From: Octopus sinensis
Taxonomy: Eukaryota
Direction: 5' to 3'
NCBI RefSeq assembly: GCF_006345805.1
Contig: NC_043010.1
Coordinates: forward strand, 24,180,001 to 24,244,000
DNA length: 64,000 bases
Below are positions 1 to 64,000 of this stretch, in pieces. Numbering within the stretch: position 1 is the first letter of the stretch; each line of letters starts with the position of its first letter. A model generated the notes under the pieces. The model was not told the origin of the DNA. It worked only from the letters and a program-made list of their open reading frames with translations, and searched no databases. The translations under genes and the position numbers were made by a program.

Positions 1-199
1 CCACTGTGTGGTGATTTGGCATGTGTCTTCTGCTGTAGCCTCAGACCAGCAAAAGCCTTCTCAGTGGAATTTGTACATATATACAGGCATACATACATAT
101 ATATACTTGCATACGTACATATTCGGCATAAACACTCTACCACTACAACGAATAGCTGTTGGGAACACTTTCAAACCTGCCTTACATTGGAACCGGAAT

Positions 200-3069
200 C
201 TCAACGCCCGAGTTTTCCATCTGAAGTTAATCTCTCTCATGGAGCTCATACAAAAAGGGCAAGTCTTTGGGCCCATACAATGTGACATGTACACAATCGA
301 GTGGCAAAAAAGGGGCCTTTCACATGCTCTTATCCTGCTTTGGCTCTCAGCGAAGATCAATTCCAATGACATCGACAAGATTATCTCTGCAGAGCTTCCT
401 GATCCAGCTTTAGACAAAGAACTATACGAAATAGTTAAAGTAAACATAGTACATGGTCCATGTGGGTATGGATTCAACATAAACTCACCATGCTTGAAGG
501 ACAGCATATGTTCAAAAAGATTTCCAAGGAGGTTCCTACAAGAAACTCAGACAGGTGCTGATGGGTATCCATCATACAGTCGCAGAAAACCAGAAAACGG
601 AGGTTTCACAGCAACTATCGGACAGCACAATATTGATAATAGATGGATTGTTCCATACTGCCCACTCCTGTCAAACACTTTCAATGCCCACATCAACGTT
701 GAGTTTTGCAACTCCGTTAAATCCATCAAGTACGTTTGCAAATATGTAAACAAGGGTTCTGACGCTGCAATGTTTGGACTTCAACAAGAATACTGCCAGG
801 ATGAGGTGACGCATTATCAGGTGGGACTGTACATAAGTAGCAACAAGGCTTTCTGGCGCATCTTTGGCTTTCCAATTCACCAACGACACCCCGCCATTCA
901 ACAGCTTGCAGTGCACCTGGAAAATGGTCAAAGAGTGTACTTCACCGATACTAATGCTTCTCTGTTGGCAGAGGAACCAAGGGATAGCACACGCACTGCA
1001 TTCTTCAAGCTTTGTCAAGTGGATCCATTCGCTCAAACCTTGCTGTATCCACAGATTCCATCGTACTACACTTGGAATGGAAAAAAATGGGCCCCACGGA
1101 AAGCAGGTCAAAATGTTCATGGATACCCTGGCATTAAGTTTCACACTTGTCTTGGGCGAGTATACACAGTGCATCCCACTCAACAAGAGTGCTTCTACCT
1201 TCGTCTACTACTGCATGAGGTCAGATGGCGAACGTCTTTCTAGGCCCTAAAAGCCGTTCATGGACATGTCTGCATAACATACAGAGAAGCCTGCTATCGA
1301 CAAGGTCTGTTAGAAGATGGTGCACAATGGGATTCAACTTTAGGAGAGGCTGCTTTATCACAATCACCTAAAAGTCTCAGGGCACTATTTGCAGTATTAC
1401 TACAGGCATGCGAACTGTGTGATCCGGCCACTCTATGGATCAAATATAGAGACAACCTGGCTGAAGACTTTCAGCGCCAAGCTCAACTGCTCTATCCTGA
1501 CATGGAGGGTATCAGTAATGAAATCTATAACAAAACACTCATTGACATTGAAGACAGAATTGCTAAACTGGGTGGAAATGAATTGTCGACGTATGGCCTG
1601 CCACAAGCATTCAGGTCAGGGTTAAAAAGCCTTCCCACCACTGTCATTCGTGAAACAACCTACGACACTCAAGCGCTTTCAAAGTACATTGTTGAAAATG
1701 AGCCTAAATTACTTCCGGACCAGCTGCAGGCCTACAGAACTATTCTTAACAGTGTACGCCAACGCGAGGGACGAATCTTCTTCCTCGATGCTCCTGGGGG
1801 GACAGTAAAAACATTTATTACAAAGCTTCTTGCAGAAGTTAGGCAGCATCTGGACATTGCAGTAGCTGTAGCCTCCTCTGGCATTGCAGCTACTTTGTTA
1901 CGCGGTGGCAGGACAGCACACTCACTTTTTAAACTCCTCAATTTAGCAGCATCCGAAATGCCTTCATGCAACATCAACAAAAGCTCAGATCAGGGACAAG
2001 TACTTAAAATGTGTTATCTAATTGTCTGGGATGAGTGCATTATGGCTCACAAGGGAGCTTTGGAAGCATTAGATAGAGCCCTGAAAGACATCCGAGACTG
2101 TTAGGCTCCAATGGGAGGTGTAACGCTTCTGTTGTCAGGTGATTTCAGGCAAACTCTTCCTGTCATTCCGAAAGGCAGTAGAACAGATGAAGTCCAAGCA
2201 TGCCTAAAGTCCTCTACCCTGTGGCATCATGTTACAATCCTCAGTCTCACCACTAACATGAGAGCTCAGCTACACGGCGACAAAATGTCCACAAAGTTTG
2301 TACAGGACATTTTGACACTTGGTGAAGGCAAGATGCCTCTCGATGCTGCAGGACAAATGGAAGTGTGGTCATTTTCCTCAGTTGTTAATTCTGTAGATGA
2401 CCTCAAAAACAAAGTCTTTCCCAATTTCACACAAAACTACCAAAATCACAATTGGCTGTGTGAAAGAGCAATATTAGCTCCAAAAAACGTCGCTGTTAAC
2501 AAAATTAATCAACAGCTAATGCATTCTCTTCCCGGCACTATACACACTTACAAGTCTGTTGATACAATTCCAGATATAAATGAAGTTGTGAACTATCCTC
2601 CTGAATTTCTCAATTCACTGGAGCCTCCTGGACTACCTCCACAAATATTAGCACTTAAAGTTGGAACTCCTGTAATGCTACTCCGCAATCTGGAACCACC
2701 AAGACTTTGCAATGGAACACGACTGGGGATAAAGAAAATGATATCACACGTTATCGAGGCGGTCATTCTTTCTGGATGTGGAAAAGGTGATGACGTCTAT
2801 ATTCCAAGATTTTCTCTTACTCCATCAGGAGCAGAAATTCCATTTACATTCAGAAGACTGCAATACCCCCTTTTCGTGTCAGCTTTGCCATGTCCATTAA
2901 CAAATCTCAGGGTCAAACCCTCTCTATAGCTGGTCTTCTCTTGGAAGAGCCCTGCTTCTCGCATGGGCAACTGTATGTTGGCTGCTCAAGAGTAGGAACC
3001 AAAAGAAACCTTTTTGTATATGCTCCACCAGGAAAAACAAGGAACATTGTTTACAACGAGGTGTTATAA
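200..3069 (+). pseudogene. Helitron Rep/PIF1-helicase, frameshifted
   Basis: Rep motifs EWQKRGLSHALIL (HUH second His lost) and KYVCKYVNKG. PIF1 motifs LDAPGGTVKT (Walker A G>V), VASSGIAATLL, WDEC, SGDFRQTLPV, ILAPKN, LLRNLEPPRLCNGTRL; after a frameshift FAMSINKSQGQTL...HGQLYVGCSRV. Stop TAA at 3067-3069. Confidence 0.95.
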
Positions 3070-3150
3070 TCTCAACAGCCAGGAGGTATATACATGATCC
3101 CCCTTTTTTAAAAAAAATTCATGTACTTTCATGTATTTATATTAATATAC

Positions 3151-3240
<90 letters not shown>

Positions 3241-3312
3241 CCATGTATATATAACAGAAAAGTCTAATTCTTCAATTGAATTTAACCGAGCAACGCCGAG
3301 TATCTCTGCTAG
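200..3312 (+). mobile_element. Helitron, 5'-truncated, with retained 3' terminus
   Basis: Rep-helicase coding remnant, then a (TA)n(GT)n tract, then CCGAGCAACGCCGAG (degenerate subterminal hairpin-type motif, 3286-3300) and terminal CTAG (3309-3312) followed by T. Confidence 0.9.
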
Positions 3313-3447
3313 TATATATATATATATATATATATATATGTCTGTGTGTATGTATGGATATATATATATATACATACATACAAACACACACACTGATATA
3401 GATAGGTAGATATATATATATATATATGATATGTATATATTTTTTTT

Positions 3448-3828
3448 TCTTGTTTCAGTCATTTTGACTGCGGCCATGCTGGAGCACCGCCTTTAATCGA
3501 GCAAGTCGACCCCGGGACTTATTCTTTTGTAATCCCAACACTTATTCTATCGGTCTCTTTTACCGAACCGCTAAGTTACGGGGACATAAACACACTAGCA
3601 TCGGTTGTCAAACACAGGGGGACAAACACAGACACACAAACATACACACACATATATATATACATATATACGACGGGCTTCTTTCAGTTTCCGTCTACAA
3701 AATCCACTCACAAGGCTTTGGTCGGCCCGAGGCTATAGTAGAAGACACTTGCCCAAGGTGCCACGCAGTGGGACTGAACTCGGAACCATGTGGTTGGTAA
3801 GCAAGCTACTTACCACACAGCCACTCCT
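3448..3828 (-). mobile_element. tRNA-derived SINE family A (CORE-like body, internal TA/TG microsatellite)
   Basis: Minus-strand head AGGAGTGGCTGTGTGGTAAGTAGC (A box) ... GAGTTCAGTCCC (B box), body GTGGCACCTTGGGCAAGTGTCTT resembling the CORE domain, tail ...CAGCATGGCCGCAGTC...GAAACA. Homologous to several other copies in the window. Confidence 0.9.
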
Positions 3829-3852
3829 ATATATTATATATATATTATACAT

Positions 3853-3885
<33 letters not shown>

Positions 3886-3929
3886 TATACACAGACATAC
3901 ACACTGATAAAGATAGGTAAATATATATT

Positions 3930-3973
<44 letters not shown>

Positions 3974-4596
3974 CATACATACATAGGTAAATAGATAGAG
4001 ATAGACAGATAAATAGATACAGAGAGAGAGAGAGAGAGAGAGATCTGATATATGTAATTTTCTTGAAGTGTTTTTTAGCGCGTGTGCGTTCCTTACTATC
4101 TTTCTGTCTCTTTTTCTAGTACTTCTTTCTTCCCCTCTCTCTCTCTTACTCTTTCACTCTTTAACAGCCTACCACCATCACTCTCATCTTTACTACCGCA
4201 CACTATAAACCATTGAATTGCTACAACGTTCACGAACACCAGAGCGGAGGCGTGAAGATCATGTAAGAAAACCAAGAGTTTCCACTTAACATGGAATGAA
4301 CGTGTGTCAAGATGCGTTAGCATTTACAGGACTTTTGCCAACTAATCTCTCACTATCAACAACAAATCATAATATTCTCTGGGAAACTATAGAACAGTTT
4401 CGCTACACAAAAACACAAACAAATATACAAAATCCAACACATTCGCCCTCACGTATTAGCATATATAAATTATATAAATTTCCATGGTGTATGCATATGT
4501 ATGCAACGTGAGATACAGATGTGTGTCTATACTAACTGACATACGACAATGCAAATAAACACAAACGCATATATGTATATGTATGTATATATATAT

Positions 4597-4662
<66 letters not shown>

Positions 4663-4728
4663 TGTATGTATGTATGTATGTATGTATGTATGCATATATA
4701 TATATATATATATATATAGCAAAATTTA

Positions 4729-5242
4729 GGAACGGCCATAATAGGCCGTTCAACCCACTAGAAATAGCAGCCAAGGCTTCAACCGCAAAACAATATTAAT
4801 TCCGTAAACCAGGAGAAAATTTAAAAGCATTTACCCTGTAATACCTTATACAATGCATCGTTTCGTCTATTTTTTAATGGTAAATCAACTTGATTAAATT
4901 AAATCAAGCTAATCTTCCATAGGCCAATAAATTCATCAGTAAGGTAAGCCAGACGGGACAGATATTTGCACGAGGCAGCACCACTACTGTTTCGGCTATA
5001 TCTGACCTAAACTTTTCAAATCATCGTACTCGCGCCAAATTTATCGGCAGCAAATATAAGCTGCCGATTCCATTTCGGAATTAAACAGAAAATTCATAAT
5101 TAATCAATATAGGGTGGCAAAAAAATTCAGCAGAAATTATTTGCCACCAGCGGCCTAGTGGGAAAAAAGTAAATAGTCAGAGACCATTAATAAATTCAAC
5201 AGCATTAATAAATTCAAAAATTTTTTTGCCACCCTATATTGA

Positions 5243-5250
<8 letters not shown>
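4729..5250 (-). repeat. Dispersed monomer of the ~494-bp repeat, with an extra 32-bp inverted arm
   Basis: Reverse complement aligns by eye over ~490 bp with the unit at 29192-31000. Perfect 32-bp inverted repeat at 5096-5127/5219-5250; embedded in (TA)n. Confidence 0.85.
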
Positions 5251-5306
<56 letters not shown>

Positions 5307-5307
5307 C

Positions 5308-5380
<73 letters not shown>

Positions 5381-5491
5381 TATCTGTGCTTGTGTGTGCG
5401 TATATATATATATGCATGTGTGTGTATGTATGAATATATGTATGGAGATTGATATAAAAATGGACGCTGTGCTTTTCCCCATCCGACCTTA

Positions 5492-6018
5492 TGTCGTAGA
5501 CTTGCTATGGGCACCTGTCCATACGGTATAACAGGAAAAAAAAAAAAAAGTGCCCCCACCTCCACCCCAAATACTGTCCTAAATACGGATGCATAAGAGG
5601 CAATGGATGCACCTTATTCCATCCTAAACTGTGCCAAACTTCTGTCTCACAAAGGATGTGCCTGAACCCAGAATGCAACCACCACCATCTGAAGGGCATA
5701 AAACGATCACAGAATAGATATAAACAGGAACAGAGGAAATCTAGGACAACAACAAGAACAAAATACAACCACGTCTCCCCTCCTACAATCAAACAACGTA
5801 GACAGAACCATGAAAAAACACCAAATAACGCCAACTTGAAATATGTATCCTCTGACCAAGTGGCAAACCAAACAAGCAACTCTTTTTTACTGACATACCT
5901 GGAAAATATGAAGGCCGACCTAAGCCAGGAGATCCAGCGAGCCATCACCAACCATCTATGCAAATCACAAGGACCACTCACCCATTACCAACTTCCCTTA
6001 CCTCGACATTCCTGTTAA
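5492..6018 (+). pseudogene. LINE ORF1 C-terminal part with three CCCH-like zinc fingers
   Basis: CRRLAMGTCPYGITG(K)n [frameshift in poly-A] CPHLH; CPKYGCIRGNGCTLFH; CQTSVSQRMCLNPECNHHH. Overlaps the ORF2 start. Confidence 0.7.
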
Positions 6019-8942
6019 ATGTACGTGGCATCAATCCATCAATTATTGCCCAAAAATGGAAGATCCCATATATAGAGAGTTGGCTTGCCGAAATGGCACA
6101 TTGCTTCCCTTTCTTTATCCTTACCGAGACTCACCTGAACAACACCCATATGGACGCAGAGGTGAAAATAAAAGATTTCACCATTGTTCGTGCGGATCGC
6201 ACAGACCGAAATAAGGGAGGGACAGCCATCTTTATCCATGACTCCTTTTCACTTGATGCCAAGGACACATTTTCCAATGGCTACTGTGAATCGGTATCAC
6301 TATACAACAAAGCCAAGGACATAACCATTGATGGTCTTTACAGGCCTCCCCAGGCACCTCTAAAGTACTTTGAAGAGTGCCTTAGCAAAGTCAAGTCCTT
6401 CCTTCGGAAGTACCACTCCGGAAACATACTAGTAATGGGTGATTTTAACCTCCCTCATGTGAACTGGCCTACAAATACTCCGAAGTTAGGCAAGTGCTCT
6501 ACATCAGAACTGCTCTTTAATCTGATGGATGAGTATTTCCTGACTCAGCTAGTGCTTGAACCAACGAGACAGAATAAAACGATCTTGGATCTGGTATTGA
6601 CCAATCACTCTAGCTACGTTCACAGCATTTCAGTCGAAAAAACTCTCCTCTCAGACCACGACATGGTACTCTGCAATCTTAATTCCCGACATATAAAAAC
6701 CAAACCAGCCAATCCCACTCCATGGCACCCATTTGACAACATAAACTTCCACAAAGCGGACTGGGGAACAATCAGAAAGGATCTGTCTTCCATCGACTGG
6801 TCTTTTACTCTCAATTCCCCTCATATTGAGACCGCGTGGCAGCACTTTGAAACCATTGTCACCTATACATGCTCCAAACACGCTCCCAAGAAATCTATTA
6901 ACACAAACAAAAACCGGCTCCCTAAAAAGAAAAAAAAACACTCATCAGGCGCATCAAAAGACTCAACAAAAAAATCAACCAATTAAAATATTTCCACACA
7001 CAACATCCACATTCAACAACAATGAAAAGACTAGAGCTGGAAAAACTTCATCTGCAGACTAACATGAAAACCTCCATTGAAAATCAAAGAGCTGTGGAGG
7101 AACAATGGGTAATCAAAAACATCAAACAGAACCCAAAAGTGTTCTATTCTTATGCAAATAAGCATAGAACCACTGTCTCACCCATTGGGCCATTGATTGA
7201 TGATAACGGCTTTCCCCAACACGATGCTAAAGAAATGGCAGAAATACTGCAGAAACAATACTGATATTAACGTGAAGGAAACGAACGAAGTTGACTCCCA
7301 ACACAAAATCGCAGACATAACCTTCACTGCCAAAGACATCGTAGTAGCAATAAATGAGGTCAAGCATTACTCTGCTGTAGGCCCTGATAGATTTCCCGCT
7401 AGTCTCCTGAAGGAATGTAGATATCAACTTGCAGTCCCTCTGACCAACCTCTGGAGAAACTCGTTAGACGCAGGTTATATACCGAAACAGTTTCTATCCC
7501 AGTCGGTCATCCCGGTTTTCAAACAGGGAAACAGATCCCTCGCAGTCAACTATCGCCCAATCTCACTCACCTCCCACATCATTAAAGTGTTTGAAAGAGT
7601 GTTAAGATCAAGGATAGCTGACTTCCTGGAGACCCACAAACTCCTAAATTCAAATCAGCATGGCTTTCGCTGTGGCAGGGACTGTCTAACACAGCTCTTA
7701 CACCACATTGAAGATGTACTCAAAGCCTTGGGAACAGGTTCGAACTCTGACGTCATATATCTTGACTTCAGTAAAGCGTTCGACAGGGTAGACCATAACA
7801 TCCTACTCTCGAAATTGGCAAATGTTGCAATCCGTGGAAAAGTTCTACACTGGATTAAGTATTTCCTGGCGAATAGAACGCAACATGTTGTAGTTGATGG
7901 AGTCCACTCAAACCCAGCAAAAGTCACCAGCGGTGTTCCCCAGGGAACTGTTTTGGGTCCGCTACTCTTCATAATTTACGTAAACGACCTTTCCAGTGTC
8001 GTACATCACTGCAAAGTGAAAATATTCGCTGATTACCCTAAGCTCCAGCAAATCGTCAATGAAGAAGTAGACCGAACTCAACTCCAGTCTGATCTATATG
8101 CTGTGAGTCAATGGGCAGACAGAAACAAAATGCAACTGAATGAGGGAAAATTTGAGCTGATGCATTTTGGAAGAAATTCCTCACTAAAACAACCATACTC
8201 TCTTCCTTCAGGGGAACCGCTCACAGCCTCTAACAATATCAGAGACCTGGGTGTAATTGTTGATGACGATCTCAGTTGGAGTGCACACATCAACAAGAAG
8301 GTTGATATAGCTCGTAGGATGAGTTCCTGGATCTTAAGAACTTTCCGGTCCTGAGAACAAGGTGTCATCATACCACTTTTTTCCTCCTTTGTACGGCCAC
8401 ACCTTGAATACTGCTGCCCACTGTGGTCTCCTCACACAACACAAAACATCTCCAGAATTGAGTCACCCCAGAGGACTCTCACTAAACAAATTGAAGGCAT
8501 GGCTGCTCTCGATTATTGGGATCGCCTTAAAACCTTGAAACTTTACTCCCTCCAGCGTCGCCGTGAGCGGTACATCATTTGTACGATGTGGAAAATATAC
8601 CGCCAACTTTGCCCAAACGACCTAAACATTAGCTTCAAGGTCCATCCAAGACTTGGACCACGGGCTATACGTCCCCTGCCAAATTCAAGATCACAACATA
8701 CATGTACACTGCAACATAATTTCTTTTCCTCAACAGGCCCTGCCCTATTTAACATTGTCCCGAGGGAGATCAAAGAGGAAAAGGATCCCATCAATTTTAA
8801 ACAGAGTCTGGATAGATTCCTTCAAAGAATACCAGATAAGCCACCCATAATTGGATACAACTCACCCAACGAGAACTCACTACTTGAACAAAACTGGATA
8901 CAACTCACCAAACAAGAACTACTTGAACAAAACTTGACTTAA
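5958..8942 (+). pseudogene. LINE ORF2 (APE endonuclease + reverse transcriptase)
   Basis: APE: LLNVRG, LTETHL, LYRPP, MGDFNLP, LDLVLTN, SDHD. RT: NYRPISLTS, QHGFR, YLDFSKAFDRVDH, SGVPQGTVLGPLLF, FADY (catalytic D lost). Frameshifts near 6935 and 7260; TGA at 8352. Confidence 0.95.
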
Positions 8943-8984
8943 ACAGGATTCGAATATATATATATATATATAATATATGTATGC

Positions 8985-9015
<31 letters not shown>

Positions 9016-9139
9016 TATATATATATATATATATTATATATATATATATATAATAACAATTTAATAAATAAAACATATGCATACATACATACATATATGT
9101 ACATACCTACATCTATATGTATACATACATGCATATATA

Positions 9140-10732
9140 CAGTTGCGGCCAAAATGTTCAGAACGGCATTGTTTTTGTCAGAAAAGTAGGTATAAGTTTT
9201 TATTAAAGTTGTTTTATATTCTATAATTTTCTCAGACAATAAATACAATATTAATTGGTATTGTCTGAGATTTTGGTGTAATTTGAGTGGATAATGCAAA
9301 GGTTATGGATGATATAGTTATTTACTGCAAAACCCATTGCGGCCAAAATTATCAGAACGATTGAAAAAAATAACAAAATAATAAAAAATGACAGAGAATG
9401 CTGGAATTATTTCATATTTAGTGTGAACCCCTTTAGCTTCCATCAAACTTTGACATCTTCGACTGCATGAGGAAATTAAATTTTTAATTTCTTGCTGGGT
9501 GATCTTATTCCATTCTTCCTGAAGGGCATTCCATAATTGCTCGGTTGTTTTAGGATATCTGGCTTTCGAACGTTCTCCAAGGTCCATTTTCAATACACAT
9601 TTTCAATAGGATTGAGATTTGGGCTTTGAGCAGGCCAATCCATAACAATAACCTTTTCAGCCTTGAGGAAGTTCATGACCACCTTAGCCTTGTGACATGG
9701 GGCATTGTCCTGCATGAATATGGGCTGTCGCTTAGTTGAATTTATCAGAACAGGCAACACATGATCTTTTACAAGTTATTTATAAACTCCTGCATTTACC
9801 TTTCCGTGTAATCGCACCAAAGGCCCACACCATCTCCAGATATCATCCCCCAAACCATGATACTTCTTCCACCGAATTTAACACTAGTCTTAAAGCATTT
9901 TAGGCATCTGAGCCAAATAACATAGACTTAGATTCATTACTGAAATGCACCGTTTGCCATTTTTCTTGAGAACACAACACATGTTCGGTTGCAAAGGTAA
10001 GACGACACTTTTTATTCTTGAAGCTGATCAGTGGCTTCACTGCAGGTGCTCTTGCTTGTAGGTCATGTTCAACTAAACGACGAGACAGTTTTTCGAGATA
10101 AAGTTTTCTTCAGTACAATGCTCATTTTCCGAGAAACAGCAGCAGCAGTTTTAAATCTATCTTTTTTAACCAACTTTACCATAGCACGATCTTCTCTCTT
10201 GGTCGTTTTTCTCGGCCTACCTGTAGACTTTCTTGCTTCACATGAACCACAATCATCGTAGACCTTAAGAATACCGTCAATAACACTTTTTGACTTGTTA
10301 ACAATCTTTGCAATAGACACAATACTTAAATTATCCTTCTTTCGAAGCTTAATAATCTGCTGACGAATTGGTAACGGAGTAAGTGGCATTATATTAACAA
10401 GGTACACTGCAGATATTCTTACGGCGTCTTTAGTAAATGAACCGTCACGTAGACAAATTCAAAACATTAGAGTTCGCTGGTTAAATATACTAAAACATGG
10501 AGTAAAAGCAACCATTCTGATCATTTTGGCCGCAATGGGTTTTGCAGTAAATCGATAAATCATCCATAACTTTTGTATTATCCTCTCAAATTACACCAAA
10601 ATCTCAGACAATAACAAATAATATCGTATTTATTGTCTGTGAAAATTATAGAATAGAAAACAACTTTGATAAAAATTTATACCTACTTTTTTGACGAAAA
10701 CAATGCCGTTCTGAACATTTTGGCCGCAACTG
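9140..10732 (-). mobile_element. Tc1 transposon of IR/DR type, 1593 bp, TA target duplication
   Basis: TA|CAGTTGCGGCCAAAATG ... CATTTTGGCCGCAACTG|TA. ~220-bp TIRs (9140-9359, 10513-10732), each with an inner direct repeat TTGCGGCCAAAA(T/A)T(G/A)TCAGAA. Confidence 0.95.
9414..10389 (-). pseudogene. Tc1 DD34E transposase, disrupted
   Basis: HTH region with GRPRKTT, FSNESK (first D>N), FMQDNAPCH, then WPAQSPNLNPIE with 34 residues between D and E, C-terminus ...AKGVHTKY. Several frameshifts. Confidence 0.93.
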
Positions 10733-10738
10733 TATATA

Positions 10739-11043
10739 TATGAGCATAGGACACCACAAATAAACGTAGAACACAACGAGAAACGAAAACATAAAAACAA
10801 ACAAGGAAACGGACTCTTTTTAACAACGAAAAAACAGAGTACAAGACAAACAATACAAGGAATATTCCCCTTCATCAGCTGCCCCTGGTTCGACCAGGGG
10901 CAGCTGATGAAGGGGAATATTCCTTGTATTTCTTGTCTTGTACTCTGTTTTTTCGTTGTTAAAAAGAGTCCGTTTCCTTGTTTGTTTTTATGTTTTCATT
11001 TCTCGTTGTGTTCTACGTTTATTTGTGGTGTCCTGTACTCATA
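10739..11043. repeat. 305-bp fold-back palindrome (151-bp arms, TCG loop)
   Basis: Arms symmetric about 10891 with about 5 mismatches. Arm homologous to 62560-62725 and more distantly to 62960-63110. Confidence 0.93.
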
Positions 11044-11374
11044 CATATATATGTAGGTATGTACATATATGTACGTATGTATGCATATGTTTTATTTATT
11101 AAATTGTTATTATATGACTGAACGCCTCGCGTCACTTTCTTATTTTTCCAAGTAAATTTTTATTATATATATATATATATATATATATAGTTATATACGA
11201 AAACGAGTACTCAACGCCGCATTATTTGTGAATTAAGGCTACCATTCATTTCATATTATGTAACGTAGGAAAATATCGTAGTCTCTTAACAATCTTTCAA
11301 GCCGACCACATGGAGAAAGGGGTTCGACTCCATTTTGGAAAACATAACCTTCTGTGTTGCATATATGTATATAT

Positions 11375-11423
<49 letters not shown>

Positions 11424-11541
11424 TGATAGGGCACAGAAAGTGTGTCTACAGCCAGCTGGAGGAGGTGTCTTCCTGGGGCTACAAACTACAGTAGCATCCA
11501 CCCTTAGGGGTTAGCCATATTCAAATGGCAAATATACGTCA

Positions 11542-11575
<34 letters not shown>

Positions 11576-12263
11576 AAAGCGTGATGCAGAAGGCACGAAA
11601 TGATGCTAAGAAATGTTTGGGCACAAAGCAAATGTTCCACTCTCTACTATAATGTTTAACGTTGTTTGACAATAGCAATCATAACTCCAGTTAAGCAAGC
11701 CTGCAGAATTCGTGCCACCATACAGAAATAGGAATACGGAAAATGTAACTGGCATCTGATACTTCACATGAGTTATAAGTGTGTTTATATCAGTTACAGC
11801 CAGCGATAAGACATAAATCAGTAGTCCTTGTTACACAATATAATACAGTCGGCTTTGCTTGTCAGCATCATCAGCAAAGAGTGCGACATAATGAAAAGTG
11901 CAGAGCCTGCTGACGAAGGGTAACGAATTCTTCTTATAGCGTAATATGTCTTATATCTTACGTAACTACATCGGCAGGCATACTGAAACATGTGTACAGT
12001 ATATGGAGCATTACATACCGGTTTCAGTTATTGTATCTTTTTTCTGTATAGTTATACATACATACATGAGTGTATGTATGTATGTATGTATGTATGTATG
12101 TATGTATGTATGTATGTATGTATACATGTATGTATGTATGTATGTACATATACATATCAATATAACTGCACAGAAAATGAACACAGAAATGAAATCACTA
12201 TTTTATGATTTATGTAATGTACGCGTATTTCATTAAACCGGCCTTGTTTACGACGTAATATAT

Positions 12264-12630
12264 TTACCAACCACATGGTTCTGGGTTGAGTCCTTCTACG
12301 TGGCACCTTGGGCAGACGAAAGCGTTGTCAGTCGATTTGCTAGACGAAAAGTGAAAGAAGCCCATCGCATATATGTATATACATATATATGCATGTGTGT
12401 GTGTGTGTTTGTGTGTGCGTGTGCATGAGCGTGTGTGCGACTTTGTGTCCCTATTTGTCCCTTGCCACCGCTTGACAACCGGTGTTGGTGTGTTTATGCC
12501 TCAGTAACTCACCAGCTCGGCAAACCAGACCGATAGAACAGATACCGGGCTTAAAGGAAATTACCGGCGTCGATTCGTTCCACTTAAAATTCCTCAAGCT
12601 AGTGCCCCAGCATGGTCGCTGTCTAATAAA
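12264..12630 (+). mobile_element. SINE family A, degraded, head truncated
   Basis: TTACCAACCACATGGTTC...GTGGCACCTTGGGCA...GAAAGAAGCCC...(TG)n...CTTGACAACCGG...CCCCAGCATGG. Confidence 0.8.
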
Positions 12631-13110
12631 GGATAATTACATGATCACTGGGTATTTCTTTGAAGTAACAGACTTCACTCATCGCCCAGTTTAACCCCAC
12701 CTTTGTAAGCATTCGGGTGTGAACTGTTTTTGGAGATCCTGACAATTGTCATGCGAGCTGCCATTTCGTGCCCTGCCTGAGCTATGATGGATATAACAAA
12801 AATGAAAATATAAAAATAAAAGATGGAATCTATGATGGTATATGATTGAGGCTGCGTCTTTCTGCTTTAGATATGAGTCAAAACAACTAAAAAAGACATA
12901 ATAAAAACCGCACGAAATGGTACGATATTACTTCGCATGTTCTGAAATCTGTCATGGACAGGAACAAAGAGCCAACGTGTAAGTTTGCGTTAAACTTGGG
13001 AAGCCTGCTACAGAGACATTGAGCAAGGTTCGGCAAGCTAACGGCGATGAGGCAATTGGTAAGATATTTAATCTATCTGTCATGTCTTAGCGTGGGCAAT
13101 ATTTGCGAGT

Positions 13111-13542
13111 AAGAAGGCGGCGTACTGGCAGGAACGTTAGCACGCCGGGCGAAATGCTTAGCGGTATTTCGTCTGCCGTTACGTTCTGAGTTCAAATTCC
13201 GTCGAGGTTGACTTTACCTTTCATCCTTTCGGGGTCGATTAAATAAGTACCAGTTATGCATTGGGGTCGATGTAATAGACTTAATCCGTGTGTCTCCTTG
13301 TTTGTCGCCTCTATGTTTAGCCCCTTGTGGGCAATAAAGAAATAAGAAACATTAACATGCCGGGCGAAATGCTTAGTGGTATTTCGTCTGTCTTTATGTT
13401 CCGAGTTCAAATTCTGTAGAGGTCGTATTTGCCATTCATTCTTTCGGGGTCGATAAATTAGGTACCAGTTGCGAACTGGGGTTGCTCTTATTGACTGGCC
13501 ACCTCCCCAAAATTTTCGGGCCTTGTGCCTAGGGTAGAAAAG
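13111..13542 (+). mobile_element. tRNA-derived SINE family B, dimer with 13-bp TSD
   Basis: Two head-to-tail units (CGGGCGAAATGCTTAG...GAGTTCAAATTC B box...GTACCAGTT). AATATTTGCGAGT at both 13098-13110 and 13543-13555. Confidence 0.9.
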
Positions 13543-14136
13543 AATATTTGCGAGTTAGCTCGATCAGGTGATTATGTTGGTGGTGTGGTTCCCATCGTCT
13601 TTTCGTCTCCTATTCCAAACTTTCATCAAAATACATAATCGAGGAACCTATCATGTACTATATGCTTCCAATTCTGATAGCATCCGTCTTTGAACGAGAG
13701 CGAGGGAGAGAGAGAAACAGACAGACAGAAATATATAGAGAGAGAGCAAGAAAAGGAGCGACATTCAGTCAATTTGCATTTGACCACGAATCAATATATT
13801 CTAATCGACTTGTCACGTGAGACGCTGCACCTTCTTGTTTATCAAATATTTCTTCCAGATAATGTCTGGCAACAAGTCCATTTCGTGTACCAGAATTTCA
13901 AGACAGGTATAATTTGTGAGGTTATTTTGAAATAGTTTCTAAGTAAATCATTTTACTCTCGACAACGGAGCAAATTGAATAGCCAGCAATCATTTTCCAC
14001 CAACTTGTAAGATTCCATGATTAATATAAAGGCGTTATAGATTTTCGTCAATGTATGTGTTAAGAATGTTCGATGCCAAATATGTTAATAGGTTAACACA
14101 GCTCCACTTGCAAGGAAATACTATTGATATGAGATT

Positions 14137-14172
<36 letters not shown>

Positions 14173-14366
14173 TATTATTATTATTATCATCATCATTATT
14201 ATTATTGCTTGTGTTGTTTTGTTTCCCGTTATTGGTTTCATTATTTTCTGTAACATTGACCGTGTGTACCCATTCGTTACATGTAAACACAGCCATATTG
14301 TTTCATACAGTCTCCTCTATATGAGTGTGCGTGACTGTGTTTGCAGGGACGTGTAGGGTGTGAATG

Positions 14367-14397
<31 letters not shown>

Positions 14398-14504
14398 TGT
14401 GTGTGTGTGCATAATAGAATATTCAAGTAAAGAGATAGATAAAGCGACAGAGAGGGAGATAGAGACAGACACAGAGAGACGCACACACACGCACACATAT
14501 ATAT

Positions 14505-14839
14505 AGGCGTAATTGTGTGATAAAGAATTTACTTCCCAACAATTTCGTATCCGGTTCGATCCTACTGCGTGGTAACTTGGGTAAGTGTTTTCTTCTATAG
14601 CCTAGGGCCAAGCAAAGCCTTGTAAGAGGATTTGGTGGGCGGAAACTGAAAGAAGTCCGTTGTATATAGATATGTGTGTGCGTGTGTGATTTTGTACGCG
14701 CCACTGCTTCACAGCAAAGGATATCGATGGAATAAGCAAGAAAGAAAATAAGTTCAAGGCTCGCTTCATTCGACTCAAAACTCTTCATGACAATGCCTCA
14801 GCATGGCCGCAGTCTAATAAACTGAAACAACTAAAAGAT
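14505..14839 (+). mobile_element. SINE family A, diverged
   Basis: GGTTCGATCC B box, ACTTGGGTAAGTG core, AAAGCCTTGT, tail CAGCATGGCCGCAGTC...CTGAAACAA. Confidence 0.8.
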
Positions 14840-14858
14840 GAACCATACATATACCGAG

Positions 14859-14892
<34 letters not shown>

Positions 14893-14895
<3 letters not shown>

Positions 14896-15066
14896 GGCAC
14901 ATGTCTTAGTGATTTGAGCGTCGAGCTTACTATCGTGAGGTTGTGAGCTCAATTCCCGGACCGGGCTGCGTGTTGTGTTTTTGAAGACACTTTATCTTCA
15001 TCTTGCTCTAGTTCACTCATCTGTTGAAATGAGTTGCGACGTCACTGATGCCAGGCTGTATCAGGC
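14893..15066 (+). mobile_element. tRNA-derived SINE family C, 5' part
   Basis: Head GAAGGCACATGTCTTAGTG...GAGCTCAATTCCCGG and core AAGACACTTTAT...TTGCTCTAGTTCACTCA, shared with copies at 36248, 43645, 49653 and 57538. Confidence 0.7.
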
Positions 15067-15070
15067 TTGT

Positions 15071-15338
15071 GAATATGACTGGAAGAATACCAAATGCCTG
15101 GTGCAGTGCCTGTATAGTGCCACAGTACGAAAGGAGTGAGAGAGGCAAGAGAGTTTATGAATGATAGGAAAGCTTGGAGAGTGTTTGTCGATGGATGAGT
15201 GAATTTTGATGTTGTTCGAAGGGGTACGGAACAAGCATATATGCAGCGGGAGTAAACCAGCATATGCGGTCAGGCCCGGCTGCTGATATTGAGGGTTGCG
15301 TTCTATGCCTTGACCCGAGCATTGAACGGGTCTCGCCT
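15071..15338 (+). mobile_element. RTE-like LINE derivative with a large internal deletion
   Basis: MTGRIPNAWCSACIVPQYE (RT N-terminal 'IP..W..A.IVP.YK' motif) directly followed, in another frame, by GVREAREFMNDRKAWRVFVDG* (RTE-type C-terminus), then a putative 3' UTR. Confidence 0.55.
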
Positions 15339-15339
15339 A

Positions 15340-16310
15340 TTTGCTCTTAAAAACTTAAACACTTCTTAAAAACCTCTGGACCTTCGACCCAACCCCCAAC
15401 CTGACACCTCTACACTTCTTCGTCTGACCGAATTATACGGTCGTTATATTGATGATTGTATCGGTGCAACCTCACTCTCCCACGAGCAACTAGACTCCTT
15501 CATCTATTTTGTCCAATCCTTCCATCCTGAGAGAGAGAGAAAAAGAGAGGGAGAAAGTGGAAGAGAGAGAGAGAAAAAGAAAGAGAGAGAGAGTTCAGCA
15601 AGGACAGGATAATTTTCGTTTACTCCGTCTGATTCGTGCGCGTCACATTTTTGGTAGCAGTATGGAGTCACATGCTCCATCATGTTTGATAGTTGACTAA
15701 TTCTTGTTGCATAGTCATTTTTTTCACATGCCTTCGGGAAACAGAGATCTAAGGACAACAGAATACACCAACAATCCTGCCTGTAAATTCTCCAACACTA
15801 TTTCCGACACTTCCAACGCATTTCTCGACATTTCTCACAGCATATACCACTCCGCTCTCACTACCTCCATCCACTACAAACACACCGACTCATACTCCTA
15901 CCTTAACTTCTCCTACTCCTACCCTATCCACACCAAGCTCTCCATCTCCTACTCCCAATTCCTCCGTCTGTGCAGGCTCTGCAATGACAACGATGATTTT
16001 GAGACTCAGCCACAACACATGGCGCGCCAATTCATCCTTCCTCAACACCCCTCACCACTATCCATACAGCCTTTGCCAAGGTACGTTCCGAGGACTGGAC
16101 TCTGCCTCTACTCTCCCTCCCCGCATCTGCCTCGCCATTGCCCGTTTCCCCTCACCTACCTCACTTCCACCCTGCCCCTCCAACATATCATTCTCTGAGC
16201 CTTCTAGCGAGTCCAGTCAGGCCCACTACCTCGCACATCTTCCCCAACCTACCTCTTCATCTGATACCAACTTCCTCTCTTCACTCCTACCCACCTTCTC
16301 TCTTCATTGA
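15340..16310 (+). mobile_element. Penelope-like element RT fragment, interrupted by a 245-bp insertion
   Basis: LDLRPNPQPDTSTLLRLTEL|YGRYIDDCIG (internal deletion), SFHP|ACKF rejoined across the insertion, FLDIS...TSIHYKHTDSYSYLNF...SYSQFLRLCRLC. Confidence 0.88.
15529..15773 (-). mobile_element. Short (CT)n-tailed retroposon with 5-bp TSD ATCCT
   Basis: ATCCT at 15524-15528 and 15774-15778; removing the insert restores the FHPACKF reading frame. Homologous to 20147-20356. Confidence 0.85.
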
Positions 16311-16639
16311 TACCACCCCATCATAACCCACCTCTACCCCACCCCACAACACACACACACCCCACCCCACACCACAGCACACCACATTCCATACCACACC
16401 ACACCACACCCCACAGCACCACACCACATCACATTAACACTAACCACTTTCCAGCACTCACACCACACACCACAATCCGCACACCCACACACCATCATCC
16501 ACACACCCATACGTTACTGACGCGCACACACACGCGCACATCCACAAACGTCAAAGTCACTAGTCTCAACCCAGACACATACTTACACAGTCACAAACAC
16601 ACACACACGTACGCAAACGCACGTTCGTTTTGATATTAC

Positions 16640-16865
16640 CAATACTTTATTATCTCTCTTTCATTCAACCTCTTCTGTCAAACATTTTTGCTAAATCCAC
16701 AAGTTTTTTTTTTATTCTCTCTCTGTTTATTTTCTCTTATTCCTTTCTGTTGAAGAGCGTAGGTTTGAAACGTAAAACGTTTTTTTCTTTTCCCGAGCGT
16801 CAAACTAATACACCTGATTGTTGTTTATACACCTGTCTTCGTCTTTTGTTTTTCTACAAATATCA
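16640..16865 (+). repeat. Penelope-type terminal repeat with a variant hammerhead motif
   Basis: CTTT-CTGTTGAA-GAGC GTAG GTTT-GAAA-CGTA-AAA (16743-16777). Inverted homologue at 18362-18525. Confidence 0.55.
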
Positions 16866-18192
16866 ACTATATAAATGTGTGTGTGCGTGTGTGTGTGTGC
16901 GTATGTATGTTTATACTTACATATATACTGATATGTGTAAGTATTTCTGTTAGGTTTTGTACATGAGTACAAACGGAATCCACCGCACCCACCTGCATAT
17001 CTACCAACGAAGGGGTGCTGAAAACTTCCTGGCTTTGTATAAAAGAAAATAGAAGAGTATTAGTCAATTATGATTTTATTGAACATATTTCCCTCTCAGA
17101 TTCACACACGTATTGCAACGGTCCTTCAGTTTTTCTAAACTCTGTGAAAGAACTCAAAAATTCGGGCCTCTAACCAGGATTTTCGCATACCCTTAAAGCC
17201 AGGGACTTTTCTGCACCCCTTTGTATATATCTATGTACACATATGTGCGCGTGCATGTGTGCGTGTGCATGTGTTTTGTATGTGTGTGCGTGTGTTTGAG
17301 GGCTACTAGTTGCTAAACAATGAGGTTTATTAGTCGAACTAGCAATTAAAATTTATTGATATATATAGAAATCATTTCATTGGATTCGCAGAGGAACTTA
17401 GCAATAGTGACTTTATAAACAATAAATGATCGTGCTTGAACACTGATGATATCTCATAGTAAGGGTTGAAACTAGCCCGGCTGATCCCTTTCTACTATCA
17501 ATGAAGATAATACATAAAAGAAACACAGACACATAGGCAGACATATATTCATGCATACATATATGCATACATATATGCATACATACATGCATACATACAT
17601 ACATATATTGTTGCCAAAATCTTTAGATTTATTCAACATCATAGCATCATGTCAAGGCACAGTTAATGTAAAAGCAATATATTTATGGAAGAATTAGCGA
17701 CCAATAATTCGTTAATTTATGCAAATCGGTATATTTGACTTACTGAAGCACTTAGTAAAAGTTAGTCTATAAGTAATATTTCAGTCGACAGTCAGCGAAG
17801 GTCCTCTGCCTTTGCACAGCTTATGCATGTACGTATGTACATACGTATGTATGCATATATGTATGTATGCATGTATGTATGCATGTAGTATGCTTGTATG
17901 TATGCATGCATGTATGCATGCATATATGTGTGTATGTATGTGGGTATTTATATATGGTGTTTTGATGGATATGTGGACGGATGTATATCTATCTATATAT
18001 ATATATATAAATAGATGAGTGTATTTTTACCTTGTTAACAATTAACACGGAGAAAATAAATAAATAGTTACCAGGGTAGCAAAAATCTCACAAGTAAAGA
18101 TGTTGTAACTCCTTGTTTATAAAAGTAGAAACTTCGTGTTTACGTTGAATACTTTTTGCTAAAATGTCTTATTGACAAGTTTCGCTTTTTTC

Positions 18193-18278
18193 ACTTTCCT
18201 GAGGAGAAGATTGCATTGTTTATACTATTTATTATTTTGAATAGTATCAGTGGAATTTTCGAAACATGTGTCGAAAGT
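18193..18278 (+). ncRNA. Type I hammerhead ribozyme, canonical core, GUC cleavage site
   Basis: Stem I ACUUUC/GAAAGU, core CUGAGGA, stem II GAAGAUU/AAUUUUC extended by CAUUG/CAGUG and AUACUAUU/AAUAGUAU, GAAA, stem III ACAUGUGU, C17 at 18272. Confidence 0.85.
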
Positions 18279-18322
18279 AAAGATATTTGATTACACCTGC
18301 GTTAAACTCCATTTATTTATTC

Positions 18323-18361
<39 letters not shown>

Positions 18362-18362
<1 letters not shown>

Positions 18363-18525
18363 AGAGTTTACGAAAAAAACAAAACACGAAGAGAGGTGGT
18401 GTGTACAAAAGAAACAGATGTATTAGTATAACGCTCAGGAATAGGAAAAGTCTTTTACGTTTGGAGCCTACGCTCTTGTACAGAAAGGGACACCGAAAAA
18501 ACAAGGAGAGAAACAAGGAGAGGAA
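18362..18525 (-). repeat. Second, degenerate copy of the 16640-16865 repeat
   Basis: Reverse complement TCCCTTTCTGTACAAGAGCGTAGGCTCCAAACGTAAAAGAC...; homology extends about 120 bp. Confidence 0.7.
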
Positions 18526-18526
18526 A

Positions 18527-18800
18527 AACCAGCCGCTCTCAGGACTGCCTCCAAGTATCGATGGTCTACCCTATCGAAAGCTTTCGATTGATCTAAATTG
18601 ATCAGGGCCCCACCCATGCCAGGTTCCTTAACATACTCTGTCCATGATGTAGCGCATCAGATGGAGGTTGTCATGGATACTCCGGCCCGGCACGGCGCAC
18701 GTTTGCGCCTTGTCGACCAGTTTCTCGATGACAAGCGCCAACCTCTTGGCTAACACTTTGGTCAAAATTTTCAGGTCTGCATTGAGCAGAGTGATGGGCA
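18527..18800 (-). pseudogene. L1/Tx1-clade reverse transcriptase fragment
   Basis: PITLLNADLKILTKVLAKRL...AQTCAVPGRSIHDNL...ALINLDQSKAFDRVDHRYL, with a frameshift. Confidence 0.88.
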
Positions 18801-18802
18801 TG

Positions 18803-18871
<69 letters not shown>

Positions 18872-20146
18872 GAAGGTACATATTTTTATATAACATATAT
18901 GTGGAATCTTTGGGGGAGGGGCGATTGTGTCTCGAAGATACAAGCAGTAGCTGTAAACAAACAATAGTTGTAAATGTACTTTGGGAGCCAACCCCCTGAT
19001 TTATTCCACATTCCCCCGATAGTTCATGGATTCGTATGACATCAACACCTTAGTTTTTCTAAACCCTGTAAACGAACTCGAAAGTTTGGACCTCCAACCA
19101 GGCCTTTCGCAAGCCCTTAAAGCCAGGGACTTTTCTGCACCCTCTCGTGTATATCTATGTACACATATGTGCGCGTACGTACGTGTGTGCGTGCGTGTGT
19201 GTTCTGCTTGATTTTGTACCCGCCACTACTTGACAACTGGTGTTGGTGTGTGTGCGTATGTGTGCGTGTATAAATATGCGAGTATTTATTGGAAATGTTG
19301 CTTTAATAATTAAATTGAGAGAAAAATTCACACAAATGCTTCATAGTATGTTTCTTTATTGGCCACACAGCTCTGAACCAGCCGTCAGATCTACGTTGGT
19401 TCATATATTTTCCTGTGAAATTATTAATTTTCTTAATAATTTCAGAGGGGACAAAAGAAGAGAAAAAAAAGTGGGTCGAATTTCGATCAAAAGGTATCGT
19501 GGAAAAAAAAGCCGATCAATTGAGATCGTGTATCACAGAAATATCAATGTAAAAAGGGAAAACAGATTAGGCTTACCCGTGGAAAGAAAAGCCTACTGAA
19601 AAGAGCACGGTAACCTTGGGCAATAATATCATGCAAAAACATTACAGTATGTGACTTTCTTTTTTCCTTTCCTTTTCTGGTTCATAGAATTATGCTGAAG
19701 CTTGCTCCGTCATTCACACATGCCATCCTTGCTACATTTACACATCTTTTTTTGAAACATTCACTAGACAAAACTTCCCTCTCTACTCTCACCTTCCTCT
19801 TCAAGTGATACTTGAAGAAGTTGATGAGAGATTGACCAGTGAGGAAAGTGTTTGTCTCTAGACCTTTCAGTCGCATCCACCCTACATATTATTTTGCCAT
19901 AGACACAAATACGATGGAAATGGCTCTTCCTTCCCGTTTCAAGGAAGGAGGCACAACAATATTGACGATAGACTCGGTTGATAAACCGACTCGGCCCGCA
20001 CGCGATAGTAGTCGTTCGACATTGGCTCACAGGTCGGAAATGGTTGGACACAGTACAAGTTAAGAATTAATCTTCGTCACTGTTAATAAGCAGAATTTTA
20101 TAAAACATAACCCAAAGAAAGAACACACGCAAGTCAAACACAATTC

Positions 20147-20356
20147 TGTTGATGTATTCTGTTGTCCTTAGATCTCTGTATCCCAAAGCCATATGAAGGA
20201 AATGACTATGAGACAAGAATTAGTCAACTATCAAACATGATGGAGCATGTGACTCCATACCGCCACCAAAAATGTGACGCGCACGAATCAGATGGAGTAA
20301 ACGAAAATTATCCTGTCCTTGCTGAACTCTCGCTCTCTCTTTCTCTCTCTCTCTAT
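20147..20356 (+). mobile_element. Second copy of the (CT)n-tailed retroposon
   Basis: About 90% identical by eye to 15529-15773; same 5' start TGTTG(A/G)TGTATTC; CT-rich tail. Confidence 0.8.
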
Positions 20357-20424
20357 TTATCTTTCTTACAAGTTTAATATTTCTAAAAAAATCGAGTGTG
20401 AAATTGAAGCTATCTGCAGGAGAA

Positions 20425-20665
20425 TACATACATACATACATACATACATACATACATACATACATACATGCACATACACACTCACATACATACATACATA
20501 CATACATACATACATACATACATACATACATACATGCATGCATGCATGCATACATACATACATACATACATACATGCATGCATGCATGCATGCATGCATA
20601 CATACATACATACATACATACATACATACATACATACATACATACATACATACATACATACATAC
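20425..20665. repeat. Compound (CATA)n/(CATG)n microsatellite
   Basis: Direct inspection. Confidence 0.95.
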
Positions 20666-20789
20666 CTATATGTGTGTCTCTGTGCGTGCATGTGTCTCTG
20701 TCTGTAAGTCTTCAAACATATTTTTCGAAGAAAATATAGTTCATGTAGTTTCAGACATACAATATCAAAAGACCTTAATGTAATATATG

Positions 20790-20881
<92 letters not shown>

Positions 20882-21243
20882 GCATACGTACACACATATT
20901 CACATAAACTCATTGTCTATTGAGTCACTTATATGCATATGCATATATTGCAGAGTTTTAAAAAAATTGATACTAAACATAGGAAATTTGTAAAATACAT
21001 AAATATTTCAATAAATATATAAAAATATGAAGTTGGTACCATTTTCTTTGTAATTCTAACATTCTTCTAAGTTTTTCAACAAAAAAAAAATGATTCTTTA
21101 TTCGATATATTTGCCCGCAGAAATATTGAAGAAAATTCTTAAACAACGTCGCTATTTGAAATCATAATTTTATTTCCGTTATTAATGTTTACTTACTCTA
21201 TGATTCTTAACGAATCAGTTATATTAAAAAAAATGTCTTGTTG

Positions 21244-21286
<43 letters not shown>

Positions 21287-21289
21287 TAC

Positions 21290-21340
<51 letters not shown>

Positions 21341-21348
21341 CATCATCA

Positions 21349-21386
<38 letters not shown>

Positions 21387-22885
21387 GCTTCATGTTTATC
21401 TGTTGTTGGTGATATTTGATATTTCCACCTCGACTATAATATAATTAATAATGCGTGATTCTGAAGAAGGCAATACGGAAAAGAATCAATAAAGGAAAAC
21501 TGATAATATCAAAGCGTCCAACGTTTTTGTGTGTTTGTTTTTGTGTTGTAGTAGTTATAATGGGCTTGCTTGTTTACAAACAAAATTATTGCTATTCGAG
21601 ATATCTTGTATTACGATATCTTTTGATCTCATATTGCGCATTGTATCGACATATGTGAACACACACATATGAATGGAGAAAAATAATTGTGTACCCATAC
21701 ACCTATAAGTAAATACACAAAGATATATTCCTTACGCACTAGGCTTGAGGGAACTTTTTTAAGACAGACGTCATTAGAGATTCGTGATTTTGTGACTTTC
21801 AAAAGAGTTTATATGTGTAACTTGATTACAATACAGGAATATCTTGTTTAGGCAACAACCGCGGATCGAATAAAAAGGCTTCAACTAATTATCGAACACA
21901 TAGCGCTCCAGAATATATTTAGACTCCCACGTAGTTAAAACGTGTCTCTTCCTGTGAGGTAAACATTTCTCAAGCACACATAAATACCACAATCACTTTG
22001 ATGGGGACAACGTTAAAATTAGCTACAAGTGCATGCATAGCATCACTTAGAAAATAACACATCACACTCTAGCTCACTTACATAATGAAACCCAGTTCAC
22101 CAAATATGTTCAAGTGGAGAGTCATCCATATTTACCTAGGTAAATGACCATGCTTCCTCAATGCAGCGGTGTAGCAAATAATTTCCTTCAATACCGTTAC
22201 CTAATGATTTTACTGAAGTAAATTTACACTGGACGTACAGAAGATACCCCAGAATCAGCGAAACTAGCATATGCATTCACTGAAACTACTGACGTTTGAA
22301 ACTAACAGCAGCCGATTTCCGATCCTGATGGTATGGAGAACAGTGGTTGGCTATTGATCATTGGAGTGACAGGAAAACAAAGAAAAACAGCTGCTGGCAA
22401 GATAGGTGTGAAAAAAGAAAGAGTCTGCTGCGACCATGATGCAAAAGAGAGGAACTACGCTTTAAACCTGCAGTTGGAGACGGTCTGTGATTTCATCACT
22501 AATGCCGACCTCTTAGGTGAGGAAGAGATGCTTTAAGGTTCCAGATTGAATTCTTAACGCATGAGCCTTTCCTCATCAAGGATGCATCTTGTTTACATAT
22601 AATTATTCTCATTAATTCTGCTTCTCCGTCTCATAGAATGATGGAAGCAAAAGCACCCTTAGAATGTGGACCCATGTGGATTCAGCAAAGAACACAGGAT
22701 ATGTACTTCATGGTTACGTGACAAACTCCGTATTCAGGAGCACGCAAATTACTGAATAAAGATCCGATATTGTATTTTACACGGATCTGTCTCACACTCC
22801 AGAATCAGCAAGCTTAGTCTCCTTTGTTATATGCGACTTCACTATAGCCCCTTCTCATCTCCTATTTTGTCGCCCTTTTGAAGTC

Positions 22886-23097
22886 TAGCCAGGCTAATGG
22901 GCCCGGTTTCCCGGGTTCTGTGGCGTATGTGTCCCCCCTACGTGGACGGGACGCCAGTCCATCGCAGCGTTACTCAAGAAACAGGAACAGAGAGTGAGAG
23001 AAAGTTGTGGCGAAAGAGTACAACATGGGTCGCCACCGCGAATCGAAACTGCGATCCTCCGACCGCGAGTTCGCTGCCCTAACCATTGCGCCTCCAC
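22886..23097 (-). mobile_element. tRNA-derived SINE with a V/Meta-type conserved core
   Basis: Head GGCGCAATGGTTAGGGC...GTTTCGATTC; core CTGCGATGGACTGGCGTCCCGTCC...GCCACAGAACCCGGGA, resembling V-SINE/MetaSINE domains (from memory). Confidence 0.7.
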
Positions 23098-23544
23098 TCT
23101 CATCTTCTAGCCTTCTCTAATAGCATTCGTTCGCACTATTACAGAACCAGTACAAAATAGTGCCCCCGAAGCATCCTGTGGAACTCTTCTAGCTTACAAC
23201 TGCCTGCAATTATAAATCAAGCTAACCGGTCCTGTATATGAGGCATACAAATTCTTCTCATTAGCGTTAGAAATAATCAGCAGCATCTCTCTATCACTCT
23301 CTCTTTTTCTCTTTCTATTCCTCTCATCCTCTTTATTTCTCTTTCACTCTCCCCTCCCTTTCTCTTTCTCTCTCACTATATCTCATTATCTCTCACACTC
23401 TCTCTCCCTCTCTAAATATAGTATATACATTTATAAAGCACATACCTATTACACGTATATGTAATGTATACGTCTAAATACATATATATGTATATATAGA
23501 AATGATACACACACACATATTTATACATATATATATATCTTTAC

Positions 23545-23596
23545 TCTTTTACTCTTTTACTTGCTTCAGTCATTTGACTGCGGCCATGCTGGAGCT
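23545..23596 (-). mobile_element. SINE family A 3' fragment
   Basis: TACTCTTTTACTTGCTTCAGTCATTTGACTGCGGCCATGCTGGAGC, joined to the PLE through a shared GAGC. Confidence 0.75.
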
Positions 23597-24785
23597 CCCA
23601 TTCTTGGATATACTAATAAAAAAAATTAACCTTAAAATAGAAACAGACATTTTTTACAAAGCCACAGACGCCATACAATACCTTCTTTTTAATTCATGCC
23701 ACCCAAGACACACTAAAACAAACATCCCCTTCAACCTTGCAAGAAGGATATGCACAATAGTGTCAGAACAAAATACCAGGAACTTTAGACTGCAAGAACT
23801 CAAAAACACCCTAATTGACAGACATTACCCAGCTCAACTCATAGAGGATGGGATCAGACGTGCAACAGAAATCAACATAGAAACTTTAAGAAAAGTTCAA
23901 CACAACAACACACCTTCCCCGAAAATACTACCTTACATATCTACATACAACCCCAGAAACAAAGAAGCCTTCACCATCATCACCCAGAATTTACCAATAC
24001 TTCATAAGGACCCCAAATTAAGGAAATTCTAAACATACACCAAATCATTAAAAGCTACAAACAACCTAAATCACTTAAAAAGATTCTCACAAAGGCAAAA
24101 TTGTTTTCTGAAATTACGGATGCAAAAGTAAAAAATGTGGTAGATCGAACTGTGCAACATGTCCAAACCTGCTAGAAGGATCAGAATTCCTCTTCAAAGA
24201 GGGACAGAATTCAAGATCAAATCTAATTTTACTTGTGCCTCTGAAAACATAATTTATGTCATAAAATGCTCGGGCTGCCACCAAGACTACGTGGGATTCA
24301 CGGGACTATCACTCAGACGTAGATGCACACTGCATCGACAACAGATTGCATTCCCAGAATACAGAATGATACCTTTTAGTGAGCACATTGAGAAATGCGC
24401 AAAGCAACTACTACCACAATTTTTAATCTTTCCATTTTACCAATGTGCTATCGGATCATCAACACAAATTAGACTAAACAAGGAAACATTCTTCATTGAA
24501 AAGTACAAGCCCAGACTTAACCATTCCAACATACTTATACAGAGAAATTCACCCCAAAGAAAAGGAAAAAAAATTTAAGCGATTATCTCCCTTACACCGG
24601 AAGAAATCACTTATTACCTCCCCTTATTTAGAACTCTTTTCAACATAAACATAACGATAACTCCTCTCAACATAAACATAACGACGTAAGAAATTTGAAA
24701 AGCTAAACGCGAAACCGGTCTTTCTTCTAAACTATGTCATTGTAGGAAAAAAATTTATAATATTCTTCAGACATATTGACTTAAA
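23593..24785 (+). mobile_element. Penelope-like element, 5'-truncated: RT thumb, GIY-YIG endonuclease and 3' repeat
   Basis: ELPFLDI...DIFYKATD..QYL.FNSCHPRHTKTNIP, CGRSNCATC linker, FTCASENIIYVIKCSGC..YVGFTG..LRRR...H, KYKPRLN. About 3 frameshifts; stop at 24578. Confidence 0.93.
24688..24726 (+). ncRNA. Minimal type I hammerhead, U3-A8 variant
   Basis: AAGAAA-U-UUGAAAA-GC UAAAC GC-GAAA-CCGG-UC-UUUCUU, 110 nt downstream of the GIY-YIG stop. Confidence 0.6.
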
Positions 24786-24943
24786 TATATATTCTTTAAC
24801 CTTTTAAAACAAGCCTTCTGTAGTTTTTTCACTTTTTACTATTTTCCATATATTCAACCACGTGCTTTCACAAACCAACATTCTTATCTATATATATATA
24901 TATATATATATCTATATATATTATATATATATATATATATAAT

Positions 24944-24987
<44 letters not shown>

Positions 24988-26154
24988 TATATATATACAC
25001 ATATATATATAAAACAAACAAACACACACACACATTTACACGCGCGGGCATGCACTCGCTACCAACAGCAAAATTTGGACATTTTCTTACTGCATTGTTA
25101 CGTAGTTATGTACAACAGTTGTAAAATGTATTTAGTGTTTTTCAAAATATTTTAACACTCGTCCATCTGTATTCAATAGAACTTCTTCCATCGTATGTAA
25201 ACTACAGCAAAATTGGTTCCTTTTTCCATAGTCTGACGTTAACGCTAAAACTATCAGCTTTTCTTTCTATTTATTTATTATTATTTCTTTTTGTTTTCTT
25301 TCTTCTCTTTCTCTTCTATTTTTCTAACACAAATTTGTTTGCAAGATAAATTAAATTTCCCTCTGAGTCGCGTAACTAATTTAAAAGCGAGATCTAATCT
25401 TCGCTCACGCGTTGTTTCCAGAGAGCAGTTTTGTGTTCCTGCTATTCGTCTAATTGTATCACTTAACAAATACATGAGTACGTATATGCCGCAGCAGCCA
25501 TGTAGATTCATATAAACACTGACACATAATGTGTCTGCATATGTATTTGTGCACATGCACGCATATAAGACAGTGTGTGTATGTGTCGCGTGCGCGCGTA
25601 GTCCACAAATTTCTACTCCAAGTCGTTTCGTTTATAGAGTCAAATTTTCTGTTTGGCACACTTTCTCTTGCCACTATATTGAGATAATAAATTTATCAGT
25701 TCCTGAATTGAATTTTTACTTCTCTGTAGCCAATTATTCACTCTAGTCCGTTGCTAACTTACAGATTATAATCTTTAGAATTGCACGTTTCGAAATAGGA
25801 AAAAAAAATAACGCACACAAAAAAATGGCACCCATTCAATAACAAATACGTGAGTATTTGTCATTTTAATGTTCATGTGATCATTTTTAGCTCACAAAAG
25901 ATAACCAATCTATTCTTTGAATGGTTATTTACTAAGATTATTGTTTCCATCTATTATAGCAGTGAAAGAGATACGTTCTGCAGAAAATATAAACAAAAAA
26001 AAAAAAAGAAAAAGCGAACGATCAAAACAAAACAAAACTATATCAATACAAGTGTAGTTATTTTGATATGACATTAGAAAACATACAGACAAAACGTAGT
26101 TCAACACAATTATACAAATACAATACATGCATCTATATATATGTGTATATATAT

Positions 26155-26197
<43 letters not shown>

Positions 26198-27437
26198 CTA
26201 TATATATGTGTGTGTGTGTTATACTGCTGATAAAGTTCCATGTTTACCATATAGTAGAGAAAGGAAAAAGAAAACAATTACCATTTCAAATTATTATCCG
26301 CTTCCGTATGGTATTAAGATTTAAAATTAAATTTGTCAAAGAAAGACAAAATGGCGACCAGTGAATTAAAATTAAGATGCTGGCTTTATAATGCTTTTCT
26401 CGCGAGTTACGAAAATAAAATTCATTGCCTTCAAAATTTCCATGCTAGGGTATTAGAATTTAAGTATTTTCGATATTTAAATACTGGCTTAACCTTTGCA
26501 TAGGGTTAGATATTAATTTAAAGCTAAAGAGGTAATTATGATGGTAGTTCAGCGTATCGTCACTTGAAACTAAGAAAATAAAACTGTCATAATACGTTTG
26601 CACGGTTAAAAATTGCAGGATACTTTGTCAAGTGATAAGTCGAATTTCCCTAAATTACCTCATTATTAGATCAATATTGACATTCGAGGAGAAGTAGAAT
26701 GTTTTAGTATCGAAGTACACCGACAGTAAAAGATTCTGAGTAAACCCTCATCCCTCGTGCTGTTATGTACAATGAAACTTTGAAGAAAGTATATCTTTTT
26801 ATAGCACGTATCTCGACAAAATCCTATGCATTACACACCACAATAAGCGGCTTGGAAACTAAACCAAAAGCGTTATTTAGTAGAGAAAGGCGTTGACAAG
26901 AGGTAATTGTGCGGCTCATAAAACTAGGAATGAAAATATACTATGAAAAATATGATTTTCAAATATTGCACAAAATTACTACAATGGAACATACAAAACG
27001 TTCACACAGAAGACTTGAACATACTCTTCCATCATCAGTTATCGTCCAAAAATCATTACTATTTCGCGCCTTTAACGATAAGATTCTTCCTTTTGATTGC
27101 ACAAACAGCAAAGAACTGCTGAGAATAGGAGAGTGAATCTAAGAGACGGTGATGTAAACAAACAAATGACACAGATCTTTGGCATATGTATATAAATGTA
27201 TATGCATACAAATAAAGGTTTTACGGCCGGATGTGAAATGACATGGAGGCAAAAAATTTGTAGAAGTGATGCTAATGGAAAATATTATATAATACACGAA
27301 AAGGAAAATAGAGGAATAGAAGGATAGAAAGTGAGTTGGAAGGCTAGAAGAAATAGAAAGAAAGGTTGAACGAAAAGTGGAAAAATAAGACGAGCCCTGA
27401 GTTGAAGTAAATGCGAAGGTCAGCGCCTAGAAAAAGA

Positions 27438-27439
<2 letters not shown>

Positions 27440-27492
<53 letters not shown>

Positions 27493-27540
27493 AATTTATA
27501 TATATATATATAAATATATAATATATATAAATATATATAT

Positions 27541-27578
<38 letters not shown>

Positions 27579-27844
27579 AATATATATATATATATATATT
27601 ATATATATACAATATATATATATATATATATAATATATATATATAACTTATAATATATATATAAATATATATTATATATATATATATATAAATATACATA
27701 TATATATTTAAATATATATATATATATATAAATATACATATATATATATAATATCATATATTATAATAAATATACATATATATATAATATATATATATAT
27801 AAATATATATATATAAATATATAAATATATATATATATATTATA

Positions 27845-27879
<35 letters not shown>

Positions 27880-27907
27880 ATATATATAAGCAATATATAT
27901 ATATATA
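27440..27907. repeat. Degenerate (TA)n tract
   Basis: Direct inspection. Confidence 0.95.
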
Positions 27908-27963
27908 GCAATTAAGGACAACTTCTTAAGAAGGAATCTCTCGAAAATATTTATGATACGTTC

Positions 27964-28012
27964 AGGCTTGCTGAAGAGTACATAAGTACGAAATCACAGG
28001 TGATACAAGTCT
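27964..28012 (+). ncRNA. Type I hammerhead ribozyme, canonical core, AUA cleavage site
   Basis: Stem I AGGCUUG/CAAGUCU, CUGAAGA, stem II GUAC-AUAA-GUAC, GAAA, stem III AUCA-CAGG-UGAU, A17 at 28005. Confidence 0.88.
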
Positions 28013-28416
28013 ATATTTTTTTTAAATGTCTTGCTTTGAAAGATTGCATTCGGTGGGATTAGTAAACTTTTGGTAGAAATGACTTTTTGTCCCTCTTAGC
28101 GTGTGCATCTATGTATAATAAGCCCTCTATACATAAATTAATATGTTCAATAAGAAAGAATTATTTTCGAAATTTTACTCTTATGAGGTTTTTCACGCTA
28201 TCTACCTGATATTTCTTATTAAGATTCCTTATTAGAAGTTGTCCTTAATTGCTAAATAATTTTATTCCGAAAAAACTTTTCTACCCAAATGCAATTCGAA
28301 GAAGCCTGCCATTTACCGGAGTTAATATATGTAAACTCTCCCATGTGCTTCGTTGACGTTGAACAGTTAGCTGCTTGGCTTCGACGAGACAGGGTCGTTT
28401 ATTTATGATATCGTTC

Positions 28417-28464
28417 AGGCTTGCTGAACAGTACATAAGTACGAATCACAGGTGATACAAGTCT
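28417..28464 (+). ncRNA. Degenerate second hammerhead copy
   Basis: Same stems, but core CUGAACA (G8>C) and GAA instead of GAAA. Confidence 0.6.
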
Positions 28465-28582
28465 ATATTTTTTAAGTCTTGCTTTGAAAGATTGCATTCG
28501 GTGGGATTAGTAAAATTTTTTTGTAGAAATGACTTTTTGTCCCTCTTAGCGTGGGCATCTATGTATAATAATGCCCTCTATA

Positions 28583-31000
<2,418 letters not shown>

Positions 31001-33834
31001 TATCTTGTCCTACATCTTGATGGCAAATTTGGAGTCCTTGGTACTACGCAGTGGCGTCCGGTTCTGGCATTTTTGTGACTCTCGATGCCAAAGTCTGGGA
31101 CAAGACCTTCCAGGATCTTCCAGATATATATTATGGCATATCTTTCTCGCCTACGCTCCAGGGAATAGAGCTTTAATCTCTTGAGTCTCTCCCAGTAGCT
31201 CATATGCTGCACAGAGGCTATCTTCTTCGTGTAGCTTCGTTGGATCGCCTCAAGTTCTGTGATCAACTTGACACTGGATGGTGACCATAGCTGAGAGCAA
31301 TAGTCAAAGTGGCTTAGGACAAGTGTCTTCCAGAGGACCATCATGGTTTCTTGTTCTCTTGTTCTAAAGGTTCTAAGAATCCAGCCAGCCAGCCGTCTAC
31401 ATTTCATTGTCAGTTTAGCAACATGTACATGAAAGGTCGCGTCATCACTCATGTGAATACCCAGGTCACGCACTGATTGTGCCTCTGGGATTGCAATCCC
31501 TCCGGGTCCAGTGTTTCATTGGGTATTGCATTTAGTTTTGCATGCTGATAGTATAAAGCTTGAAACTTTTCAGCATTGAACTGCATGCTATTCTTTTCAG
31601 CCCACTTGTATATTTCGTCCAGCTCACATTGCAGGTGCTTAGTGTCTTCAGGGTTCTGTATTGCCTGTGAAACTTTTGTATCATCTGCATAACTTGTGAT
31701 CGTGGCTCTCTGCGTGGCTGAGGGCATGTCTGAGAGGGCCATTATGAACAGTAGTGGTCCCAAAACAGTGCCCTGCGGAACACCGCTCACTATTTGCGTG
31801 CTAATGGAAGTGGCCCCATTGGCTGCTACCACCTGACTTCTATTCTTCAGAAAGTCATGAAGCCATTCTCCTAGTTTTCCAACTATGCCATGATCACGCA
31901 GTTTGTGACATATCATTCCATGATCGACTTTATCGAAGGCCTTTGCGAAGTCGAGATATATGACTTCCACATTTGAGTGGTTGAGCAGTTGTTTCAGCAC
32001 CCAGTCATAGTGCTGCAGGAGCTGAGTTAAGCAGCTTCTTCCTGGTCGGAAACCATGTTGGGTGTCAGGCAGCAAGTCATTTTCTTCAAGGAAGGTGATT
32101 AGTTTCCTTCTGACTATTCGTTCCATGACCTTGCTGATGTGTGAGGTCTGCTACCTCCTTTATGAATAGGGCATATTTTACCTTCCTTCAGTTTTCTTGG
32201 AAGTTTGCCAGCTGCAAGGAAGCTCTGAAAGAGGAACTGCAGTGGTCTTGCTAAGACTCTCTTACATACTTTTAGGAGGATTGCCGGGAATCCATCGGGG
32301 CCAATAGCTGAGTCTATTTTCATTTCATCTATAGCCTTTATTACATCGTCTCTTCCTTTATATCGATGTAATTTATCGTCGCCGCCTCTGATTCTATATC
32401 TGCAGTGGTAAAGAAGTCAGTTGGATTGCTGATTTGGAAATGCCCAAGGGGTGGGGTGAAAACACTCTTGAATTGTTCATTCAGTATTTCACTTACCCTC
32501 ATTGGTTTTCCTGTGAGTGTGCCATCCTTTTCAAGGAGTGGCCCTATCCTACAGTGCACCGTAGCTGTTTATTTGGCATACCTGTAGAAAGCTCTGGGGT
32601 TAGTTTTTATGTTGACTATAGCCCAGGCTTCTTTGTCTGCTTTTTCCTTCTCATGGGAGAGTTGCAGACAATTTTCAATTTCCAACAGTTTTATTTTCAG
32701 GCGGGACTTTTCACTGCCTTCAATTTGTTTGTTTATGCGATTTGAAATTTTTGTACGCCGTCTCATTAAAATTTTCCTCTCTCTGGGGATTTTGTTCTTG
32801 TGTACAGTGGCCTTTCTCTCTGGGACATATTTGTAGCATATGGCTTGCATCACAGACATGAATTGTTGAAGTATCATGTCGATGTCCGGCGAGGAGAGAC
32901 ATTCAGGCCAGTTTTGTTTGAGGATCTCTTTCTCAATTTGTTTCCAGTTTGCCTTATTGAAGTTTAAGCTGGAAAGATTCTGAGGGTTTCTTGTAGGCTG
33001 CATGTCCGTGCTCTCTTTTGGCCCGTACATGGTCAGCTCTACCATGTTGTGATCCGAGAGTAGTGTCGGTGTCACTTTCACATTATGGATGAGATCCATA
33101 TTATTTGTGAAGCAGAGATCCAGTGTGTTACCTGCTCTGGTTGGTTGGAATATTACTTGCTCCATGTACAGGGTGTTGATGAGGTTCAGGAGGGACCTCG
33201 CCTGTCCTCGTTCACATTTTGTCATTCCTGGGAGAGAAAGGCCCTCGGGCCATCTGACATTGGGTAGATTGAAGTCTCCCATGAGAAGTACACTTATGTG
33301 TTGTTCTAATGTGATTAGAACTTCTACTATTTTTAAAAGGCAATCCTCAAACTTGCCCATATGACTTGGGGCATCTGGAGGGCGATATGTAGCACACACA
33401 ACTACATCAAGTTGCCTTATGTGTACAATTAGTGTGTCACACACCAAGTTTGAGTGTGACAAAAGGACCTGGGGTGTGAGGTCCTCACGGATGTACATAG
33501 CAACTCCTCCATGGCTCCTTTCTTTTCTGTCGGTCCGTAGTACAACATACTGTGGTATGTGTAATTCCGCATCTGCTATGTCCGGTTTCAGATGCGTTTC
33601 CGTGAGTGCTATGCATAAGGCTTGATTGCATGCGACAAAGTCTCTCAGGAACGGGACTTTTGTCCTGTTACTGTGTGTTAGTAGTCCTCTGATGTTCAGT
33701 AGGAGCATCGAGGTGAGGTGTATGCTGTTGCCGGTGGTGTCCATCTGCTGTGGCGGTCTTGTGAACTGTGGGCAGTTCCATCTGCGTGCCTGAGCCTGAT
33801 GGAGCCAGGTTAGCTGCTGTACAATCTTTTGTGC

Positions 33835-33836
<2 letters not shown>
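31001..33836 (-). mobile_element. CR1/L2-group LINE ORF2 (APE-RT), truncated at both ends
   Basis: Uninterrupted APE (LLNIRG, LTETHL, YRPP, MGDFNLP, LDLCFTN, SDHN). RT HGFRPGRSCLTQLL, YLDFAKAFDKVDH, SGVPQGTVLGPLLF, YADDTK; C-terminal LKLYSLERRRERY. Short deletion near 32148; 3' end fused to the array at 31000/31001. Confidence 0.95.
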
Positions 33837-33927
<91 letters not shown>

Positions 33928-33928
<1 letters not shown>

Positions 33929-34139
33929 GTTATCGCCATATTAATATGGCATTCTTATAGATATAAGAATAATCGCTGCCGCTGGTCAGCTCCATGAGGC
34001 CACCGCCATCAAGATAGCTATTGATACACGATCTGTATCCATTATAACCTTCGAACAAGGGAGGTGGCCTCCTGGAGCTGACCAGCGGCAGCGATTATTC
34101 TTATATCTATAAGAATGCCATATTAATATGGCGATAACA
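33928..34139. repeat. MITE-like inverted repeat, 77-bp arms (1 mismatch), 58-bp spacer
   Basis: 33928-34004 vs 34063-34139; termini TGTTA...TAACA; no clear TSD. Confidence 0.9.
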
Positions 34140-34200
34140 TTTATTTCCAGTAAATGCTACCGTAATCTCTTTTATAGAGACTTAGTAATTTTAATATTTC

Positions 34201-34247
<47 letters not shown>

Positions 34248-34457
34248 ATACATAGTTGAAATTTATAAGAAACTAAAGGACGAAGCCAGGTACATGATAT
34301 ATTGACTCGCTCGGGAACAATGAAATGGTCTTTTACGTTTCGAGATAACGTCCTTCGACAGAAAGAAACACGAGAAAATGAGAGAGAGAATGAAAAAAAA
34401 TTGTATCTTTCAGCGGTCCAACATAGCGAATTATATATATACTTATATATAGATATA

Positions 34458-35318
34458 CACCGTGCGATGGGTAAATTGTCACCAATTTATATTTTAATTT
34501 TCGCGCACGCGCATCGTTATTTTTTTTATTTTGTCAACTACACAGTATAGCTGGGTCTGTTGGGCACCGTCTGTGAGAAAAACAGCACCATTAGGCAATT
34601 TACACTACCAGAAATTTGGAAACGAAATGCTGTACTGCTTGACATTCGCGCGGGAAGCTCCAATACGAATATTTCAGAGTGTTTGGGCGTCAATCTGATT
34701 ACAGTTCAATCTGAGAGTATGTACCGAGAGTGAAAAAATCGAACATCCAGTCAACATCATGGTGTTTGGACTGATCACTAGTAATGGCGACGTATACTTT
34801 AATTCATCTTACCACACGGCCTCACACTCAACACAGAAGCCTACATCAAGTGACTGGAGGCGTTAGTGCAGCCCCGAGTGAAGAGGACGACTGCTGGAAG
34901 TCCCTATGTCTGGCAATAAGACTCTGCGCCATGACTCTCAAGCAGGAAAACTCAATCCTGGCTATCATACAATTTCTGCAATCATATCACCCTCAACATC
35001 TAGGCATCTAACTCCCATGACTGCAACCCCCCTTGATTATTATGTGTAGGGAGTAGTTGAGCGAGAGACCAACAGAACTCCATGTAACAACAAAGATGAA
35101 CGACAAGGATTAGAGCAGCATACACCAACTTAAACAAGAGGAGAGATGTAGGAGATTCCAAAGTCGACTGGAAGCCGTGGTTGGAACCAATGGCGATTTT
35201 ATTGAATAAATTTACTCTTTCGTATTTCAAGATATTTTAAAGTAATTTTGGTAAATGAGATGCCAATGTTATTTTCATTTTTGCGTAATATAGACGGCAA
35301 ATTATTCACCGAAACCTG
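34458..35318 (+). mobile_element. Tc1/mariner DD37D (maT-type) remnant, internally deleted
   Basis: HPVNIMVFGLITSNG, WQ*DSAP...HDCNPLDY with 37 residues between the D residues after removing one extra C, RRFQSRLEAVV..NGDFIE*. Degenerate ~25-bp TIRs (about 15/25). Confidence 0.8.
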
Positions 35319-35429
35319 TGTGTGTGTGTGGTGTGTGTGTGTGTGTGTGTGTGCGTGCGTATATATATATATTATATATATATATATATATATGTATACA
35401 CGCACACACATACACACAATATATATATA

Positions 35430-35483
<54 letters not shown>

Positions 35484-35530
35484 CCCGAGAGGAATTCAAA
35501 AGATATCCGCACCTTCGCCATAACGTATCG

Positions 35531-35770
35531 TTATTATTGTCACACTACCTTCTGCACATGCGTGCTTCTTGTTGGTACAATTGTGGTCACGTGATTGACG
35601 TTTAAGCCTCCTCTTTGTTCTTCTTTGGTGCACGTTGCTAGTGGAGCGGCCATGCTTACACTGTAAAGCTAGAAAGAGAAATGGTGCGATCGGACTCAAA
35701 CTTCAATCACATGACAACAATAGTACCAACTATAAGCGTGCATGCGCAGAAGGCAGTGAGGCAATAATAA
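35531..35770. repeat. Old MITE-like element with ~73-bp imperfect TIRs
   Basis: TTATTATTGTCACACTACCTTCTGCACATGC... vs the reverse complement of ...GCATGCGCAGAAGGCAGTGAGGCAATAATAA; about 80% identity by eye. Confidence 0.75.
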
Positions 35771-36247
35771 ATATATGTTAGTGCGGATAATTTTTGTTCC
35801 CCACGTATACAGTCATTTGAAAAATGGAGAAATCAAAATGTTCCGTGTGTTGATGTGGAATAGTAGTAAAGTCGATATAGTACTGACAGGATCAGAAATC
35901 ACGATACTCTTCCATAGACAGTGGGTCGTGGACCTGCAGAGGAAAACCGTAGCCATCTCAGAGGGCAGAATTTAGATCTATAAAATCTGGGTCAGTTTTC
36001 TCTGAGATAAAACATCAGGCATCTTCATATTTTAGAGATTCGGCTAAAGAAAATAAAACTTTTCCTTCTCGCCACCCATTCTCTCTCTCTTCCTCTCCCC
36101 TCTCTCTCTCTCCCCTCTCTCTCTCTCCCCCCTCTTTCTTACACACACACACACACACACACTTATTCTTTGTCGCCCCATTTTCCCCCCTCAGTCTATC
36201 TTCACAATGTGAACTATTGTATTTCATGCTATGATTTTGTAAACATT

Positions 36248-36565
36248 GTGAAAGCGCGTGGCTTTGTAGTTAGGGTGTTCGGGTCACGATCGTAAAGTCG
36301 TGAGCTCGATTCCCGACAGCGCATTGTATCCTTGAGCAAGACACTTTATTTCACGTTGCTCCAATGAACTCAGCTGGCAAAAAACGAGCTGTACCTGTAA
36401 TTCAACGGACCAAACTTGTCACATTCTGTGTCACGCTGAATCTCCCAGGGTATACATGAATACATGTCACTGGAGTGTTCAACATCTTACTCACAAATTT
36501 CACATGCCGGTTGTTCTGTTGTTCGGATAAACTAGATCTTACGTCTTCGTAACCGACGGAGTGTC
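36248..36565 (+). mobile_element. SINE family C
   Basis: GCGCGTGGCT...GTTAG head, GAGCTCGATTCCC B box, CTTGAGCAAGACACTTTATTTCACGTTGCTCC core, tail CGTAACCGACGGAG. Confidence 0.8.
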
Positions 36566-37778
36566 TTGCAATAATGCACGTCCTGCGAATGTATACCGAC
36601 GAAGTTATACCTAAATGATTCCACTCGACAAAGATGTACCAACACGCTTTCTGATTGACTTTATGCATGCAAAATGTATGCACAGCAAGCTTCATGTTGC
36701 AACTTTGCTAAGGAAAAATCTCCATCTTAAATAAGGGTAAACTTTTGTATCCCGAGGGAATACAGATTAGTCTGGTTCTGTGTGGACTATCGCTTGTTTG
36801 CCCCTTCTCGGAAGATTAACATTCTTTAAGCGTGTGGAAAAACATATTATTAGAGGACTGTAATAGCTTCGCAGACACACAAGGTTATTTGAGTCATGTA
36901 AATAAGAGGGGAAGACAGAGATACTTTCAAATCTGATCAAATAGCTCTATATATTTCACAGATAATCCATAGATTCCAGATGTCGTAGTTTAGTTCAGTT
37001 GATATTAGGTTAGAAGAGAACCAGAACTAAGTTTGTCCACAGCTTTAGTCTACTAAACAAAAAAGGGGTAAGTACAATCAATTTATACATGTTTAAGCGG
37101 GTACTTGATCACTGGAAATTGAACGTGATATTACCGTTCCGGAAGCGACGAGATTTCCGGCTTAAAAGAGGAAGATCCCAGTCAATAAAAAATAACGGAT
37201 ACCAGTTGCAAATTTGTAAAGGTTAGTGATATTAGAAGCCATTAGTTTTCGTAAGGATATTGCGACAGAGGGTTCTAGATTAGATAAAGTAGTCGACTAG
37301 AAAAAAGTTTGCAGGAAGTTATGAGGATACGAAAGTTCTTAATATGGATTGAGTCGAAAACATGATAGCAAAGGTCAGGAAGGATCTTAGTCGTATAATG
37401 TTTTGGAAGGAGGAAGCTTTGGCAGAATGCTTTAATTTCTATTTCTGCCTTCTGCCTCGATTCGTAAACAAGGTAGACAAAGACATTCGAAATTCATGTA
37501 ACTGCTCGAATTTTGTGAATAAGGAGACATCAAAATACAGAGATTGAGAATCTTTTGAATAAACGATATTCAAAGATATCAGATGTATTCCTACATAAAC
37601 ATTGTTGTTGGATCGTGTTTTGTCGTCGTTGTTTTGGTGTTTTATTTAAGCATTTACCATTGGTCAATAGGTTTACCGTAGTTTTGAAGCGCTTACAGAA
37701 TGCATTATAATTTGGAAAAGCTGCAACACAATCATAGGTACAGCCATCCATTCTAGGAAGAAGTCATTGACAAATATT

Positions 37779-38357
37779 CTTTTCTACTCTAGGCACAAGG
37801 CCAGTCGATCAGATCGACGCCAATATGCAACTGATACTTAATTTATGGACCTCGAAATGATGAAAGGCAAAGTCGACCTCAGTGGAATTTGAACTCAGAC
37901 GTAAAGACAGTCGAAATACTCCTAAGCATTTCGCCCGGCGTACACAGGTGTCTTATTTCTTTACTGTCCACAAGGGGCTAAACATAGAGGGGGCAAACAA
38001 AGACAGACAAAGGGTTTAAGTCGATTACATCGAACCCAGTACTCAACTGGTACTTGATTTATAGACCCCGAAAGGGTGAAAGGCAAAGTCCACCTCGGCG
38101 GAATTTGAACCCAGAACGTAACGGCAGACGAAATACCTAAGGGGCTAAACACAGAGAGGACAAACAAGGACAGACAAACGGATTGAGTCGATTATATCGA
38201 CACCAGTGCGTAACTGGTACTTATTTAATCAACCCCGAAAGGATGAAAGGCAAAGTCGATCTCGGCGGAATTTGAACTCAGAACGCAACGGCAGACGAAA
38301 TACTGCTAAGCATTTCGCCCGGTGTGCTAATGTTTCTACCAGCTCGCATCATTGAAA
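37779..38357 (-). mobile_element. SINE family B, trimer with 15-bp TSD
   Basis: Three units, each with GGAATTTGAAC(T/C)CAGA. TCATTGACAAATATT at 37764-37778 and 38358-38372. Confidence 0.88.
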
Positions 38358-38794
38358 TCATTGACAAATATTTTCCTTCGATGAAATCAAACATATATAC
38401 TTTTCATTCATTTCGCTTCAAACAAATTTATTATTACGAGAATTTTCAGTTTAAGTCTTAAAAATATAAAAGAAATATAGAATGTTGATTATAGTCTCAA
38501 AAAAAACGATTTGGTTGTACATGAGTTTCAACAAATACTTTTGATTTAACCATATCTTTTTTAACGATTTCCTTTACGAAAGCAGAGCGCGAACCCGTCC
38601 TAATGACTTCCCTGACCTATTGCCATGTGATTTTCTTAGACTTTCCAGAGTATAAGACAGTTTCATTTTATCTTCCATAATATTTTAAAAGACATCATCT
38701 TCATTGCTTAGAGAAGCTCACCACACCGAGACATTCAGAGTATTAAAAAGAGAAATACATACAGTAACGTATTTTATCCAACGGTCTAATGATT

Positions 38795-39075
38795 CCGTTG
38801 CCCAGTACCATGATCTTGTATTTATTTTAGTGACCCTGGAAGGGCGAAAAGCAAAATTAATCTCGTTGTGATTTGAACTAAGTATATAAAAAGCCGGACA
38901 AAATATCACAAAGCATTTCGTCGAACGTTCTGACATTTGAATCAATCCAGATGCCTGCTCTGCTTTAACTCTGAAAGAATGAAATGTCAAACAACGGCGA
39001 TATTTGACCTCAGAAAGTAAAGAGCCAGCACTAATACCACAAGGGCTTTTGTTGAATTTCTAACGTTTCTACCAA
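38795..39075 (-). mobile_element. Degraded SINE family B fragments
   Basis: CCAGTACC...GATTTGAACT...AAGCATTTCGTCGAACGTTCT and ATTTGACCTCAGAA...TTCTACCAATTAGCCG. Confidence 0.55.
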
Positions 39076-40385
39076 TTAGCCGTGAAAGAATTCTATTTTA
39101 AAATGTGTAGATTCATGGCTCTGTAATGGAATAGCTCTTACTGTGAATATCCTAGCAGTAAGTGGACAGAATGGGTGAAAGGAATGGCATATATGTTTAT
39201 ATTCTAAGCTGTTGAATTTGCATTAACATCCAAGGGTCGATAGATAAGTATTAGTCTGTTATGGAGTAGATTAAATAGAGGATCCTCCTTCTCCCGCACA
39301 TACGTGCCCTTCAAACTGAAAGTCTCAGAATTTTTTTGCGTGCTGGAAAAAATGTTCAGCAGTAATTATTCTGCTTTTTACCATTCTGATTTCAAATTCC
39401 TCTGAAGTCAACTCTGACATTTTTGCTTTTCGGTTCGATAAAATAGAGTACCAGCCATGTACTGGGCTTGATGGTATCGCAATAATACCTTCCCCTCTAC
39501 ACAAAATTTCTGATTTTCTGTCTATCTCAGAAACACACGGCGGTAGGTTAGCGAAACTGTTAGAGCGTCGGAAAAAGTATGTTGCGATATTTCTTTCGGC
39601 TTTATTCACCACCGATAAATTAAACGCCAAATATTGGTGTTGGCGGTATGGATTCAATTCTTGCTCTCAAACCTTTTGCCTTTGTGCCACTGGGCTTGAC
39701 AGCATACAGTTTTTAGGAATAAACTCTTTCAGTCTGCTTTCTAATCCTTTGGAATCTTTTTTACCTGACGCCCATCGAAGATGGATAAAATAGATGCTAT
39801 TCCAGTTTTGGTGGCTAGGGAATCCGTGGTGGCCATCCGATACATTTTGTGGAGATTACGAAACCCTTACATTCAGAGAAATATCTACTGTTGGATAATA
39901 TACTTTATAGAGTTATGGACAACCTACGGCGCGTGGAACTTTCTGAATTGCACGCCGGAGGAAAAATAACCTTGAAATGCCTGTAGTAATGCAACCTACC
40001 TGATGATAAACGATGTCTTGTGCGGCCGGCTCGCATCTGGGAAAAGGCTGCGCATGCTTGTTTTATTGACTTTACGTAGGCTCAGGGTTCAAAGCGTGTT
40101 CAGGTTGTTACAATAGCTATCATTTAATTATGTACCTTCAATCCAACCACCCACATACCTTCGACTATGAAAACAATAAACAAACATCAACGCTATGAGT
40201 TTTATAATTTATATTATATCAAAATAGTTGTTGTTGACTCCATCTTGATTTTATGTTCCATGAAGAGAGACAACTCTGTCTTTACTGAGTTTATCTCCTT
40301 TGCTTACTTTGTCATATTACGATTAATTTGTAGATATATACATCCTCAAGTGGTGTTAAAGTCAGGTTATATTATATTTGTAATT

Positions 40386-41070
40386 TAGGCGGCTAGCAGG
40401 CGGAATCGTTAGAGCGTCGGACAAAATGCTTCTCTGCATTTCGAATGTCTTTACCTTTTATCCTTTTGAGATCGATAAAATAAGTATCAGTTTATAACTG
40501 GCATTGATATAATCGATATGCTCCCGCCCAAAAATTGCTGGCCTTGTGCCAAAATTTGAAATCAATGTCATATTTATAATTAAGGCGGCGAGCTGGCAGA
40601 ATCGTTAGCACGCCGAGCGAAATGCTTAGCGATATTTCGTCTGCCGTTGCGTTCTGAGTTCAAATTCCGCTGAGGTCGACTTTGCATTTCATTCTTTCGG
40701 GGTCGATTAAAAAAGTACCAGTTACGCATTGGGTCGATATAATCGACTTAATCCATTTGTCTGTCCTTGTTTGTCCTCTCTGTGTTTAGCCCCTTGTGGG
40801 TAGTAAAGAAATAGGTATTTCATCTGTCTCTACGCTCTGAGTTCAAATTCCGCCGAGGTGGACTTTGTCTTTCATCCTTTCCGCGTCGAAAAATTAAGTA
40901 CCAGTTGAGTACTGGGGTCGATCTAATCGACTAGCTCACTCCCCCAAAATTTCGGTCCTTGTGCCTAGAGTAGAAAAGAACAAAATAAATACCAGTTGCA
41001 TACTGGGGTTGATGTAATCGATTTACCCATTCCCCAAAAGTGCTGGCCTTGTGACAAAATTTGAAACCAG
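40386..41070 (+). mobile_element. SINE family B cluster: monomer, dimer and 3' fragment head-to-tail
   Basis: Units at ~40386, 40583 and 40985. TTTGTAATT at 40377-40385 and 41071-41079 (possible TSD). Confidence 0.85.
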
Positions 41071-41265
41071 TTTGTAATTAATTGATGGTCAAACATTATA
41101 ATTTTCTCACTGATATCATGTATCTATTGCAAACGTTAATTGAATAAGTGTTTACATTACTTACATTTGACGAATATTTGTCCTCATCTTGTTTGTTGTT
41201 GACACGTTTGGGCTGATATACCCTCCAGCCTTAGGAATGAGAACCCAGGTTCGAAATTTCCCTAA

Positions 41266-41311
41266 GACACCTGATGAAGGTTTGGGGGTATATCAGCCGA
41301 AACGTTGTGTT
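41266..41311 (+). ncRNA. Minimal type I hammerhead (palindromic ACGU stem III, GUU site)
   Basis: GACAC-CUGAUGA-A-GGUU...AGCC-GAAA-CGU-U-GUGUU. Confidence 0.65.
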
Positions 41312-41324
41312 AACAATTGTTGTT

Positions 41325-41474
41325 GGAGTGGCTGTGTGGTAAGTAGCTTACTTACGAACCACATGGTTCTGCGTGGCACCTTGGGCACGTGTCTTCTGCT
41401 ATAGTCTCGGGCCGACCAAAGCCTTGTGAGTGGATTTGGTAGACAGAAACTGAAAGAAGCCCGTCATATATATG

Positions 41475-41565
<91 letters not shown>

Positions 41566-41800
41566 GTCTGTGTGTGTGTCTGTGTATGTTTGTGTGTCTG
41601 TGTTTGTCCCCTCCAACATCGCTTGACAACCGATGCTGGTGTGTTTACGTCCCCATAACCTAGCGGTTCGACAAAAGAGATCCATAGAATAAGTACTAAG
41701 CTTACAAAGAATAAGACCTGGGGTCGATTTGCTCGACTAAAAGCAGTGCTCCAGCATGGCCACAGTCACATGACTGAAACAATAAAAGAGTAAAAGAGTA
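41325..41800 (+). mobile_element. SINE family A
   Basis: GGAGTGGCTGTGTGGTAAGTAGC head, core, (TA)n(TG)n, tail ...CAGCATGGCCACAGTC...AAAAGAGTAAAAGAGTA. Confidence 0.9.
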
Positions 41801-43132
41801 ACACACAAGATGAGGACAAATATCCATCAAATGTAAATAACGTAAATAACTCTTCATCTCTTAAATATAGAATTGTATTAAGTTTTTGTAGAGTACACCG
41901 AAACAAGAAAGGAATGTGATTGTCTAAGAGTTATCCTTAGAACATCAGTTAGTACAGCCTTTAAAGAAATTTCTTTGTCATCGGAATAATTTCATAATAC
42001 TTTGATGATTCTGTGCAATTTAACGTTGCTAAGCAACAACACAGATGTTAATTTTATAATGAAATCCAAATGTCGTTTATCCTGTTTTTTGAGATTTCAA
42101 ACGATTTGCGCAAACATTACACAACGCGAACGACATTTTGCTAAGCATATTTGTTTCAATTCTTCACTGTAAACAGTTAAACTTTTCTCTTGCTTTGTCA
42201 TATGTTTTTTTTTTAAGAATACCACTCAAGGATTGCTTTTTCTTTAGATATTCAGTTTGGGATTGAACAGGCAGACAGAAGAAGTAATGCATCTCCATAA
42301 TACCCTGATTGCACGCAAAACATGGCTACGGATGAAACCCATTTGATCACTGGATGGTTAGAACAGAGACCACGTGGGCAAAACAATACCAACCTTCTTC
42401 TGAAGACCTACGTTAAAGCTCTTATTGTTATTCATTGACATTGTTTTTATGGAAGGACGACAAGACCATAAAACTATATTCAGAAAATGTATATGACGAA
42501 AGAAATTTAGACCAACAGAAACATAGATTATAAAGGTAGAGTTTTCCAGGCTGTTATTGTTATTGGTGGTGGTAGTAGTAGTACTACTGCTGCTGGTGGG
42601 GATTGTGGTGGCGGTCATAGTGCTAATTAGCTGCACTAAACACTGACTGATCGAAACTATGACCAAAGATGTTCCTGCGATCATCTTTCCGTCATGTCAT
42701 TTCAGATATTATCCAGTATCACCTCCCATATAGTTTTAACTTTTTTGAACGCGGACAGCGTATATTTCCGGTCAAAATGCTATTTGATAACAAAGGAAGA
42801 CGGTCGTACCCAGGATTTTTGATAAAACCTCTCTTGCAGGAAACGGAACTCACCCATCCCCACCAGTGAAGCTTTTATAAACGACAATTTTCCAGATTTT
42901 CTTAATATTTTTCATATATTTCATCAAATATCTCTTTACAGAGCGAGAATTAAATATTTTTAGTAGTGGAATTAAAAACCATACCTACACGAGATACGGA
43001 AAAAGTATTGAAGATATTGAAAATATGAATTCTATCTTTTGGTGGGTAATTAATATTATTACGGGAACGACCATGAAATTTAATTACGCTATTAGAGGCT
43101 TAAATAATAGGGAGAGATATCTTTTACCATTT

Positions 43133-43363
43133 ATTTGTTTCAGTCATTAAACTGCGGCCAGGCTGGGACACCACCTTAAATTTCTAGCCAAATGAATCGA
43201 CTCCAGTACCTATTTTTTTTTTAGCCTGGTACTTATTCTATCGGGTCTTTTGGCGAACCGCTATGCTTCAGATAGGGTTGTCAAGCGGTGATTAGGGGAT
43301 AAACACACACTTGCACACAAACACACCACCCACACACACACACACACATATATATATATTATA

Positions 43364-43394
<31 letters not shown>

Positions 43395-43560
43395 CATGAT
43401 GAGATTCCTTCAGTTCCGTCTACCAAGTCCATTCGTAACGTTTCGGTCGGCCTGGGACTACACCAGAAGACACATGCTTAAGGCGACACGCAGTGGGATT
43501 GAACCGATACCATGTAGGTTGGAAGCTAGCTTCTTACCACACAGCTACGCATGTCCCTAT
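43133..43560 (-). mobile_element. SINE family A
   Basis: TTGTTTCAGTCATT...CTGCGGCC...CCGAACCGCTA...TTCAGTTCCGTCTACC...CGCAGTGGGATTGAACC...CTTACCACACAGC. Confidence 0.82.
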
Positions 43561-43644
43561 AAAGAAAGTTTTCTTGCTAAATGTTTAGAGAGTTCCCTTG
43601 TTGACAATGGTGTCAGTTTTGCTGATACTGGTGTAGTTGGGTTA

Positions 43645-43862
43645 ATAATTTTGAGCAAGTTATTTTGTGTCATGTTGCAGTCAACCCCCTGGCAAAAATG
43701 TGTTGTACCAGTAATTCAAAAATAGACAGCCTTGTCTCATTCACCGTTACGCCCTGAGTCTGTGGAGTGCTCAGCCATTTGCACGTTAAATTCAGGAGCA
43801 GACTTTTCCGTTGGTTGGAACCGTCAACTAGAACCGATGTCGTCGAAACTGACGGAGTGCAG
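43645..43862 (+). mobile_element. SINE family C, headless
   Basis: GAGCAAGTTATTTT...CTGGCAAAAATG...GGAGTGCTCAGCC...CTGACGGAGTG. Confidence 0.6.
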
Positions 43863-44552
43863 GTTATGGTTATTAATGGAAACATGGTTGCAATTTGGAG
43901 CAGGTCAATCGAAAGCTGTAAATGTTCCATCATTAACTCGAGCCGATAAGCACAAATGTATAAATGTAACAGGTAAACATCGATACACATATGAACACTT
44001 CTTCTAAACGATAAAAAAAGATACTATCACAGAAATTCTTTGACCCGATGGACCAATAACATTTCTAACTTAAAAACCATTTGTATTTTCCCCCTAATCA
44101 ATACCATTAACGAGATAAATCAAACATAAAAGGCGTTAATAGTAAAAAATCTTCCTCTAGTTTATACTTTTTTGGTCAACTCACACAAAGTTACCGATGA
44201 ACGTATTTCCATATTTTTTCCCCAATCTTTTCAGACGATCTGGTAATTATGATCTGTATTTTCCAAGAGTCTTTGATTGCTTGTTTTTATTGTCGTTATT
44301 GTTGTCGTCGTCGATGTCGGTGTTGTTGTTGTTGTCCTTGTTGCTGTTGCTGTTTTCTTCGTTTTTTTTTCTTGTTTGTTATTGTTATTACTTTTGTTGT
44401 TTCCGCTGACGTTATTTCTGTAGTCCTTCCTGAATGTTTATGTTAATTATTAATAACCGTTATTTACCGTTGAAAAGCGTTGGACGCAATGATTTCATTT
44501 ACTTCATAAATAGTCATCAGATATATATTTGTATCTATAAACGGGAAAAAGA

Positions 44553-44605
<53 letters not shown>

Positions 44606-45189
44606 TAACGGGAGCGAAAATATTAAAGGAAATGGTTAAATAAAAATAAAATATAAGACTATATAGTTAGTTGCTTTTGCTATATATTGGTAAGTTTTAT
44701 GGCAGAAGTAAATATTTCCAGCGAACATATTACATATTACTGAATCACATGATAAAATATTTGGAGACTTTTAAAAGATATTCTTTGATGCTTGTCACCT
44801 CCCTTCCCAGAACAGGATTAAAGAAATACATACAAACGTGCACATGGGCACACTTACACACACACCCACAGTATATGTATATATACTCACACAACGCGTA
44901 TATATATATATATATATTATATAATATATATATTATATTATATATATATATGTACACACACACTATGTATATACATACGTGTGTGCATGTATGCTGAATA
45001 TACACATATCAATCTGTATATATGTAAATATATGTTTATATATATATATACATAATACACAAATTATATACATATACATACAACATATATATATATACAC
45101 ACACATATCATATACATATATATATATATATATATATACAACATATGTATATATATATATATATATATATACGAGATGTATGTATGTAC

Positions 45190-45223
<34 letters not shown>

Positions 45224-45327
45224 GTACATACATACATCTCATATACATATAACACACAAACACACACACACACACATATATATATACCTATGTATGTATA
45301 CCTGCATGCATGCATTATGTATGCGTT

Positions 45328-45383
<56 letters not shown>

Positions 45384-46734
45384 TACAAATATGTGCATTC
45401 TTATATACACGACAATGCCTGTACCTAGTTATATATATTGACGGATTTACTTTAGTGTAACTTGAAGATTGTTTTATTTGAACTGGTTTCTGTGAAAAGA
45501 ATTTATTGGAGACAATTTAAATGTATAAAGCAACATCTATTTGTTCTGTTTACGATACCGTAGTTAAAAATGAATGGTGTGTTGTAGTTTTATGTCCATG
45601 TAGGATGAGGCCGATGATGTGTCCAGTTATCCTGCTATGCTAATTCGTCCTATGTATAAAGGAGATTTTATAGCGTTAGTTCATACCTCGTCAGATCTTT
45701 TGATTATTTGATTCGGTACAAAAGCTTAATATTTATAAGCGTGGGAAATAGAAAAGTATGAACTTTTTGTTAGAGTTTCGTCATGGATGTAATAACCCGA
45801 CTTTTTAGGAGCTATCTGTTGCTCAAACGGCCATAACAGACAAAAAAAAATTGTAGTTCATGTTACTTTTACGTCTCGGAAAAAGAAGCCATATATTGTT
45901 TGAGGATCATAACAGGAAGTTGAAACGATCATCCATTTCCCAATGGCTTTAGTTATATATTCGAAGTGGACTGACTTTCATCGCAGTCTGATGCCATCTT
46001 TGTTACGGTCTTGGTTAATTATGACCGTATTGTATGTTTTGTAGGTCCAACCGCGTCAAATATTTTAAAGCTTCATGCTAACACCTACAGAAAGAAAAGC
46101 GCCAATTGGCAATGAGCAAGTGAATGAAGGTGACATTATGCTTTGTTTAGAAATCAATATGTTTAGTTCGAACTCAGTCTGGTGATATATACATCCATCA
46201 ATATAACACCTGAGACTCGATTATAAAACGAATGGACAGAAACATAGTGTAGATGAAATCACTAAAAATGTTTTCATCTCCAAACGTGACGCTGATTATA
46301 CGATTAACTATCACGAAAACCGCTAATCTTATACAATTCGACATATCTGAAACCCCAACGATGTTTACGAACCGAGGAAATGATACATGGCGAACAACAT
46401 TTCAATTCACTGTCATTTGAAATCTGAGCCGGAACATATAACGGAAGGCATTTTATAAAATCCACAAGAGTAAACAAGAGAGACAGAAACAGGCAGAAAC
46501 AAGGAAAATGCTCCTTGTATTTGAATTATGTGCAAATATTCTTTTAACGTACTTTTCATTTAATTTTTCCAAAAGTTAATTGTATTCCATACTTACAGTT
46601 GAAAAAGTCTCAATGACTGAAAACGGTACTGAAATGTTTTTATAAAATTATTTTAGTATTTTCTACCTTGAATTTTGGTTAACACCACACACACACACAC
46701 ACACCACCCACACACATATATATATAATATATAT

Positions 46735-46776
<42 letters not shown>

Positions 46777-46974
46777 CTATATATATATATATATGATATA
46801 TATACGAGGGAGTGCAAATAATTCCTGCTTTAAGGATATCGCGAAAAGCGTGGTTTGAGCCCCACCCCCGAGTTCTTTCGGAAAAACTAGAGCACCGCTA
46901 CAATAAGTGTGTAAATCTGAGAAGATACCTTGAATTTTTTTCCACATATATATATATATAAAATATCCATTCAC

Positions 46975-47062
46975 AAGTCACACTTTACCAAGGTTCCACG
47001 CAGTGGGAGTAAACCCGGAACCATGTGGATAGGAAGCAAGCTTCTTACCACAAAGCCACGCC
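46975..47062 (-). mobile_element. SINE family A 5' fragment
   Basis: CCAAGGTTCCACGCAGTGGGAG...CCCGGAACCATGTGG...GCAAGCTTCTTACCAC. Confidence 0.75.
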
Positions 47063-48344
47063 AAAAGAAAAAGGCTGTCTGCTGGAACATCTCTTAGTAT
47101 GGGTTTGCACGATCTGAGGTACAGCTGTACTAAACCACAACAGGAAATTTAGCTAAGCTTTCTTCAAATCATTCCGTATCGACTTCACAGCCAAGAATTG
47201 GAATGATACATGAAATACATCATTTAAATCTGTTCAATAAATGCTCTGACTTAAAAAAAAATAATAATAAATACAGCAAGATTGTCAACAGCTGAAATGC
47301 TTTTCATCAGAGGCTGGAAGATGAAGGCGATTTTTGCAGGGTGGCTAAACTACAACAAAATCATGAACAGCAACAACAAGAGCAACAGCAGCGACAGCAA
47401 CGGAAGAATATTGAAATACATCGATATATTTCATCTAGTTCTATTTGCATGAATCTATTTACGATATATCTAAATAAGAACAACAACCATATTAACCATC
47501 ACTCCAATGACTTCGTGTACTTCTTCATCAAACTGGTGCACGTGAATTCCAAAAAAGAATGTTCAATTTCCTGTAAATATTTTTCCAATGTGCATATGAA
47601 ACGAAAAACGAAAATTTCATTAATATAGCTTTCGCTTTTTGCGTTTTTTCTTTCCCCCCACCACATTTTTTCTATATTTTCTAAAACTTTCAAATATATA
47701 TTTAGCATGGACCAAATGTTATCGCAGTGTATATACGCATGTATTTATTTATTTATTTATTTTGGTCTTTTTTTAGAGTTATTCATATTCGAAGTTAACA
47801 TCGACCAATAACTATAGAATTTTGACTATTACATTTTGAATTTTTCGTGTTCTTTTTTACTCTTGTCGTACTTTCCGTCTGTATTTGTTTTATGTTATTT
47901 TTTCCGTTTATTTATATTATATTTTCAATATTGACATTGTTTTATTTATTTACTTATTTAATTATTCATTTATATATTTATTTACTTATTTTTGGTTAAC
48001 ATTTTGACGCTATGCAATTAATTTCCTCGATATAATTACTCTCCATATACGGTCTAAGTTGAGGCGTTCACTTTCTCACTTCCAAGCACACACACTCACT
48101 CATATGCTCTCTTACTTTCGTTCTTTCACCCTTTTCTCTCTCCTTCTGAATCTCTCTCTAACAAACTATCTATTTATCTACCTACCATCAATCTACTTCG
48201 CTAGAGGACCTATTAGCGCAACGAGATCAATTAAACGGACATAGAAGTATTGGGGCGAAATTAGTACGTTATGTGTTCGTATTGTACACACATACACACA
48301 TACACTTACGTCTTTATACATGCATATATATTTATGTATGTATA

Positions 48345-48422
<78 letters not shown>

Positions 48423-48504
48423 TTATATTATATATTTATTTATATAAGGTGATATTGAAGATGATGATGATGGTGGACGACGACGACCAGAAATTGATAA
48501 TAAT

Positions 48505-48680
48505 AAAATTAGAAGAAGAAGAAGAAGAAGAAGAAGAAGAAGAAAAGAAGAAGAAGAAGAAGATAGAAGACGGAGAAACGAAGAAGAAGAAGAAGAAGAA
48601 GAATAAGAAGAAAAGAAGAGAAGAAGAAGAGAAGAAGAAGAAGACGAAAGAAGAAGAAAAGAAGAAGAAGAAGAAAATTA
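48505..48680. repeat. (GAA)n-rich polypurine tract
   Basis: Direct inspection. Confidence 0.95.
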
Positions 48681-48757
48681 TGCGGCGGAAACGAACACAC
48701 TCTCGAAATTGAAGGCAGTTCATCATCGTAGAAGAATTACCTACCTACCTACCTACC

Positions 48758-48792
<35 letters not shown>

Positions 48793-49253
48793 TTATTTTA
48801 TTTTATTTTATTTTACCTAGTTTCAGCTCATGAGCTGTGGCCATGCTGGGCAAACGCCATATATATTATATATATTATATATATATATATATATAGATAT
48901 ATTAATTAGAGGTTAAAATAGTCTCCTTAAACGATAATAATATCTGATGAACTAGTGGTTCATTGTGAATAGATAACCTGAAGTGACTGCCGGATGATTT
49001 TGAACTCAAACAGCCGGAGTAAATGGACCAAACAGGCTCCTGATCCATTGCCTTCAACAACGAGGTTAACGTTGACTAATGAATAGTGGAATCCTTTCGG
49101 TTAAGCACAATGGCATTGCACGTTAAAAGGCTAAGCCTTAAGGTATATTGTTCAGCTTGTTTTACAAATCTTTTGCGTAGGAACTTTTTATCATTCCATG
49201 GCTGAAATTCTTCAAAAATACCTTCGTCCCTACACTCGTATCTATACACAGAC

Positions 49254-49284
<31 letters not shown>

Positions 49285-49311
49285 AGATACATCTGATATA
49301 GGATAAATTTT

Positions 49312-49411
49312 NNNNNNNNNNNNNNNNNNNNNNNNNNNNNNNNNNNNNNNNNNNNNNNNNNNNNNNNNNNNNNNNNNNNNNNNNNNNNNNNNNNNNNNNN
49401 NNNNNNNNNNN
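49312..49411. other. Assembly gap (100 N)
   Basis: Run of N. Confidence 1.
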
Positions 49412-49652
49412 AAAAAGAAGAATTGTCTAAAGCATGTGTGTCGCTATATGGCTGAAGTATATATGTGTGTGTATATGTGTGTTCGTGTGTACGCGGAATG
49501 CGTGTGTATGCGTCTTTGTATTTATCTTTGTTTCCGGCCACCGCTTGACAACCGGCGTTCGTTTTCTTGCGTTCTCATAACTTAGTGATTCGATTTAGTG
49601 ACCGATAGAATAAATACAAATATGTTTACATATTCAACCTTTGTTCAAGCCA

Positions 49653-49945
49653 GTGAAAGTGCGTGGCTAAGTAGTTAGGCTGACGCTGGTAATGTTTTCA
49701 GTACGATATCCAGTGGCACTTTGTGTCGTTGAGCCAGACGCTTTATTTTGCGTTGCTCTTGTCTACTCAGTCGCCAAATTGAGTTGTATCTGTTATTCAA
49801 ATGCTCGCCTTGTCAAATTTTGAATGTCCCTAAGAACTATGTTAAGGGTACGCGTGTCCATGGTGTTCTCAGCCACTAGCAAGTTAATTTTGCGAGCAGA
49901 CATTTCCATTTATTATATCAACTGGAACCTCCGTTGCCATAATAA
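49653..49945 (+). mobile_element. SINE family C, diverged
   Basis: GTGAAAGTGCGTGGCTAAGTAGTTAGG head, TTGAGCCAGACGCTTTATTTTGCGTTGCTC core. Confidence 0.65.
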
Positions 49946-50779
49946 GCGGAATCTGATTTTCAAGCAAACCAATGTGGGTCCGAAGTTTCGATCGCCTTGT
50001 TAAGATAAGCAGCTAACTCCACATAATTGACACACTGAACGGTTCTTAAAAGGTGGAAGGACACATTAGTCAAAGTAACTTCATATAACTTCATGAAAAT
50101 GTGATAGCCATAGTTAGAACACATTTGATCATCGCGTTTTGTCCACTCAACGGCTGGTTTGGGGTTAAATAACAAACAGAAAAACACCACCAAATCTACA
50201 AAGATCACCTTTTGATCATATCTGTATAATTTTTCTAAAATTTTCTTAAAATATTTTTTACAAGAGTTTCATCCATTATCTCTTCTGACTTTCGTTTTTT
50301 CCCTCTGTCCTGCATTGTTGTTTTCTAATGCGTCGAATATAATCCTTGACCGAACCGAAAAAATGTATTCAAAGACTGTTGTTATTGTTATTGTTGTAGC
50401 TGATATTTTTGTGGAGCGGTGATTTCTGTTGTTTTTGTAGTTACTTTTATTTGTTGTTTTTGTTGTTCTTGCTTTTGGTGATCTTTTTATTGTCGCTGTT
50501 GTTGCTTTCGTTGTTGAAGTTGTTCTTGTTTTAGTTTGTTTGTTTGTATTTTTGTTGTGGTTTTATTACTGTTATGTTTTTTCTTATTATATTCATCATT
50601 ATTATTATTGAATGTGAAAACTGCATGTCATCAAAGTGACGCAGGCGTACAAATAGACGAAACCCAGTATACCCAACATGACTATCCGTCAGATAAGGGT
50701 ACACCAGGCACATGCATCACAATCATATGTGCGCGACACAGTGATCTCATATGAAGATAAACAGCGCAAGTGGGGCCGA

Positions 50780-52390
50780 GTTAAAATTTTCTTCAGGTCG
50801 AGTAGCCCATTCGAGTAGCCTAGTCGAGTAGGTTGTTGATTTTGAAGGTATTGTATCTACCGGCGGTTTGTACTGTATGTCAAGTCACAACAAGGACCTC
50901 AGACAGAGAGTACTTTACGCACTATATGTGTAGTTCCAAGTAATGCCAATTTTTGCAACACACCTAGATTGTAGGTTATTTCTAAGGTCTTCAGATGGTT
51001 TTTTTTTCAGATTGGGTGGTATTGAACTCAATACTCCGATGGCATTAGGGATAACCTTTATGTTTGAATCGCGTAGCTGCCATATCTTAGCGATCTCAAT
51101 TCTCAGGTCTCCATATTTATCAGTCTTTTCTGTTTCTTTCATGATGATATGTTGATCTCCTGGCACTACCACGTGAATTATTAGGTGCTATTTTTTGTCC
51201 CCTCTAAAGGTTACTGTACCTAGTCTTCATTGCTCTAATACCTTGTCCGAGGGGATTTTTGCCCACCCTCCTTCATCCATTATATTTTCCGGTGTATGTT
51301 GGTACCAAACACCCGTAAGTTCATATCCATACTTACAGCATAGTAGGCAGTGGAGGTTTGGGGCTACCATGTTGTGTCTACCCTTGTACTCTTTTTGCGC
51401 ATGACTTTCACAAGCACTTACAATGTGAGTCACGCTTTCAACCCTCTTCCAACACATTCTGCAGAGGTTCGTTGAACTTGTGTGATATATATTCTTTTTC
51501 ACTGAGTTGGTCCTGAGGCAGTGATGATTAGGCTTTCAGTATTCTTCTTTAGGTCACCTTTGTTGAGCCACCGCCACGATGCTTCCTGATCTTTTAATTT
51601 GTTGGTTTCACGGTGGAACTGACCATGTAATTCCATACGGAGTAGGGTATCTTCTTTCTCGTCCATTTTTGTTAAATCCTTTTGCATTAGCTGTATACTG
51701 AAACAGGTCTTGTTTTGCTGATTACCAAACATTCTGTCACGTTTCTTCTTTCACTGTTGATGCACCCTCGTACCCTAATCATCCCACGTCCACCTTTACC
51801 TCTCTTCATGATGAGCCTGTGTAGATTTGTCTTAGGGTGGTGGGCACCATGCATTGCCATTGTCTTTCGGGTAGTGCGATCGAGTTGGTCAATCTCCGTT
51901 TGTGTCCATTTCAGGATGGGTGCAATATAGCGGACTATAGCAACCGTCCATATGTTGGTGGCAGTCACAAGATTTCTTGAGTTGAGCTTTGATTTCAAGA
52001 GAAGTTTGAGACGCTTGAAACATGCAGTGATGACCTTTTCTTCATTTCTCTGTGCGAGATATTGTCCTGCTTCAGGATCCCGAGGCACTTGTGCCCATTA
52101 TCATCCGGGTCTTCCATTCTCTCTCTGTTTGGCAATTTTTTGCCCCTACAATTTACCCCTTTCCTCCAAAGTAAGCACCGCACACTTCGAGATACCGAAT
52201 TCCATCCCCACATTTGCACAGTCGCAACCATCTTTTCCAATTCGAGTTGTTTTTGCGAAAAGTTTTAAATCATCCATGAAGAGAATGTGGTTGAGAGGAG
52301 GTCCATTCTTTCTCAGCTCATAGTGCACGTTGATTTTGCGTAGGACTACAGAAAGTGGGATCAAGGCTATAACAAATAACAGAGGTGAAC
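50780..52390 (-). mobile_element. R4/Dong-like RLE non-LTR retrotransposon, 5'-truncated and frameshifted
   Basis: SPLLFVIALIPL, HILFMDDLKLFAK, GMEFGISKC, HHPKTNLHRL.MKRGKGGRG, LHGQF, CRMC..VESVTHIVSAC..RH (CCHC), VVVPGD...KETEK..KY..L (RLE), LGTTHIVRKVLSV* (stop 50899-50901). Confidence 0.88.
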
Positions 52391-52487
52391 TGCCCCAGCA
52401 TGGCCGCAGTTTAATGGCTAAAACAAGTAAAAACTAAAAGAATAATCTCTTTGGAAGATACCTATTTTGATTGTCCCCTCGTCTATT

Positions 52488-52564
<77 letters not shown>

Positions 52565-52565
<1 letters not shown>

Positions 52566-52953
52566 CTTTTTACTCTTTTACTTGTTTCAGTTATTTGACT
52601 GTGGCCATGCTGGAGCACCGGCTTTAATCGAGCAAATCCCTCCCCCCGGACTTATTCTTTGTAAGACTAGTACTTATACTATCGGTCTGTTTTGCCGAAC
52701 CGCTAAGTTACGAGGATGTAAACACACCAGCATCGGTTGTCAAGCGATATTGGAGGGGCAAACACAGACACACAAACATATACACACACATACATATATA
52801 TATACATACATACGACGGGCTTCTTTCAGTTTCCGTCTACCAAACGCACTCACAAGGCTTTGGTCGGCCCGAGGCTAAATTAGAAAACACTTGCCGAAGG
52901 TGTCACGCAGTGGGACTGAATCCGGAACCATGTGGTTCGTAAGCAAGCTACTT
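52565..52953 (-). mobile_element. SINE family A body and tail; head displaced to 56362-56400
   Basis: Matches 3448-3812 and stops at GTAAGCAAGCTACTT. Confidence 0.92.
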
Positions 52954-55281
52954 TATTTCATAACATTTGCCATAAAGGGAGTACATAGAGTAAGTTAGCT
53001 TTGCGGCTGGACGAGGACATTAATGAAATGAATGATAATGAAAAAAGATGATGGGGATGGGAGAAGACAAAAGCGCCCCGCCGACTTCTGCTTCTCTAAA
53101 ACATTGTTCTTTTAAAAACAACCAAAAACGAGGTATTAAACCTCTTACAATTTTACAACTTTTCAATTTTTGGACTTAACAGTCGATTACTAACAACAAC
53201 ATAGTTCAATAGTTACATATGATATAAATACAATACACAAAGCCCCTCCTCCCAGACCTGGCTTACACTTCCCTTAGGAATGCGCCAGTCGTATCACAAT
53301 TTATGACTCGTCCTCAAAATAACTTGTGCCCGCACCCTCCGCCATCCACCACGCCTCCCTCAGAATGTAATCGAGTTCTGTGTTAGCGTTGCCCGGGACC
53401 AAGCTATAATCCTCATTGAGCTCCTTCAGCCCAAGCATCACGTCGAACTTCACGGCCTCCACAGCTACCTGCGGAGGCCATTCGGGGTCCTGTGTGAAGG
53501 CTAAAGGTGCTCCCTTGTGGTGCTTTTCCGTCACCTTTTCAATCTCTCCGCCTCTATGGAAGAGGATCAATATATCGTTTTTGTTCGGGTGCGGGATATT
53601 CAATTCTTTCGTTGGCGGCACAGTTCCCGCCAACGGTGTTTCTTCTCCTGTCGGTGGCAAAACCTCGACCGACGTAGTTCCGGGACATTCCGGTACTATG
53701 TCACCGACTGCTGGTAATGTCCCGTTTCTCTTCCTCTTTTTCTTTTTTTTCTTTTCAACTGAGGGAGGGTGCGTCTCCTCCGTGGCTGGAAGATTCGCCT
53801 TTCCCTCCTCATCCCTAGTATCCTTTGGTGAGCACCCATTGTTGCTCACGTTCCTCTTTCGGCCTCTGTTTGAGGAGTCCTCCGCTTTCTCGGCCGTTTT
53901 CATTTAACTGTTCCGGGATCCTATTTTGTTCCCGGGGACAGTTCTTCTTTATATGGCCGGACTCCAAGCACCGATGACACTTAGGGGGGCGACCCTCAAG
54001 CATTACCGGGTACCTGCACCCGCCCATTTTCAAAAAATCTGGAAGAACCAGATTGGCTGATTGGGTCCAAAGGGTCAAAATTGCTTTTGACCCAACCCAA
54101 GCAGCCGCAGGAAAAACTTTCACATTAAGCAGCTTAGTTTCGCTGCTACCCAGACCCCGGCGGATAGTCTCCTCTATCCACTCGGGTTTTATCCCGGGTG
54201 GCAGCCCGCAGATCCAAGCTTTCGTCAGTCTCTTTTTTTGGTACGTGGGCAGGAATAAAATTTCCTTACCCTCCAGGGGTTTACTAGCAATTTGCAAGCC
54301 TCTTCAGGGTGTCAAATAGCAACCCACGTTGCATATCTAACACCCCTGGAAATGAATTTAATTGTTGGCAAATACTCTGCCAACCCCTTTTCAATTGCTG
54401 TCTTTTCGAATAGGGCGATGGTGTCGAGTGCCTTGGAGTAGGTTCTCAACACCACCGTCCTATCTTCACGGTCTTTTAACCACTTTTTAGGCGGTATAAT
54501 CTCCCATTCCAAAATTTTGTCATTTTTCATTGCCATGTTTTTTTTTTTAAATATATTCAAAATAAACTTAAAAAGCGAGAAGAAAAAAAGTTCAAAAGTC
54601 CAAATAAAATTCGATAGATTTTTTGAAAAAACAAAAAGGAGAAAGCACAACAGAAGGGAAGAAATCAACGGAAAGTCGCAATAAACAAAAAAACAAAAAG
54701 GGGAGTTAAATGAAGTTCAAAAGATAGTCAATAAACAGCAAAACACAGCAAAAATCTTCTGGCCTTACGGTACTCCGGCTTGAGTTGAACCTGGAACGCC
54801 GCAACTGGAACACAACCTCCACAAAAATTGGTCCAAAAGGTAATTCAAAAGTGGCTTATTCTTATAATTTTCTTGCGAGATACTCCGACAAAGGAATCAA
54901 TTTTTCGGCCGAAAAGGTACTCCTGGCTGCCCAATGGTAAAATAAATTCAACAAAACCAACCACAGCACTGGCCACCGCCAACGGTAATTTTAACAGTAA
55001 CTGTATTGGGTTCCGAGGATACGCCCCTCCACTTTTTTTTTTTTTTTTTTCAATAAACACAAAAACAGCAGCCGCCGAGAGCAGGTGAAATTGTCCCAGA
55101 GCTGGACACAACCTACTGAAAAAATAATTAGCACGTAATAAATTATGCCCAACTCACAACAAACAAAATCACTCACCTCGACTACTTTCTGTTTTTGGTC
55201 TTTTTTCTGTAATTGGACGGAGCTAGCTAACTCACGTCCATTCTGGGTCAACAGGAAGCAACTGACTAACAGCGCATGTGC
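52954..55281 (-). mobile_element. ORF1-only (HAL1-like) non-LTR element E1, 2328 bp
   Basis: Flanked by 15-bp direct repeats. Long 5' UTR, L1/Tx1-type ORF1, ~350-bp 3' UTR ending ...CTTTATGGCAAATGTTATGAAATAAA. No APE or RT sequence seen. Confidence 0.82.
53301..54536 (-). pseudogene. L1/Tx1-type ORF1 (RRM-like region, CCHC knuckle, C-terminal extension)
   Basis: DRTVVLRTY...FISRGVRYATW, WICGLPPGIKPEWIEE, EGRPPKCHRCLESGHIKKNC (CX2CX4HX4C). Frameshifts near 54300 and 53905. Confidence 0.85.
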
Positions 55282-55296
55282 GTTAGCAAGCTACTT

Positions 55297-56361
55297 TATT
55301 TTATCAGATTTGCCATAAAGGCAGTACACAGATGGGACACTACAACACATGTGGGGACATATAACAATTAAAAAATAAAATATGATATAATGGATGAACA
55401 TGAAAATGCACATGAAGAATAAATTAAAATATGATAATATCAATGATATCTGAAAATGATATTATGAAAAGTGTGCTACTCACCCCACATTGAGTAACAC
55501 AACTCGCTGTCTCTGGGTCCTGAGTCCTTTTTCTCTTTTCGTTCAATCCCGTTACTTGATGGTAACCTTCTCTCCGTCATGCATTCATAACCTTTTTTGC
55601 CGGGAGGGGGGGTCTTCTAAATTTTGTGATGTCTGTTCTTTTTTTCTTTTTTTTCTTGAGGGGAAATGGGGTGGGTGGGTTTGGTGTCTGTATGGGGAGG
55701 GTGAGTCTGAGTGGTCTTGGGTGGGAAGGGGTTGGACTGGGGTGCCACATCATACTCAGTGTCTTTTCTTTTTTTCTCTTTCTTCTTGTGCGCTCTGCAA
55801 CTTTCCATTCCTCCTTTTCATCGCTTCCTTCGTCTATTTTTTCTTTTTCCTCTTTTTTCTCTTCTGTCTCCGTAACCACATTGCCTCTTCAGCTGTCCTA
55901 AATTGGACAATCATTGTTCCGTATCTTTTTCCTTTTGTGATGTATGTGTTTTCTTTTGACCTCTCTCTTAGCGCTCTTTCTGTATCTGCTTCCACCTGTT
56001 CAGCCCTTTTTCCTTTTAAAGGGAACACCTTTTAGGTGATAGTCTTTCTTTCTATCTTCTCCATGATTCCTTTGGGGGGCGACAGTCTTGCGTCCCCTCC
56101 CACGTTCTGTGGCATCTTGCCATGGTTTTTCAAACCAGCCAAGTCCAACTCCTTTCGTCTCTTCTCCATGACTTCTGCAAAACTCTTGTTCTTTTCAAGC
56201 ATACTGTCCATTGCTATGACCGCCCTCACGAGCTCCTCCTCTGAAGACAACTCAGACCCGGTAAGGTCTGAGTACATTGTCTCACCGCAGCAACAAAACC
56301 GACGTCCGACTCGCACACAAACGATAAACCAAATGCACTATGGGTAACCGGAAGCAAGCTG
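55297..56361 (-). mobile_element. Related deleted element E2, 1065 bp
   Basis: ORF remnant ERKTIT*KVF...YITKGKRYGTMIVQFRTAEEA, homologous to the E1 N-terminus. 3' 36 nt are 31/36 identical to E1; flanked by GTTAGCAAGCTACTT. Confidence 0.78.
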
Positions 56362-56400
56362 GTTAGCAAGCTACTTACCACACAGTCACTCCTGCGCCTA
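56362..56400 (-). mobile_element. Displaced 5' head of the split SINE A
   Basis: Sense TAGGCGCAGGAGTGACTGTGTGGTAAGTAGCTTGCTAAC matches intact heads at 3797-3828 and 41325. Confidence 0.9.
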
Positions 56401-56439
56401 TTCTTATCATTATTATCCTCATCATTATTATTATTATTA

Positions 56440-57035
56440 AGATGGCGAGCTAGCAGAATCGTTAGCACGCTGGACAAATACTTAGCGACATTACAATCTG
56501 TGTTCCAATTCCGTCGAGGTCGACTTTACCGCTTATCCTTTTGGGGGTCATGAGATTTAGTAATAGTCAAGCACTGGGCTCGATGAAATGGACGACAACC
56601 TTCCCACGAAATTTCAGGAATTGTTCCAATTGTAGGAAGGATTTTTTTTAATGGCTTGCTGGCAGAAGTAGTAGCGCGTCGGGCAAAAACGTTTTCACGT
56701 TCTGAGTTCAAATTTCGCGGAGTTCGACTTTGCGCTTCATATTTTCGAGGTCGATCAAATAAGTACCAATCGAGTACTGGAATCGATGTAATCGATTTCC
56801 CCTCTCCTCGAAAATGCTGGCCTTGTGCCAAAATTTGAAACCATTATTTAACGTAGCGAGCTTATAGAATCGTTAGCCCACCGGACAAGGTAATAACAGG
56901 AAATTTCGTCCGTGTTTGCGTTCTGAGTTTAAATTACTCCGCAGCTGAATTAAATACCAATCAAATACTCGGGTTGATGTAATCGATTCAATCCCTTCCT
57001 TGAAAACTGCTTCCGCTGTGCCAAAATTTGAAGCC
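56440..57035 (+). mobile_element. Three tandem SINE family B monomers
   Basis: Heads at ~56440, 56652 and 56853; the last two end ...GTGCCAAAATTTGAA(A/G)CCATTATT. Confidence 0.82.
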
Positions 57036-57537
57036 ATTATTGTGGCTGTGGTTTTCCTTGAAGCTGTTTTTGTTGTTGTCAATAGACTCGACGTTTTTTT
57101 GCAGTGTGGTAACCGCACTCGTTCTTTAGTCTGGTTCCTCTGAAATTGACGCTGTTGCTATTGTTGTTATGCAGCCTCATATCAACTCTGACCGAGCAGA
57201 CCTAACCCCACAATAGTAGCTGACCTAACAACTAGGCCTAACAACTATCGCTTCGAATGTACATTTGCTTTTATTTATCCGAAAGCTCTACGGCACAAGC
57301 TGTATATTTGTTCCAGACCCGAGGATTATCAGTTAAATCACCTTTAAAATGCATCGTATTACCTACAAAGAAATGGATCAAAACATCCAATGAGAGTAGC
57401 TGCTATTACTCTAACTTCAGATCAAATAATCAAAGTGTTCCATCCATGAACATCCCAACTTACTTTGAGACAATATAGCCAGTAACATATTATTCAATGT
57501 GTCTCTCCCGTTTCAAAGACGTTAATATTTGCTTTGG

Positions 57538-57855
57538 AGGAGGCGCTTTAATTAATGCGAGTATTCGAGTCCCAATGTTAAGGCATGGAGTTCGAATCCC
57601 GGTGGTACGCTGTGTCCTTTAACAAGACACTTTATTTCCCGTTGCTCCAGTCCACTCAGCTGGAAAAAAATGTGTTGTACCTGCAATTCAAAGAGCCACA
57701 TTTATCACACTCCACATCACACAGAACATCTCTGAGAACTACGTTAAGAGCACTCATGTCTGTAGAATGCTCAGCTACCTACGTGTTAATTTCACGAGCA
57801 GGCTGCTGCGTTGATCAGATAAACTGGATTATTCGTCGTCGTAACCGATGGAGAG
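57538..57855 (+). mobile_element. SINE family C
   Basis: GGAGGCGC head, GAGTTCGAATCCC B box, AACAAGACACTTTATTTCCCGTTGCTCCAGTCCACTCAGCTGG, tail CGTAACCGATGGAG. Confidence 0.8.
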
Positions 57856-58910
57856 TCAAGCTTTTAACGTGTGGATGGAGCAGAATTTGGTTGCTATTTC
57901 TAGCAGCTGCAGGGACAACGTAGTTGCTCCTCCCTTGACTCGACTAAGATATTATTATGCTCTTAATGACGTCTCCTTCGTAGCATATCATAATTAATAG
58001 CTCATTTCAATTAAATTTTAACTTGGAGAAACACTTCGCCTTCTTTGAAGAGAAAGTTATAAATCTACTCAACTACTAATAGTTTTCAAAGTTAATTAAT
58101 AGTTAAGTGGTGCAGACGAATGATTTGTTTTGTCTGAAATTATCTTTAGATCTGTTTTCAAATTATCTTCTTTCTCTTTCGGCGTTAATCAATCTACATT
58201 GCGGCAACTGCTGTACAGCAACGCAGCAACTAAACTACTGCACAGCTGAACCGAGTTGGCGGCTCCGTTTCGCTTTCTGCTTCAGACTGTTTTTATTCGC
58301 CATAGTAAAGTAAATGGATCTCCGTCAGTCTTGACGATCAGTGTTCAGCTGTTGGATCGACTAAACGATAAATACTCATCGAATTACCGGGTACGATATC
58401 TCTGGACTGCGTATACCGAAGTCAACGTGTATCTTTCATATGACCCTCAAGGAGGATCAGTGTATCACAGGAAGATAGCGTGACGAGGATAAGCTGCTGA
58501 AGGGCATTGCATGCACAATACATCCGACAAGCTTCCGCATCGTTTCCATCAATCCAGCTTTATTGGATAGACCTGAAGGCTTGTGCACGAGCCTTAATTC
58601 TAATAATGCAGCCTTCAGGTTTTGCATTGAAGAAATGGCCATGTCCTATTCTTGCTGATTGCTCTTCCTTCTTTATATGACTCGCTCCTTTTCGAATATA
58701 TATTACTTTATTACTTCTCCGTTTATAAAGACTGCTGACTCATATATAATGGCTCACTTTAGGTTTCCCATCAATTGCTATTTCATTATTGTTCGTGCAA
58801 AAATCTGCTTAACGAGCTCTCTAACCCGGTCTGTCTATGAGCCGGTTGCTGGTTTATGAGTCCTATTAAACGCGATTGTGCTGATCACAAATTTGTGATC
58901 TGTGTAACCG

Positions 58911-58978
<68 letters not shown>

Positions 58979-59190
58979 CATGATCATCATCATCATCATC
59001 ATGCAGATGATGATGATGGCGATGATGGTGGTGGGGATGATGATAAAAGTAACATGATATTTCTAATAATAATGATGAGGGAGAAGTGGAGGATAAGGGG
59101 ATAATGAGATGATAATAAAATAATAACTGATTTCTTACACTTGGTACAATGCATCACTATATGACGCTCAATAGCGTATGTGCGTGTGTG

Positions 59191-59293
<103 letters not shown>

Positions 59294-59423
59294 GTAGATA
59301 GACAGACAGACAGACAGATAGATAGATAAATAAATAGATGCATACATACATAGATACATACATACACACAGGTATATGTATGTATGTACGTATATATAAA
59401 TTCACTCACACAAGTATATATAA

Positions 59424-59468
<45 letters not shown>

Positions 59469-59499
59469 TACGCACACAATATATATATATATAGAGAGA

Positions 59500-59506
59500 G
59501 AGATAG

Positions 59507-59548
<42 letters not shown>

Positions 59549-59572
59549 TAGATAGATAGATAGATAGATAGT

Positions 59573-59668
<96 letters not shown>

Positions 59669-59675
59669 CAGACAG
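59500..59675. repeat. (GATA)n microsatellite
   Basis: Direct inspection. Confidence 0.95.
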
Positions 59676-60124
59676 ACGCACACTCACACACATATATATG
59701 TATATAAGCATGTATGTATGTACGTATATGTATATACGTATATATAAATATACACACACCTATATATATATATATATATATATACATAGTCTTCTTAACA
59801 CTTCTATAGACAAAGGTAAATCTTCAAACTAAAATCGGTTTACATCTCTGATCTTATATTTTATCCATCGATACACAGTAGGTTTGGCAGAAATATCGTT
59901 TTCTTTTGTCTAACCTTAAGGTCAATATTTCTGCAACGATCGTTGCCCGGTGATAGATGATTACTAAAAAAGTAAAACACCCAATTATTACTTGTTTTCC
60001 TTTCATCAACCCTGAAAGTGAAAAGAAGACAATTAATCCCAGCAGTATTTGAAGTCGGAACATAAAAGCTTACTGTAAAGTATTTGGTCTGCTGCTCTAG
60101 TTTACGATTTCTTCGACATTAATG

Positions 60125-60167
<43 letters not shown>

Positions 60168-60183
60168 GTGTGTGTGTGTGTGT

Positions 60184-60220
<37 letters not shown>

Positions 60221-60273
60221 TGTATATGTATATGTATGTATATATATATGTATATATATGTATATATATACAT

Positions 60274-60384
<111 letters not shown>

Positions 60385-61342
60385 GTTCAACTTGTACAAG
60401 TGAAAGTTAGACAATGCCTTCGAAGTTTATTAAACGTTGTCTACTAAAAGTAATGAGTAATCCTTCAAGTTAACGTTAAATTGGTTTTATGAATAGAAAA
60501 GCTGACATAAAAATATAACATTGATATATGTGTGTGCATATGTACGTATGTATATACGTATATGTTTATGTATGTGTGTATGGGAATAGTATGTGTATAT
60601 ACCATCAATACTATAATGCAGAAGTCCGCTTGGGAATCAGTTTGAATTATGTAACTTTTACTAAAAGAAATTATGAAAGATTTGACAGTTTTGAGACATT
60701 TTATAAATTTCCAATTTAATATATTTTTATCAAAATGCGGTTGACGTTTTTTTCATTATTGAATATTATTTATTTATTGTGCTGCGTCGTTTCACGTCTG
60801 CTTATACTTCTGGAAATATAAATATTACCCAAATACTTACAGCGCTATTTTCTACAAATAGTAAGGTTAATCCGATCTTAAACAAATTATGTAGATTCCA
60901 GTACACTTTGATATTTGTTAGCAATGTTCATGACATAGAAAGCCGAATAAAAAAAACATTCTTTAATTTTCGTACGTGAATTGGGCATAATTACTCAAGT
61001 GTCTAATTTTGTTTCTTCATAATATTTAGAAAAATCGGTATTTTTTAATGGAATTTTCAACGAATATTTTTCAGATAGTGTAGAAACCGATTATGCAGGA
61101 ATCTAATGTCAAAAAATTGTGACGCCGATATTTCTCACATCTCAACTTGTTTTTTCTCATACATTTTGATGAATTCTTTACAATTATGTGAAAAAAGGAA
61201 AAAAAAAACTTTTGGACCATTTCCCGAATGTTCTCTGAAATAATTCCTCATGAAAAGGAAAATGCAATTCTAACACTAATTATTGACTAATATTTCTTTC
61301 ATTATTTTATCGCAATCTTAATCTCTATCTATCTATTTATCA

Positions 61343-61421
<79 letters not shown>

Positions 61422-62494
61422 GATCTATCTATTTATATATCTATTTATCTAGCTATCGATTTATCTATCTATCTATCAATCTACCTATCTATTTATCTTC
61501 CTATCTATCTCTCGATTTATCTCTCTATCTACCTAGCTATTTATCTATCAGTCTATCTATATGTCTGTCTTTCTTTATATATCTTTATTTATCTATCTAT
61601 CTTTCTCTCTCTCTCTCTCTCTCTCAAACTAATTGAAAGCTACTCTATTCCCCTGTGAGGCTGTTTAGTTTGAAAAAATAGAGATAATATGAATCTCAAA
61701 AGTAATTTCTTTGGCAGAATAGTAATTAAATTTTAATAGCCATGCAGCAACAAAGTCAAGATGCTTGAAATACCCGTCATCCCTCCATTTTTCCGCATAT
61801 TGTTCCGATATAATTGTAATTTAAATCATCTGAAAAGTATTCGCATAGAATATCATTAAAAAATACTCATTTTTTTCTAAAATTTATGAAAACGCCTCTC
61901 CTGAAACGATGTTCAGCACAAATTCCGATATAATCCTAATCTACACCGCCTGAAACATATATGGAAAACATTTTCATTAATAATCTCCATTTTACAGAAA
62001 GTTATGAGGAAACAAATCGCTGGGCCATATTTCTGTAATTACGTCTCAAAATTATTGTGCGAATGAGTATATTAAACGAATAAAGGATTCAAATGAGAAA
62101 TAATTCGTAACATGTCGGAAAAATTACCCACATTGTTAATCAAATTATTTAGCAAAAAATCGCACGGAAGGATGTCTTTACACTTGTTAAAAAATGTGGG
62201 GATGATGAAAGCACATATGAAAAAATACAAAATAAAATACAAACACTGAACGCAGGCATGTTTACACCTTCGTCAGCTTTAGACCAAATATCAGAGAAAC
62301 GAGACATCCTTAAGCGTTCAGAATAATTTTTCCATTGTCTTGACTTAACAGCCCTCATCGTTTGCTTTTACTGTTTTGTTCTTATTGTTCTGTCTTTTAC
62401 TGTTTTTACTCTTTTACTGTTTTTACTATTTTGTTCTCACTGTACTGTTCTTGTTACCACTTTTACCCTCCGGAAAAAATTCCTAATTTCATTT

Positions 62495-62725
62495 AATTTG
62501 CTTTGCGGAAGGACTGTTTCAACGAAGTGGCGTTTTGTCCTTACCTTCGCAACGCGGAGTATGTGAAACAGGGACAACTGAAGAAGGGGATTATTATTTA
62601 TGTTGTATGTCTCGTTTTTCTGGGTTTTTTTCGTTGTTTGAAAAGAAAGTTCGTTTCTATGTTCTTGTTTTTATGTTTTCGTTTCTCATTGGGTTCAAGG
62701 TTTTTTTATGTCCTGTACCCATATA
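62495..62725 (+). repeat. Single arm homologous to the 10739-11043 palindrome, with extra sequence
   Basis: CAGGGACAACTGAAGAAGGGGA...TTTTATGTTTTCGTTTCTC...GTCCTGTACCCATA parallels 10895-11043. Confidence 0.75.
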
Positions 62726-62802
62726 TGCATGTATATATACATGTATATGTAGGTATGTACATATATGTATGTATATATATACATATATTTATATATTATT
62801 TA

Positions 62803-62881
<79 letters not shown>

Positions 62882-62959
62882 ATGATAATATAAATAATTA
62901 TATATATGCATATATACATACGTATATGTACGTACTTACATGTATACGTATATATATGT

Positions 62960-63195
62960 GCATATGTGGGAACAGGGCGTCCGAAACGTGTACAACAAAA
63001 AAAAAGATATATGATTACATGGAATATAAACTATTTTTTCGAACAACGAAAGACAGAAATGGAAAACAAGACAAAGAACACAAGAAAACGATCCCTCATC
63101 AGTTGTGGTGTCGAACGCGTAAATCAAGCTTGGACAGGAGACAGACAGGAACACGTCTTCATTGATCCAGCTACAACGGAGAGAAAGAAACACAC
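62960..63195 (-). repeat. Diverged relative of the same repeat in opposite orientation
   Basis: ATGTGGGAACAGGGCG...CGAACAACGAAAG...CAAGACAAAG...CCCTCATCAGTTG parallels 10741-10885. Confidence 0.55.
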
Positions 63196-63228
63196 AGACA
63201 GACAGACACACACACACGTATATGTATA

Positions 63229-63274
<46 letters not shown>

Positions 63275-63874
63275 GTTTGTATATAGAAAGCGATTATCCC
63301 AAAATGATTACCGATTTGCTCTCAGTTAGGTAGTCAAAGTATGTTGTTCAACAGCTAACATATAAATCCAGTAAAGTACTTATAAGACAAGAAATTAGAG
63401 GAATATTCGGTTGGATAATTCTGAATATATTTCCTTAGCCATATAGGTTTCCTGGAGTATAAATATTAATAATATATACCGCCTTACATAGACCAACACG
63501 TGTTTCAATAATATATATATATAAACATAAACTTCATATAATCAAAATAGCCTTGGCCTGACGAGTAACCTTCGGTATACACCTCGCTTGGTCATGTAGC
63601 AGTTCCGAGGTTCCGCTCGTTATAATATATATGTAGCTCTGATCTTCTCTACTCAATTTTTTAATTCTTGTATTCTTATTCGCATACCTGACAACCCAGG
63701 CTGACTGCCGTGAAATATATAAAAAAAATAATTTCAGCTTAACGTTCTTCGATAAGAAAAGTCCACAACCTTCCGCCTCAGTAAACCACTATTGTTGCTG
63801 AAAGTTCTTTTTCATAATTTTTACGGATTGCTTGAAGCTAACTTTCTTCCTACACCTCGATCTTTGGATCATAC

Positions 63875-63912
<38 letters not shown>

Positions 63913-63915
<3 letters not shown>

Positions 63916-64000
63916 CGTGATCACCGTGACCGACCAGGCTATCAGATGTTGCTACACATCGCTGGTCACAATGCGCTTCGCATTGTTTTAGCCTTCAAAT
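63913..64000. repeat. Probable end of an interspersed repeat running out of the window
   Basis: Abrupt start after (TA)n with TCACCGTGA twice; recalled only from memory as a common cephalopod repeat. Confidence 0.3.

What the first reader, a model, noticed from the sequence alone, without database searches (positions are those of the whole stretch)
52565..56400. Two ORF1-only retroelements inserted in tandem at the same site of a SINE head: candidate SINE-targeting non-autonomous Tx1 system
Seen: one SINE-A copy is split, with its body at 52565-52953 and its head at 56362-56400. Between them lie two elements (E1 2328 bp, E2 1065 bp) in the same orientation as the SINE. Three copies of a 15-bp SINE segment bound them: GTAAGCAAGCTACTT (52939), GTTAGCAAGCTACTT (55282) and GTTAGCAAGCTACTT (56362). 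E1 and E2 share a 3' terminus (31/36 nt, ending AATAAA), a 5' motif CAG(C)TTGCTTCC(T/G)GTT(G)ACCC and homologous ORF1 N-termini. Neither shows endonuclease or RT sequence. Known: HAL1 elements are ORF1-only L1 derivatives; Tx1-clade elements include sequence-specific families (Tx1L/Tx2L into DNA transposons, Keno into U2, Mutsu into 5S rDNA, Dewa into tRNA arrays). Inference: two different elements hitting one site suggests a sequence-specific endonuclease cutting GTGTGGT|AAGTAG between the A and B boxes, with the abundant SINE as landing pad. The T variant shared by two of the repeats implies E1 inserted first and E2 then re-used the regenerated 5' site.
Basis: partly seen in the sequence, partly recalled or inferred. 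Interest (0 to 1): 0.88.

Follow-up and report, generated by a model that had tools for sequence, protein, structure and literature searches.

The report
Two ORF1-only retroelements stacked in SINE
One octopus SINE copy is split at a single nucleotide position by two different protein-coding but enzyme-less relatives of an L1/Tx1-type LINE; this is a real and tidy case of repeated same-site insertion, but the behaviour is already known for Tx1-type elements that target other transposons.

Summary
A minus-strand tRNA-type SINE ("SINE-A") is split into a head (56399-56362) and a body (52953-52565). Between them lie E2 (1065 bp) and E1 (2328 bp), both in the SINE's orientation. Three copies of AAGTAGCTTGCT(A/T)AC bound them. 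Intact SINE-A copies read straight through this site.

E1 and E2 are different elements, not duplicates. They share only a 3' end (31/36 nt) and a short 5' motif. Both carry decayed reading frames of a protein family whose named members are all octopods, with two RRM-like domains and a CCHC knuckle. In full-length relatives from Octopus sinensis, O. vulgaris and Argonauta this protein is ORF1. It sits just upstream of an endonuclease, reverse transcriptase and zf-RVT ORF2 whose best solved match is human LINE-1 ORF2p. E1 and E2 have no ORF2.

The shared 3' end also ends those LINEs, other ORF1-only elements and the window's second SINE.

Preference for SINE-A is supported but not proven. Two further E1-family copies in O. 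sinensis start right after a SINE-A head at the same position. Their 3' sides are not in a SINE body.

Tx1 families that target other transposons, tandem insertions with a duplication between them, and ORF1-only HAL1 elements are all published. I rate this a new variant of a known kind, of moderate interest.

The parts
56362..56399 (-). SINE-A head (tRNA-type 5' part). Its last 15 nt are copy 1 of the target-site duplication.
   Evidence: It aligns with the heads of intact SINE-A copies.
56362..56376 (-). Target-site duplication, copy 1: AAGTAGCTTGCTAAC
55297..56361 (-). E2: a 1065-bp, heavily decayed, internally deleted ORF1-only element.
   Evidence: It shares only its termini with E1. No ORF2.
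55834..56277 (-). E2 ORF1 remnant: the N-terminal region and the start of the first RRM-like domain (...YITKGKRYGTMIVQFRTAEEA), broken by a stop. The CCHC part is missing.
   Evidence: tblastn with P0003 gives 39% over 74 aa, E 1e-7. It aligns within A4.
56349..56360 (-). AGCTTGCTTCC at nt 2-12 of E2: a near-copy of the SINE-A target core. I read it as a captured target-site fossil.
   Evidence: In the window and L001-L005 (about 150 kb) the motif occurs only in SINE-A target sites and in E-type leaders.
55282..55296 (-). Target-site duplication, copy 2: AAGTAGCTTGCTAAC, lying between E2 and E1.
52954..55281 (-). E1: a 2328-bp ORF1-only element with a 745-nt 5' UTR, ORF1 and a 347-nt 3' UTR.
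55235..55281 (-). E1 5' leader: an NRF1-like palindrome (GCACATGCGC), then AGTTGCTTCC (target-like fossil), then the AATGGACGTG motif shared with the 5' end of the autonomous relative in L003.
53301..54536 (-). E1 ORF1, about 410 codons, with two RRM-like domains, a CCHC knuckle and a C-terminal domain. It is broken by one in-frame TGA (54314-54312) and two frameshifts (near 54270 and within 53900-53865).
   Evidence: 68% identical to O. sinensis LOC115225585.
53935..53982 (-). CCHC zinc knuckle of E1 (CHRCLESGHIKKNC).
   Evidence: Pfam zf-CCHC, E 0.0024, below the curated cut-off. Cysteines of the knuckle are invariant or nearly invariant in family alignments (C192 and C202 in A3; nearly invariant in A4); the histidine is not.
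52954..52989 (-). E1 3' terminus (...CCCTTTATGGCAAATGTTATGAAATAAA), the presumed recognition tail. The E2 counterpart is 55297-55332.
52939..52953 (-). Target-site duplication, copy 3: AAGTAGCTTGCTTAC, which matches the SINE consensus.
52565..52953 (-). SINE-A body and tail, followed by an (ACT)n microsatellite.

Best explanation
E1 and E2 are non-autonomous, ORF1-only descendants of an octopod LINE lineage of the L1/Tx1 type. E2 is badly decayed and internally deleted. Each entered the same nucleotide position of one SINE-A copy, in the SINE's orientation, by target-primed reverse transcription (TPRT).

Shown:
- The first insertion duplicated 12-15 bp of the SINE.
- The second insertion used one of the two regenerated copies and duplicated it again. 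This gives head, duplication, E2, duplication, E1, duplication, body.

Inferred:
- Neither element encodes an endonuclease or reverse transcriptase. Those must be supplied in trans by autonomous relatives.
- The supplying enzyme probably recognises the conserved 3' terminus CCyTTrTGGc...AATAAA(G), which E1 and E2 share with those LINEs and with SINE-B.
- The site is probably chosen by sequence. The likely contributors are the preference of the partner's endonuclease for ...GGTAA|GTAGCTTGCTTAC| and base-pairing. The element ends in its AATAAA signal, so transcripts from a copy sitting in SINE-A should run a few bases into GUAGCUUGC. That end could pair with the nicked strand of another SINE-A copy.
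- The AG(C)TTGCTTCC motif in the 5' leaders is a target-site sequence captured in an earlier round. This would point to a long association with SINE-A.
For: Nesting and duplication:
-.

E1 and E2 are different elements:
- blastn finds only the 36-nt 3' end in common.

The frames are LINE ORF1:
- The E1 frame hits O. sinensis LOC115225585 (P0001) at 68% identity, E 3e-90.
- phmmer of P0001 finds 47 relatives; every one of the 20 looked up that carries a species name is an octopod.
- The same protein lies immediately upstream of an ORF2 in L003 (O. sinensis), L004 (O. vulgaris) and L018 (Argonauta). Pfam finds Exo_endo_phos, RVT_1 and zf-RVT on the L003 and L004 ORF2s; the L018 ORF2 was identified by tblastn similarity (about 52-54% to L004's) only.
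- The best solved relative of that ORF2 is human LINE-1 ORF2p at E 1e-61, against 1e-25 for R2.
- The ORF1 model (pLDDT 84) matches tandem-RRM proteins.

No ORF2 in E1 or E2:
-.

The ORF1-only layout recurs:
- E1-family copies in L001 and L002, and other families in L005 and L017.

The 3' terminus is shared:
- L003, L004, L018 and L019 LINEs, the L005 element, and the SINE-B tail at window 13113-13345.

Same-site preference:
- The E1-family copies in L001 and L002 lie at unrelated loci.
- Both begin directly after a complete SINE-A head that stops at the same position...GTAGCTTGCTTCC|TGTGCATGCG and ...GAAGTTTGCTTCC|ACTGCGCATGTGCG.
- The target-like motif in the leaders is described.

Precedent:
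- Tx1-Mar and SINEU-3 insert into Mariner-N4_AMi with a 16-bp duplication and 'tandem insertions sandwiching a TSD' (PMC4494074).
Against: - The L001 and L002 copies are not followed by a SINE-A body. L001 is truncated inside ORF1, and L002 ends next to a (TG)n tract. Only two of four insertions are therefore documented on both sides.
- No autonomous element with the E1/E2 tail variant (CTTTATGGCAAAT) was found.
- Other group members end in unrelated flanks or in microsatellites.
- Head-to-tail stacking is common in this LINE group wherever it sits (L004, L019, L020, SINE-B). Re-use of a site does not by itself prove specificity for SINE-A.
- Tx1 clade membership was not tested by phylogeny.
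Confidence: 0.68

Rival explanations
1. Stacking without any SINE specificity. One element landed in this SINE-A copy by chance. The second landed beside it because elements of this LINE group tend to integrate at the ends of resident relatives, or at a site regenerated by the duplication. SINE-A is incidental.
For: - Head-to-tail arrays of full-length LINEs occur away from SINE-A. L004 has three near-identical copies. L019 has at least three copies of different subfamilies. L020 has two different families separated by an identical 19-mer.
- SINE-B copies are also stacked.
- Most group 3' ends seen are not in SINE-A.
Against: - Two further E1-family copies, at unrelated loci, start at exactly the same SINE-A position and in the same orientation.
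- The E1, E2 and L001 leaders carry a near-copy of the SINE-A target core.
- The chance of hitting one of about 850 position-and-orientation states again and again is negligible.
Confidence: 0.17
2. The SINE-A head is a 5' leader carried by the E1 family. It would have been gained by 5' transduction from a master copy or by template switching onto SINE RNA, like the U1/U2 heads of some Tx1-Mar families. On this view the L001 and L002 junctions are not independent target hits. Only the window locus would be a real insertion into a SINE.
For: - The L001 and L002 copies have a complete head upstream and no SINE body downstream.
- There is a published precedent for target- or snRNA-derived 5' heads on Tx1 elements (PMC4494074; PMC4758252).
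Against: - In the window, E1 is preceded by only the 13-15 nt duplication, not by a head.
- E1 is followed by the SINE body, which resumes at exactly the duplicated bases.
- The L001 copy is plainly truncated at its 3' side, so the missing body there tells us nothing.
- The heads in the three loci belong to different SINE-A variants (TAAC against TTCC).
Confidence: 0.12
3. Local tandem duplication or assembly artefact.
For: There are three identical or near-identical 15-mers in 3.4 kb. No read-level data are available.
Against: - E1 and E2 share no sequence apart from 36 nt at the 3' end and a 20-nt 5' motif.
- Their reading frames belong to different subfamilies.
- The layout matches sequential TPRT exactly.
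Confidence: 0.03

Closest known systems
Tx1-Mar LINEs and SINEU-3 in crocodilians (Kojima 2015, PMC4494074)
   Same: - APE-type LINEs of the L1/Tx1 group, plus non-autonomous passengers, that insert into a particular position of another abundant transposon.
- A fixed duplication of about 16 bp.
- Tandem insertions with a duplication between them.
- Target- or snRNA-derived sequence captured at element 5' ends.
   Different: - The target here is a tRNA-type SINE, not a Mariner DNA transposon.
- The passengers here are ORF1-coding elements, not SINEs.
- Here the preference rests on 4 junctions, not on hundreds.
- The autonomous partner has not been identified.
HAL1 (half-L1) elements of mammals (from my own knowledge, not checked in a paper here)
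   Same: Non-autonomous LINE derivatives that keep ORF1 and the UTRs but lack ORF2. They amplify as a family using ORF2 protein supplied in trans.
   Different: - HAL1 derives from mammalian L1, whose ORF1 has a coiled coil, an RRM and a C-terminal domain. It ends in poly(A) and has no site specificity.
- The octopod ORF1 has two RRM-like domains and a CCHC knuckle. The element ends in a specific tail, not in poly(A).
Tx1L in Xenopus and other sequence-specific Tx1-clade families: Keno (U2), Kibi (TC)n, Koshi (TTC)n (cited in PMC4494074)
   Same: A two-ORF, APE-type LINE whose families each pick a repeated target. Tx1L inserts into another transposon, Tx1D.
   Different: - Clade membership of the octopod elements was not tested by reverse-transcriptase phylogeny.
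- Using a SINE as target was not reported in the three papers I read (full-text searches returned nothing on it).
LINE and SINE pairs with a common 3' tail (Ohshima and Okada, cited in PMC4758252)
   Same: The conserved 3' terminus is shared by the autonomous LINEs, SINE-B and the ORF1-only elements. This implies recognition of the tail by the reverse transcriptase.
   Different: Here three tiers share one tail: the LINEs, the ORF1-only elements and a SINE.

Membership tests
LINE-derived ORF1-only non-autonomous element (HAL1-like in architecture) | The reading frame is homologous to the ORF1 of autonomous LINEs. | tested here: met
   E1 and E2 match the protein family. The same family is the ORF1 directly upstream of the endonuclease and reverse-transcriptase ORF2 in L003, L004 and L018.
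LINE-derived ORF1-only non-autonomous element (HAL1-like in architecture) | No endonuclease or reverse-transcriptase coding sequence between ORF1 and the 3' end. | tested here: met
   tblastn with the L004 ORF2 finds nothing in 52954-56361. Pfam finds only zf-CCHC.
LINE-derived ORF1-only non-autonomous element (HAL1-like in architecture) | The 3' terminus is shared with an autonomous LINE. | tested here: met
   The CCyTTrTGGc..AATAAA(G) motif lies at the ends of the L003, L004, L018 and L019 LINEs and of E1 and E2. The similarity is at motif level. No partner with the exact variant was found.
LINE-derived ORF1-only non-autonomous element (HAL1-like in architecture) | The ORF2-less form has itself multiplied, so it is a family and not a single deletion. 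| tested here: met
   For E1: three diverged copies (72-78% identity) at unrelated loci, none with an ORF2; the L001 copy is truncated inside ORF1, so it does not show the ORF1-to-3'-end layout. For E2: only one copy was seen, so this is not shown.
Tx1 clade of non-LTR retrotransposons | The reverse-transcriptase domain groups with Tx1 references in a phylogeny. | not testable with these tools
   No reference LINE set was available. Indirect support only: the best solved match is L1 ORF2p, a zf-RVT domain is present, and L1-Tx1 families are annotated in O. vulgaris (PMC13282606).
Tx1 clade of non-LTR retrotransposons | Two ORFs: an ORF1 with RNA-binding domains and CCHC, and an ORF2 with an N-terminal APE endonuclease and a reverse transcriptase. 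| tested here: met
   Shown in the autonomous relatives: L003 and L004 by Pfam, L018 by tblastn only. ORF1 fold.
Sequence-specific (target-specific) non-LTR retrotransposon | Most copies sit at one position and in one orientation of a defined target sequence. | tested here: inconclusive
   Four of four 5' junctions are at the same SINE-A position. Only two of four 3' junctions are. A genome-wide survey was not possible.
Sequence-specific (target-specific) non-LTR retrotransposon | The target-site duplication is constant in sequence and length, and tandem insertions have a duplication between them. | tested here: met
   Three copies of AAGTAGCTTGCT(A/T)AC. The same hallmark is described in PMC4494074.
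Sequence-specific (target-specific) non-LTR retrotransposon | The endonuclease cleaves the target sequence specifically. | not testable with these tools
   The partner endonuclease is unidentified. This needs a biochemical assay.

The most novel reading that the evidence does not exclude
An octopod lineage of ORF1-only, Tx1-type non-autonomous retrotransposons has specialised on one position of an abundant tRNA-derived SINE as a safe landing pad. In this reading it borrows the endonuclease and reverse transcriptase of a still unidentified SINE-specific autonomous LINE, and it has absorbed target-site sequence into its own 5' leader. That would be the first LINE-family parasite known to target a SINE, and the first HAL1-like tier found within a sequence-specific LINE group.
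Probability: 0.45. Interest if true: 0.55.

Novelty: new variant of a known kind. Interest (0 to 1): 0.45.

Why it matters
If a genome-wide survey confirms the preference, three things follow:

- It adds a SINE to the list of targets used by sequence-specific L1/Tx1-type elements.
- It shows a three-tier mobilisation system sharing one 3' tail: autonomous LINE, ORF1-only element and SINE.
- It would identify an endonuclease with a defined 12-15 bp staggered cut site in a sequence with many genomic copies. That is useful for studying how APE-type endonucleases gain specificity.

It also bears on annotation. SINEs and LINEs together make up about a quarter of the O. vulgaris genome (PMC13282606). 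Nested stacks like this one can be mis-called as genes. P0001 and P0002 are examples of such gene models.

If the preference is not confirmed, this is simply a well-resolved transposon nest.

Tried and rejected
- **Profile protein searches.** Two searches with alignments A3 and A4 returned almost nothing, so no further E1- or E2-like proteins were obtained that way.
- **Metagenome scan for the 3' junction.** The pattern AATAAAGTAGCTTGCTNAC gave five chance hits in microbial contigs and no octopus DNA.
- **Exact look-up of the E1 200-aa frame.** It is not on record, so the orthologous locus and presence/absence data were unavailable.
- **tRNA and RNA family scans.** ARAGORN and Rfam on the window found nothing. 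The tRNA origin of the SINE head and the A-box and B-box positions rest on reading the sequence only.
- **The two endonuclease and reverse-transcriptase LINEs in the window** (5958-8950 on the plus strand; 33939-30958 on the minus strand). I rejected them as partners. They have different tails, Exo_endo_phos_2-type endonucleases and no family ORF1 upstream.
- **E2 as a duplicate of E1.** Rejected.
- **The 17 nt GCACATGCGCTGTTAGT as untemplated filler between the duplication and E1.** Rejected, because the L001 and L002 copies carry the homologous leader.
- **A SINE body hidden downstream of the L001 and L002 copies.** Not found, even with 7-nt words and several SINE subfamilies as queries.
Full report
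**1. What is in the sequence**

The window is eukaryotic. It holds SINEs, LINEs, a Helitron-like gene and many microsatellites. Every named protein match is from an octopod.

On the minus strand the region reads as follows:

- SINE-A head, 56399..56362, ending ...GTGTGGTAAGTAGCTTGCTAAC.
- E2, 56361..55297, running from CAGCTTGCTTCCGGTTACCC to CTTTATGGCAAATCTGATAAAATAAA.
- A second GTAGCTTGCTAAC.
- E1, 55281..52954, running from GCACATGCGCTGTTAGTCAGTTGCTTCCTGTTGACCC to CTTTATGGCAAATGTTATGAAATAAA.
- GTAGCTTGCTTAC, running straight on into GAACCACATGG... and the rest of the SINE body down to 52565.

Intact SINE-A copies elsewhere in the window read through this point without a break (alignment A1). 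Head joined to body aligns colinearly with the intact copy at 3444-3828. The split, the two inserts and the triplicated 12-15 bp are therefore real. The SINE and the elements both end in AAG, so the 3' boundary is uncertain by 2-3 nt.

**2. E1 and E2 are different elements**

blastn finds only the 36-nt 3' end in common, 31 of 36 nt identical. The pattern describing that end occurs nowhere else in 64 kb, against 0 expected. A local duplication is excluded.

**3. What they encode**

E1 carries a frame of about 410 codons (54536..53301). It is broken by one TGA and two frameshifts. Its first 229 codons are 68% identical to O. sinensis LOC115225585 (P0001, E 3e-90).

An exhaustive phmmer search with P0001 finds 47 relatives at 22-36% identity. 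Every one that carries a species name comes from Octopus sinensis, O. vulgaris, O. bimaculoides or Argonauta hians. The family shares the pattern ...RGKxYGT...EEA...PxYxGRR...PP...VEGRxPxCxxCGxxGHxKxxCP (A4).

An AlphaFold model of the conserved region has pLDDT 84 and pTM 0.71. It matches tandem-RRM proteins such as NONO/SFPQ, raver1, Prp24 and IMP3 RRM12. Pfam sees only the CCHC knuckle.

E2 keeps just the N-terminal part and the start of the first RRM-like domain. It matches P0003 at 39% over 74 aa and P0027 at E 4e-11. E1 and E2 are not significantly similar to each other. Their homology shows only through the family.

**4. The protein is a LINE ORF1**

The genomic loci of family members settle this.

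- **L003, O. sinensis.** ORF1 (P0003) is followed 40 nt later by MANLRIGCLNVRGL..., then Exo_endo_phos, RVT_1 and zf-RVT.
- **L004, O. vulgaris.** Three near-identical full-length copies. One has a 993-aa frame (RVT_1, zf-RVT and a sub-threshold match to the end of the endonuclease domain) that lacks the N-terminal ~66 endonuclease residues found in another frame. Its best solved relative is human LINE-1 ORF2p at E 1e-61, against 1e-25 for R2.
- **L018, Argonauta hians.** The same layout by tblastn similarity of ORF1 and ORF2; Pfam was not run on it.

This is the L1/Tx1-type architecture. L1-Tx1 families are annotated as recently active in O. vulgaris (PMC13282606). I could not run a reverse-transcriptase phylogeny, so 'Tx1 clade' remains a good guess and is not a result.

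**5. E1 and E2 lack ORF2, and this layout recurs**

tblastn with the L004 ORF2 finds nothing inside E1 or E2. Two more E1-family copies also have 5' UTR and ORF1 with no ORF2 nearby. They are 72-78% identical and lie at loci whose flanks are unrelated (L001, L002). More distant families in L005 and L017 are ORF1-only as well. This is the HAL1 idea arising in another LINE group.

**6. One tail, three tiers**

The E1/E2 terminus belongs to a conserved 3' end, CCyTTrTGGc...AATAAA(G). It closes each of the following:

- the autonomous LINEs (L003 CAGCCCTTGTGGCCAATAAAAAG; L004 GGCCCCTTGTGGGTAAATAAA; L018 GTGTGCCCTTGTGGCGAATAAAG; L019);
- the ORF1-only L005 element;
- a decayed ORF2 remnant at window 19352 on the minus strand;
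- the other abundant SINE in the window, SINE-B, for example 13113-13345.

The simplest reading is recognition of the tail by the reverse transcriptase, with all three tiers mobilised by the same enzymes. This is an inference.

**7. Is SINE-A a chosen target?**

*For.*

- There are two independent events at the same nucleotide in the window.
- The L001 and L002 copies each begin directly after a complete SINE-A head that stops at the same position and in the same orientation. The heads are different SINE-A variants.
- The leaders of E2 (nt 2-12), E1 (nt 19-28) and the L001 copy contain AG(C)TTGCTTCC. In the window and L001-L005 (about 150 kb) this string otherwise occurs only at SINE-A target sites of the GCTTCC variant. 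It looks like target sequence captured in an earlier cycle. Kojima describes the same thing for 5' extensions and snRNA heads of Tx1-Mar and SINEU (PMC4494074).

*Against.*

- Neither L001 nor L002 shows a SINE body after the element. L001 is truncated inside ORF1. L002 ends next to a (TG)n tract.
- Head-to-tail stacking is a general habit of this group. L004 has three copies. L019 has at least three copies of different subfamilies. L020 has two different families with an identical 19-mer before the first copy and between the two. SINE-B is stacked too.
- Other members end in microsatellites or in unrelated DNA.

I put about 0.6-0.7 on a real preference of the E1 and E2 lineages for this SINE-A site. 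I put about 0.95 on the plain nested-insertion reading.

**8. Order of insertion**

The two 5' copies of the duplication carry A. The 3' copy carries the consensus T. 'E1 first, then a T-to-A change, then E2' needs one change. 'E2 first' needs two. This is a one-base argument and stays weak.

**9. How it compares with what is known**

Tx1-clade families with sequence preference include Tx1L into the piggyBac derivative Tx1D, Keno into U2 genes, and Kibi and Koshi into microsatellites. [quoted passage not shown] The architecture found here is that hallmark.

Two things differ. The target is a tRNA-type SINE, and the passengers still code for ORF1. Full-text searches returned no report of either in cephalopods.

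**10. Verdict**

The feature is real and cleanly resolved. Its nature is now clear: ORF1-only derivatives of an L1/Tx1-type LINE, stacked at one SINE site. In kind it is not new. The SINE-targeting claim is plausible and cheap to test genome-wide, but it was not testable with the collections available here.

Noticed in passing
window 13113-13550 (+) and 56440-57000 (+): A second SINE (SINE-B, head GGCAGRAWCGTTAGCACGCCGGGCGAAATGCTTAGCGG) ends in the same conserved tail as E1, E2 and the LINEs (...AGCCCCTTGTGGGCAATAAAG). Its copies lie head to tail. One such stack sits directly beside the split SINE-A head.
   Followed up: partly
L004 1-13026 (O. vulgaris OX597840.1); L019 (O. sinensis CM016867.1); L020 (O. 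bimaculoides CM046605.1): Full-length LINEs of this group form head-to-tail arrays. L004 has three near-identical copies with a 5.28-kb period and short spacers that resemble the left flank. L019 has at least three copies of different subfamilies. L020 has two different families, with the identical 19-mer TTTTTCAAACAGCTGGTCG before the first copy and between the two.
   Followed up: partly
L003 4700-4790 and 10340-10380; window 56400-56440 and 52470-52565: The L003 autonomous LINE has (ATT)n on both sides. The split SINE-A copy itself also sits inside (AAT)n and (ACT)n microsatellite sequence. Some members, and perhaps SINE-A, may prefer TAA-type microsatellites.
   Followed up: no
L005 5600-5935 and 7658-7700; L017 5330-5960; L020 5370-5780: The elements in L017 and L020 are preceded by homologous sequence (about 75% identical) that contains long inverted repeats; L005 also has an upstream inverted repeat, but blastn found no similarity to the other two. 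The L005 3' flank resembles the L020 19-mer. These families may target another repeat. Alternatively this sequence may be part of their 5' UTR.
   Followed up: partly
window 55266-55281 (-); L001 5493-5505; L002 11742-11757: The extreme 5' end of the E1 family carries an NRF1-like palindrome (GCGCATGCGC-like). It may be an internal promoter element. A similar motif followed by AGAATGGGAC occurs at L001 7538-7560.
   Followed up: no
window 29300-31000 (-): The endonuclease and reverse-transcriptase LINE at 33939-30958 (minus strand) is followed by about 480-bp tandem repeats, at least three and a half units.
   Followed up: no
window 8-2929 (+): A Helitron-like gene (Helitron_like_N, PIF1 helicase, Pif1 2B domain) split over three frames.
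   Followed up: no
L002 6001-32638 (O. sinensis gene model P0002, 'K02A2.6-like'): This annotated protein is a chimaera of transposon pieces. One exon is the N-terminus of an E1-family ORF1. The last exon is an integrase (rve) fragment. P0001 (LOC115225585) is likewise a truncated E1-family ORF1.
   Followed up: partly
L006-L011 (Logan contigs from runs SRR11869384-94): Contigs of about 1.7 kb from six sequencing runs carry the same 294-aa family ORF1 (P0007). Five of them place the ORF at the same offset (253-1137), and four are 1690-1703 bp long. No ORF2 lies in the 560 nt downstream. They look like transcripts of an ORF1-only element. The species is unknown.
   Followed up: no
window 18540-18798 (-) and 19350-20059 (-): Decayed fragments of a Tx1-type ORF2 of the same group. 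The second ends in CAGAGCTGTGTGGCCAATAAAG at about 19352, next to unrelated flank.
   Followed up: partly
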